Shown: one piece after another, positions 1 to 64,000 of the stretch
Layout: every line of letters starts with the position of its first letter
Numbering within the stretch: the stretch's first letter is position 1
DNA from: Octopus bimaculoides
Taxonomy: Eukaryota
Direction: 5' to 3'
NCBI RefSeq assembly: GCF_001194135.2
Contig: NC_068981.1
Span: forward strand, 172,395,742 to 172,459,741
DNA length: 64,000 nt
The notes under the pieces: model-generated
What the model saw: the letters and a program-made list of their open reading frames with translations, nothing else
The model's database searches: none
Told to the model about the DNA's origin: nothing
Position numbers and translations under genes: made by a program

Positions 1-276
1 TATACAATAAGATCATTATTTTTGTATATATACATATGTGTGTATGTATATATATATATATATGTATTTACATTATTTATAATGGATGGATAGGTGTCCT
101 CATCTTGTTTGTTGTTATCACAACATATCAGCTGATGTACTCTCCAGTTTTCATCAGGTGTTCTGATGGAATTTCAAACCCAACCCTTTATTTGACTAAT
201 GGGGTACACTGTTCTCATTCCTAAGGTATGTTGCTGATGTTATTTTTCTGTAGATATATATATATATATATATATA

Positions 277-1062
277 CTTATATATATATTGGTGAGAACT
301 GTACAAGCCCTGTACAGGGGTGCTGTCAGTAAGGTGAGGGTTGGCAACAAGTATAGTGACGAATTCCAGGTAGATGTAGGGGTTCACCAAGGATCAGTCC
401 TCAGCCCCCTCTTGTTCATCATAGTCCTCCAGGCAATAACAGAGGAATTCAAGACAGGTTGTCCCTGGGAGCATCTCTGTACTGATGACCTTGCTCTAAT
501 AGCTGAATCACAACCAGAACTAGAGAAGTTTCAAGTGTGGAAGCAAGATCTAGAATGGAAGGGCTTTATAGTCAATCTAGCTAACACCAAAGTCTTAGTT
601 AGTAGGAAAGCAGACAAATCACAAATCCTTTTCGATCTGCAGAAAAGGCATGGGTAGAAACTCCATAAGATGTACCCAGTGTAAGCTATAGACATATAAG
701 AGGTGCAGCAATGTCAAAGGAAGGTTAACTGGGAAGATAGTTTTTGTGTCTGGCAGATGCACAGGGACAATAAACACTAAAGATGTACAGAAAACAGTTG
801 ATAGCTTCCATTACCTAGGTGACCAAGTCAATAGCAGGGGTGGATGCTCTGAGAGTGTAGCTGCTAGAATAAGAATAGCCAGGGCAGAGTTCAGAGAGCT
901 CCTACATCTGCTGGTAACAAAGGGCCCCTCACAGAGAGTGAAAGGTAGACTTTGTGATGCATGCGTGCGAACAGCCATGTTACACAGTAGTGAAACATGG
1001 GCTGTGACTGCTGAGATCATGCATAGGCTTGAAAGAAATGAAGCTAGTATGTTTCACTGGAT
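277..1062 (+). mobile_element. RTE-clade LINE reverse transcriptase fragment (degenerate)
   Basis: ORFs 289-657 and 746-1216 give GVHQGSVLSPLLFIIVL..., CTDD (degenerate YADD), FHYLGD and MLHSSETWAV, typical RTE RT and C-terminal motifs. It is frameshifted. Confidence 0.9.
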
Positions 1063-1151
1063 GCGTGTGTGTGTATATATATATATATATATACACACAC
1101 ATACGTACGTACATATACATATGTCCATATATATATATGTACATATAATTA

Positions 1152-1258
1152 GATTGGAGCCTGGTGAAGCCATCCAGTTGCACCAGTCCTCAGTCAAATC
1201 GTCCAACCCATGCTAGCATGGAAAGCGGACGTTAAACGATGGTGATGATGATGATGAT
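1152..1258 (+). mobile_element. Family-B repeat 3' part
   Basis: gattggagcctggtg...catggaaagcggacgttaaacgatggtgatgatg. Confidence 0.8.
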
Positions 1259-1598
1259 ATATGTGTGTATATATATGTATGTACATATATATATGTTATT
1301 CAAATCTTTATACTTCCAACATATGTTTCAAAGAAAACATTGGTATTATTCCTGAGGGAATAAAATGATGTAAAACACTGTAATCAAGGAAAAAAGAGAA
1401 ACAAAACACTAAGCCATTTTAACCGATGAGATAATTACATTGTTTTACATCATTTTATTCTCTCAGGAGTAATACCAATGTTTTCTTCGAAACATGTCAG
1501 AAATATAAAGATTTGAATAACACCTGCGTTTAACTTCATTTTATATATGTATATATATGTGTGCGTGTGTATATATGTATGTATATAAAAGTATATAT

Positions 1599-1765
1599 GT
1601 AGGCATGGCTGTGTGGTTAAAAATTTCATTTTGATACTGCATAGTCAATGGTTCAGTTTGCCTATGTAGGTGTGGTCTTTTGCCTTTTGCTACAGGTGCA
1701 AGTCAACCAATATCTTCTGAGTGAATTTGGTAGATGGAATCCAAAGGAAGCCTGTTATATATGAG
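1599..1765 (+). mobile_element. Degenerate family-A SINE 5' part
   Basis: gtaggcatggctgtgtggtt...gagtgaatttggtagatggaa...gaagcc. Confidence 0.6.
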
Positions 1766-2650
1766 TGTGTGTGTTTGTCTGTGTGAGTTTTCGCTTATCA
1801 ATATCTTGATATGTATTCATTGAATGTATAAAACCACCTTGCCTTTCAAACTTATGATGTCCTTTGCTTGCAGTCCACAACAAAAGCATGTCTGGGCTTC
1901 TTGACAGTTTTTGACATGTGCAATTCTTGTTTAAAAATAGTGTCTATTTCCAGTTCTGTATGTTACTATGTCAGGGTTGTTTGTTGTTCAATAGATCCTA
2001 AGTAATGGAGGTGTTATTACCTTGCTTGGAAATAGATGGTGGGGTTGGTATCAGGATTGACATCCAAACATAGAAAACGTCTGTGGCACATTCTCAGGTG
2101 ACACACACAAGCAAAGAAAAGTGAACATTAAAATGATAACAATGATGGTGGTGTGTGCATGTATTTATGTATACGTGTGTATGTATATATATCTAGACAT
2201 GTGTACACACATACACATGTATGTTATCTTTCTTAGCTTATTTTCATTTCAATTATGCAGATTACATAATTACTTAGGCCATAATGTTTTAAATGTTACA
2301 TTTGCTGATATCAAGATAGGACAAAGGCTATGTTGATGACAGTTGTTGAGGCAGAAATGTGTCACAGCTGTCATCTTGAATTTTCTTTTCTGGCATGCCA
2401 GTTTTGGAGAAATCCTGATTGTTGAGATTATCTCCTATTCTAATTTGGCACCAATTATCACATGCAATTAGTTTACCTTCACTGGAAATAGACATAATTT
2501 CCATTAATCAAGAAATTATCTTAGTTATTTAATTTACCTTTGTCTTTGTTGTTCAGTTACATGCCACTGATCACTCTGAGTTATTTTTCTTATTTTCTTT
2601 TATGCATATATATATATATAAGATAGATAGATAGATATGTATGTGCGAGA

Positions 2651-2688
<38 letters not shown>

Positions 2689-3406
2689 CAATGTACATAA
2701 ATATCAAACAATGAAAGTGAGCACTCAACACCACATTGGTGGATAAAGATTCTTTATTTGTGTTTGTCTCTAAATGGAGACGAACACTGATGTTCCATGT
2801 GATAGGCTTGATAACTGTTAAGGGCTTCCTTTACATGAAACCAATGGTAGCCTTAATCTGTAAATTAAGAGATATATCAATGTATATATATATTGACATT
2901 TGCCTAACAATAAATGCATATATATGTAGGTGTCGTCATTTTAATTATCATTTTAATGTCCACTTTACCAAGCTTGCATGAGTCTGATGAAATTACATTA
3001 GAGTAAAGATACCTATCCTCACCTGTTTCCAAGTAAGGTGATAATGCTCCAGTCTATCAAACAACAACCACCTGGACAGGGTTACATGGAGAACTGGAAA
3101 CAAACACCATTTGAATGAGTCTCTTGTTTACAAAGATCACCCAAAATGTCAAGAAGCCCAGACATGTTTTCACGGTGGTCTGCAAGTAAAGAACAATGTA
3201 TGGACAGCAACGCTGTTGTTTACAGTCAGAGAACACACATGCAGACAAGGGGAAATACAAACTTACTCACAAACAAGTATCTTCAGTTTCTGCCTACTAA
3301 TTTCATTTTCAAGGTATTGCTTGACCCACCACTATAGTACAGAATGCCTGCTTATTGTGTTCATACAGGAAGGACATACACCTAACCAGGTGGTTCCCAA
3401 GATATG

Positions 3407-4650
3407 TATGAGGTGGTATCAAAGAGTTCCCAGACTTATGTTTAATAAAAAAATAACTTATTTACCTAATTTTTAACATCATCTCCTTCAAAATAGTCAC
3501 CTTGTGCAGCAATACACCAGTCCCAGCGTTCCTGCTGCTTTTGGAATCCAACCTGGAAGTTGTTTTTCATAAGTGAGTCAAAGACTTTCTGTGATTCGCT
3601 CGTTTTCAACAACGGTGTTAAAACGGCAGCCTTTGAGCTGCATTTTCACCTTGGGGAAGAGAAGGAAGATGCTAAATCTGGCAAATAGGGAGGGTGTGGA
3701 AGCAATACCATGTTGTTTTGGGCAAAAAACTCATGAATGAGGAGAGCTCAGTGTGCATTGTGTCGTGAAGAATCCAATTCTTTATGCTCCACAGATCTAG
3801 TTGATTTCACCAAATGCCCTCCCTCAAACGCTTCAAAATGTTGCAGTAGAACTCTTGATTGACAGTCTGGCCCTGGAGGATGAATTCTCAATGCACAATA
3901 CCACGAATGTCAAAAAAACGATGTGCATGCTCATGATTGAACTACTACTCTGTCGTGTCTTCTTCAGTTGTAGAGATGCAGGCCTCTTCCATTGTGATGA
4001 CTGTTGCATCATCTCATGGTCGTACCCATAGACCCAACTTCCATCACGGGTGATGATCCTCAACATGAAGGATGCTTCATCAATGGTACACCGACGGAGA
4101 TCTTGACAGACTTCAACATGATGTCCTTTCTGCTGTGGTCAGCAGGTGAGGGACAAACTTAGCAGATACACGCCACATGTTCAATTCAGACGTTAGGGTT
4201 GCCTGCACAGACCCATATGACAGACCAACAACATCAGCAATGTTGTTGATTGACCTTCGACAATCCTCATGCACAAGCTGATGAATCTTCTCCACATTTC
4301 TGGGGGTGACACTCGTGGCAGGTCTTCCAGGTCGCTCATCATTTTCCAGGGACATTCTTCTGCTTTTGAATATGCCCATGCCACTCAAAACATTGCATAC
4401 AACCCATTGCCTCATCGCTATAAGCTTGTCAAAGTGTGCTCTGTAGCAGACTTCCCAAGTTTAATGCAAAATTTCATGTTGGCTCTTTGTCCATGACAAA
4501 AGCAAGGATTTCACAAGTTGTGAAATAAACAGTGATGTCACTCACCACACTGCCTCATGAAGGTCACTGCTAGCTCTCACTGTGCACACAACCATGTACT
4601 ACCATCTGTTGGTGTACTACAGAACTAATCTGGGAACTTTTTGATACATA
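3407..4650 (-). mobile_element. Near full-length degenerate mariner (DD34D) DNA transposon
   Basis: TIRs (tatgaggtggtatcaaagagttcccagact / aatctgggaactttttgataca). Minus-strand fragments include ERPGRP, SAKFVPHLLT (WVPHEL-like), ITRDGSWVY and PHPPYLPDLA. About 1.25 kb with multiple frameshifts. Confidence 0.88.
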
Positions 4651-4894
4651 TATGTAGATATGTAAATAATTCACACACATATATGCACAAACATGAGTGT
4701 GTGGATCATATCATTTTAATGTTTTTTTTCTACGCCTGAAATGAAAGTTGGCCAGATACCCTTACTGTCACTGAATCAAACCTCTTAAGACAAGAGAAAG
4801 CTACAAATTCATATGCACATACACATCTATATACACATCTATACACACACATTATGATATACATATATACAATTATATATAAGTATATACACAC

Positions 4895-5465
4895 ACAAGG
4901 TGCATTCCAGGTGTTTTGAGACCTTTTCATGAGAGACATTTATTAATTTCTGAGAAGTACAAAAGTCTAATCTCCTTCAAAGTGGGATCCTCTGATTTCA
5001 GTGCACTTGTTGTAGCACTCCAGCCACTTCATGAACGCTCTATTGATATCCTCCAAAGTGAAGGTGTCCAGGACCCTTCTCACAGCCTTATTCATCTTCT
5101 CAATGTATTCAAAACAACTGCCCCCTAAGGTTCTCCTTCAGCTTGGAGAACAATCAAAAGTCACAGGGAGCAAAGTCTAGTTATAGGGAGAGCAAGGGAT
5201 AGTTTAGATGTCCATTTCTATCAAGTAATTGGTTACCAGGAGAGAATTGTGACAATCGGTGTTAAGTAGCTGTAATAAGCAGTGTTTAATTGGGTGTCTT
5301 CAGTGTGCTGTTACAGCCATCCCCTTCAATCAGGAATAAAAAAAAAGTTGGCAGATGTGAATATTAGATGTATAAAAAGGATATACTAAAATTTCAATAA
5401 TCTAGGACAGTTATAACTGCCTCTCCTAAAAAAAAAGTCTCAAAGCTTCTGGAATGCACTTCATA
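4895..5465 (-). mobile_element. Internally deleted mariner (MITE-like) retaining both TIRs and the transposase C-terminus
   Basis: Left aggtgcattccaggtgttttgagac and right gtctcaaagcttctggaatgcacttca are inverted copies. The minus strand encodes degenerate (SPD)FAPCDF-LFSKLKENL...KWLECYNKCTEIRGSHFEGD*. Confidence 0.8.
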
Positions 5466-5537
5466 TATACATGTGTGTGTGTGTGTAGTGTACTGTTCCA
5501 TTAAGGTAAGATAAACAAAATGATCTTACCTTAGATG

Positions 5538-5580
<43 letters not shown>

Positions 5581-8500
5581 TGTATCATCATTTCACATCA
5601 ATGTTCCATGCTGGTATGAGTTGGACAGTCTGACAGAATTTGATAGGACCAGACACTGCATCATGCTCTAGTATCTGCTTTGCCTTGGTTTCTACATTTG
5701 GATGCCTTCCTAATACCAACCACTTTATTAGGTTACTATGCAGCATTCAAGACTATGACCCTCGATGGAGCAGCTTTGTGCTTGGATATGAGCAGTAAAA
5801 GTATAAGGAGCCACAGCAGAACACACATGTATATGTATGTGTATGCAGGGCTTCTCACAGTTTCTGTCTGCCATTTTCTCTCACGAGAGTAAGCAAAACT
5901 CTTTGTAGGCTCCTGCTAACCATTACTACAATCCCTTTAATAGCTACAAATGGGTTTGCCAGCAAATAGGTTAGCCTCTGAAAGTCATTGGTGTTGTCAC
6001 ATCTGGTGGCAAATCCTCTGCTTAAGAGTCAGTTCCACTTATACCAACTAATAAACAATAACACCACTCTGTAAAAGGTACAGAAGGAAGCAGCACATCA
6101 AGATATTAAGTTACCTTCGAACCAGAGCTTTTCAAGAAATATCTGCTTCAGAGTTAACTTCACGAAATTTACTCAATGTCCAGGTGAAGTGATAATATTA
6201 GACTCTCTGATGAATTAAATATACCACCCTTAGTCATATGCTTCCTGAAATTACAGAAACTAAGTCCATCTCAGTCAATGCCAACAGAAAAACTATTACC
6301 ATTGTTACTTCAGTATTGAAATAAATTCGCTCATGGGTTTCTACTCAGCTACATGGTTTCTCTTCATATTTCCTGATAGTGTCAAGTTTTTCATGGTCAC
6401 ATTATATATTCTCCAAAAATTAATTGAAAGAGACCATGGTTGGAATATGAGAAACTGCTTTCCTATTCATAGTATTTTAGAGATATTATTTGGAAAAAAA
6501 TTGTAAAGGTTCCTTTCATGCAACTATTTCATTTGTAATGGTATTTTTGTCATATAGTCAAGTCCTGATACTTACCAGAGAATGTTATTCTTTAAACAAA
6601 AATGAAAATGAAATTTTGTATAAGGTGTGTATATGTGTCTGTCTGGACTTGGAGAGAGTGTTAACCTTGCTTGAAAATAGATGAAGGTTGGAAATGGGAA
6701 GAGCGTCCAACCAAAGAAATCTGCTTCAGTGAATTCTGTTTGACTCATGCAAGCATGGAAAAGAACAAAATTATATATATATATGTGTGTGTGTATGTAT
6801 ACACACACACACACACATTTTCTGTGGTGCTGTAATATCAGTTTTATCTGGAATCTAATTTTCATTTTCATACATTTAAAACGTTATCTCACTCTCTTTA
6901 CAAACATATTACTTCTCAATAAAAATTTTATTGATATGAATGTATAAATTCTCAGTGTTTCCATTAATGTGCGTAAAGTAAAAATCAAAATATTTGTTAT
7001 TATCATCATTATTAATTCTCTTTCTTTACACATATCAATGATATTTTGTAAGCCAGTTCTTTGATATTAACATAGGATAAGTAAACTTTAATATTATCTT
7101 TATTCGAAGTCTTCTGAAGGAACACCATTTCACCAATTTATAAAGCTTTTTCTCTTTCAGCTGAGCTAGCATTTGTTTTTTTTTTGTGTTAATCACAGCT
7201 CATTTCCACTTTACTTTTCATCTTTATCTATAAAATAAATCTTCAGTATTTATTCTTACTTAACATTTTTTTTTTCTAATATGTAATTGTACTATCTACT
7301 TTTATTGTCATAACATAGTTTTATTTTTTTATTTATTGACTTTCATTTGTTTTTTTTATATTTTACAAATTTGCTGTTTTAGCTTACATTTTAATTTTTA
7401 TGTTTATTCTAAGGGTAAATAATTTTCCACAACATTTTTTGTTTATTAATGTTAATAACAAAATCAGCTCTAAAGTTTACATACTCTTAGTTCCAAATGT
7501 ATATTCTTTAAAACAATTATGTAATTATCAAATATTGTCTTAATCAATTAGAAAACACTAAAGATCACTTAACTGAATTTTGAGTTAATAAACTATTGTG
7601 TTATTAATCTTCTAACTACTCTCATCATTTAAGAATGCCAAAATTTAAGTTTGATTTGGTTTTTCTCCATTTTTATCCACCAGATGTCATTGTAATATGC
7701 TGAAGGTTTTATTTTTTACTTTGGGCAGTTAATATACATCCTTTCTTAGATAAAATACTGGTTTTCTCATAGTTCTTTCCCATATGGTCTAAATGAATAC
7801 TAAAAACTAACAAAATACATACCATTTACTTGAGTTGATGAACTGTACCTCTTCCAGACCTAACTACACTTGAGTAGACTGGGATATTGAGATACACAGC
7901 ACAGCATTTTTGACTAGAATGCTTGTGACTTAACAATCTGATCAGCTGGAAGGCTGCCTATCATTAAATACATCTTCACTATATTCAGGTTCAAACAGTT
8001 TTTTATTCCTTATGGGTCTCATACCAATCAAAATATTTTTCAATTTCTATGAAATATAAAAACGAAATTGAAAGTGTACAAGTCAATTCCATTGGAATAT
8101 GTTCCAACTAGTGCATTACTTAAATCTCTCATTCAACTCTCCATAATATCTTATAAAATAAACAAAATGCTTTTGTTTCAAACCTGAAGCTCAGTCAATA
8201 ATTATCTATTTTCATTAATGATTTATCATGATTAAAGCTTCTAAATAATGACAATTAAAATATTAACTGATCAATCTGCTCAGTTATTTCATCAGTTGAC
8301 ATTTCATGTTACTGCAGCTATTTTAATTAATCAGCCCTTCCCTTCTTTAATATCTCATTTAGTCCTCATGTCATTATGTCAATTCTAAAGCCCTCGCTGT
8401 AACTCTCCTTGTGTTACATCAAGTAGCCTTTCATGTGACATATCCCTTATCATGTCCTGTCAGTATCATTGCCTTGTCATGCCCAGTGTTGCATTTAGAC

Positions 8501-9436
8501 CCCTGTCCCCAATACATTATCCACTAGGCTTTAAACTAATGTTGTGCAGTTGATATCAATGTTTAACCCTTACAGGCTGACTTGTGGAATTGTATTTCTT
8601 TTTTTTAAACTTTTGCATTGTTTTCTGCTGTTTTTTTTAATTGTTTGTTTATATTTGTTTTATGTTAAAGCTGCTTGTCTAAATAAATTCATGTTTTTTT
8701 TTTTGTTTTTGTTGTTTTTAATAGGAATTTCCATTCTTATGTTTTCATGTTAATGGCAAACTATGAATGTAACTGTACAGTTTTATATGTTATGAATAAT
8801 TCAGAGATGTATATATCAATCAGATGTTTTTAAATAAGCAAAATAATCTTTACTCTATGGGCAGTTAGGTAACATACAAAATAATCATTGATATTCTAAC
8901 TATGAGTAGCTGCTGTTATCTATTCAAACTGTACTTTACCTGTTTTAGCATTAGTTGATCAGATCAGTAAAATTTGCTTCTGTTCTTCATTTTACCTATG
9001 AAATGCTATTTGTTACATAATAAATTCTAACAGATACTTTATGTTGCATTACATTTGTATTTGTATGTATATATGTAATGTGTGTGTACACACTCACATA
9101 TTCATATGTTTGTGCATGCATGTGCTCAGTATATAGTTATTAGCTGGTTTGTTAACTCATTGACAGCAGTAACTAAAATCTATCCATGATAGATTTATAT
9201 AAATTGTCCCAATATAATTATTAAATTACTAGAAGTTATGATCTTTAAACGGGTGGAAGACAATATCAATACCATAAACTAGTTTGTAATGTTTTTATAT
9301 TCAGTTCTTTTTTGTCATTATTTTAAGAAATCACTTCTGTATATCGTTTGTTTCTAGAAATAACTCTTGGGGAAAATTATATGTGTATATATATAAATAT
9401 GTACATACATACACACCCATACATATATATATATAA

Positions 9437-9470
<34 letters not shown>

Positions 9471-9489
9471 AAATGTGTGTACGTGTGTG

Positions 9490-9526
<37 letters not shown>

Positions 9527-10401
9527 AACCACTATTTCGTCTGACTGTAAGAATGGAAAATTATGCAATGGATCTAAAATGTTGAAATGTTTTTGTTTTT
9601 GTTTCTTTATAACTGACGCACTTACTAATAATATGTTTTCCGTTATTTCCCTTTGCTTGCTGGGAATCTATATCAATATTTGGTAAGTACGATTATCTGT
9701 TTATTAAATATCTTTTTAGGATTTTTTTAATTAGCTAAGATTATTCTAGTTAAAAAATAACAGAACACTTAGGAGTATCATAAGTGATTGGTGGTGTATT
9801 TTAGTATTTCTGTTTTAATATTTTATGATAGTTTTTTTCTTTTTAATAAGGATGCATTAATGAACAGTTGTTAAAGTATGCTAGTATCTATTTTATAATT
9901 TACTGAGGTGTAAAGCAAAATAAGACTAAGTTGTTATAAGCAAAGGTAATTTTGAATAAAACTGCAGTTTTGAATAAAATTTGCAGTCAAATCAGGTTAG
10001 ATCTTGGTAAACAAAGCAAGAAATATTTTAAGCTCTAAAGATTTTTGGCTTATTCATTTTTTGTTTATAATTTTAGTTACTTATAATCTTGAGGTTGAAG
10101 TTTCAATCATACATCTAAAGGTATATGGTTGAATAAACCAAAAATGTATATTCTAAGTTCAGTTTAAGCAGTACTAAGCAAGGATTTTATTTATAAATGC
10201 TTTTAAATCAGCATATAGCTAGCTACAATGCAACATATCACATGTAATTTTGAAGACCAACCATACATTAAATACAGATCTAAATTATATAACTCTGAAT
10301 TTTATGAAGATCAGAAATGTTGATTTATAATAACTATTAGTAAAATACTTAAAATATTTGACGAGAAAGCTTAATGCTGGTTTCAAAATATATTTCCACT
10401 G

Positions 10402-10446
<45 letters not shown>

Positions 10447-10706
10447 CATAATTATGTGGTTAAGTTCTTCATCATAACTACATTGTTTTAGGTTTGAACT
10501 CACTGCCTAAAACTTTGGATAAGAATCTAAGATCAATTAAAAATCCTTATGCACGAAATTTTTAAGGCAGATATTTAGGGTGAAAAAACTGAATTCCAGA
10601 AAAAAGCAGTAGCAAACCAGCCCTGTAAAGCAGCCGAAACAGCCTTGTAGATGTGGTTGTTCCACACAGCTACTTGAAATTAAGCTTAATAGGTTCTATA
10701 TATATT

Positions 10707-11323
10707 NNNNNNNNNNNNNNNNNNNNNNNNNNNNNNNNNNNNNNNNNNNNNNNNNNNNNNNNNNNNNNNNNNNNNNNNNNNNNNNNNNNNNNNNNNNNNN
10801 NNNNNNNNNNNNNNNNNNNNNNNNNNNNNNNNNNNNNNNNNNNNNNNNNNNNNNNNNNNNNNNNNNNNNNNNNNNNNNNNNNNNNNNNNNNNNNNNNNNN
10901 NNNNNNNNNNNNNNNNNNNNNNNNNNNNNNNNNNNNNNNNNNNNNNNNNNNNNNNNNNNNNNNNNNNNNNNNNNNNNNNNNNNNNNNNNNNNNNNNNNNN
11001 NNNNNNNNNNNNNNNNNNNNNNNNNNNNNNNNNNNNNNNNNNNNNNNNNNNNNNNNNNNNNNNNNNNNNNNNNNNNNNNNNNNNNNNNNNNNNNNNNNNN
11101 NNNNNNNNNNNNNNNNNNNNNNNNNNNNNNNNNNNNNNNNNNNNNNNNNNNNNNNNNNNNNNNNNNNNNNNNNNNNNNNNNNNNNNNNNNNNNNNNNNNN
11201 NNNNNNNNNNNNNNNNNNNNNNNNNNNNNNNNNNNNNNNNNNNNNNNNNNNNNNNNNNNNNNNNNNNNNNNNNNNNNNNNNNNNNNNNNNNNNNNNNNNN
11301 NNNATATATATATATATATATAT
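10707..11323. other. Assembly gap (617 N); further gaps at 15206-15277 and 44234-44243
   Basis: N runs, each abutting a (TA)n tract. Confidence 1.
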
Positions 11324-13255
11324 ATGCATGCTTTATTAAATTTAGGAAGTTTATTAACCAATTAAAATTTGAACAGTTCATACTTTCTAAAGGCTTCTCA
11401 TGTTTAGTGGAGAGAAAGTATATATTAGATGCTCTGACAAAATGAAGGGTTGAATAAATTTTCAGCTTTTGCTTTAGATAGTGTCAGGGTAGAAGTTGAT
11501 TGTTATATAAACATGCATACCAAAGTGACTACTTCATATCAATGCATCCACAGAACACTCCCAAATTATTTCATCACTTAGACATTACCTGCTGTATTTC
11601 CGTCCCAATATCCTACAGACCTTTCACTCCTATCTGTGTGCATGAAAGAAATCTCTATAAATACATGTAGGCAATCTCTGATTATGTCTACTTTCTATGT
11701 TGATACTTATTCAGTATGTCCCCTCCCCCAACGAAAAAGAAAACAGTTATTATTGGCTATAAGAAAAGGTGAATGTTCAATTCTTTCTCTTAGTTTAGTA
11801 GTACTAATATATCTACTTCCCATACTAACTTAAGAGTCAGTGGAAAGTATGAACACCTCAATAGTGAACTGGTTAAAAAAATTGTCCTCAGTTTAAGCAA
11901 AAATGTAGTGTAAGTCAAGAGCTGTATTCCAATGTTATAGAGATGTAGATCATGTTTGTATAACTTTTCTTTGGTTTTTTTTTCTTTTCTTTTTTTTTTT
12001 GCATATGTATTTTTGTCATTGTGATTCTGGAGCTTTGATTTTCAAACGGTAACATTTTAATAGACTTAACTAATTATTTCTGTTTATATATATATTCGAC
12101 TTACACAGTTGGTATGATATGATAGTTTCTTTAAGATTTTCAAATCTATAATATAATAAATGTCAGTTTTGAGGACTCACAGATGACTCCATCAACAATA
12201 TTGAACTATTAGCTATGAACTACATTGTGCCTTGTCTGCAGCCCAAACAAGTCTGGTACAGTCCACTGAATTGTAAAATAAATATCAGTATTGATAATAG
12301 CTCACTACTATAAGAAAGGTGACCAGTGTATAAGCCAGTGTTGGAATAGCTGAAAATGTACAGTACACATCCTACTGAGTTTGAAGCATGATAAATATGT
12401 TTATGCTGCAGTCCTGTTTAAACTAGATCTACATGTCCTCACGTAAAAATGAATGAATCTGTTATTTTCACTCACATAGTGAAACATTGTGTGAATAAGT
12501 AAATCTAAGTTGCCAACTAATTGATATTTATAATTGATTAAACCCATTGTAGTAGAAATCTACAAATCTCACCCCACAATGGAGTTAGCTTCAGAAAATG
12601 TATTGTTACTTTCTAGATATTTGTCATAGAAGTTAACAAGGTGGAAATATGATAATCCAAAATCTGAAATTCCTAATTATTCATTGCTGGGAAAATATTT
12701 AATATTAACAGTTTAATAAAACAACTGTGATAAGCCAGCTGCATGAATTTGCTGTAATGTTGGTCTTTAATATATATCTTGCATACATTGCCTGCTCTGA
12801 TCAGCCTATATCATGTCTCCCCACAGTTACTTTTCATAAATAACACAAACTTTTTTTGTTTTTTTCTCTTTCTGAAAAATTCTGTGTATTTTACTGTGTC
12901 TATTCATTTCCCATAAATAATCATCACCATCTCATGAAGTTGGAATATCATCCAGCCTTTTCAGATTGGGCCCTATTTAAACAGCTATGTAAGGGATAGA
13001 AAAATAGAAAGAAGTGACTGGTTTTTTTTTTTTTGGTTTTTTTTTTTTGGAGGTGGGTGTATTGAGAAGATACACAACCTCCATATGGACATGCTAGAAA
13101 CATCAGACATGTCTTTCTCAAATCACTCTTCTCATCTTTAAAAAAAGGGATGGACCAGATATACTAAGTTTGAGGGAAAAGTTGGGATGGCCATGGCAGA
13201 AATATCTTTGACCATAGGTCTGCATGAGCAACAACAGTTTTTATAGCATAGTTAA

Positions 13256-13408
<153 letters not shown>

Positions 13409-14018
13409 TGAGTGTTATTTGCTATTTGGCTTTATACTTCTGATTTAGTGTCTTTATATTTCATTCACTAAGTCCAATGAATGAAACACTTACCAAGATT
13501 ATTCTGTCTATTTATATATACATTTAATCTTTTAAGCTTAATCAAACAATCTTGTTGGCTCACTTATTTAGCTACATAATTTTAATTAAGGATTTCATCG
13601 TTATATGTTAATTGGGCTCTTAATATGACTCTTTATTCCTATCATTATTTTCAATTAAATTATGTTTTAGAACATTTCAAAATTCTGTTGGAAATTACTT
13701 TTCCTTTCATTCTGCATAACAAAGTAGTAGTAATATAGTGAGATCATATCAATTGGCTATAATTTCTGTTGTCTTGCAAATTAAGTATTATGTCTAGAAG
13801 AGAAATCATTTTTATAGTATGCACCATGATTAGTGGTAACTTGGCCCACAACTTGGTTTTAATTAACAAGAACAGAACCTTTTTATTACATTACCAATGC
13901 TCTTGAGTAATATATGAACACTGCCATAATTTTCCATATCCTTCCTTTTTAAGATCAATTTCTATCTAATAAATTACTTACTTTTCATTTTGACAACTCA
14001 TTGTTCTTTTCTTTACAG

Positions 14019-14116
14019 GGAAGAGAGCGAAAGTGTACTGCAGTTGAAGGGACTTACTCCAAATGGTTTGCTACCTCTCGGAGCGCTATCTGGTGGCAAA
14101 GATACTCTGAGAAGTG
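14019..14116 (+). CDS. PPP3CA: Calcineurin A exon [32 protein letters not shown] (phase 2 in, phase 1 out)
   Basis: Acceptor ctttacAG (14017-18) and donor GTAAGG (14117). The phase matches the previous exon (AG|G = Arg). It matches the conserved EESESVLxLKGLTPxGxLPxGxLSGGK segment. Confidence 0.97.
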
Positions 14117-15279
14117 GTAAGGTTGTCTTCAGTCATAATTTAAGCATGAACTTGTTATTTCATATATATATATATATATATATACTAGCTGTTTTTTTCC
14201 GGTTTCACCCGGGTAGTCTGGTTGATGTTGCTGTAAAACCTGCTATCTTCTAAATATTTACCTCCTCTTTGTATTCAAACACCAAAAATAAAGGTTTAAA
14301 AAAAAATATATTTTAAGAAAAAAAAATCCAAATTAATAAAAATGTTAAGTTGCTGATAGCTATAGTAACTGGAAGGTTTCAGCAAACACACATGCGCATG
14401 CATGCACACACACACATACACACATGCACACACATATAGTCACACAGAGTTGAAACGCTGAAAAAAATAAATCCACACATAAAAATGGAAATATATATAT
14501 GAAACCAAAAACCACTATATATGTATATATATATAAATTTGACATCACCACTTCCCTCCTTATTTATCACCCCTTCCTTTCTCATTCATAAACAAGAGTA
14601 TTATTATAGTAGATTATCTCGGTAATCATGAGAGCTATGAAAAGATACAAAGCCCAGCATCACCACCGGATCATTCTACACATCTGTGTAATTTTTCGCG
14701 CTATTCCACCCAGCTGTTTCACTGTGAATCCCAAGACGAGAAAGAATCACCCGTGTCAAATTTATATGTATAGATGTATATATATATATAGATATATGCT
14801 TACATGTATTTAATTCAATGGCAGTGAATGGTGGGTCCACTTTGGTGCAATGATTATTGCGATTGGACATTACTCAACAGATCAAGGTTCAGTTCTCATT
14901 GGTAATTTTGTCTGCTTTTTTCTATTTTATACTGTGCTTGTGAATATATTCAAATCTTAACCATTTATAAATATATTTTTGCAAGAAGAGGGTAACAGTG
15001 ACTTCAAAGTTTTGGCCTGTTAGCCTTCACCAGAGAGTCCAATAAAGGCTAGAAGGTTGAAATTTTGAAGTCATTGTTGCCCCTCTTTGTGTAAAAATAT
15101 AATAAATATGTACACTATGAAAAGTACTGAGTAATATATTTCAGTTTACAGTTAAACTGTTTTTATTATAACTCAACATAAAAACAAACATTAATATATA
15201 TATATNNNNNNNNNNNNNNNNNNNNNNNNNNNNNNNNNNNNNNNNNNNNNNNNNNNNNNNNNNNNNNNNNNNNNNNNAT

Positions 15280-15616
15280 ATAGACCCCCTATGGTCATGA
15301 ATGACCATGGGATTGCACCTACATAGTTCCCCTCAGAGACACAAGCCTGGGCAAGGTCGTTTATGGAAGACCAGCAGTCACCCATGCATACCAGCCTCCT
15401 CTCTCCATGCCACCGATGTTATCCAAGGAAAAGGGCAAAGGCTGATACAGTTTGGCACCAGTGACGTCACAACTCATTTCTACAGCTGAGTGAACTGGAG
15501 CAACATGAAATAAAGTGTCTTGCTCAAGAACACCACACACAGCCCAGTCTGGGAATCATACTCACTACCTCATGATTGTGAGCCCGACACTCTAACCACT
15601 GAGCCATGCACCCTCA
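15280..15616 (-). mobile_element. tRNA-headed SINE, family D, with a conserved central-domain-like segment
   Basis: Minus strand: TGGCTCAGTGGTTAGAG (A box), GAGTATGATTCCC (B-box-like), then ttgagcaagacactttatttc...cagctgtagaaatgag, which resembles CORE/V/Meta-type SINE domains. Confidence 0.7.
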
Positions 15617-16119
15617 GTGATAATAGTGTAATAAAAATACAGGGTAAACAGTAAGAGAAAAGGAAACTAATGGTCTGCATTGGTGATTAATAATTATTGA
15701 TTATAAACAACAGCACTGCTATTCCTCATAATAAATCAATTTATTCCACTGTTAAATCTTCCTAATAAAAATAAATATAGGTTATTGCTGATAACTGACT
15801 TTTCTGCTTCTGAGTAATCTTGTGTATCAGCTACTCTTCACATCAGACTGAAATTCTACTCTTGGCATGCCTTTTTTCATGCACATTTAAGTTTCTTTAT
15901 TCTTAACAAAACTGATTTCAGTTTACTGGATAAGTTTTGATTAACTGATAATACTTTGCTTTCCTCTGGATGCAACGTATAATTTAAATTTAAAATGAAA
16001 CTAGCATATGACTTCTACTAATGGATAATAAAGAGTTAAAACAGAGTAGTAATTTTTCTCATTCATAACATTTTATAATGAGGACGATGAAAATATTGTG
16101 TGTTTATATGTATATACAT

Positions 16120-16196
<77 letters not shown>

Positions 16197-16246
16197 GTAT
16201 GTATACTATCTGTGTTTGTGCTTTTATATATATATATGTGCGTGTG

Positions 16247-16287
<41 letters not shown>

Positions 16288-16823
16288 GTATGTATATATA
16301 TATATTCACTGTACCATTACTGTGTCCTCTCTCTCATATATCTACCCTCTCGGTCATGTGGCTTTGAATGTACATTGTTGAATGGTGACACAAAGCAACT
16401 TCAATAGTTAAAATGAACTGAGTACGTTCTGTAAAGCAATTAGTGATCAGGGATAGTGTATGATTGACCTTTTAGTCTGTCCAATGGCAGGACTGCCTCT
16501 TCAGTACTGTTGTCATATTAAGTTGCGTTCAGTGCACTCTGTAAAGTGGTCGGTGTTAAGAAGAGTGTTCAGCCAAAAAAACCATGCATTTTGAGCAAGA
16601 TGTGGCCCTATTTTGTCTGAAAATTATTCTATGTAAAAAGCTGTTGGGTTTCTTCCATACACATTATCTGAAATTTTGTCCCACTTGAGTTTTTTTTTTC
16701 CCCACTTAAATTATTTTTACCTATTTAATAACACAAAGCAGATACTTTTGTATCATAATATGAAACTGGATTTCATTGTGAAACAAATATCTGGATGAAC
16801 ATTTTAAACAGAAAATATAATTA

Positions 16824-17029
16824 CAGTAATCCCTCGACTATCACGGGTGGTACGTTCCAAAAATCCCCTCAATAGGTGACAATCCATGAAATGGAAACAG
16901 TACTGTACTATATCTTTTTTTTAATTTTTATAATTTGTATATATTTATTTTATCATAAATACAAAACAACACCATGGAGGAATCTGCATAAGCTTAAATA
17001 ATAAACCGCAATATGGCAAGGGATTACTG
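16824..17029. mobile_element. Tigger/pogo-like MITE (206 bp)
   Basis: TA|CAGTAATCCCTCG ... CAAGGGATTACTG|TA: terminal inverted repeats with a TA target-site duplication. Confidence 0.85.
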
Positions 17030-17069
17030 TATTGCAAAAACAGCTACTACTTTAACATCATTTACTAGA

Positions 17070-17620
17070 ACCTCTTGTTGACAAATGCTGCCATAATCTT
17101 TGCCTTCAGTTCATCTTTAGTGTTACAAGTTTTGTCGGCCTCTCACTCAACTGCACCCCACATAATAATCAAGGGGGTTGCAGTCTAGGGAGTTAGGTGG
17201 CCAGATGTTAAGGGTAATGTGATCGCAGAAATTGTCTGACAGCCATGACTGGGTTCTCCTACTTGTGTGGCATGATACAGAGTCCTGTTGCCGGACATAG
17301 GGTCTTCCAGCAGCCATCCTATTGACCTAGGGCAGCACTATCTCCTCCAGGCACTTGATGTAGTCCTCCTTGTTGAGTCTGAGGCCATGTAGGAAGATGA
17401 ATAGAGGCATAACATCGCCATCCCTAGTGATCACCCCAAACACCATGATGTTGACTGGATGTTTGATTTTTATCATTTTCAGTACAAGTCCTCAGACTGA
17501 CACCCAAACACTCCGAAATGTTCGTATTGGAGCTTCCAGTGCAAAGGCCAAGCAGTACAGCATGTCATTTCCAAATTTCAGGCAGTGAATTGCATCATGG
17601 TGGTGTTTTTCTCACAGACA
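17070..17620 (-). mobile_element. Tc1/mariner transposase fragment of maT (DD37D, Bmmar1-like) type
   Basis: Minus strand reads KHPVNIMVFGVITRDGDVMP...QQDSVSCHTSRRTQSWLSDNF...WPPNSLDCNPLDYYVWGAVE, with stops. Confidence 0.8.
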
Positions 17621-17702
17621 GTGCCCATCTGGCCTTACTATACTGTGTAGTTATTAAAATTATAAAATGGCAACAATTTATCCATCGCACCCTGTATGTA
17701 TG

Positions 17703-17753
<51 letters not shown>

Positions 17754-18718
17754 GTATGTATATATATATATATGGGCTGGACGGTTTTACTGAAAACTGG
17801 TAATCTCCCTGACTTACCAGTTTTCAGTCAAACTGTCCAACCCACCCATGCCAGCATAGAAAACAGACATTAAATGTTGATGATATATATATGTATATTG
17901 CATTATTTGTTCAAGACTAAGAATTTCAAAGTTTCCAGAGTTACTCACTGTATGTTATCCTTCTATTAAAGGACACATATTGCAAGAAACTCTAGCATCT
18001 GAATGAATCATCTTTTATCAAAATGAACTAAACTGTATCACATGTAACAAGTACTCTTTGTTCTGTTTGTATATTCTCACATAAATGTATTGCTTTATAT
18101 ATATTTTATATTTATGAAATTGTGTAAAGTTCTCTTTCAGTATATATTGTTTAATTCTTTTTCCTTTCCTTTTTTTTTTTTTTAATGTTTTTGTATTGTT
18201 GTTTGCGATTTTACCTTGTTTTGATTTCAGAACTTAAAAATATCCCTTTATGGTTATAAAAAATAGAAACATTTAAAAACCAATATTAGCCTTAATGTTT
18301 CTCATTTTGGTTTTCACCGACAACCAAGGGAGCCTCTACATAGCTGTTCAACTTGCTAGAAATAGCAGACAAATCTCCCTCAAGTTACACAATACCATCT
18401 TAGAAAAAAGTGGCACATTGGATGATGTGGTCCTGGGTGCATTGTGCCTGGGAAGAAGACAGGATGGTCACAGCAAGAATGCCTTTGGTTTATAGGTCTG
18501 TTTGATCAGACCTGAGGCTAAACAATAGCAACAACGATCTCCAAAGAATTTCAATCATGCATTAGCTGTATTCACTTTAGTATTTGCTATATAAATCAGT
18601 ACTGAGTTGGGGTACAAACACACTTATCTCAACTATGAAGTATTTTTCTTTTCATAGTCAGAGTGGAATATTTAATTTTTTCATTTCAATTTTTTAAATG
18701 TCTTTTTTATTCATTCAG

Positions 18719-18754
18719 CTATCGATAATCCGAACGAGGAACCAGCTATCAAAG
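18719..18754 (+). CDS. PPP3CA: Candidate 36-nt cassette micro-exon of calcineurin A encoding AIDNPNEEPAIK
   Basis: Pyrimidine tract ...tcttttttattcattcAG (18717-18) and donor AAAG|GTTAGT (18755). Length is 36 nt, phase 1-1, with no stop. It lies at the position of the vertebrate alternative exon ATVEAIEADE. Confidence 0.7.
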
Positions 18755-21700
18755 GTTAGTTTTCTATTTAGGATTGTATAGTTGAGAGACACTGGCATGT
18801 GCACGGCAGTCATAGGTAACTGTTTGTTTATTGGGGGTGCAAAGAGCAGCAACAAAACAATGGTGCAACACTTAAGTGCAGCAGGTTTGGGTCTAAATAT
18901 CTCCATTATTTTCTCTTCAATACACTGCATAATATAAAACATCTTCATATTTTAATCAACCATGCTATCTAGCACAATCAGAAAATAAGTCACTACTGCT
19001 AATTGTGAATAACATATTTTTTCCTACAATTCCTCTCATAGTTACATTCAGGGAAGTAGTACATGACAATCTAAATGAGGAATTGGAAGATCAATGCCAA
19101 TTAACTATATCCTTGCAGCTTTCACTCTGGCTTTTCCGTCCTAAAAGAAAACTTTGGAGAAGACATTTCAGCCACTGCTTCAATTTCCATTGCCACTAAA
19201 ATCTACTTCTAAAAATCACTACATTGGGCCAAGAGGCATTTAGAAACCCATTGTTTAAAACATTACAACAAACTAGACATAATGGCTTTAATCACTTAAA
19301 ATAAGCAGCACTCCAAAATGGGTTATTAGAATGTGTGAGAATTAAGTTTGAAATTGATACAAAGAAAAATATTTGAAATTTATAAATTTTTCTTTTATTC
19401 CTCCTGGCACTTTGCTAAAATTTACTCTAGGCTAAATATATCTACTAACTGCTTTATAAATATATGTAGAATAATTTCCTAAATAATTTTTTTATTATTA
19501 TTTCTGTATAAAAGAAACACAAGAAAAATAAAATAAATACTTTTACTATATATTTTAACATATTTTAAGATTAGTCCTACTAAAATCTAAACATCTAAAA
19601 TACGCTATTTACATTTCTCAGCTTAATAATAAAATACTGCCAAGCTTGGAGACACAATTTAACTTCATTGAGATTTTACCACATTACTGAAGGCTCCAAA
19701 TACCCAATGATTGTAAACCTTGAAATTCTAAAACATTGATGTAATGAAGTAAACAAACTGGTTGCTGTGATGAATTTCTCTAGCATTTTGTATAACCATT
19801 ATAATATCATACAAATGCATTATAATAGGGATAAAATAAAATGTAGTTGAACTTTAAAAATTTAGGAGCCAAAATTTAGCTTTGACTCTAGATAGACCAT
19901 TTTATAAATCCCCATCCCATCAATTATTAATAAACCATTCATTTAATCATTTAAATATTATATAATCTTCCCAACTTTTAAAGATTTTTTTTTTTTTTTG
20001 TCTTCTTTTTATTTTTCGTTTCTTATTATTCACTATAATATACTTTCACTACACTAAACAAACTTTGTATTCTTTTATTGGCTGCTATTGAGTTCATGTT
20101 TCCTTGTTCAGTACAAGATAAAACTATTTGACATAATTTAAACACTTATACTTTACAATATGAAAATTATGTTTAGAACCCATAATATGTTTAAAATATA
20201 TATTCAAAATAGTTAATTATTCAGTAGGACATTTTAAGGGTTAAGGATGTTGTTTGTGTGGGACTATTTTTTTTATTCCATATTCACAAAAAAAATTATT
20301 AGCATTTATGTTAATTATTTTAAATATTTCTGAATTCTAATTATTTTTTATATAAACTAATTCAAGTTAAGACTACTAATTTTGAAAAGATCTAAAACAA
20401 AAACTGCTAGATTTTTAACTTAAATTTTATTATTTCAATGTTTTAGTTTGTTTGTTTTTTTTTTGTTTTTTTGTTTTTTTTTTGCTAATTCAAATTTTAT
20501 TATGTTACTTTGGCAAAGAAAGCCCAAGAAGCACTTTTAAAATCCCTATCTGATGTAATAGTTCATATCAAAATAATTCTCTCAGTAAAATATTCATCCT
20601 GCATATGAACTTGAACTTAAAGGATTTTTTTCAACAGTTCAAATCAGACATAGTAGATAATATATTAATAGATCAATATGAATAATAGATTGTCCAAGTT
20701 GGCATGATTATTATACTAGAGAAGATTAGTCTTCTCAGAATCAGAATTCTAAAGTACTCAGTTAACTTCAAATTAATGTTATTTCTGTATATAATGGTTT
20801 GTTGGTTACAGAGATTACTTTAAACCTCACTACATGTTTGACTTGGCAAAAGTCTTATTTATGTAGTGCATTCTGCTAACTAGAGTTAGTATGTAATCAG
20901 CCATTTAATTGTTTAATTACTACACATGTTTTTACTTTTACATTATTCAAATAACATTGGTTCAGACTGATTCTTTGGTTTCCATTTGCTTATTTAAATA
21001 TTTATTTGGCTTTGCTTTTAGCAAAATTCATCAAATACAAGTAATTAGATTAATTGTTCCTTAAAAAAAAAAAAACTGTCATTAGCTTTCATATAGTACC
21101 TGCTTTCTTTTGTGTTTCATCACGATTGCTGCTTCTGCTGCTGCTAGAAACTAATTTTTTTTTTGTTGTTTTTGTTGATGTCTTGACTGTAGAAATAACT
21201 GTTGTTTATAGCTTCCTGTCTGGTTTTAGGCTGCTTTCCAAATTCAGTGTTGTCACACTGTAGGGGTTTCAATTTTAGAGGAATTGATTGCTATAAAATC
21301 AACTGAAGTACAATGTGTGCTTGCTTGTTAGAAAATATTAGCAAATGTTTTAAGTAATTCCAAAAACCTGTTGAACTAGATAAAAAAATAAAAATAGGTT
21401 AGTTTATTTAAAGTTGACTGAGTTTTCAAATTTCAAAGAATATATCTGTAAAAGCTTCTTGGAACTACAAAAAATGTTTTTTTTTTTTTTATTTACCTAT
21501 TTTTATGGAATTGTTGTTATGATGATATCTGCTCATATATCTTCATATTGCCTGGAAACATTTATAAACTCAATCAAATTTAAATAAAGGCTCAAAACAA
21601 GAAGCAACAAAACCACAATTTAACATCAGGCTAGCTATGTTTTGCTCTCTCTCTTTCTTTCTATGATCAACTTCATCTCAAACTTCTCCAAGTAGCTAAC

Positions 21701-24060
21701 ATATTTCTGTGACAGTCAGATTACTATTTACATTGCATCGACATGCAATGTAGCTACTCTTTCTGTTGCACCTTTTCACACACACATCCCTACACATACC
21801 ATCTGGAACTGATTGCCATCCAGTTTAGAGTCTCTTATCAGTTGATGTCAGTGAAATAGAAATCTGATGACTGACAAGCTGAGTGTGCAACCTAGTTTCT
21901 GTTCTTCATTGGAACCATTTTCTTCATTATGTTGTTAATGCTTCTTGGAGAAGCATAACCATCACAAGTTCATATTTCCCATCCATAAAATTTAAGGTTT
22001 CATTTCTATAAATGTGGTTATTGTCAGTAGTTTGAAGTGGAATGGGCTCTACCAGGTTGATCTGCTTTTTCAACATAATAAGAAGAGAGCAAACCAATAG
22101 AATTAGGAACATTAGTTACGACTGCCTATATCTTGTCGTCTTTTTGTTATTTCCTCTGTGTGCCATATAAAGCGAATAGTGAAATTTTTGCCGTGTGATG
22201 TCAAAATTATTTTTGTATTGCTTTCTTTTGTTAAAGTTGGGAAAATTATAACATTAGATACCACAAAAGCCAACTTCCAGCATGCATCAGTATTTGAATA
22301 CTCCAAATGACTCAAATTTATTAAGTGTAAATTGCAACTTAACCATTCTTTTAAGAATCATCTTGACAAAATATATTTCTGTCTCAAAAATATGTATTTA
22401 GTCAAAAGATTTTACTATCAAAAAATATTTTCAAATTCAGACCAAATAATATTAATTTCTTAATATTATTTAATAAGTTTCTCTTATGCTTTTTAGCTTC
22501 AACTTTTGCATATCTTCAACATCATCCCAAGTGTGTGGCTCCTTATAAAATGTGGTAGCATTGTAGCCATTGCTGTAACAACAAACTGTCACTGTTTAAA
22601 TCCCAAGTTTATCTGGTTTTCTCAAAGATGTCTGCTAGGTGGCTAGAGATTACTGGCACTCTGAGATTAATACACATGTTTCCAGCTTCATTATTCACAC
22701 CAAAATCTCAGTCGCAGTAAACTGGAAGTGACAAATTTTAAAACAGATTTAGTTCTTCAGATATTAGTACTGACTTTGTCTTCAATTTATTATTAAAAAC
22801 AAAAATTAATATTTATTGTAGGCTTTGATTCATTAACTTCAAATCATTGAATTACAAATATAATACACTAAAGTTTTAATTACACTTGCTGGGAGATTGG
22901 TAGCACGTATTATTAGACTAGATGTTTTGTTTTGTTTTGGTTTTTTTAAGACATAGTCTATAAGGTGTTCTAAGAGCAACTTTTGTATCAAATAATTGCT
23001 TTTATTGTTTTTCTACATTGGTTTGTTAGTACAGATTGAATGTTAGAATTTCTGTCTCAGTATATGTTGGTTATTTTCTGTGTCCTCTGTTTCGTACCTG
23101 AGAATTGTTTTCTTTTGTGCTGATATAGAAGTAAAACAAAGAATGTGATTATCCACATGCATCTGTTTTGGTTCAACATACATACACACATGTACATGGA
23201 TATGTACATAATCATCAGCTAAAACCATTTGGAATTGATTTTGATTGTATTAAACATTTCATAAATTTCATATCATATGACCATCAAACATGAACTTTTG
23301 GATATTACCTGATTGATCACTACAACATACTGTACATTTATATAACAACTGCATTGACTTATAATCTAAAATCATTTCACTTACTGAAATAGATACATAG
23401 CTGAAAAATGATTGCATGAACATTAGTCAACTGAAACAAATAATTTGAAGTTCTTGATTATATATAAATCATTTGAATAAAAATATATTAATGAAAGATT
23501 TTCTTAATAAACTAAAATGGAAATGTTAATGCAACATTTTCTCATTGATTTGTGTACTTTTACAGCTTCAATGAGAGTCTCTACTGACCTACAGTAAGAT
23601 TTTGAAGTGTGAATAGTATATTTAGGGACTAAGGAGATGTTATTGTCTTCAGATAAACTGCCATCAGTATGTATTGCTGATATTCTTTTGTAAATATGAT
23701 GGCTGTTGGTTTGAAAATAGATCATAACACACTTTGACTGAAATAGGAAGGTGTGACTGAGAAGAGCTGAAAGTTTTTATAGAGAATTTACTTTAAAAAA
23801 ATGTCAGCTCCAAAAATAGCAGAAATACAATCTCAACTAATCCATTCCAATATGAGAAAATGGATGCAGTGTTATTGATGCAATCAAATATTCATCTTGT
23901 TAGTATTAACAATTGCTGAGAAAGCACACATGCATAAAAACTTATTAAATGTATATTTACAATACATGAATGTTTAAGCATATTTTTTACAGGCTTAAAA
24001 GAAAAACATTTAGTCAATTTGGTCATTAGTAATCAGAATTGTTGAATATACTTTTATTCT

Positions 24061-24239
24061 TTTACTTGTTTCAGTCATTTGACTGCAGCTATGCTGGAGC
24101 ACAACTTTTTTTTTAGTCGAGCAAATCGACCCAGGACTTATTCTTTGTAAGCCTAGTACTTATTCTATCGGTCTCTTTTTGCCAGACCGCTAAGTTACGT
24201 AAACACACCAGCATCGCATATCAAGCGATGTTGGAGGGA

Positions 24240-24285
<46 letters not shown>

Positions 24286-24453
24286 CATATATACGACAGG
24301 CTTCTTTCAATTTCCGTCTACCAAATCCACTCACAAGGCTTTGGTCGGCCTGAGGCGATAGAAGACACTTGCCCAAGGTGCCACGCAGTGAGACAGAACC
24401 TGGAACTATGTGGTTGGTAAGCAATCTACTTACCACACAGCCATTCCTGCACC
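24061..24453 (-). mobile_element. tRNA-derived SINE, family A (full length)
   Basis: The minus-strand head has A-box/B-box-like TGGCTGTGTGG...GGTTCCAGGTTC, an internal (TG)n and a 3' end ...gactgaaacaagtaaa. Multiple copies occur in the window. Confidence 0.85.
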
Positions 24454-24746
24454 TATGGAGTGGTCAAATATGGTCATAAATTACAAAAAGTGCAATGATT
24501 TTAGTTAATAAAGTCAAACACATTAGAAATATTCACACTTTTTCAAAACATCTTTTACTCAGTTTGGTTTAAAGTTTCCAAATATTCATTCATTACTTTG
24601 TTTTTTTTTTTGTTTTTTTTAAATTCATGTTATCTTTTTTATTTTCCAGCTGTTGGTTCTTACAAATTTGTACATGTATGTATTTCATAGAATTTGTTAT
24701 TATTTGGTGATTTTTTATTTTTTATTTTTCTTTTATTTCATTGCAG

Positions 24747-24874
24747 CACTCAGTGGTTTTTCTCCTACCCACAAAATAAGTGGGTTCGATGAAGCCAAGA
24801 GTTTGGATAAATTGAATGAACGCATGCCCCCGAGAAGAGATGCAGTCAATACCAATAACAAGGAGAAAGCGTAA
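24747..24874 (+). CDS. PPP3CA: Calcineurin A terminal coding exon with autoinhibitory domain
   Basis: Acceptor tttcattgcAG (24745-46), phase 1. It translates (A)[41 protein letters not shown], matching the AID motif ([23 protein letters not shown]). The stop is TAA, followed by TGA. Confidence 0.97.
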
Positions 24875-25164
24875 TGAGGGACAAAAACCCTCTTCTCTCC
24901 ACCAAGGCTGTTATTCTTCCGGGCTGGAGTCAACCATCACATGCAGGGGAACGAATGCTGAGCTCTGTGTGCAGGGTCCAGCTGTGAACAGCTCTGTTGA
25001 TCTCACCTTGTACGATTTGCTACCTGGGATGTATGATTATATCAGAATTCAATGTATACATATTTTATACCTATTTAATGGTTCTTTACCCCTCCCCTGC
25101 TGGCAACCTGCAAATACAATTGGTAAATGCTGTTTTGTGATGTGATGTTTCTTTCCTTTTCTTC

Positions 25165-25170
25165 AATAAA
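25165..25170 (+). terminator. Candidate proximal poly(A) signal of calcineurin A
   Basis: AATAAA about 290 nt after the stop. It runs into a genomic A-tract, so it is ambiguous. Confidence 0.4.
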
Positions 25171-25789
25171 AAAAAAATGCTTCCTTTCTAGTAAAAAAAA
25201 AATTTAAAAAGTTAATAAATTATAAAACTATCTGAAAAATAAAATGTAAAAATTTAACATGAAAATTCATTATTAAGTATGGTAATTTACTGAGGTGAAG
25301 TGAGTTCAAACTTTTCGAATGCCACTAGGAAAGTTTAAAGTTTTCTTCAACTCTTTTATACCACTTGTGTGGCAGTATTATTTATGAGGGAAGTTCATGA
25401 GCAGATGTTGCCAGGGATATTCCCAATAACAACATCTGGACTTAAATACTGCCTTGTCATTGTATGCAAGCCTCTCATTGGGGTAGAATTGATTCTTTCA
25501 TCTTTTTACAAAATTTCCGAAACAAACACATTCTTTTAGTTTTAGCCCAATCTTTATTTTGAACTGTGGGCTAAAAAAAAAATTATGATGGTGATGTGAT
25601 GATGATGATGATAAAGATGATGATGATGATGATGATCAGAACTTCTTACATAGGCATGAAGCCTTACTGTTAATTGAAGTAACATTATGGAAATGTTGCT
25701 CAATACTAAATTTGTTATATTAAATTTAAAGAATACTTTATCTGGCTTGTTTTAAATAGAATATGTTATCGAAAAAAAAACCTAACATA

Positions 25790-25828
25790 TATATATATGT
25801 ATATATGTGTGTGTGTCTCTGTCTGTCC

Positions 25829-25869
<41 letters not shown>

Positions 25870-25890
25870 CATACATATATATATACATAC

Positions 25891-25966
<76 letters not shown>
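25790..25966. repeat. Compound (TA)n/(TG)n/(TACA)n microsatellite; representative of many (e.g. 16105-16300, 17694-17772, 35175-35246, 9380-9520)
   Basis: Seen directly. These repeats generate the spurious YIYIYI/THTHTH ORFs in the track. Confidence 0.98.
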
Positions 25967-25969
<3 letters not shown>

Positions 25970-28900
25970 AAATCATGGAATATTTTTTTTAACATTTTCA
26001 TTATATTTGGAAATGTAATTCATTTAAATCAATTAAAAGCCTATTTAAATTAAATCAACAATTAATGATTTTAAAAGTGTAAAAACAAAAAAAGATTAAG
26101 AAAATAAAACCTCAGCTTAATAGTTTTTCCAGGTGACCCTTAACTATGGATTGGTTTTGTTTTGAAATTTGAAATTTTTTATTCATTTTTTTTTTAATCA
26201 GTGATTATTGAGTGCTTGCTACAAGGTCATCTAAACCCTCTCTTGTCTTTAACACCCTAACACATCTAGGGTAACTATTACTCTGCTCAGTCAACATTCT
26301 CTTCTGTACTGAGATAGAGAATATCATTTTTAAATGAGTATTTAAAAATTTTAAAAAAAAACTATATAAATTGTTTAAAACGGAAAAAAAGCATTATCAT
26401 TAAAAAAAACAGCAATGTTAGTAAGTTATCTCCCCTTGACACTGTTTACTTCTGCTTTCACTGGGATTGTTGAAATTTTTGGTATTTTGTATTCGGGAAG
26501 AAATAAGTTAATTCTAATCCGTCATGTAAATTAAGTTGTCCTGTCTTTCACAATCTTTTAAAAGTACCCACCCTTATTTTTGTAAGCTGCACATTTCATT
26601 GCAAGTTCATCACGAGCCCTGCTCCAACCACATACAGATACAGCATTGCCAATATACTGACCATAAATAGCACTATCACCTAGCTGTTAAATAATACCGC
26701 TGTTACAACAACTATTTACCAGTCAATATCCTCTCTACATGAACAACAGCTACCATCAATTGCACACTGCGTTTTTTGCTGCCCACTACAACTTTGCTTG
26801 CTACCACAGGTTTGGGAAAAACCAAGACCATGCTACAATGAATGATGTGCATTTCTACAATGAATGAAGAAACTTACCAAGCCAGTGATGTCTTCCTGGT
26901 GTTTCTTTTTGTTATAACTACTACTACTACTACTTCTACTACTACTATTATTGCTTGATATTCAGCCCCTTTCTGTAAATCAATGGTAATCAAAAGTAAC
27001 CCACTCCAGAAGAAATAAGTGAAAAAAAGGAAAAAGAAATAAAAAAGTTAAAATAGTTCTAAGAAGAAAAAAATGGTTAAAACATCTGTGCAATGATTTT
27101 TCTGGAGGACTACAACAATGACTTATTTCTGAAGTTACATTTTCTATCCCTCTAAGTCCGTCTCACATCCTGATTAACCTTAAACCATTATTCTGTTTTC
27201 AGAGTATATAAAAGTCTGTTAGATCTGTTACTAAACTGTTTCAAGTTTTATTTTATTACTGTTTATATTATTGTTGTTATTTAAATAACTTTTATTTTAC
27301 TTGTAGAATATTTTAGTAACAAACTTTGTGTGTGTGTGTGTGTGTGACTGCTTGGGTGTATATGTGTTTTAAATATTTGGGACATTTAGTCAGTTAATAT
27401 CTATATTATGTTTTGTATAAAGTATTAAGCTTACTTTCTAACAATTAGGGTTATAAACTAAAAAAATAATGCTAGACCAGTGACAAACTTTACATTGTTG
27501 AAATTATAGCATTGATTATCATTATTGATAAGTTTACATATTGATGAGTTCAGCTACCCATATGTATATAAACACATATGGACACACACACACACACATA
27601 CATACATACATACAAAAAGAGTTACACAATGAATTGGGAATTTATTTAAAATTGAAGTAGTTTCCCTTGCAAGCTTTGTATACATTAAACTCTGTTGATC
27701 TTTTGGGCATTGATGCAGTTTTAATTAACATGGTGGTGTTAACCTATAGCCGACAACTGATAGCATTCCCAGTATCAGAAAGGCAAACAGCTGTGATGTA
27801 ATAAAAAAAAAATAAAAAAAGATTATTAGTAGGGTAAAGATGTCTAAAATCAGAATAAGAATTTTCTTATATCTAGGGAAAATATATCCAAGAAGACTAA
27901 TTCCCTGGCATATATGTAAATAAATCAAAAGTGAACCTGTCTGTGATATACATATACTAGCATACATTTGTCTGTGTGCAGGTTGTGTATGTGTATATGC
28001 ATATTAGAATATTGAAAGTTACATTTCAGTTAAAAATTGACAAAGTTAAATGGTTAATCTACCGGATTTAGCTGAGAAATTCACCTAGCAGATAATACTG
28101 AGAAAACAATGATGTAGTGCAGTGGTAACTTTGTTTTTATTTTAGATTTGTTTGTTATTTTTTGGGGTTTTTTTAGTTCCTTTTTTTATTTATTTGTTTT
28201 TGTTTTGTTTGTTTGTTTTTTTTTCTTTTTTGTGTTGACTCAACTCTAACCACATGACATGAAATCTAACCAACAACTCAGATTCAACAAACACAAAACT
28301 GGCAGAAAAGTTGTTGATAATGTCTTGTTACACATGACATATAAACAGTACATCAAGTCCTCTGCTTCCTGCCCTTAGCCTCCTCCTCCTCCTCCTCCTC
28401 TAAGCACTATTTGTTGAATTTTTTTATTAAAAATAAAAATTAAAAATATAAAATCTTAAAAAAAAAAGTTGTTCTTTTGACTATCACTAAGAATTGTTGA
28501 AGACATTTTAATTTGTTGATTATTTCTCCTCCTCCTCCTCCTCCTCCTCTTTATTGTTCCTCTTACTGAAGACACCTTGATGTACTGTTTTCGATATTAC
28601 CTGTCTAAAAATTCCAAGACAGACTACAGAGCTTGGTAGACACTGGTACTAAGTACCATGGAAGCAATTAAGCTACCAATTATTTAAGTAATCCTGACTA
28701 CCTACACATTACCCTTTTCAAGGTCTTTTGACATATTTTATCTGCACATCAATATACATCAGTAATTGAGAGAATGAACATTTTTCTACTTATTGTTTTT
28801 AATAATATTGTGAAACTCCTTTACTTCTTCCTTCCAGTTCATGTTATTCCAGCTAAATTCTAAAAAAGAAAATAAAATATTAAAAAAAAAAAAGCTTTCA

Positions 28901-29641
28901 CTGTTTCACCTATCGAAGGATTGTTTTTCTTTTCATATTTTATTTCCCCAATATCTTTTGAGAGAATTTCTCACATCTAGAAATTATTTATTTTTCTTGC
29001 ACTCTTTTGTTTTATATATGTATGTATATCATTTTTTTTTCTACATATCTTGCAGTTCAAGACTTACCTATACACACACATATTCCCTTCTTGCTTATAA
29101 GCCTTCATTACTAATATGGATAAAATATTTTCTTCCAAGAAATATGTAGACTTCTCTGTTTAATTCTGATATTTATTTCTCTTCAAATAATGTGGTTGTG
29201 AGTATTTGTTAGCTTTTTGTTCGAGTATTTCTTCTTATTTTTTTTTCCTTTTCCTTCTAACTTCTCATAATCACTTTTACCTTATCTCTGCCACAGTCTC
29301 CCAACCCATTTGTTTAAGGGTTTTAGGTGTTGTACTTTCAGACTGGCCTATCAATGCAATGTCTTTTTTGTTCTCATTTTAGCCATCTTGCTGACTGTGT
29401 AGTTCAGGTAGGTAATAATTAAAAATGATAATGCTATTTGGGGTTCTCCCATAACCACAGTTGGGTTTTAACAACTTGTCATCTTAACGAAGGTATATAT
29501 TCTGTTTGATGTAGATAATTTTGTACTTATTAACTGAAAATAACTGTGATGATAGCAACTCAACTGACACCAACTATAGAATTTGTTTCTGATAAATTTC
29601 CTTCATTGGAATTCTTCACTTGGATTTTTTTCTTTCTCAGA

Positions 29642-29678
<37 letters not shown>

Positions 29679-29857
29679 GTCTCTTTCTATTTTTCATTTT
29701 CTTAAAATTTTGCTCTTTAGCTCTTAAGGAGATTTATCTGATTTTTTTTTTATTTACTTGTTTGTGGTATCAACAATTCCTACCTTTACAATACAGTGAA
29801 CAATAGATATAGCTCAATACTGTCATGCTAGCATGTGTCTGTCTATATTATATCATT

Positions 29858-29893
<36 letters not shown>

Positions 29894-30395
29894 TTATGTA
29901 TGTGTGTGTATACTATCCCATAGGCTCTAGGTAGAATGTTTAGTGTTGATCTAAATGCTACCAGTTCCATAATACAGGTGTCTAGTGTAATATTTACATC
30001 AGCTGCAAGCCATACAACTACTGTACTAATGGTAAGACAAATGTATAAGCATCTTGTCAAACAAATTACAGCATTAAGCTCTGGTGCAGGATAGCTAACA
30101 TTCATGTCCCCTTTGCCCTCCATATACTCATTTTTCTTATTAATTCAAGGACTAACTAGTACCGTTTCTTTACCTTGCTCCCTTTCCCTCTTTCACACCA
30201 TGTCCAAGGTTGCAGAACAACACAGCTCAGGCCTGAATTCTGTAGCTAATATTACCCCCCATGGAATTACTTTGTAACTAAGGCCTTGTATAGACTTTTT
30301 ATTAAATCAATGTTTTCAACCTACCATTTTTCATTATTTTGTTAAACTGTCAAAACACTATTGTAAATCATGCATGTATACATTAATGTGTTGAA

Positions 30396-30401
30396 AATAA
30401 A
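30396..30401 (+). terminator. Candidate distal poly(A) signal of calcineurin A
   Basis: AATAAA preceded by UGUA motifs (ttgtaaat, tgtatac) and followed by a GU/U-rich element (gttcttgtcttt). Confidence 0.35.
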
Positions 30402-31309
30402 TTACACTGTTCTTGTCTTTATCCCCCAATTTCTGCTATTGTCTTTCCTCTTCAATTCTCACTGTATCGAAAGCTCTATAGTAGGCAGTGGTTAAGAAGA
30501 AATTATTAAGGCTTTATGTATTTTAACTGTGAGCTCATTGTTTAACAATTTTCTTTTTTTACTCTATCTGTAAGATCTATCATGATCCATATTTTCTTCA
30601 CCCTGTCATAAAACCAGCATGATAGGCTCAAGTTCAGAGCCAAAGACCAAAAGAGACCTCCCCTATCCTGTAAATAAGTACATAGTTATTTAATGAAATT
30701 GGTTCAGTAAGTTTTAATGTATTCCCTCAGTTTACAAGATTTGCTGTTTTAGAGAAGAAAATTTGCAGGATGTTCTGATAAAAAGTAGAATTTAAGCAAC
30801 AAAATGCTTATTTTGCAATGTCTGCAGTCTATCTGGATATATCTACTGTACACTGCTGTAGTAACATGTATTTCTAAGGCCAAGTTTGATGTCAACAATA
30901 TAACATTAAATTAATAATTAGAGAAGGATAAATATTGGTTAAGAGAAACAAATATGATGCTTTAAATGGAGTTCAAGTCTAAAAAGTAGAAATTGTTTCC
31001 TGAAGCTGCTTGGCATTCAGCTTTAACTTAAATATTCATGACGAGAATGATTTTCATATATATATATAGACAATGCAATTTAGATTAACGTGTATATGTA
31101 TATACACATTTCATATGTCATCAATTTGAGATTTTTTTAAAAAAAAGGTTAATCTACAATTGTTATCACACTTTATATATTTAAATTAAGGATGAATGTG
31201 CACAAAATATAAAAATGAATCAAAAGTGATGAAGCAGTGAAAAACAAATACATTCTTACCAGTTACTTAATGTTTCATCATACTTTTTCTATCTGCATCT
31301 CCATGTGTC

Positions 31310-31480
31310 TATGCATGTTTACATCTCTTGTAGCTGGAGATTTTAATCTACATCCAGATTCCACAGAAGTATATCATGCAACTACATTTATACTAAAGCT
31401 TACTTTAACCTGCATGCATGTGTTAAGGCCTCATAATTTTGAAAAATACAAGCAGTGTATGCAGAAGAGCTTTCTTATAT
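31310..31480 (+). mobile_element. LINE APE-endonuclease remnant
   Basis: SLVAGDFNLHPD contains the GDFN motif. The fragment is short and degenerate. Confidence 0.35.
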
Positions 31481-32299
31481 AAGTAAGCTTTTCCAAGTAC
31501 ATCTTTGGTACACTTGTGTGAAACATGGATCTGGGTTAAACACCAAGCTGCTACAGACTGTAATATATATAAAAGATGATGCTGGCCTTGTAACTATTAT
31601 TTCTAAAATGGAAACAATTTATTTATAGCAGAGTTAACAACTATGTTAAACATATAAAGATCTAAGGAAACAAGGTTTTAGCCTTAAAAATGTTTATTGG
31701 GTGATTGTTTATCCAGAAGTCTGGATATTTTTTTCTAATAAGAACATTGGCATGCAGTGGGTGACAATTACGCAAGTAACTAGCTAAGATCATTTTATTT
31801 CTTATACATCTGGTTTGATACATTAAAATCTATCACATGTAATAATGCATTTCCTACTCAATCTTGTCTTAAACAAACATTCCAGATAAATGTAACTAGC
31901 TAATAGTGAGCTGGAATTTTTGATTGGTTGACCCAATGGCTTAAGTCTGAAAATATTTTAATTTTGAGAAATATTAACGAAAGGCAGTTTGTTATGAAGA
32001 AGTCTGATAGTTTTAGGGAAGAGAAAATGTAGACAGTTTTTTTTCTTTCTTTTTCTAAAAGTATTAGCAATATAATAGAATAAAACACTGTCGACCATGA
32101 ATTAAATTTATTTTTTGTTTCAATTCATGAAGGTCAGTGTCCTTGACCTTTTTTCATTGCTACTGAGACTGATGGAAAGAAGTTATCCAAAGACCTAGCA
32201 CCAAATGCTTGTGACAGAGGGGACTCTTCTAAAGGCATGCAACGACTGGGTGATGGATTAATTATATCACCACAAATGGGAACAGTTCCTCTGACAGCC

Positions 32300-32458
32300 T
32301 CCTAAACAGTTTCCATCTACCAAATTTCACTCACAAGACTTCAGTCAACCCAAGGCTAATACAGAGGACACTTGCTCAGGATATCACACAATGGAATTCT
32401 ACCCAAAACTACATAATTGAATAGTAAACTTCTTAACCACACAGCTATGCTTGCACCC
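32300..32458 (-). mobile_element. Degenerate family-A SINE 5' part
   Basis: tttccatctaccaaatttcactcacaag...ttaaccacacagctatgc. Confidence 0.6.
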
Positions 32459-33399
32459 ATAATGGTTCCACATGTTATAAACTTATATAAAAACAAAAAA
32501 GCTAATTAGATATTTTTATATTTGCAGAAGGAAATAACACAACTGCAGTCTCTCTCTTCTCATTTCTCCTGCCATATCAGTGAAACATGACAAAAACACT
32601 GACTATAATCAATATTTCTAGTAACAGTTCTCATCCATGTAGTGCACCTGAGCACTGTACACAATAAGTTCATTCATCCAAATAGCCATAGAAGTCACAT
32701 GCACGAAAATTATATGAAATATTCTTTCTGCTGCCACATCTTCTTTGTTACACGAAAGTAACTGTCATGAATGCTGTTTAGACGTGAATGACAGAAACAG
32801 AGTGAAAGGACTTCAACTAAGAATTGAAATTTACTGAAAGAAAACAATAATGATATTAATGGCTTCCTTACATTAGGCTGTGGTATCAAAGTTACAAGCA
32901 AGAGAAAATGAGGTAAATATGACAGTGGTATTAGTTATGTAAAATGTCCTAAAACAATAATAAAAGGTTGGCATCAACTGGTATATCCAATGAGAAGCAA
33001 CAAACAACAATAGTTTACCACCACTTCATATATAGTGAAATAGTAGCAGTAGTTGTAACATGTTTAAAGAATGTTAATTATACAAACAAAGCTATCACTT
33101 TCACAAAAACACACCATTGCTTTTTTTATATCAGTTTCAATTTCAAATAGAGACTCACATCTGCTTCCTCCTCACCTGGTGTTACTTCCAGCACATCCCC
33201 CAACTATACCACTGATTTATAATTGGTCAGCACTCATCCTGCTTTGTTCTGGGGTATCATCATAATCTTTTCACTCATTTGACTATTTATAAGTGGGTGT
33301 TTCTTTAAGCTTTATGTACTCTGACTGCGTCTGTGTGTACTCCAAAAGGATAAATTGAGCTGGGCATGATTTGATTTCAGAACTGTAAACTATCAAACT

Positions 33400-34780
33400 A
33401 CTTCCCCATTTCCAGTTAAATTGTGAGCTAGCTTGCCTCTTTCCTACAACCATCAACTCTTGAATTGCATTTACATGTTCATCATAAATTCTATACTTTT
33501 ACTGCCAACACAGAGATGTGTCAAGAGAAATATATCCTTGTGACTGCCATACATGTCCAGAGACATAACACTGTGTAGCTAAGATGAAATAGGAAATCAG
33601 GCCACTTTATCCAAGATCCCGGATATTTCACACTATTTGCCTGAATCATTCCAAATATATTCTGATGAAGTTCATACTTCTTGAATTATTTCTTTTGTTG
33701 GGCTCCATTTAAAACCTGACATAGCCATTACCTCAGCAGTTGGTATAGCTCATACTAATTCTAATACCATTATCAAATTTAGCTGATCTTTAACCCTTTT
33801 GGTACCGATCTGTCTGAGTCTGCATCTAGTCATATAATACAAAACTTCTATTTAAGGGTTCACATTTCAATTTAAAAATTCCCCCATAAGATTGTCTCAA
33901 AGCATTGGCTTAATCCTTTCCATTATAGGCACAAGACCTGACATTTTGGGAGAGGGGGGGGGGCTAGTTGATTACATTGATCCCAATGCTCAACTGGTAT
34001 TGATTCATCAACCCTGAAATGATGAAAAGCGAAGTTGACATTGGCAGAATTTGAACCCACAATGCAAACAATTGATGAAATGTTAAGTATTTTGTCTCAC
34101 TGCCTTATGATGGCTTAATAATGAAAAGTTATTTTACTAAACCCTTCCAAATTTTTAATTATTTCCCAAATTGACACCTAGATCTATGCATTTCCAGGAA
34201 ACTTCCATCATTAATAGGTTAGATCTCAGAACTGTAGACTGTCCAACCATCTGAGAGTGTTCCTGTTCTTAGGCAGCAGAACTTAATTCATCCCCTAATT
34301 TAACACCCCTGGCTGGCTTTTGGATGTCTTTACAAGGATTTAGACCATGTCTTCAAGTCGGAGATAAGTTCCATCCACCAGTCTTGGAGGATCTGAAAAT
34401 GTTCATGGCTTCCCTTCTAAATCATTTTTAAAAAATGGTAAGACATCCAACCACAAAACCACTTTGATATCTAGCTTAGTTGATATTGAATCACAAAGAC
34501 ATCATCCAGATTACAAGAGAAAATCACATTTACAATCTTCAAGATATTTCTGCTTACTAAAACTGTAGAAATAAGCATAAAATTCATATCCCAAACCTCA
34601 GGTTCATCTGCCTTTATGCTTTACAATTCCAGGAAGACCACAAGCTGAGGGTACAACTCCTTCTTTCAGACATTCAAAAAAGAAATCCTGCTGGAATTAC
34701 CTAACCTTTAGTTAGCCTTCACTGAGTAGACCTTTGATCAAATGGATTGCCATAACCATTCCGTCTTTATATATTTAGGA
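33400..34780 (-). mobile_element. Old LINE RT remnants (CR1/L2-like), interrupted
   Basis: Degenerate ECLKEGVVPSA...RPISL-like segment (34400-34760) and NSVKYPG (VKYLG-like, near 33620) on minus. It is heavily mutated. Confidence 0.4.
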
Positions 34781-35184
34781 TTACTTCATCAATTTGTGTC
34801 TATTTTTAAAAGGGTAGGATGTTATTTGAAGGAGATCTGGCTGCTATTTTGAGAAACCACACTGTCTTGAAAATGCATCTCATTAAAATTAGTAATGATG
34901 AAATAATCATGATCATCAACATAATAAATATTATTAAGGGATAATATTAAGCATAATCATTTGAATTTGCATAGTTCACACTCAGAGTCATAGAGGTGGG
35001 TGTAGGGAACAAGAATGAATGTATGAAACTTCCCAAAGTGCTATACAGAAGTGTATGTATGGATATATAAAATAAACACACATTCACAAATGCAGTCCTC
35101 CAACTCAAACGGTCCTGTCAACCCATACCAGCATAGAAGACAGGCATTAAATGGGGATGACAATAATGATGACAGCATTATTTA

Positions 35185-35249
<65 letters not shown>

Positions 35250-35398
35250 AATAGACACATGGCTTTGACCAGAAGCCCTTGTAGAAGACACTTGCCTAAG
35301 GTGCCATGCAGTTTAGATTCAGCCCAAGTACCTTGGGCAAGTGTCATCTATTATAGCCATGGAACAACCAAAGCCTTGTGAGTGAATTTGGCAATTCC

Positions 35399-35429
<31 letters not shown>

Positions 35430-35874
35430 CGTAGTATGATTTTCAACAGGAAGTATAGCTCGATCAGTTAAGAGAGTAAAGATATTATGATAAAAACTAT
35501 AAAATGTTTTGTGATATACAGCTACTCAGTGTTTTCAGACCAAAATATTAATTTATTTCACCATTTATTTATCAAGCTGGTAAAAGCAACAAAACAGTTT
35601 AGTAATTGCATTCAATGCAATTGATGTTTGAATGAGCACATGCATTTAGAAAAAGACAGAGAAACACAGGTGATAATTAACTTCACAGCAAATATAACCA
35701 ATGTCTTATGAATATCAAAAATTACATATATTAATATAAGATTTGGTCTTAGAAAAGATCTTCCATTTGATGTCACAGCTGGCACTCTCATCCTTAAGTT
35801 TCCAGATTAATGCTGAGAGGGTTGTTGCATGTCTCTTCTTGGAGGTGTCTTAAGGTTGAAAGTTTTTTAAAAAC

Positions 35875-36830
35875 ACTAGAAATGTACGAAAAATAGACAT
35901 CCTCATATGTCCAGCTATCTACTACTTAGAAGAAGTAGATAGTTTCTGCTACCTAGGTGACCAAGTTAGCAGTGGGGGAGGGTGTTCTGAAAGCATTATT
36001 GCTGATATGAATGGGCTGGTCAAAGTTCAGAGATCTACTAGCTTTGTTGGTAACAAAAGACCTCTCCCTGAAAGTGAAGAGCAGAATATATGATGATGTG
36101 TACGACTAGCTATCCTACATGGCAGTGAGACATGGGCTGTGACTACAGAGGATATGCAAAACCTTGAAAGAGATGAATCCAGCACGCTCCACTGGATAGG
36201 TAATATCAGTATGTATGTACCACAGATTGTAAATGATTTAAGAGAAGAATTAGGTAAATAAGGCATCTGATGCAGGGTGCAAGAGAGAAGACTCTGCTGG
36301 TATGGTCATGTGATGCATATGGGTGGGGATAGCTGCAAAAAGATATGTCAATCTCTAATTGCAGAGGGAACCTGTGGAAGGGGTAGATCCAGGAAGATAT
36401 GGGATGAAGTAGTGAGAAATGATCTTCAGATGCTGAGCCTCACAGGAGATAACAAAGGACCGAGATCTCTGGCAATTTGCTGTACTTGAGAAGACGCATC
36501 AAGCTAAGTAAAATCATGGTCATACATATAAGCATGTCATTTACGACCATGCCCACCCCCACTCACACACACATAATCAGTCCTCTGTCAAAACATCCCT
36601 ACAACCCATCTTCCCAACATCCCCCATCCGACTACCCATGATCAATGATCATCACCCAATATAGGCCCTCCACTTTTCTTTACGTGCCTATCCATATACT
36701 CTCCATGCTCTAACATACCTACCATTATCCTTCTCTCAGCCACTCCATTTTCTCCCACCATCACTTGCTACAGCCATGTCTTCCCATCTCCAAACATTTC
36801 TCCTCACACTTTTATGGAACATCACCCTCT
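35875..36830 (+). mobile_element. RTE-clade LINE 3' fragment (same family as 277-1062) with pyrimidine-rich 3' region
   Basis: Direct nucleotide similarity to 790-1060 (ctacctaggtgaccaagt...gggtgttctga; gagacatgggctgtgact). ORF 36277-36489 has RRLCWYGHVM and RGRSRKIWDEVV. Confidence 0.85.
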
Positions 36831-37167
36831 GAATATGTGATGCTAATGACCTGCTATAAGATGTGACGGACTCATTGTTGAGTGCTGAGTAACACTTTAC
36901 AGCTTCGTATGGCACTCAACTATGAGTTCACCACATCCTGTAACAGAAATAGCTGTAAGCTAATGAAGTTCATAAGATAATCATTTATTCCTTTGTCATC
37001 TCTTTGCTCTATAAGAATTTGGATTGGTAGAGTCAAATGGCACTGAAAACAAGTTTTTTGGCATGATGTAACACTTCTGTTCATCAGTAAAAAACACATC
37101 TGAAATAGCTGTAGTGAACCACAATCCATCTGTTGTTTTTCGATTAAATATATATATATATATATAT

Positions 37168-37645
37168 ACATGGCTGATGCCAGTGTCATGTAACTGGAAA
37201 CCATGCTGGTGACACGTAAAAAGCATCTTTCGAGTGTTGTGCCTCACGGAGGCAATGTGGCCGATGCTGGTGTTGCGTAACTAGCACCTGTACCAGCAGC
37301 ACGTAAAAAGCACCATTTGACCATTGGGCCTCGCAGAGGCAATGACAAATGACCAAGACCTTTAGCAATATGCCATGCTTGAGTAGAAGACCTATCAAAC
37401 CAAGTAAAATCATAGTCATGGAAGATACCGGTGTCACGCATCTAGCACCGGTGTCACGCATCTAGCACCTGTGCCAGTGGCACATAAAAGCAACCATTAC
37501 ACTCTCAGGGTGGTTGGAATTAAGAAGGACATCCAGTCATAGAAACCATGACAAATCAGACTGGAGTCTGGTGCAGCCCCTCAGCTTGACAGCCCTGGTC
37601 AAACTGTCCGACCTATGCCAGCATGGACAACAGACGTTAAATGAT
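37168..37645 (+). mobile_element. Family-B repeat copy
   Basis: ...gtcaaactgtccgacctatgccagcatggacaacagacgttaaatgat; reverse complement of the 41874 copy. Confidence 0.75.
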
Positions 37646-37734
37646 ATTAATCTGCATTTAAAATATCCACATGAGCAACGATGCAACTTTCCATGTGCAC
37701 ATTACTCAGATGGCAACACTATGCAGGCAGGTGG

Positions 37735-38400
37735 CAGGACCAGAGACAGAGACATAATGCTTCTGCTTTGGAGAATCTTTGTCCTCAGTCGTCTGGACTA
37801 CTGCTCCCAACTGTGGTCTCCACAGAGTGTAAAACTAATTGCGGAACTAGGGGCAATCCAATGCCACTACACAAAGAAGATAGACTCAGTAAAACACATG
37901 GGCTACTGAAAGAAGTTAAAGGAACTGGGACTCTATTCCCTGGAGAGGAGAAGTGAGAGATATGCAGTGCTATACATATGGAAAATAATGGTGGATCTAG
38001 CTCCAAATTTCAGAATCAAAATCTACAACAATCTCCGAACTGGACAGCACCAAAGATCCCATCTTCTCCATTGAGGATAAAAATCCAAAGGTCTCATTTT
38101 CTCCATTGAGGATAAAAATCCAAAGGTCCCATCTTCTCAATTCAGGATAAAAATAGCTTGGGATTCAAGGGACCACAACTTTTTAATGCCCAACCACAGA
38201 ACATAAGGGATCGGTGAGGTGTAGATATGGATGTCTTCAAAAACGTCTAGACAGTTTTTTTATCTGCAATATCAGATGAACCCACATCGCGGCAGGAGAC
38301 ACAAAGAAGAGCAGCAATGTCCAACTCACTACTTCACCAGAAGCAATACTGGAAAAATCCCTGGATGCAGTAAAGGTGGCGCACCAGTATAGCCTCAGCC
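37735..38400 (+). mobile_element. CR1-group LINE C-terminal fragment
   Basis: VLSRLDYCSQLWSP...IQCHYTKKI...ELGLYSLERRSERY matches the CR1/L2-type post-RT motif (LEYCSQVWSP...LYSLERRR). It contains stops. Confidence 0.8.
38050..38154 (+). repeat. 3 x 35-bp tandem repeat
   Basis: Unit ccaaagRtcccatcttctccattgaggataaaaat starts at 38050, 38085 and 38120. Confidence 0.95.
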
Positions 38401-39092
38401 TCTGGCTGAAAGCCATAAAGATAAAAGATATATGTGTGTGTGTGTGTGTATACCCATACATATAAGGTTGCTGAGAAGGGTCTGACCAGGAAGTTTTCAG
38501 TCATTTAAGGCTACATCTTTGAATTCCATATATGATCCATCCAATGGGCTTCCACACAATTTCCCAATTTCATCAAAAATTTTTTCATCAACACAAGACA
38601 CTTTCACAACATGCCATGAATTTACAGTGCAACGTTCTTAACAACTTTACCATTCAATATCATACTGCACATACACACACACTCACACACAGAGAGGTAC
38701 ATACATACAATTTGCACTGCATGACACTTCTTTCAGCTGTAGACTAGAGATCACAAATATTTCAGCACTTTCCATGAGGAACACTCTTCCCAATGTGTCC
38801 ATGGCATCATTGGTGCAACCAGGCAATGTCTTGGTTCTTTTGGCTCACCCTATAACATGCTTTTCTATTCCATAATTCATTGAAACCACCACAACCTGCC
38901 GGATGCAGCTGTAATTGCTCCAACAACATGTTTTATTATTCACTGAGGATTTGTTCTCTACTTTCAGCTTTGGTCTCTCTTTCCTATGTGTCCGTCACAT
39001 TCACAATGAAGCATTTCTTATTTTCTTCTCCACATATCACTCCCTTGCTAGCTTTTCTAAGTCTAATATCGGCTAGTAGTGGATCAAGATAT

Positions 39093-40139
39093 TGTAAAAT
39101 ACGACCATGTGAACCAAAGGAGATGGCGACGAATGGGAAAGACTCCTTTAAACGCGTCGTATGGTCACTACGAAAACATATAATATGACATATGAAGGCT
39201 CGCAATGAGATGCGAGCAAGTGCCAGTAAAGGAATGAAAGAGTGAGAGACAACTGTTAGACATATATATTAAGAGTAGGTTTATTAAGGCTAGTCAACTG
39301 TGTGTCTGTGTGTGCATACATGCGGCAATATGAATAACACAATATATAAGACAGGCCGTCGTTGAACAATAGTGTGTATACAACAATATGTGTGTATGTG
39401 TGTGAGAATACAAGAAACACAATACATATACAACAATATGTGTGTGCGTGTAAGTGAGAAATACAGAGCATGTAATAAGAATCTGTAATAGACTATAAGA
39501 GTCCTAAACACAGAGATAGAGAAAGTACCAGTTCATAGAAGAGTTACACAGAAGGTAGTGTTCGTACGCAAGAAGTTGTGGCCGAAATAGCAGAGCTGTG
39601 GTGTCACATGTTGTGTGTGAAGTTGAGCGTCGATGCTGAACCGGGTACCTGGTACAGAAGATTCTCGCAGGTTGTCTGGTTGTTCTTCGTGGTGGAAACA
39701 ATCCACTCAAACAGTGTTGAGATGAAACCGCGTTTGCTGTTGTTGGTGTGTACTCTGGTGGTGGTGGTGGTGGTGTTGGTGACGGAACTGTAGTAGACAG
39801 TAGATCGGTGGTGTTGGCATCGTCGATGGAAACTGGCTGGTTGGTGTGTGATCAAACGACCAGACCTGTGAGAGGTCTGAAGTCGAGACAAACTGGTGTG
39901 GTTCAAACAGGCTTATTTATAGTTAAAAAAGGGCTCACCGGAAAAGGCAGAAAACACTCTCTCGCATGACCTTAACTGAAGGCCATGACTGGTTGATATG
40001 CACCCTGGCGCGAAACAGAACTGTTGACAAATGCCGCGCAAATAAGAACCAATCAGGGTGGTGGACACAAGGGTCCAAGCGGCCGAAAGTTAGATGTTAG
40101 CCGCTTCATTACAAATGATAATGAAGCGGCTTCACTACA
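39093..40139 (-). mobile_element. Solo LTR (about 1047 bp) with ATAT target-site duplication
   Basis: Minus strand begins TGTAGTG and ends TTTTACA. ATAT flanks both sides (39089-92, 40140-43). TATAAA (39916-21) and AATAAA (about 39279-84) are in LTR order, with a CCAAT-like site near 40050. Confidence 0.7.
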
Positions 40140-41087
40140 ATATAAACCTACATTCAGGTTTCACTACAATATAAACCTACATTCCACCATACACTGACAT
40201 GCCTTGTAAAATGCATCAAGTAGGTAGAAACTCACTACGGGGCAAGCAGACAGCAGGAGAAATCTTCAGAGGAAGAACTCCCATCAAGCAAATGTTTCAG
40301 CCTATTAGTTCTTGACATTCTAAGGGACCCAAGTCCATCAAGGTGTCCTGCTGTTTTTGAAATGCCATCTTTAGTAGGGATTGAACTCAGAACATTAATT
40401 CCCTGAAGTGTGATGTATATCAAGATTACCTTCCCTTAGACACTGTCAACTCAACAATCAAGGTTTTTTTCTTTTTCTTTTTATTGTTCTGTGGAATCAG
40501 TGTTGCATCATTATTGCAATATGACTTGGATACATGAATACTTTATTTAAATCACTCTACACTTTCCAACTGTAAGTTCTATGCAGAAGCCTGATTACTG
40601 GTTATGTTTATGCTCCTGTGTCGTCATTCCTCACCTTTTCTGTGGAAAACAACAGGGTTCAACTTAATGTTGATTCTCAATACACTAATACTACTGCATT
40701 ATTTTAGTGCATTAATAAGGCTACTTAGGAAATGGTTATAACACCAACCATACTATGCAAGGCATTACTTACATACTACCAGAACATGCCCCTTTGCACC
40801 AATAACAATCAGCAGTGTCACTCTAACCCTAATATCTAATACTGGTTTCAAATTTTGGCACAAGGCCAGCAATTTTAAGAGAGAGAGGTAAGTTGAATAC
40901 ATTAATCCCAGTGTTCAACCAGTACCTATTTTATCGACCCTGAAAGGATGAAAGGCAAAGTTGACTTCAGAGGAATTTGAACTCATAATGTAAAGACAGA
41001 CAAAATGCCACTAAGCACACCAACACCAGTTGTCAAGTGGTAATAGGGGGAACAAACACAGACACAAAGATACACACACATACTCAT

Positions 41088-41293
41088 TTACTCCTTTACT
41101 TGTTTCAGTCATTTGACTGTGGCCATGCTGGAGCACCGCCTTTAGTCGAGCAAATCGACTCCAGGACTTATTCTTTGTAAGCCTAGTACTTATTGTATCA
41201 GTCTCTTTTGCCAAACCGCTAAGTTACAGGAACGTAAACACACCAGCATCGGTTATCAAGTGATGGTAGGGGGGACAAATACAGACAAACATG

Positions 41294-41339
<46 letters not shown>

Positions 41340-41662
41340 CACGACGGGCTTCTTTCAGTTTCCATCTACCAAATCTATTCACAAGGCTTTGGTCGGCCCA
41401 AGGCTATAGTAGAAGACACTTGCCCAAGGTGCCACACAGTGGCCATGTGGCTGGTAAGCAAGCTACTTACCACACAGCCACTCCAGCGCCTATAGATACA
41501 TACATATATACACAATACGTTTCTTTCCGCTTCCATCGACCAAATCCACTCACAAGGCTTTGGTTGGCCCAAGGCTATAGTAGAAGACACTTGTCCAAGG
41601 TGCCACACAATGGGACTGAACCCGAAACCATGTAGTTGGGAAACAAGCTTCTTACCACACAG
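41088..41662 (-). mobile_element. Two tandem family-A SINE copies (41088-41490 full; 41516-41662 5' part)
   Basis: Clear similarity to 24061-24453 (ttgtttcagtcatttgactg...agaagacacttgcccaaggtgccac). Confidence 0.85.
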
Positions 41663-41873
41663 AAAATATTAAAAAAAACATATTTCAGGAACAATAGTGG
41701 TTTGTTGATGTGGAATGTGGTGAATTTTTCCCGTATCGAAGTATGATAAGCTGAAAAACATATTTTATAGTTCACAGTTGGCAACCAGGGTTGCTGGGTT
41801 TGCGAATAAAAGTCCAAAAGTTAAGGAATGGAGTAGATGAAATACTCCATTCCTTAACTTTTGGATATGTATA

Positions 41874-42442
41874 TCATCATCATCATCGTCGTTTAACATC
41901 CACTTTCCATGCTGGCATGGGCTGGACGGTTTGACTGGGGACTGGTGAACCAGATGGCTGCACCAGGCTCCAATCTGAACTGGCAGAGTTTCTACAGCTG
42001 GATGCCCTTCCTAATGCTAACCACTCCGAGAGTGTAGCAGGTGCTTTTACGTGCCACCAGCACGAGGGCCAGTCAGGCGGTACTGGCAACAGCCATGCTC
42101 AAATAGTGTTTTTATGTGTCACCTGCACAGGTGCCAGTCCAGCGGCACTGGCAACGCCCTCGCTCGAATGTAGTTTTCCACATACCACCGGCACAAGTGC
42201 CAGTAAGGCGATGCTGGTAACAATCACGCTCGAATGGTGCTTTTTATGTGCCACTGACACGGGGGCCAGTCAGCAGCCCTGGCAACGATCACGCTTGGGT
42301 GGTGCTCTTAGCGATCTACTAGCACGGATGCCAGTCATGCGGTGCTGTCATCGAATTTGTTTCTGATTTCACTTGCCTCAACAGGTCTTCACAATGAAAG
42401 AAAAGTACGCCTAAGTGGGCTGGTTATACCACTGGCATAGGC
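41874..42442 (-). mobile_element. Family-B repeat ending in (ATG)n (RTE-tail-like SINE) with internal ~66-bp tandem units
   Basis: catcatcgtcgtttaacatccactttccatgctggcatgggc... is shared with 1152-1258, 5583-5725, 37168-37645, 47278-47560, 52058-52200 and 59345-59510. Confidence 0.8.
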
Positions 42443-44178
42443 CACATGTATGTATGTGTGTATGTATATGTATGTAGATATGTTGGATAAATAGAACACA
42501 AAACATGAGTCTATATAATTCTTTTTATGATGTCAGCAGAATGGGTGTATACATATATATAGTATCTTCTTTTCATTTTCATTCGATCCTTTGAGCCACT
42601 TGGCAACTTCTGCTGATTAGAAACTAAAAATAAAAATGTTAGTGTGTGTGTGTGTGTGCGTCTATAAATCAAAAATTTAAGTATTATGAATCCATTTCAG
42701 CCCGACCTTACCAATCGGTTTCGCATTGGCTGTTAAGATTACTGGATATTAGATAACAGCGCAGTTAACTGACACACGCGCGTGTGCATACATTGTCAGT
42801 GTACGTTTACAAACAGATCCAGTGGTTATTTGCATAACATCGAGCTGTTCTCAACCACAAATGCAGTTACCACGCAATTCTCAAATAAGGGGAAAGAATT
42901 TCACTACGTCAGTCAGAGTTATGTCCCTTATACCATATTTTCTTTCACGCATGTACACACGCGCATGGTGATAAATACGAACAACCAGCAAATGCTTAGA
43001 ATACATGTAAATTTTCACCCAATCCATATAGAACAAAGCAAATAAACATGTAAGAAAATGTTATCTGATCATATTATTAGACATGACTAATTTTTTTTTA
43101 ATTTTGAAGTTTGCTTAGACAATACAACATAAAGCTACGAGTAATTTAATTCTTCGCAGTCAGCTTGATCCTACAGTAGAAATAAGTAGATTCTAGTTAT
43201 CACTTCCTTCCTTTCATAACGGAAAACAACTACAATTTCTACGATATAGAGTCTAATCCAGTCATGGGCAAACAGCAGGCCGCAGGACTTTCTGAATGAC
43301 TCTCCTAACCAAAAATTACCTTGACTTAGTAGTGAGGCCCATCTAATTGATGAGTCATGTGGCCTGATTATAGATAAAAGTTGCCTTGCTAAAAATAGCA
43401 GCCAAACTCCCTCCCCGCCTCATACTACATTTCACTATCTTTAGAGAAGTAAGGACATGACAGTGAATATTTTAGTACTAGACAGCAAAACTGAAAGGAA
43501 AACAACTACAAGAGGGTCACAACGAGGCAGATTGCTTTTGGTTTTTCTCCGCTGAATACCAACGCCCCCTTGTGAGATCGCAATGCTTGCAAGGGGGCAT
43601 TATCACTCAGATAAATTAATGTTTCGATTCAAGGGAGATAATTCATTAAATATTATGAACTGTTTTGAGTATAAAAATTTCAAAATCATTTGTTTTCTTC
43701 GCACCCTTACTATGATCACCAAATTTCAACATTTTGTATTCAACTTAATACATCAGCTGCTTATATGAAATTATTAATATGTATAAATCTTATCTTAAAA
43801 GAAAGCAATGTTTATAATCGGGAAAGCAAAGAGAGAGGTTTTTATGCGCTTGTTCGACCTGCTAAAAAATAGCAGCCATAATCAAACCCTTCCCCTCAAA
43901 ATATTAAACGGACACTTTCAAATAATCTTCGCAGAAAAAGTTTAAAATAGTCTACCAAGGGCTAAACGATATATGGAGAGCCATAGTGGAATTGAAAAAC
44001 TTAATGCTTTCCCAGTGTATATCTGAAGTCAACAATACAATACTCGGCACTGTCATGGTATTAGCTGTCAGAATTGAAAGTAGAACTGACAAGGAACGTT
44101 ACTGCTGGTTTGAGTTGATTCTTTGGCTACTGACTAGCCGGAGCTATCTATCTGTCTGTCTGTCTGTCTATCTCACTA

Positions 44179-44233
<55 letters not shown>

Positions 44234-44689
44234 NNNNNNNNNNTAGCGCGGACGCGCAACCACTCTGCTTTAGTAAGTACCCTTATACTCTCTGTTTTCA
44301 AACGCATGGATATAGGTGTCAAATTTGTTCTAATAACTTTCGAGTGATAGATAGATAGATAGATAGATAGACAGAGAGAGAGAGACAGACAGACAGACAG
44401 ATAGCTCGCTCCGGCCAGTCATGGTATTAGCTGTCAGTAGCCAAAGAATCAACTCAAACCAGCAGTAACGTTCCTTGTCAGATTTTTCTACTTTCACTTC
44501 TGACAGCTAATACCATGACAGTGCCCAATACTCTAAATAAGTTATTTTGAACCTTCTGTAATCCAATGCCTCCTTTCAACGAAGGGAGTTTCAGTCAAAA
44601 CCCCCACCTCGTATCATTTCTGTACCATTTGAATATTATTACTGTTATGAATAATTTATGTTGTAACATCAACTTGGATACCTCTGCTT

Positions 44690-44885
44690 GCTTAATATTA
44701 CGTCGCTTGCCGAGTAAAATGTTTAGCGGCATTTCGTCTGTCTTTAAATTGTGAGTTCAAATTCCGTCGAAATTGATTTTGCCTTTCGTCTTTCTGACAT
44801 CGATAAAATAAGAACCAGTGGGGTCGATGTAGTCGACTTACCCCACCCTCAAAATTGTTGGTTTTGTGCCAAAATTTGAAACAAA
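44690..44885 (+). mobile_element. tRNA-derived SINE, family C (other copies 33918-34110 and 40838-41020 on minus)
   Basis: gagttcaaattcc...gattttgcctttc...gataaaataag...gtgccaaaatttgaaa. The same block occurs reversed at 40838-41020 and 33918-34110. Confidence 0.75.
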
Positions 44886-45703
44886 TGTTGGATCTTGCAG
44901 GCATGAAGTGGATTCGATCCACCATAGCCAAATTTAAATTAACAGTTCAACAGAACTTTGCTCACGGTGGAACAATGGTTTTTCTCTGACAGCAGTTTTA
45001 CATTTGCCAGATTGCTTTTAGCTCGGCCGAAATAATGTCTTCACCACTTGATCCTTATAACTTCTTCTACTTCACCAAAAGCTAGAATAGAGATATCACA
45101 GTACCACCAACGAAGCCCATTGTTCTCAACGATATGTCTATCTTTCTGGATAGTTATAAAAGCAAGAACCAGTAGTCACTTGGTGACAATTGAGTGAGTC
45201 AGCTCGTGACAACTCAATCAGTTAGGGAACGGACTGTTAGAATCATGATCACAAGCAAGGCAGATACTAATGACAATAGTCAGATAGGAAAATGAAATTT
45301 ACTGTCAGCAATTGTGAGACAACGTCCATCAACCCTACAAATTTCACTAGCTCTATATCTGTTCTCTTACAACATCATTCTATCGCTATCGGTGGCTTAT
45401 TAAGAGAACCTGTACACAAAACTATACAAAGAAAAATTCTACCACATCTAACTTTCTTTCGCGTGCTCTCAGATTTTATAACCTGCCCGACGAGGCAAGG
45501 TATTTTCAACGTAACAGTAAATAAATACTTTTTTAAAACTTCATGCATTGTTCATCTTTCACATCCTACAACATGCCGTTATAACAACAAATTTTTATCG
45601 CTACAACTGCTGACTCTGACGTTTCATATTATTGTGTACCTAATTAATTTTAAGTGTTACAATTAAATTTCAACCGATACAAAAGTAATCTTTAACCGTT
45701 ACA
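44886..45703 (+). mobile_element. Solo LTR (818 bp) with CAAA target-site duplication
   Basis: TGTTGG...GTTACA; CAAA on both flanks (44882-85, 45704-07); TATAAAA at 45155; AATAAA at 45520. It is inserted in the tail of a SINE and is homologous to 46068-46840. Confidence 0.8.
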
Positions 45704-46067
45704 CAAATATTACGTCATTTGCCACTTAGTTTTCTCGGTCCATCAATTACCATTTGCCTTTCTCGGCCCATCTTTTAACACAAAACATTATATCGTTTAT
45801 TTTCCTTAGTTATGTAATATATAGCAACACTACTGATATTTTTGATTGCTCAGTGTTTAACCTCTCATTTCCTATAATCCTTAATATATTTTAATACATT
45901 TATACACTCATTCATTTATATACGTGTACATGGGTTTATATCTCTATACTAAAGTTTTAATTAGAAAGAGACAAATTTCAAGGTCGATAATACTCCTCAT
46001 CAAAGCCAACATATATCTAAAGCCATCATAAATGTGTGAACATATAACATATAAAAGCATATATATA

Positions 46068-46840
46068 TGTAGTGGATCTTGCAGGCATGAAGTGGATTCG
46101 ATCCACCATAGCCAAATTTCAAGTTACAGTTCAACAGAACTTTTCTCACGGTGGAACAATAGTTTTTCTGTGATAGCAGTTTTACATTTGCCAGATTGCC
46201 TTAGCTAGGCCGAAATGTCTTCACCACTTGACCTTTCTAACCACTTCTATTTCACCAAAAGCTAGAATTAAGATAACAAGACCACCAACTAAATCTATTG
46301 TTCTCAACGATATATCTATCCTTCTGGATAGTTATAAAAGCAAGAACCCCCCAGCAAAAATCAGTTAGTCGGCTCGTGACAACTCAATCAGTTAGTTAAT
46401 GAATGACAATTCAAGTCAGAGGCAGCTACCATCAGTTAGGTAGCGGAATGCTAGAATCATGTTCACAAGCAAGGCAGCTACTAAAGACAATGGTCAAATG
46501 GAGAAATGAAATTTACTGTCAGCAGCTATGAGACCCAACTTCCCATACCTTCTCACTTTGTCTTCTCTGCACATTACCATATTTCTCTCTATGGTTTACT
46601 ACTACAATAAGAACACACAGGCCTAAATCAACTTTTTTTTACTTCGCACGCTCTAGGATTTTTATCACCTGCCCGTCGAGGCAAGGTATATTCGATGTAA
46701 TGGTAAATAAATATTTTCTTCCCAACGTCAATCACTGTTCTTTCATCTTTGCATAATGAAGAATCTCAAACCTTTAACAAATCAATCACAACTGTAACAA
46801 ACTCAATTTCAACCGATACAAAATAATCTTCATCATTACA
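46068..46840 (+). mobile_element. Solo LTR (773 bp), same family as 44886-45703, with TATA target-site duplication
   Basis: TGTAGTGG...ATTACA; TATA on both flanks; TATAAAA at 46333; AATAAA at 46706. It aligns end to end with the neighbouring LTR. Confidence 0.8.
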
Positions 46841-47277
46841 TATACACATTATAGCATAATTCCGTGCTCAAATCAAAGTCGGATGAAGAATTGCATAAAT
46901 ACAAATCCAAAAAGAGAAGTCCTCAAACGAATCCAATAAATACGAAAGAAACTTACGGCCGTTTCCAGGAATGTGCGAAGTGTGTAGGTAAATCCTTTTC
47001 AACTTCAGTAAGGATTTACCTACACACTTCTGCAACAACTGCAGCAGAAGAAAGAGGCCAGTAACTATCTCGCCCATGTTTGCAAGTATGAAAACATCAT
47101 TAGGATAACTAATGAACTTGAGGAGAGAGATTAAATAAAAGCTGATGCATATCTATTCCCGAGGAGCATTACTAAATTCTATTTATCTGAAAAAGAAAAT
47201 TTTAAATGCACCAGTTCATTGAGCAAGCAGTGCATGTGTACTTGGCACGAAAGACATAAGCTATAGAGGGATTAAAT

Positions 47278-47560
47278 CATTTAACCGATTAATGTCCGCC
47301 TTCCATGCTAGAATGGGTGGGACGGTACCACAAGAGCCGGCCAGCACCAGACTTCTGTGACTGCTCTGGCAGGAATTTTACAGCTGGACGCCCTTCTTAA
47401 CACCAACCACTCAGCAGAGTTTACGTGGCACAAGCACAAGCGAGGTCAGTTTTGGCAAGGTCTTTAAGTTGCATGCCCTTCCGAACACCAACCACTTTAC
47501 AGTGTGGACTGGATGCTTTTAAGTGGCACCTGCACTGACAGGATCACCAAGTACTTGCAA
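47278..47560 (-). mobile_element. Family-B repeat copy, continuing into a purine-rich RTE-like 3' region to about 48380
   Basis: ttaatgtccgccttccatgctagaatgggtgggacgg...ctggacgcccttcttaacaccaaccact. Confidence 0.7.
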
Positions 47561-50500
47561 GACATTAAAAAAAAACTTTTAAGAGGGAGGAGGTAATGAG
47601 GAAAAGGTTATAGTGTGACAGATACAGGTGTCTTGCTGTAGAGGAAGTACAAGGTTACCTGGCCAGAGAAAGAAAGATCAGGAATGAAGACAGAAACAGG
47701 AGTGCTACCGCAAATAAAATACATGGTTACCCAACCTGAGGGAAGTGCAGGAGAGGGGGAGAGAGAGTGAGAGACAGCAGGATAGAGATGGTGGCAAAAT
47801 CCCGGACATACTCACAAGGGACGGGTATCAGAATATAAATGAGATGGTTCAGTAAAGGAAGAGAGATAGATAGATGGTGACAAGTGCCATAATATAAGCA
47901 GCAGGGTATTGTGAAGGAAGTGTGATTAAAGAGTAAGTGGCAAAAGACCTGGGTACATAGAGTTGGAGGGGCTACCAGATAGCAATGATACAGAGGAACA
48001 GGATTGGGGAGTAAGAGCTAGGCATAGTGTATGAAGGAGGAAATGTGAGAAAGAGATGTAGATTGATTTGTTGTGATAGGGTAAGCGAAAAGTTTTCTTG
48101 TTACGTGTGGGTGGAACGACCAGCGGGGGCTAGCAGATAGCAATAATACAGTGAGACAGGGTGTATGGGTGGAACACAGAGGTTGGGGGCTAGCAGAGAG
48201 CAATCATATGGTGGCACAGGGCCAAGAGGACAGCATTGGGGAGAGGGAGGTAATAATGTTACATGAAGCGGAAATGTGAGGAAGAGAAGAAATGTAGAGA
48301 CATAGTTTGGTTTGTTGTGGTAGAATGTGTGAGCTGTTAAGTGTGGATAGGACACACAGTGCTTCTGTACAAATATCCAACCTGTCTCTTATAGAGAGAA
48401 AGAAAAAAATAAGGATACACATAACTGAATCTAATACACCATAAGTATAAAGAAGTCTAACAAATTAAAAATATTTATTGCATCTGAGTGCTTCTACAGC
48501 AGCTTCACCTCACCGGTTCCTTAAACAAGGTCCATAAAATTGACCACGAAAGACATTTAAAAAAACACTTAGCATGGAACACTGAGAAGTTTATGACATC
48601 CCACTTTTGAAGGCTACCTCCATGCAATTCAAGAACAGATCCCCACCACCACCACCACCAAGTAGCTGCAACATAAAAGGCAGAAGACATTGACAGAAAA
48701 CGAATGTAAGCTGTGTAAAACTAAAACTGAAGACATCAACCACATTATTGCCAACTGCGAGACTGTCTTGTAGATATCTTCTATCAGGCATGATGTGGAA
48801 CAGAATAAAAAAAAGGAAATACCAACAGACTGTTAACTATACGGAGAACAATGGGCAAAAAGAATATAGGTGGAAATTAAAATTTAACTAAAACCACCAC
48901 AACCAGTCAGATATTGTTGTTAGGGGCAAGAAAAAAAAATGCTGTTGTGAAAAGCAGGTATCCTCTAGACACCAGTGCGGTTAGAAACGTACATGAGAAA
49001 GGCACCTGTTGCCCATGGATAAGGATTTTGCAAATCCAATATCCAAGGTACACTTTTCAGTTCCATACCACTTACCTTTCTCACAACTTGGAACTGTTCC
49101 ACTTTATACCCATACTACATTCTCAATACTGTCCCTTCCACCCACATTTTACGTCGATCACTCTCCTGAGCCACCAAATATCTCATCCACCTTGATATAA
49201 CTTTCAATTTCCTCATTCACTACGCTTTCTCCACTCTCGCAACCTACCCAACCACCTATCTTTCTCTCCGTCATCCGTTCCATCTACTGTATCATTAGGA
49301 TTCTGTCGCTTTTTACCACCATTCTTTCTGCACTATTAATCCTTTCCTCCAACCCATGTGTACCATTGGTCACTTTCTGATATTCAACACCTTATTTCTA
49401 CAGTTGTCCCTATTCTTTCTTATTCAACACTTGTTCTTCGTTACATTCATCAATCACTCTTCCATATTCTTTGCAATCTCCCTCCACCTACATTCTCTGT
49501 TCTTACCATTATTTTCATCTTTCCTGATCTATTCCCAACTCTTCTAGAATGCGAGTCGGCACATAACAGCAACAAATTCTGTTAAAGTCCTTAGTCTCCC
49601 TCTTCATTGAAGCCACTTAATCTAAGGGGATCTTATGGCAACCTCATTTGTGCTGGTGTCACGAGAAAAAAAAAAAGCACACGACCTAGTTGGCTTTAGG
49701 AAAAGCATACCAAACTGGATATGACATCAATCAAACAATACTTCTTGAAGCTCTTCTTGTTAACTATTGTTTTAGCATAGTGGATGTTTTGTTTATGAGA
49801 ATAAATAGTACCACCACTTCAGTGGTATCAAGATACAAACTACCAATATCACAAATTTATCAACCTAAGACTACAGAAAATACTTTCTCAAGATGCCATA
49901 ATCTACACCCCAAAATAGCAACTTGCTTGTGCTTACCTATAATTTCGTTGTGTCCTCCTCTTCACGATGACAGTTTTAATCATCTATTCAAATATATTTT
50001 AATACATTGTCACCAATTTATACTTATTTTCCGAAAGAAAAAAAAAAAAAAAAATTTCACCCATCTTTCCAAGATGCAGAGCTGAAAGGTACTTTTTGCT
50101 CCAAGAGTATCGACTGAAGATGCAGAATGTAAACATCAACACGAAAGTATTGGTAGGCAGTAGCTATGCAATTTAGTCAGCCGTTTTATATATCTCAATG
50201 CTGTTTGTGTCCGCAAATATATTTGGAATCCAATCACATGGACATGCATGTGCATAATTTCACCTCCCAACCACATTGTTTCATGTTCAGTACTATTGCA
50301 TTCTGAGCTTGAGCTTTGCACATAGATTTGGTAGAGTAACTGAAAACTTATGTAGGTTTCCACTAACATTCAGGTAGTGCCACTTATCTCCAATTTCCAT
50401 ACCATGAAGAAATACGAGGTAAGTTGGCAACAAAAGAGTATAGTTACAAGAAAATCACCTCAGTGAATTCTGCTCGTTGCAAGTATGGAAAAGTAGACAT

Positions 50501-51387
50501 TAAAACGGTACGGACATCACAGTTACTTGGAATGAAACCCATCAAGAAGTAGTAGTTCAGAGTAGTCTGCCTCAATTGGAGAGAGAGGAGAAAAAAAGTG
50601 TTTCTGTATCAGTTTTAATGTCAACTTTTCCATCATACTTGCATGGACCAAAGTAGGAGGCAAATTTTCTATGGAGGTAGTGAGAGGGATAACGGCTGTG
50701 AAGAAAGGGATGCCTGACCACACTACTTTATATGGAAGCTATTACATTTGTAATGAAGCAGCATTGTTACAAAATTTATTGCAAAGATAAAAATGATATT
50801 TAAATTTTTATTTTCATACTGGTATAAACACCATAAAAATTCAAAAATAAAATTGCATCTTTGGCATATTGCCTATCATTCACAGTGGCAAATGTACTTT
50901 TGATTTTACTAGCCATCTGAAAACAAATTTTTATTTTTTCATTCAATGCAACCTTCTCACCTACTTCCAATTTCCATCTTTAAACTTTCAAAAACCATTC
51001 ACATATAGAGCAAATCAAAATACTTGCACATTTTGTTTAAAACCTCATTTCACTTCGCTGCTGACAGAGCAGTTTTCATAGTGCATTAAATACTGGAGTT
51101 TTAACCAAATTTAAGTTATGTCTTTTGGCCTAGTGCTTTGGCTCAATATAAAATTGCAAATTTATGCAAACAAAAAATTAATGTAATTGTCTTCCAGAAA
51201 CACTGAAAAACTCATCTCCCCAGTTATTTTTATCCATCCAGCCACAGCAAAACTTGACTAGACTACCCCCATATATAAAAATCACATCTGGGCGTCATTT
51301 GTAGGGAGAAAAATAATTATAATAAAATTTTAAATATGCACAATGACTTGCTAATAAAATACAAATAAAATATTGATGCAGTAAGTT

Positions 51388-51393
51388 TTTATT
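51388..51393 (-). terminator. RPL5: RPL5 poly(A) signal
   Basis: AATAAA on minus about 25 nt after the stop. Short 3'UTRs are typical of ribosomal protein genes. Confidence 0.8.
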
Positions 51394-51416
51394 GACCCCG
51401 GTCATAAGAAATAAAC

Positions 51417-51513
51417 TTAATCATCATCTTTCTTGAGACTTTTCATAAATTCACTCTTCTCCTTTTGAATACGAGCCTTGCGCTGTTCCAGAGTAAGTTT
51501 CTTGGCATTGTGT
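51417..51513 (-). CDS. RPL5: RPL5 exon 8 (terminal coding part)
   Basis: tttttgcAG|; HNAKKLTLEQRKARIQKEKSEFMKSLKKDDD*. Total CDS is 3+70+116+135+203+178+89+97 = 891 nt = 296 aa plus stop. Confidence 0.95.
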
Positions 51514-51595
51514 CTGCAAAAACAATTGAAATACAGTTAATCTTAAAATTTCTAATTAAAACTTAGATCAGTTACAAAAACTAAGATATTCAGAC

Positions 51596-51888
51596 TTACC
51601 AATTCATCTTTGTCATTAGACTGGCTATGCTGGGGGAATTGCCTTGAATTTTTTTAATTGAATGAATCAAACCTCTATTTTTTTTTTTGCCAAACCAGTA
51701 CATTACAGGGATTTAAAACTCACCAACACCATTTGTCAAGGAGTGGTGGACAGATACACAACAGGCTGCTTTCTGTTCCCATCTACGAAATTAACTGATA
51801 AGGCTTTGGTTGCCCTGAAGCTATAGTAGAAGACACTTGTTCAAGGCAGCATGTGGTTGGGAAGGAAGCTTCTTAGCCATGCCTGCAC
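51596..51888 (-). mobile_element. Degenerate family-A SINE in RPL5 intron 7
   Basis: tagtagaagacacttg... and ggctttggt...gaagctata motifs shared with other copies. Confidence 0.6.
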
Positions 51889-52057
51889 TATCTCAATCAA
51901 AGAATATTTTAGATTACTTGTAACAGGTTTGAGATAATGTCATCGACAGTTATAACATGATTGGAGAATCATCAGAATAAATCAAACCCAATGAATCACC
52001 ACGAATCAAAACACTTAGAAATTTCTTCTTTTGTTCTAATTCAAGTGTTCAGTTTGG

Positions 52058-52200
52058 CCATCATCGTTTAACGTCCACTTTCCATGATAGCATGGGTTGG
52101 ACAATTTGACTGAGGACTGGTGAGCCAGATGGCTACACCAGGCCCCAATCTGATTTGGCAGAGTTTCTACAGCTGGATGCCCTTCCTAATGCCAACCACT
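52058..52200 (-). mobile_element. Family-B repeat 3' part in RPL5 intron 7
   Basis: catcatcgtttaacgtccactttccatgatagcatgggttggac...gccaaccact. Confidence 0.8.
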
Positions 52201-52642
52201 AGGAATATAGCCTAATAACTAATATGGTGATATTAAACAGCTTTACACTACATTGATTTTAAGAGTAATTAAGAGAAAGTACGAATGCTTTAAGTATGAT
52301 TCAAGTCTATCTTTAGTGTATTCTATCTCCACTTTTTCATGCTCATAAGTTGAATAGGGCTTTCTCTTTCTCTAAAAATCACAGTATCTCGTGTAGCAAT
52401 TGTGTATCTTAATGAAGTAAGCTATCAACTGTACCAGTGGTACACCCTATAGTATGCTACACAAATTTTTACATATTCTTTTCCTCAGCTCATTCAGTCT
52501 GTATATGACCCCCTTGCATCTCTTGTAGCCATGGTTTACATTTGTATACTAAACAATTCACTTTTGTTACTATATTTCTAAATAAAATACACACCTTATG
52601 TAGTTCAATTAAATTCTAAAATAATCAAGAATTTAGACCGCT

Positions 52643-52807
52643 TTAACCCAGCCAAATATTGTTCTATGTTCAAACTAGCCAGATGCAGCCTTTCATACCT
52701 ATCCTACAATGTCATTCTAAAGATAAGGAATCACATGAAAATCACAAAGCTACAAGATTAATTAAAAACAACGAATAAGCAGAGTAATCTGAATGCTAAA
52801 GGGTTAA
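52643..52807. mobile_element. Short TTAACCC...GGGTTAA element (piggyBac-like MITE); related copy at 57835-58027
   Basis: ttaaccc ... aaagggttaa termini. Internal caaactagccagat...ctacaatgtcattctaaa is shared with 57860-57940. Confidence 0.55.
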
Positions 52808-55031
52808 AGCTTATAGACTTGTAACCTTTGGAATACAATTTAAGATTCTTAACCAAATCTTGTTTCATAATTTTTATCTTCAAGCAAATCTAATTACAGG
52901 AAAATTCAAAATATTAATTTTAATAGCCATTATTAAATGACTATAAAATTTGAGAAAAAATTGTTCAAAGTACTGGATTATTAAGTTGAAGTTCATGTAT
53001 CATAATGGTAAAAAAGCACAAAGAAATAGGTGCACTATAACCCCCCCCCCCGAAAAAAACACAAAGTGCCGAGATTTGAAGAAAATTAGAAAAGGAAATA
53101 AATACACAGAAACATACAATGATTCACAAATCAAACTGTTACACATCTCACAAGTAAATAAAAATATGGTAAATTCAAAAATATTTAGTCCTTCCCTGCA
53201 GTAATTGATTCAAAGAAAAATTAACCTAAGTTTTGTTCCCTCGGGGGTTGTGGGGAGAGAAGACTAACCCAAACTTGCTTGACAACATGAAACTGGTAAC
53301 CACCCTTTGCCCATAGTGAAACATTTCAGAAAATCAAAATTGGAAAGAATCTATAATTTGCAGTGCTTACGTATGTTCAATAATGGAAGACAATGTAACT
53401 CAAGTATTTACATGAAACATTTTCAAAATTTATGAGATTTGTGCTGAAATTAAAAATATCAGCAGGCTATTTCAGCCAGACTGGTAATGAAAGGGGTTAA
53501 GCATGGTCACTTCCTGTAAGCAGTATACTGTCTTTCCAGTTAACTGAATACTTTGCTTAAGTGTAGAGGATTCAATTCTAGGCTTTGCCTATACATATGG
53601 AGTTGTTGTTGGCAGATTCAGCTATGAGAGCTAAGTTACTGACATACAGTAGTCCTCATGGTCAGCTGGCCAAAACCCATTATGATTAGCTGAAGTATAA
53701 CAAACTGGAGTAGGGACGAAGAGGGTTTTAAAAATGAGCCTTGCGACGTCCATTTGCTTTTGAAATTCCTTTAAAAATACCAACAGCATCTCGAATTTTG
53801 ACAGTCATCTTCAGTAAGCTTGTACTGATTTGCTTTTGACAACTGGACTATATAACGAGTCTCCAAGATTGACAACTGTTAAGTATAGTAGCTTATTCTT
53901 TGCAGTCCACGTGATTAGAGCAAAAGCAGGAGAAAGAAAAGGAGAGGGAATGTAATTGTAATGCTTTCATGTGATTACTTGAAGGGAAAAAGGATAAGAC
54001 AAAGAGAGATGTATCCATGAGATGGGAGGGGGGGGATGTTATATATATATTACATGGTTAAAGTTAAAAGGTAGAGGGGGAGTTAAAAATATAATTTTAG
54101 CAGAGGGGCAATGTTCTGATGGTGAGGTTAAAGGGAGTGGGAGCAAGAAAGATGGCGGGTGGATAGTTAGAAGTATCTAATTGAACAAAGCTTTTTTTAT
54201 ATCACTTAACACACAAGTGCAATTCCATGAATTAGTCACGCTTAATTATGTAGTACATACATGCAATTTAACTAAAAGCTGTATCATGTACAGGATTTGT
54301 TTCTGGGAAAAAGAGCAAATATTTTGCATGTGCTGTGCTGTGTGTTAAGAATATAAAATTGCGCATTAAGTAATAATTGTATTCCAATTTCTTTCACTTT
54401 TCAATGAATAGCAAATATCTTAAAGACTATGCTTTCTTTTGGATAAAGTTTTCAGAAATAACCCAATAGGTTTACCATTAATTCCATGAAATGGTCACAG
54501 TTCCTGCTAGTATATGCTAATCTTAATTAGTTGTGCTATAAATCCAATGCATTACATTTATAACAATCAATTTGTTCATTCGAGAATGTTTGCCCTGGCA
54601 ACAGTTAATGCTACAGCTATATGAATTGTTGTACAATACCACGTGCCCTGCAATGTATTTCCAGTATCTATCCCTTTTGGTCCATCTGCTGTTATTGCTT
54701 TACTATCTTTAATTGCACTTGCAGGCTCTTGTAACATTTTCCATAACTTTCTTAATGATGGTGCCAGCAAATGTCATTATCAAGACAGTTTTTTGCCCAA
54801 TTATGTCCAATTCGCAATGACAACCTGTTTTAGCTTATTTCTTTGTTACATATACATGATATCTATTGCACCTCATTCTTTCCAAGCCACCTTCTATATC
54901 ATTCTAACACTGTGTCACCCACCACCCAACTGAAACTGCCCCATTCACATACATGGTTTATGCCCTACAGTTATTTTTGAAGCTCAAACTGACAAAGGAA
55001 CCTTTGAACAGTGGCAATAATAGTTGCTTAC

Positions 55032-55120
55032 CTCTTTTTCACAACAGTTTTCTTAGGCGCAGTTACTGGTTCTGGATGAGAACGGATTGCTGCATGTGCA
55101 TTTTTATACTGCTTTTCAAT
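55032..55120 (-). CDS. RPL5: RPL5 exon 7
   Basis: attttAG|...|GTAAGC; 89 nt; IEKQYKNAHAAIRSHPEPVTAPKKTVVKK(R). Confidence 0.96.
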
Positions 55121-55404
55121 CTAAAATTTAAAAAAGTTTCATTTTAAGGATAGACAGTTGCATTCCAAGGAAACTATTTCAACAACCATAAAGTGCCATG
55201 CTTTTTTTCTCTGGCAATAACAATTGTTCTTCATGGATAATATCCTCTAGATTAATTTGTCTTTAAAGTACTCCAATTACAGGAATTAACAAATTAACAT
55301 GACCACATCTACTTAAACCACCATTAACAATAAGTGCTTTCCACTGTATAAAATATATATTTTATGCTTAATGAAGTAAGAATTATAGAGATAACAATAC
55401 TCAC

Positions 55405-55582
55405 TGATTCGGGTGTTATGCCTAGTTTAATATAACGCGAGAACTGTTTTTTGTATGTTTCTTCATTTTCTTCTTGAAGTGTAGACATATAATTTGCGAC
55501 ATGTTTGCCAAAAATATGATCCCTATGCACCTCAGCTTTAAATTCTCCACTTTCCGCATCATAACCTGGGAAGCGCTTAACA
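55405..55582 (-). CDS. RPL5: RPL5 exon 6
   Basis: attacAG|...|GTGAGT; 178 nt; [59 protein letters not shown]. Confidence 0.98.
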
Positions 55583-56396
55583 CTGTAATAAAATACATGA
55601 AGCTTAAATTTATCGTAATCACAAAATTCCCACGAAAACAGTGTACACAATGAATATGACTAATTTTTAAAAGAAACCCAGTTGGACCTAAAATCCATTG
55701 ACTATTCTCACTATTCCATAAAATATTGGACCAATTATTATGCAAAATATAAAGTGGACAAAAATCAAGGCATTTAAGCAGCTATAATATTGGCTAATAA
55801 AATTGTGATATTTCATTCCACTGGTATGACATGGATACCCTTTCAAATCCACAAGCCTCCTATAGTAAGCAAACCAACACCCTACATGTGTTGTGTCCAT
55901 TTGTTCTCAGTAGCTATTCTTATAAGCATATTTACCAATGTTGCCGGTTAGACTTAACACTGATGACAATATTAGTGCAAATACAATCTAGAATCAAGTT
56001 CATTAAGCATTCCTGTAGTACAAGTTTACTCATAGAAACAGGCAACATACTACATATGCAAATGTGCTGAAATATGAAGTTATGAAATTAAAGAGAAAAA
56101 TTTGAATCATTCAAATTCATCCAATTCAGATGTTAGTCAACCCCCCCACCCCTGTAACTGACAATTTAAGAATTGGGACTGGATTTAAGCATTTTGGAAT
56201 ATTTCCACCTCCCCCACTGCATACTTGCAAACATCAACCATGCCAGTAGTCTGAGAGGGTCTGCAAGTTACCAGCACAGCCACTCCTGTGACTTAAGTCT
56301 TAAAGAGTTAGTTTAAGATTAAAAACAAATCAGACGTTTCAAACAAGTCGACCTCCACCCATAAAGTCTAGAACCTGTAACTGAAAAGATTCTTAC

Positions 56397-56599
56397 TTGT
56401 GAGGTATCTCCATACCACCATCAACAGCACCTTTCATTGCTCCAAAGACTCTTGCACCAGTTGTAGTACGGCTGAGTCCAACGTCAAGAAATGCACGGAA
56501 GGCTCTGGGTTTACCTTCAATGTTCTCAACATTATACTCCTCTCCAGTCACATCAGTACAACCATCATAGATGGTGTCCAAGTTGAACTTTTTCAATAT
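56397..56599 (-). CDS. RPL5: RPL5 exon 5
   Basis: gttttcAG|...|GTAAGA; 203 nt; [67 protein letters not shown](N). Confidence 0.98.
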
Positions 56600-56646
56600 C
56601 TGAAAACAAATTTTGATGAATACATTAAAACTAAAATGATTGAAGG

Positions 56647-56687
<41 letters not shown>

Positions 56688-56740
56688 GAAAATATTTAAA
56701 TGTTTTTGACAACATACTAAAAAAACAAAAAGTAACTTAC

Positions 56741-56875
56741 TCTTCTGGCAAGAAGAAGTCCTGTGCAATATGCAGCAGCATAGTTGGTCAGCCCTACCTT
56801 GATGCCATATCTAGGGAGCTCATGAGAGTAGGCCGCAACCACAATCACATCTCCCTCAATACGGGCATACGCTAT
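56741..56875 (-). CDS. RPL5: RPL5 exon 4
   Basis: tttattAG|...|GTAAGT; 135 nt; [45 protein letters not shown]. Confidence 0.98.
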
Positions 56876-59800
56876 CTAATAAAACAAAAAAAAAATTTAA
56901 TTGTTAAAAATTCTATTTTGAAGTACTGATTAATTATAATAATTTTAAGAAATAAGACCAGTCAACATGGATGTTAGGACATTAGGAACCTATGTAAATC
57001 AATTACAATACAGTTCATACCAAAAAGTACAACTAAAGCAAAGTCTACATCAGTGGTTCCTAAAGTGGGCAGTGCTACCTCCATGGGGGAAGTGGAAAGA
57101 TTCAGGGGGTGTTGAAGAAAAGTGGGACAACAATGGGATAACCGAAAGCAGGTGATGGTTGTAACAAAACTTCCAAAATAATGAATTGGGTTAAATGCGG
57201 TTTTGAACTTGCTGCAGAAGCTAGGAATGTGGCTCGACAGGCAAGGGGGCAGCAGCAGCCTGAAAATGTGTCAAAAACCAAGTAAAACGTTTCATGTTTT
57301 CAATATCTAAAAAGGTGACTCATCCGACATACCATGTTATATTTGACAATACTTGTATACATTCAGCAGCCACCACCAGGGGCATCTACAATTGCTCAAT
57401 CCGCAAAAATTGCAATCAAATCTTCCAAATCTAACAATCTTAATCCTATTTAAAAGGTGTATATGTATGAAGCATCCAGTCTTGCTAATTGAAGCAAACA
57501 AAGCCACCCTTCTATATTTGTTAAAATAAACTGTCAACTAATTTTGGAAATTAAGAATTTAGTAAAATAACTCATTACACCGGTATCTGGAATAAATTTG
57601 ATGGAATATATTGATCATGTTTACTTTGATCCGAGTGATATTACTAAATATTTCTACATGATTTTCATGCCCATTTTCAAAATGACAACCTTTAAAAAAA
57701 ATTTATAGAAAGATTGAAAACTTCTAATTCTTAGCCAATCAAACCAGTCCATGCTTCTACAGCAACAAACAGACACTACAGTTATGATTGGCATTTCATC
57801 CAAAATTTCGACTGTAAATATTTTCATTAAATATTTACATTCTTAATATTTTAGCATTCAAACTGGCCAAAATAACTCGTTTTATATTGAAACGGGTCAG
57901 ATCTGGCCTCTTACCACATCCTTTCAATTTCATTCTAAAACTAAGCAATAACATCAACATCTCCAAACAATATAATGCATGATTAATTTAATATAAGACA
58001 GAATCATCTGAATACTAAAGCATTAAAAGCTCAAAAGTCGAGTTTTCATGTCACAGCAAAGGTGAGGTGGAGGGAATAATGTAAGAATTTGAAAATGTTA
58101 TTCTGCCCCTCAATTTTTAGGTTTCGGCATTTTCATAAAATGTTTATGAATTTGCGAGGACTAAAAAAATTCTTTGGTTAATTTTGCAAATCTTTTAAAT
58201 CACAGATTAAAATAACAGCTAGTTCAAATATTTGGCTTAAATCCCAGCAGTAGGCCATCAAATGTGTTAGGGAGAAAGATCTTGAAAAACAGTGTTAGAT
58301 GTGCTAAAGTAACAGCTCTTAAATTATGCATGAAATTGGTTTTGTTCTTGCATAATCATGAACTTCTGTGCAAAAAATACAAATTCGCAAAATTTTTCAG
58401 AAAATTCAAAAAAGCTACAGCATGTGTAAAGTAGGATTCCAATGATTAAAAAAGGTTTCTCTAAAAGCTTTCACTCATTCCTAAATCTCCCCAATACTTT
58501 GCCATCAGACAGAGTCATTAAGAACTGTCAATAACTAATGAAACAGCTTCAAGTATCATACAACCACTTCAGTACATCACAAAGGATACCAATATTTATG
58601 CAGTTCAAAACGAATTAAAAAAAACTTTAGTAACAGTGTATGCTACATTACAATAGTGCTCATACTATACTACAGGAGGAATTTGTAGTACATGTGAAGA
58701 GACAAGCTGGGCACAAATTACACTGCGTGGAATAGTTGTTTCAAAGAGCCAAATATATAAGTCAAGTTAGGCTTTGCTAAATTGAAATTATGCTTATGTA
58801 TATCTAAGTGGAGATATTACTCTTATTTCAATATCAAGTTGTCAAATCATCACCGACATATACAGAAACTGATGTCTAGCAGGAACCACTGATAAACTAA
58901 GATCAGGAAGGATGCATTTGACAAGGTATAAAAATCAAAGATTCACTAAAACTGGATAGTCAAGAGTTGGCAGACTTTGGAAATTGCACATACTATTAAT
59001 TACAACTGGTTCTAGTTTTTTTGAGTAATTATATAGGAGAAAGTAAGGATTGGCATACAAACTACCTTGCTTTGATTCAAAGAAATACACTAGAATAAGT
59101 GAAATGTTTGATTTTCTTTTAATCACAAATTGTACTTTCTGAAAACCTGTTTTTGTACATTAGGGTTCATAGCTTGTTTCCAAGTGTTTACATAAAGTCA
59201 ACTGTTTCAGTATAAGTGGGATCCAAAGCTGATTAAAATTCATCTAGATTGTGGTCAGGCGTAAAAATAGAAATTGAATATTGCAATCTTCAATAAAGTA
59301 ATATCTACAAATGTTTACTTGTTCTTAAAGCTGACACAAGTCCTACTGTAGATGGAAAAGGCATTTCTTCCTCACAGCAAAATAAACTATTGAAATGGTT
59401 GGGAAGAGAATCCAGCCAAAAACAATGCTAAAGCAGACTGGATTCTGGTGCAGTCTGGCTAGTCAACTCCTGTCAAACCACCCATGCCAGAATGGAAGAG
59501 GAACGTGAAATGAATTTATTTTCCTTAAACCAAGAACTATAAGTTTCTTTATACATTTTAACAATCATTTGCTGTAGTAACAATACTATAAGCATATTCG
59601 AATTTGGGATACAATGGTATGGGACAGCCGTGATACATGGATGTCTATTCAACCATGACCAGTCAGAAAACCATAAAAAAAATAAAGGATTTTAGAGTTA
59701 ATATGCAATTATAAACCCATCACTGAACACATTTTAGAAACTAGCTACGAAATAACCTTATTACTCCTATTTATCACCACTGGAAGGAAGTTATTCATGA

Positions 59801-60190
59801 ATATATTTCAAGTTTTTAGCCAGCACTGTCAGTCAGTTTATACTACATCAGTAGCTTCATTCATAAACATGTTACCGTAACACGTATGTAAGAATACAAA
59901 GAAATACCTTTCACAACGTTAAGTATTTTTCATTTATAAATTGGTATATAACTTTTAAAATAAATTTTCAACAATCTTATGTAAAACTTTGCATTGATAT
60001 ATATATATAGCTACCAAGTTATTGCTCGGGGAAAAAAGAGCATTATAATGGATTAACCTCGTGTACAATATAATAGTTAACCTCACCATTATTTATACTA
60101 ACTACAGCGACTTTAAAATTACAACTGAATCCAAGTTCACAATGTTAAGCCTTTCAAATGGGTGGAGAATTCAAGAAAAGAAAAGTTCAC

Positions 60191-60306
60191 CTGGCAAATA
60201 ATATCCTTATTAGTGAAGCGAACTATCATTCGATATTTAGGTGTGTTGTACTTGTTTTTCTCCTGCACCACAAGACGTTTCCTCGCGAAGTAGTCAGTTT
60301 TTCCCT
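60191..60306 (-). CDS. RPL5: RPL5 exon 3
   Basis: ttctAG|...|GTGAAC; 116 nt; [38 protein letters not shown]. Confidence 0.97.
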
Positions 60307-60437
60307 CTAGAAATAGAATTAAAAGTTTTAGCCCACTTTTCGAGAAGAAAAGGCGGTTATCTTGTAGACAAGTGTAAAAGATTAGCGAAGTATTACTATG
60401 TACATTTTGGTATGACTGGACTAGAAATTATATATAC

Positions 60438-60507
60438 CTCTCCTCCTTCGGAATTTTACTTGAAACCTCTTGAAATAGGCCTTATTTTTTATTATTTTCA
60501 CGAACAC
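60438..60507 (-). CDS. RPL5: RPL5 (uL18) exon 2
   Basis: ttttcAG|...|GTATAT; 70 nt; VFVKIIKNKAYFKRFQVKFRRRR(E). Confidence 0.97.
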
Positions 60508-61048
60508 CTGAAAAAAAAAAAAAATCAACCATTTCAAGAGTAAGTCTTGTTTAGGAATGTTGTAGAACTAATTACTTTATGAAGACAATTATTCAATAAA
60601 ACTACTGTTGTGTATATATATACATATATATATATATATGTATATAGATATATTAAAACAGAAATAATACTTCAATACAAATCTGTAAAGTTGCATACTT
60701 TTTAACGACTGATTTTGCCGTTGTTTATGGAGACCAACGTCACAGTTGCATTAATTTTTTGTCACATGCATATAAAAAAAAATTCAAGCTGGCACGATAA
60801 AAGAACCTGGAAGAACACTTCTTTTAAAATCTAAAACCAATATCAATGATTAAAATAAGTGAACGTCACATATTATAAACGCTGTCAACAACTTCCAGCG
60901 GGAGAGCAAGTGCGACTATTACACGTGTAGAAAATAAGCCAGGCGGTATCATTAATATATCGAAACCATCGAAGAGAATTTACTGAAAAATATCATTTAA
61001 CAAGTTATAAGAATATAAAATATATTAAAATTTTTAGAGATTACTCAC

Positions 61049-61051
61049 CAT
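61049..61051 (-). CDS. RPL5: RPL5 exon 1 coding part (ATG only)
   Basis: Minus strand reads ccaaaATG|GTGAGT. An ATG-only first coding exon is the known RPL5 arrangement, and it joins exon 2 in phase 0. Confidence 0.9.
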
Positions 61052-61120
61052 TTTGGTTTATTTTACAAGTCCAACAATCAGTGCCTTAATAATAGCATCA
61101 GTTGGGGGATGACTTACTAT

Positions 61121-61131
61121 GAAAAAGGAAG
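61121..61131 (-). promoter_or_regulatory. RPL5: TCT-type initiator / 5'TOP tract of RPL5
   Basis: Minus strand CTTCCTTTTTC about 70 nt upstream of the ATG. A polypyrimidine initiator is characteristic of metazoan ribosomal protein genes. Confidence 0.75.
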
Positions 61132-61165
61132 TGGCTGGCACCGCTGCAGACAATTTAACAACTTT

Positions 61166-61174
61166 CCGGAAGTG
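61166..61174. promoter_or_regulatory. ETS/GABP-type site upstream of the RPL5 start
   Basis: CCGGAAGTG about 35-45 nt upstream of the TCT tract. A palindromic TCACGTGA E-box also occurs at 61277-61284. Confidence 0.55.
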
Positions 61175-63568
61175 CTTTATATAATATAATTTTTTGATAT
61201 ACATAATAAAATAAAATTTAATATAAATTAAAATTACCATAATTTAAAAAATATATGAGCGTTTATAAAAGTACTTTCACGTGATTTTGCTAATAAATAT
61301 TAAAAAATAATTAATAACCAATCAAATGTCATGTCGTTGGTGCACTTAATTTGAATATATTTCATTGTAAACTTAATTTTCTGAAGTTGCTTGATGTATT
61401 TTATTGATTTTAAATTGTTTATATCATATTCGTTTGTTTGTCATTTGTTGTTTTTACCGTTCCATAAAAGAATTCCCCCTGTATTTATTTATCTCTAAAA
61501 CTCAGTTTCAAAGAAAAACAAGTCACAACATGTCAACAAATATTCATTTCTCTTCACGTTTTCTCAAGTTTTCTGTATATTTTCATCAAAAGTTTCACAA
61601 CGCTGATGATTAAACATTAACTTTACACGTAATAAGATGCTAACATTTGAATCTACATCATGGAATTGAGATTAAAAGAAGTTACACATCGTCTACAAGA
61701 AACAGAAAAATCTTTAGCAAATATTTATTTAATGGAGCAACAAGACTTAAAAGAAAAAGTATTCGGTGTTGATAATTTGTAAGTGCTTGTACATTTCTAG
61801 TTTAGAGTTCTTCAAAATGAAAAGGTATTGTTTGTAATTAAAAGATCGCACTCTATACGGTTCCCAAAATAAGTTGTCAATATTTTCTTTCTTTTTACTC
61901 TGTTGTCTAACTCCAATTTAAACTTAATTGGCGACTGTCACTTTCATCAATGGTCCTTGATAAAGCGACTACGTAGCTGTTGCTTCGTTGATTTATGTTA
62001 GATTTTGTTTTTAGTCAAGAGTGGTTAGTTAACTTAGGCAGTGTGCCTTCCGTTAAAGGATTTACGATCAAGAAGCAAGTGTTGTCATATTACAATATTT
62101 ATAGAGCTAAATATTCTGTAATTAAAGTCGTATTGTGCCTTTCGAAGGTATTCTATGATCAGCCCACCTTTGTAAAGATACATAGAACTACTGTTTCCTT
62201 TAATATGTCTTGCTTGTTTAAAACGGTGGGGTGTGATTATATGGAGATTTCGCTTCTGTTTCTCGCAGGTCAAAGGATTCCAGAAGCTCATTTGGGCGAA
62301 AGTAAAGAATACGTACACCCAGTGTTTAGGGTTAAGTACTTTTGTTACGCCGAAAACTGTTGGTGTACGTGTTCTTTACCTCCGCCGCTCGTTTGTTGCT
62401 TGTTCTAATACCATACAAGATACAAAAATGAGTACTTAAAGCTGTTCGCTGTTTGTTTTAATTCCAGTATAATAAATGTGGTCAGTGTAACATTCATTAA
62501 ACTCGGAAATGAATTGCCTTTACGTTGCGTTTAATAAATTTATATCGAGGAATGAAACTGATCGAATCTCCATTAAAATTATATAGATATTCAATTTTGT
62601 ACTGCGTTGAAAAATTAACAGAATTATCTTTTTCAAACTCAGCAACATAGGAGGTTATGAAACTGAAGAAAAACCTTAATTACTACAGTCAATTTAGTTT
62701 TACAATTGGCAATAGCACAGCTTCAAATAGGTTAAAGTTCAATTTCTGTCGGTGTCAATTTCACTTTTCGTCCTTTTGGAGTCTATGCAATCAGCTATAA
62801 ATCCCTTCTACAAAAAAACTAATATTTTACCAAATCAGAAAACATCTCACATCTAATCTAAGGGTTTGCCCGTGAAGTATACGCTATTTCATGCAATTAA
62901 AAAGCATTATGAGTAAAGGCATTCTTAAAAGGGTTTTGAGATTATTGGAACACCTTTTTAAAGAGTTGGCAAGATACTAAAGCGTGCCTACTCTCTCACT
63001 TGCTGTCCTTCCCAACAACACAGTTTGGCTCATAACACCACATGTTCTAAGAAATATTTTTTTTATTTTAAGAAGTAAAGTTTCCATTAAATCACTACAT
63101 TTGTAGCTGGAATGTAAGGAGATAAAATAAATATCTTTAGTTTTACATCATATAAGACATAACTGCTTAACTCGATTTGACTGATAATAGATTCTATTTC
63201 ATAGAGAAGAAAAATAGTTAGCATGGTATAGACAACTACCAGCCTGCTTGTCTTTAGTTGAAATCCACTTCAGGTTTTTTATTGTTTTAGGCACTACACT
63301 TCATTCCCAGGTTATTCACCTGTTCACAATAGGTGTCAGATCATCTTCAAATGTTATCTGAAATAACTGAAAATTTGCCTTTTCTATAAAATCCTCTTCA
63401 CAATTGAATGGTAGTAAAGGCTTCCTATTCTAAGAACAATTGCTCCATAAAAGTCATCCCTTCCTTTTGTGTTAGCATGCAAAAATGGATATAAATATAA
63501 AAACATAAATAAGATTACTTCGATTTTTTGGACAATTTTTTATTTGTTTTAATTTATTTATTTAACAG

Positions 63569-63716
63569 ATCTCAGGATTTTTGGTATAAAAATTCTTTGG
63601 ACCAGATTAGATGGAATGACAGCAACAGTAATGTTTCAGAACAAAGTACACCAACTGACTCTCTTGGAATGGCCTTTAAAAACGATGACATGGTTGCAAG
63701 CACACCAAAAAAACAT
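63569..63716 (+). CDS. Possible internal exon of an unidentified gene divergent from RPL5
   Basis: Good acceptor (tttatttatttaacAG). The open frame SQDFWYKNSLDQIRWNDSNSNVSEQSTPTDSLGMAFKNDDMVASTPKKH has coding-like composition. The donor CAT|GTACTA is weak. I recognise no homology. Confidence 0.35.
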
Positions 63717-64000
63717 GTACTATAATTATTTGTTTATCATCATTAGCTTCTCTTTTTATATATGTCTATCTTAACATTTCACCTATCAGATTGCAGATAG
63801 ATTTCACAAAAATGTTTTTTCAGTTTTAATGCTTATGAAGCTGGTGTTTATTGACATTTATTCTGTCACTTGATATAACATCATAACCTGCCACTGGAGT
63901 GCCTTTTGTCAAATATACTCTATTGCCAGTATTTGGACCAGGTTTCTAGTTTGAACATAACTTCCAGTTTGTAGATCCTGATAAAAGGTCAAGGACACTG

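What the first reader, a model, noticed from the sequence alone, without database searches (positions are those of the whole stretch)
18719..18754. Hidden 36-nt calcineurin A micro-exon between the CaM-binding and autoinhibitory domains, with a nested 9-nt option
Seen in sequence: a clean acceptor and donor, phase 1-1, no stop, encoding AIDNPNEEPAIK. It is too short for the ORF track. CAGCTATC occurs twice (18716 and 18743), so an internal AG at 18744-45 would give an in-frame 9-nt exon (AIK). A GCATG (RBFOX-type element) lies about 40 nt downstream (18795-99). Established: vertebrate PPP3CA has an alternative 30-nt exon (ATVEAIEADE) at this intron position. Inference: an independently evolved or deeply conserved regulated insert that could tune autoinhibition, plausibly neural.
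Basis: partly seen in the sequence, partly recalled or inferred. Interest (0 to 1): 0.7.

Follow-up and report, generated by a model that had tools for sequence, protein, structure and literature searches.

The report
Annotated octopus calcineurin A cassette micro-exon
The 36-base segment is a real, alternatively used mini-exon of the octopus calcineurin A gene, conserved in cuttlefish and already present in public octopus protein models, so it is genuine but not a new discovery.

Summary
Window 18719-18754 is a 36-nt, phase 1-1 exon (AIDNPNEEPAIK) with a good acceptor and donor, and it ranks first of 329 in-frame AG..GT candidates in its 10.6 kb intron. It is real. The window's C-terminal exons joined through this exon match RefSeq or GenBank calcineurin A models of Octopus sinensis, O. 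bimaculoides and O. vulgaris exactly, and other models of the same genes skip it. RNA-seq assemblies of the cuttlefish Sepia esculenta and of a second decapodiform carry both forms (Sepia: inclusion in 37 index blocks, skipping in 71). Octopus and Sepia share 35 of 36 exon bases. It is therefore a coleoid-wide cassette exon and is already annotated, not hidden. The nested 9-nt option has no support: a weak acceptor, no annotated isoform, and five exact look-ups all negative. The GCATG has about a 10% chance expectation, and its conservation could not be tested. The exon sits at the same protein position as vertebrate PPP3CA/B exon 13 (30 nt, distal-helix region), but it contains two prolines and little sequence similarity. 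I judge parallel origin more likely than deep homology. Neural specificity and the effect on autoinhibition remain untested.

The parts
13332..13407 (+). Calmodulin-binding exon of calcineurin A ([26 protein letters not shown]). An alternative upstream acceptor makes the exon start at 13323 (+9 nt, AQP).
   Evidence: tblastn of human PPP3CA and P0009; base positions; isoforms P0241 (no AQP) and P0242 (AQP)
14019..14116 (+). Constitutive exon encoding (R)[32 protein letters not shown], ending in phase 1. Donor GTAAGG at 14117.
18696..18718 (+). Pyrimidine-rich tract and acceptor AG (18717-18) of the micro-exon.
   Evidence: 75% pyrimidines in the 20 nt scored
18719..18754 (+). 36-nt cassette micro-exon, phase 1-1, encoding AIDNPNEEPAIK.
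   Evidence: identical peptide at this junction in RefSeq/GenBank Octopus isoforms and in Sepia RNA-seq contigs; skipped forms also on record
18755..18760 (+). Donor site GTTAGT (8 of 9 matches to MAG|GTRAGT counting the exon end AAG).
18744..18745 (+). Internal AG proposed as acceptor of a 9-nt (AIK) exon. No evidence of use.
   Evidence: the AG is also present in Sepia and in species B, but it is formed by a Pro codon third base plus an Ala/Gly codon first base
18795..18799 (+). GCATG pentamer 41 nt downstream of the donor. Not above chance, function untested.
   Evidence: 67 GCATG in 64 kb; P of at least one in 100 nt = 0.10; context GGCATGT
24747..24874 (+). Coding part of the last exon: [10 protein letters not shown] followed by the autoinhibitory domain [23 protein letters not shown]..., stop TAA at 24872-74.

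Best explanation
Window 18719-18754 is a genuine alternatively spliced cassette exon of the single octopus calcineurin A (PP2B/PPP3C catalytic subunit) gene. Inclusion inserts 12 residues (AIDNPNEEPAIK: three acidic residues, one lysine, two prolines) into the disordered regulatory domain. The insert lies 32 residues after the calmodulin-binding segment and 10 residues before the autoinhibitory domain, so the tether between the two grows from 42 to 54 residues. The exon is conserved across coleoid cephalopods (octopus, cuttlefish, a second decapodiform), and both isoforms are made. These points are shown. What follows is inferred. By analogy with vertebrate exon 13, which lies at the same position, encodes the core of the 'distal helix' and changes NFATc3 signalling when skipped, the insert most likely tunes how effectively Ca2+/calmodulin binding pulls the autoinhibitory domain out of the active site. 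Because of its two prolines it probably acts as a flexible acidic spacer, not as a helix.
For: Sequence, frame and splice sites. Gene identity: the window exons align to human PPP3CA residues 390-493, and the full-length proteins that end in the window's exact C-terminus carry PF00149 Metallophos. Annotation: nine Octopus isoforms from O. sinensis, O. bimaculoides and O. vulgaris end with the window's C-terminus including the exon (for example XP_036363202, XP_029638432, XP_014777769, CAI9716440). Three end with it skipped (XP_036363211, XP_029640434, XP_014777765). Transcripts: a 1874-nt Logan contig encodes a 502-aa protein with the exon. In Sepia esculenta RNA-seq the inclusion form P0252 is in 37 index blocks and the skip form P0255 in 71, including neighbouring runs of one study (SRR19578101/112 versus SRR19578114). 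A second decapodiform has inclusion (AIDNPNDEPGIK, 8 contigs) and skipping (4 contigs). Conservation: Octopus and Sepia share 35 of 36 exon bases against 84% in the flanking coding sequence, and third codon positions changed 1/12 against 31/74, Fisher p = 0.03. Position relative to vertebrates. Human exon 13 is residues 447-456, inside the distal helix 441-458 (PMC7456046). Isoform 1 prevails in the CNS (PMC11662586). Forcing skipping of Ppp3ca/b exon 13 drives Nfatc3 into nuclei (PMC5577920).
Against: No biochemical or tissue-resolved data exist for the cephalopod isoforms, so the functional part is analogy only. For the window's own species, usage rests on RefSeq/GenBank models whose read support I could not inspect; raw junction reads were not available. 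The extra nucleotide conservation is modest (p = 0.03 for one species pair and not seen against species B, which has two amino-acid changes). The AlphaFold model of the inclusion isoform was unusable in this region (pLDDT below 50).
Confidence: 0.85

Rival explanations
1. The segment is a chance AG..GT open frame in a long AT-rich intron (a pseudo-exon) and is never spliced in.
For: 329 in-frame phase 1-1 AG..GT candidates exist in the same intron, so such frames are common.
Against: The exact peptide sits at the exact junction in annotated isoforms of three Octopus species and in spliced RNA-seq contigs of two decapodiform species. It is also the top-ranked candidate.
Confidence: 0.01
2. The exon is alternative in a second way: the internal AG at 18744-45 is used as a nested acceptor, giving a 9-nt exon (AIK).
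For: The frame is kept. The AG is present in Octopus, Sepia and species B. Nested shorter versions of vertebrate exon 13 are annotated in a fish (P0192, AIEADE).
Against: The 20 nt before this AG are purine-rich exon sequence (35% pyrimidines), and the candidate ranks 36th of 329. None of the 12 Octopus models retrieved has it. Five constructed AIK/GIK-only full-length proteins are absent from the collection, while three of the four matching skip constructs are present. The AG is explained by codon usage (CCA|GCT, CCA|GGG).
Confidence: 0.06
3. Inclusion is neural and driven by an RBFOX-type factor binding the downstream GCATG.
For: GCAUG lies 41 nt downstream of the donor, a position where RBFOX binding promotes inclusion in vertebrates (established knowledge). 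Vertebrate exon 13 inclusion prevails in the CNS (PMC11662586).
Against: A single pentamer without the preferred 5' U. GCATG occurs about once per kb in the window, so the chance of one within 100 nt is 0.10. Conservation could not be checked because no orthologous intron DNA was obtainable. Both isoforms are assembled from whole Sepia larvae, which says nothing about tissue. There is no UGC motif near the acceptor, so it does not look like an SRRM4-type microexon either.
Confidence: 0.15
4. The exon is the direct homologue of vertebrate PPP3CA/B/C exon 13, an alternative exon that was already present in the bilaterian ancestor.
For: The insertion point is identical in the protein alignment, and the first residue is Ala in both. 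Both inserts are acidic. A salmonid paralogue reads AIDTETEDGE against octopus AIDNPNEEP. Small inserts occur at the same site in Limulus, in an unidentified lophotrochozoan (AEEG) and in a MERC sequence. An annelid-like contig has a strong unverified 27-nt candidate, ETATALEAA, in the same intron.
Against: The same ancestral intron forces any new in-frame exon to share position and phase. The retrieved isoforms of chiton, gastropods, bivalves, Lingula, an acoel and most arthropods lack an insert. A mussel-like intron has no credible candidate. The peptides are short and of low complexity. The octopus insert has two prolines where vertebrates need an amphipathic helix.
Confidence: 0.2

Closest known systems
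The same exon as annotated in RefSeq/GenBank calcineurin A isoforms of Octopus sinensis, O. bimaculoides and O. vulgaris
   Same: The 111-residue C-terminus is identical, including AIDNPNEEPAIK, and skip isoforms are annotated alongside.
   Different: Nothing at the protein level. The window is simply the genomic locus of these models. Which of the three species the window comes from was not resolved.
Vertebrate PPP3CA and PPP3CB exon 13 (30 nt, ATVEAIEADE / ATVEAIEAEK)
   Same: A cassette exon at the same position of the regulatory domain, between ...TLQS and AI[KR]GFSP. It is alternatively included and acidic. The skip forms have the same 42-residue tether in human and octopus (PMC5577920, PMC11662586).
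   Different: 30 nt against 36 nt. The vertebrate peptide forms the core of the amphipathic distal helix 441-458 (PMC7456046), whereas the octopus peptide has two prolines and an NPN motif and is unlikely to be helical. Sequence similarity is weak. Homology is not shown.
SRRM4/eMIC-dependent neural microexons
   Same: A short, frame-preserving exon conserved over long evolutionary distance, placed in a disordered regulatory region of a signalling protein.
   Different: 36 nt exceeds the usual 3-27 nt class. There is no UGC motif upstream of the acceptor. Neural specificity is unknown.
Vertebrate Ppp3cb/Ppp3cc exon 10a (27 nt), upstream of the calmodulin-binding segment
   Same: Octopus isoforms also vary just upstream of the calmodulin-binding exon (AQP, AEL, a Q-rich insert, GFNT). 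The AQP variant comes from the tandem acceptor at 13321-22 / 13330-31 in the window (PMC5577920).
   Different: This is a different exon from the one in the finding. It is mentioned only as a parallel second variable site.

Membership tests
Calcineurin A (PP2B / PPP3C catalytic subunit) | Metallophosphatase catalytic domain | tested here: met
   The domain is not in the window itself. Full-length proteins that end in the window's exact C-terminus carry PF00149.
Calcineurin A (PP2B / PPP3C catalytic subunit) | Calmodulin-binding segment followed by the C-terminal autoinhibitory domain | tested here: met
   Window 13332-13407 encodes [25 protein letters not shown], 96% identical to human residues 390-414. 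Window 24747-24874 aligns to human residues 457-493, which include the autoinhibitory domain.
Cassette (skipped) exon | Both inclusion and skipping junctions seen in mature transcripts of one species | tested here: met
   Sepia esculenta and a second decapodiform: RNA-seq contigs of both forms. Octopus: both forms in RefSeq models. Raw reads were not inspected.
Cassette (skipped) exon | Canonical AG/GT splice sites and frame preservation | tested here: met
Orthologue of vertebrate PPP3CA/B exon 13 | Same insertion point in the protein | tested here: met
   Alignment A1. The vertebrate intron phase is recalled from memory and was not checked.
Orthologue of vertebrate PPP3CA/B exon 13 | Recognisable sequence similarity of the encoded peptide | tested here: inconclusive
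   AIDNPNEEPAIK against ATVEAIEADE: a shared first Ala and acidic character only. There is a closer resemblance to one salmonid variant, AIDTETEDGE. The peptides are too short to score.
Orthologue of vertebrate PPP3CA/B exon 13 | Presence in lineages between cephalopods and vertebrates | tested here: not met
   The retrieved isoforms of chiton, gastropods, bivalves, Lingula, an acoel and most arthropods lack it. The mussel-like intron has no candidate. Sampling of isoforms is incomplete, and one annelid-like candidate is unverified.
Orthologue of vertebrate PPP3CA/B exon 13 | Encodes part of an amphipathic 'distal helix' | tested here: inconclusive
   Two prolines argue against a helix (inference from sequence). 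The AlphaFold model had pLDDT below 50 here.
RBFOX-regulated exon | (U)GCAUG in the proximal downstream intron, above chance and conserved | tested here: inconclusive
   GCATG at +41, but the chance expectation is 0.10 and it is not UGCAUG. Conservation could not be tested.
RBFOX-regulated exon | Inclusion tracks RBFOX expression (neural or muscle) | not testable with these tools
   No tissue-resolved read data. The Sepia runs identified were whole larvae.
SRRM4/eMIC neural microexon | Length of 27 nt or less and a UGC motif close to the acceptor | tested here: not met
   The exon is 36 nt, and there is no TGC in the 120 nt upstream.

The most novel reading that the evidence does not exclude
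The intron between the ...TL(R/Q)S exon and the A(L/I)xGFSP exon has carried a regulated alternative mini-exon since the bilaterian ancestor. It would be retained in vertebrates (exon 13), in coleoid cephalopods (this exon) and in scattered other lineages (the AEEG insert, the Limulus insert, the unverified annelid-like ETATALEAA candidate). That would make it an ancient splice switch on calmodulin-dependent release of calcineurin autoinhibition. The alternative reading is that it arose in parallel in the two large-brained lineages.
Probability: 0.2. Interest if true: 0.55.

Novelty: already known. Interest (0 to 1): 0.27.

Why it matters
Calcineurin is a central Ca2+/calmodulin-dependent phosphatase in neurons and muscle, and the length and structure of the tether between its calmodulin-binding segment and its autoinhibitory domain govern how it is switched on. 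Vertebrates splice a 30-nt exon into exactly this tether, with measurable signalling consequences. Coleoid cephalopods conserve their own 36-nt exon at the same spot, which shows that this tether is a recurrent target of isoform regulation and offers a natural comparison (a proline-containing spacer against a helix-forming insert) for how tether properties set calcineurin activation. As a discovery it adds little, because the exon is already in public gene models. What is new here is only the cross-coleoid conservation, the co-occurrence of both isoforms in RNA-seq assemblies, and the positional match with vertebrate exon 13 shown in the alignment.

Tried and rejected
1. The first protein search with the 86-aa C-terminus returned only proteins of 151 aa or less, and none had the exon. 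Full-length isoforms appeared only with a longer chimeric query made of the human catalytic part plus the window C-terminus.

2. Orthologous intron DNA from other cephalopods, wanted to test conservation of the GCATG, the splice sites and a possible hairpin, could not be obtained.
- P0241 is not on record as a gene product.
- The O. sinensis gene spans 169 kb, so no DNA was returned.
- The window's antisense ORF 18715-18948 is not on record.
- An exact-pattern scan of metagenome contigs found nothing.

3. The AlphaFold2 model of the Sepia inclusion isoform had mean pLDDT 48.5 and values below 50 across the regulatory domain, so it was not used.

4. Tissue of origin of the RNA-seq runs: accession searches in papers identified only whole-larva Sepia esculenta studies. 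Species B and the source of P0130 stay unidentified.

5. The alternative linker exons seen in Octopus isoforms (AEL, Q-rich, GFNT) were looked for in the window and not found. They presumably lie upstream of the window or in the N gap.

6. An RNA fold around the exon gave z = -1.8, too weak to build on.

7. Literature searches found no paper on cephalopod calcineurin isoforms.

Full report
**Observation.** Window 18719-18754 is CTATCGATAATCCGAACGAGGAACCAGCTATCAAAG. It follows a T-rich tract ending in cattcAG and is followed by GTTAGT. Joined to the exon ending at 14116 (...GGKDTLRS, phase 1) and to the last coding exon starting at 24747 ([10 protein letters not shown]...), it reads AIDNPNEEPAIK in frame, and skipping it keeps the frame too. 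CAGCTATC occurs at 18716 and 18743, and GCATG at 18795. I enumerated every AG..GT segment of 6-75 nt in the 10.6 kb intron that would be in frame and stop-free in phase 1-1. There are 329 of them. By a crude score (pyrimidine content before the AG plus donor consensus) this one ranks first, and the proposed 9-nt version ranks 36th. Exact exon limits in the window are 13332-13407 (or 13323-13407), 14019-14116, 18719-18754 and 24747-24874 including the stop.

**What the gene is.** tblastn of human PPP3CA places human residues 390-414 (calmodulin-binding segment), 414-449 and 457-493 (autoinhibitory domain) on the three flanking exons. My recalled human sequence was confirmed as residues 1-521 of PDB 1AUI chain A. 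Only these last exons of the gene lie in the window. The O. sinensis gene spans 169 kb.

**Is the exon used?** A search with only the 86-aa C-terminus returned short fragments without the exon. A longer query found P0121, a 502-aa protein from an 1874-nt Logan RNA-seq contig that reads ...DTLRS-AIDNPNEEPAIK-ALSGFSP.... Its 90% cluster holds RefSeq and GenBank calcineurin A isoforms of Octopus sinensis, O. bimaculoides and O. vulgaris.
- Nine of these isoforms end in the window's exact 111-residue C-terminus including the exon.
- Three end in it with the exon skipped: XP_036363211, XP_029640434 and XP_014777765.

So the window is the locus of an Octopus calcineurin A gene, and the exon is already part of public gene models. 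It is 'hidden' only from an ORF track.

**Conservation and alternative use in other cephalopods.**
- The inclusion protein P0252 is indexed in 37 blocks of RNA-seq assemblies, and its skip counterpart P0255, which I built and then found by exact look-up, in 71.
- Several of the runs belong to published Sepia esculenta larval transcriptomes (PMC10466719, PMC9538352, PMC10571815). Inclusion and skipping occur in neighbouring runs of one study.
- A second, unidentified decapodiform has AIDNPNDEPGIK (8 contigs) and the skip form (4 contigs).
- At the nucleotide level Octopus and Sepia share 35 of 36 exon bases against 84% in the flanking coding sequence. Third codon positions changed 1/12 against 31/74 (Fisher p = 0.03). 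The contrast disappears against species B, which has three changes.

I conclude that this is a cassette exon conserved since before the octopod-decapodiform split (about 250 Myr by my recollection, not checked here), under peptide-level constraint and perhaps some extra constraint.

**The nested 9-nt option.** The internal AG is preceded by purine-rich exon sequence (35% pyrimidines). None of the Octopus isoforms retrieved has RS-AIK-ALSGF. Five full-length proteins built with only AIK or GIK are absent from the collection, while three of the four matching skip constructs are present. This test is weak against a rare isoform, because exact look-ups need a fully assembled ORF, but nothing supports the idea. 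A real 9-nt alternative does exist nearby. Tandem acceptors at 13321-22 and 13330-31 add AQP at the start of the calmodulin-binding exon, as in P0242 against P0241.

**The RBFOX motif.** GCATG occurs 67 times in the window, about once per kb, so the chance of one in the first 100 nt of the downstream intron is about 0.10. The context is GGCATGT, not TGCATG. There is no TGC in the 120 nt upstream of the acceptor, so the SRRM4-type signature is absent as well. I could not obtain orthologous intron DNA to test conservation.

**Comparison with vertebrates.** Human PPP3CA exon 13 is 30 nt and encodes ATVEAIEADE between ...TLQS and AIKGFSP. Isoform 1, which includes it, prevails in the CNS (PMC11662586). 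Ppp3ca and Ppp3cb exon 13 are developmentally regulated in muscle, and forcing skipping sends Nfatc3 to the nucleus (PMC5577920). These residues (447-456) lie inside the 'distal helix' 441-458, which folds on calmodulin and helps remove the autoinhibitory domain (PMC7456046). In an alignment of 63 calcineurins the cephalopod insert falls at exactly the same point. The skip tether is 42 residues in both human and octopus, and inclusion gives 52 in human and 54 in octopus. The octopus peptide has two prolines and is unlikely to be helical. An AlphaFold model was too poor to say.

**Deep or parallel origin?** Inserts at this point are present in the following:
- all vertebrate paralogues sampled, hagfish included;
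- Limulus (VLASSA);
- one unidentified lophotrochozoan transcript (AEEG);
- a MERC sequence (17 aa).

They are absent from the retrieved isoforms of chiton, gastropods, bivalves, Lingula, an acoel and most arthropods. A mussel-like 1.5 kb intron has no credible candidate. An annelid-like contig has a strong, unverified 27-nt candidate encoding ETATALEAA, which resembles the vertebrate peptides. Any new in-frame exon in this ancestral intron must share position and phase, so position alone does not show homology. I put deep homology at about 0.2.

**Verdict.** It is already annotated, the nested 9-nt and RBFOX elements are unsupported, and function and tissue specificity remain inference.

Noticed in passing
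window 13321-13331: Tandem acceptors 9 nt apart (ttacAG|CACAACCAG|TTGCT) at the start of the calmodulin-binding exon. Use of the upstream one adds AQP, matching annotated isoform P0242 (O. sinensis X5 / O. vulgaris) against P0241.
   Followed up: partly
L001:10642-10668 (ENA ERZ26858995 contig, annelid-like calcineurin locus): In the orthologous 2.4 kb intron the best of 101 phase 1-1 candidates is a 27-nt exon with strong splice sites encoding ETATALEAA. It is Ala/Glu-rich like vertebrate exon 13 (ATVEAIEADE; teleost ETA-ATIEAIEADE). No transcript evidence could be obtained.
   Followed up: partly
L038:6842-6919 and 6970-7056 (ENA ERZ21930238, mussel-like locus): Two tandem copies of the calmodulin-binding exon about 50 nt apart ([26 protein letters not shown] and [29 protein letters not shown]), possibly a mutually exclusive pair or a decayed duplicate.
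   Followed up: no
window 18715-18731 with 18767-18781: The predicted RNA fold pairs the acceptor and the first exon bases with intron +13 to +27, enclosing the donor in the loop. z = -1.8, and 8 of 200 shuffles fold as well. This is weak, and covariation could not be tested.
   Followed up: partly
proteins P0130, P0183, P0017, P0139/P0140, P0192, P0156: Other inserts at the same protein position: AEEG (Logan SRR12719301, taxon unknown), VLASSA (Limulus X2), a 17-aa insert (MERC), an extra ETA/EAS before exon 13 in some fishes, an 18-nt AIEADE version in Pungitius, and AIDTETEDGE in a Salmo trutta paralogue, which resembles octopus AIDNPNEEP.
   Followed up: partly
Octopus isoforms P0243-P0251, P0125 (region not found in the window): A second variable region lies just upstream of the calmodulin-binding exon: AEL, a Q-rich 30-40 aa insert, a 4-aa GFNT piece, and an N-rich version in O. 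bimaculoides. The exons were searched for in window 1-13330 and not found.
   Followed up: partly
window 289-657 (+), 746-1216 (+): An ORF with a reverse-transcriptase match (PF00078 RVT_1, E = 3e-7) and an adjacent ORF. This is a retroelement fragment in the DNA upstream of the calmodulin-binding exon, presumably an intron of the gene.
   Followed up: partly
window 10707-11303, 15206-15277, 44234-44243: Runs of N (597, 72 and 10 bases), that is, assembly gaps. The second lies inside the intron that holds the micro-exon.
   Followed up: no
window 42040-42306, 38050-38154, 25832-25966: Tandem repeats: a 65-nt unit x4, a 35-nt unit x3, and a (TATA)n tract of 135 nt about 1 kb after the stop codon.
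   Followed up: no
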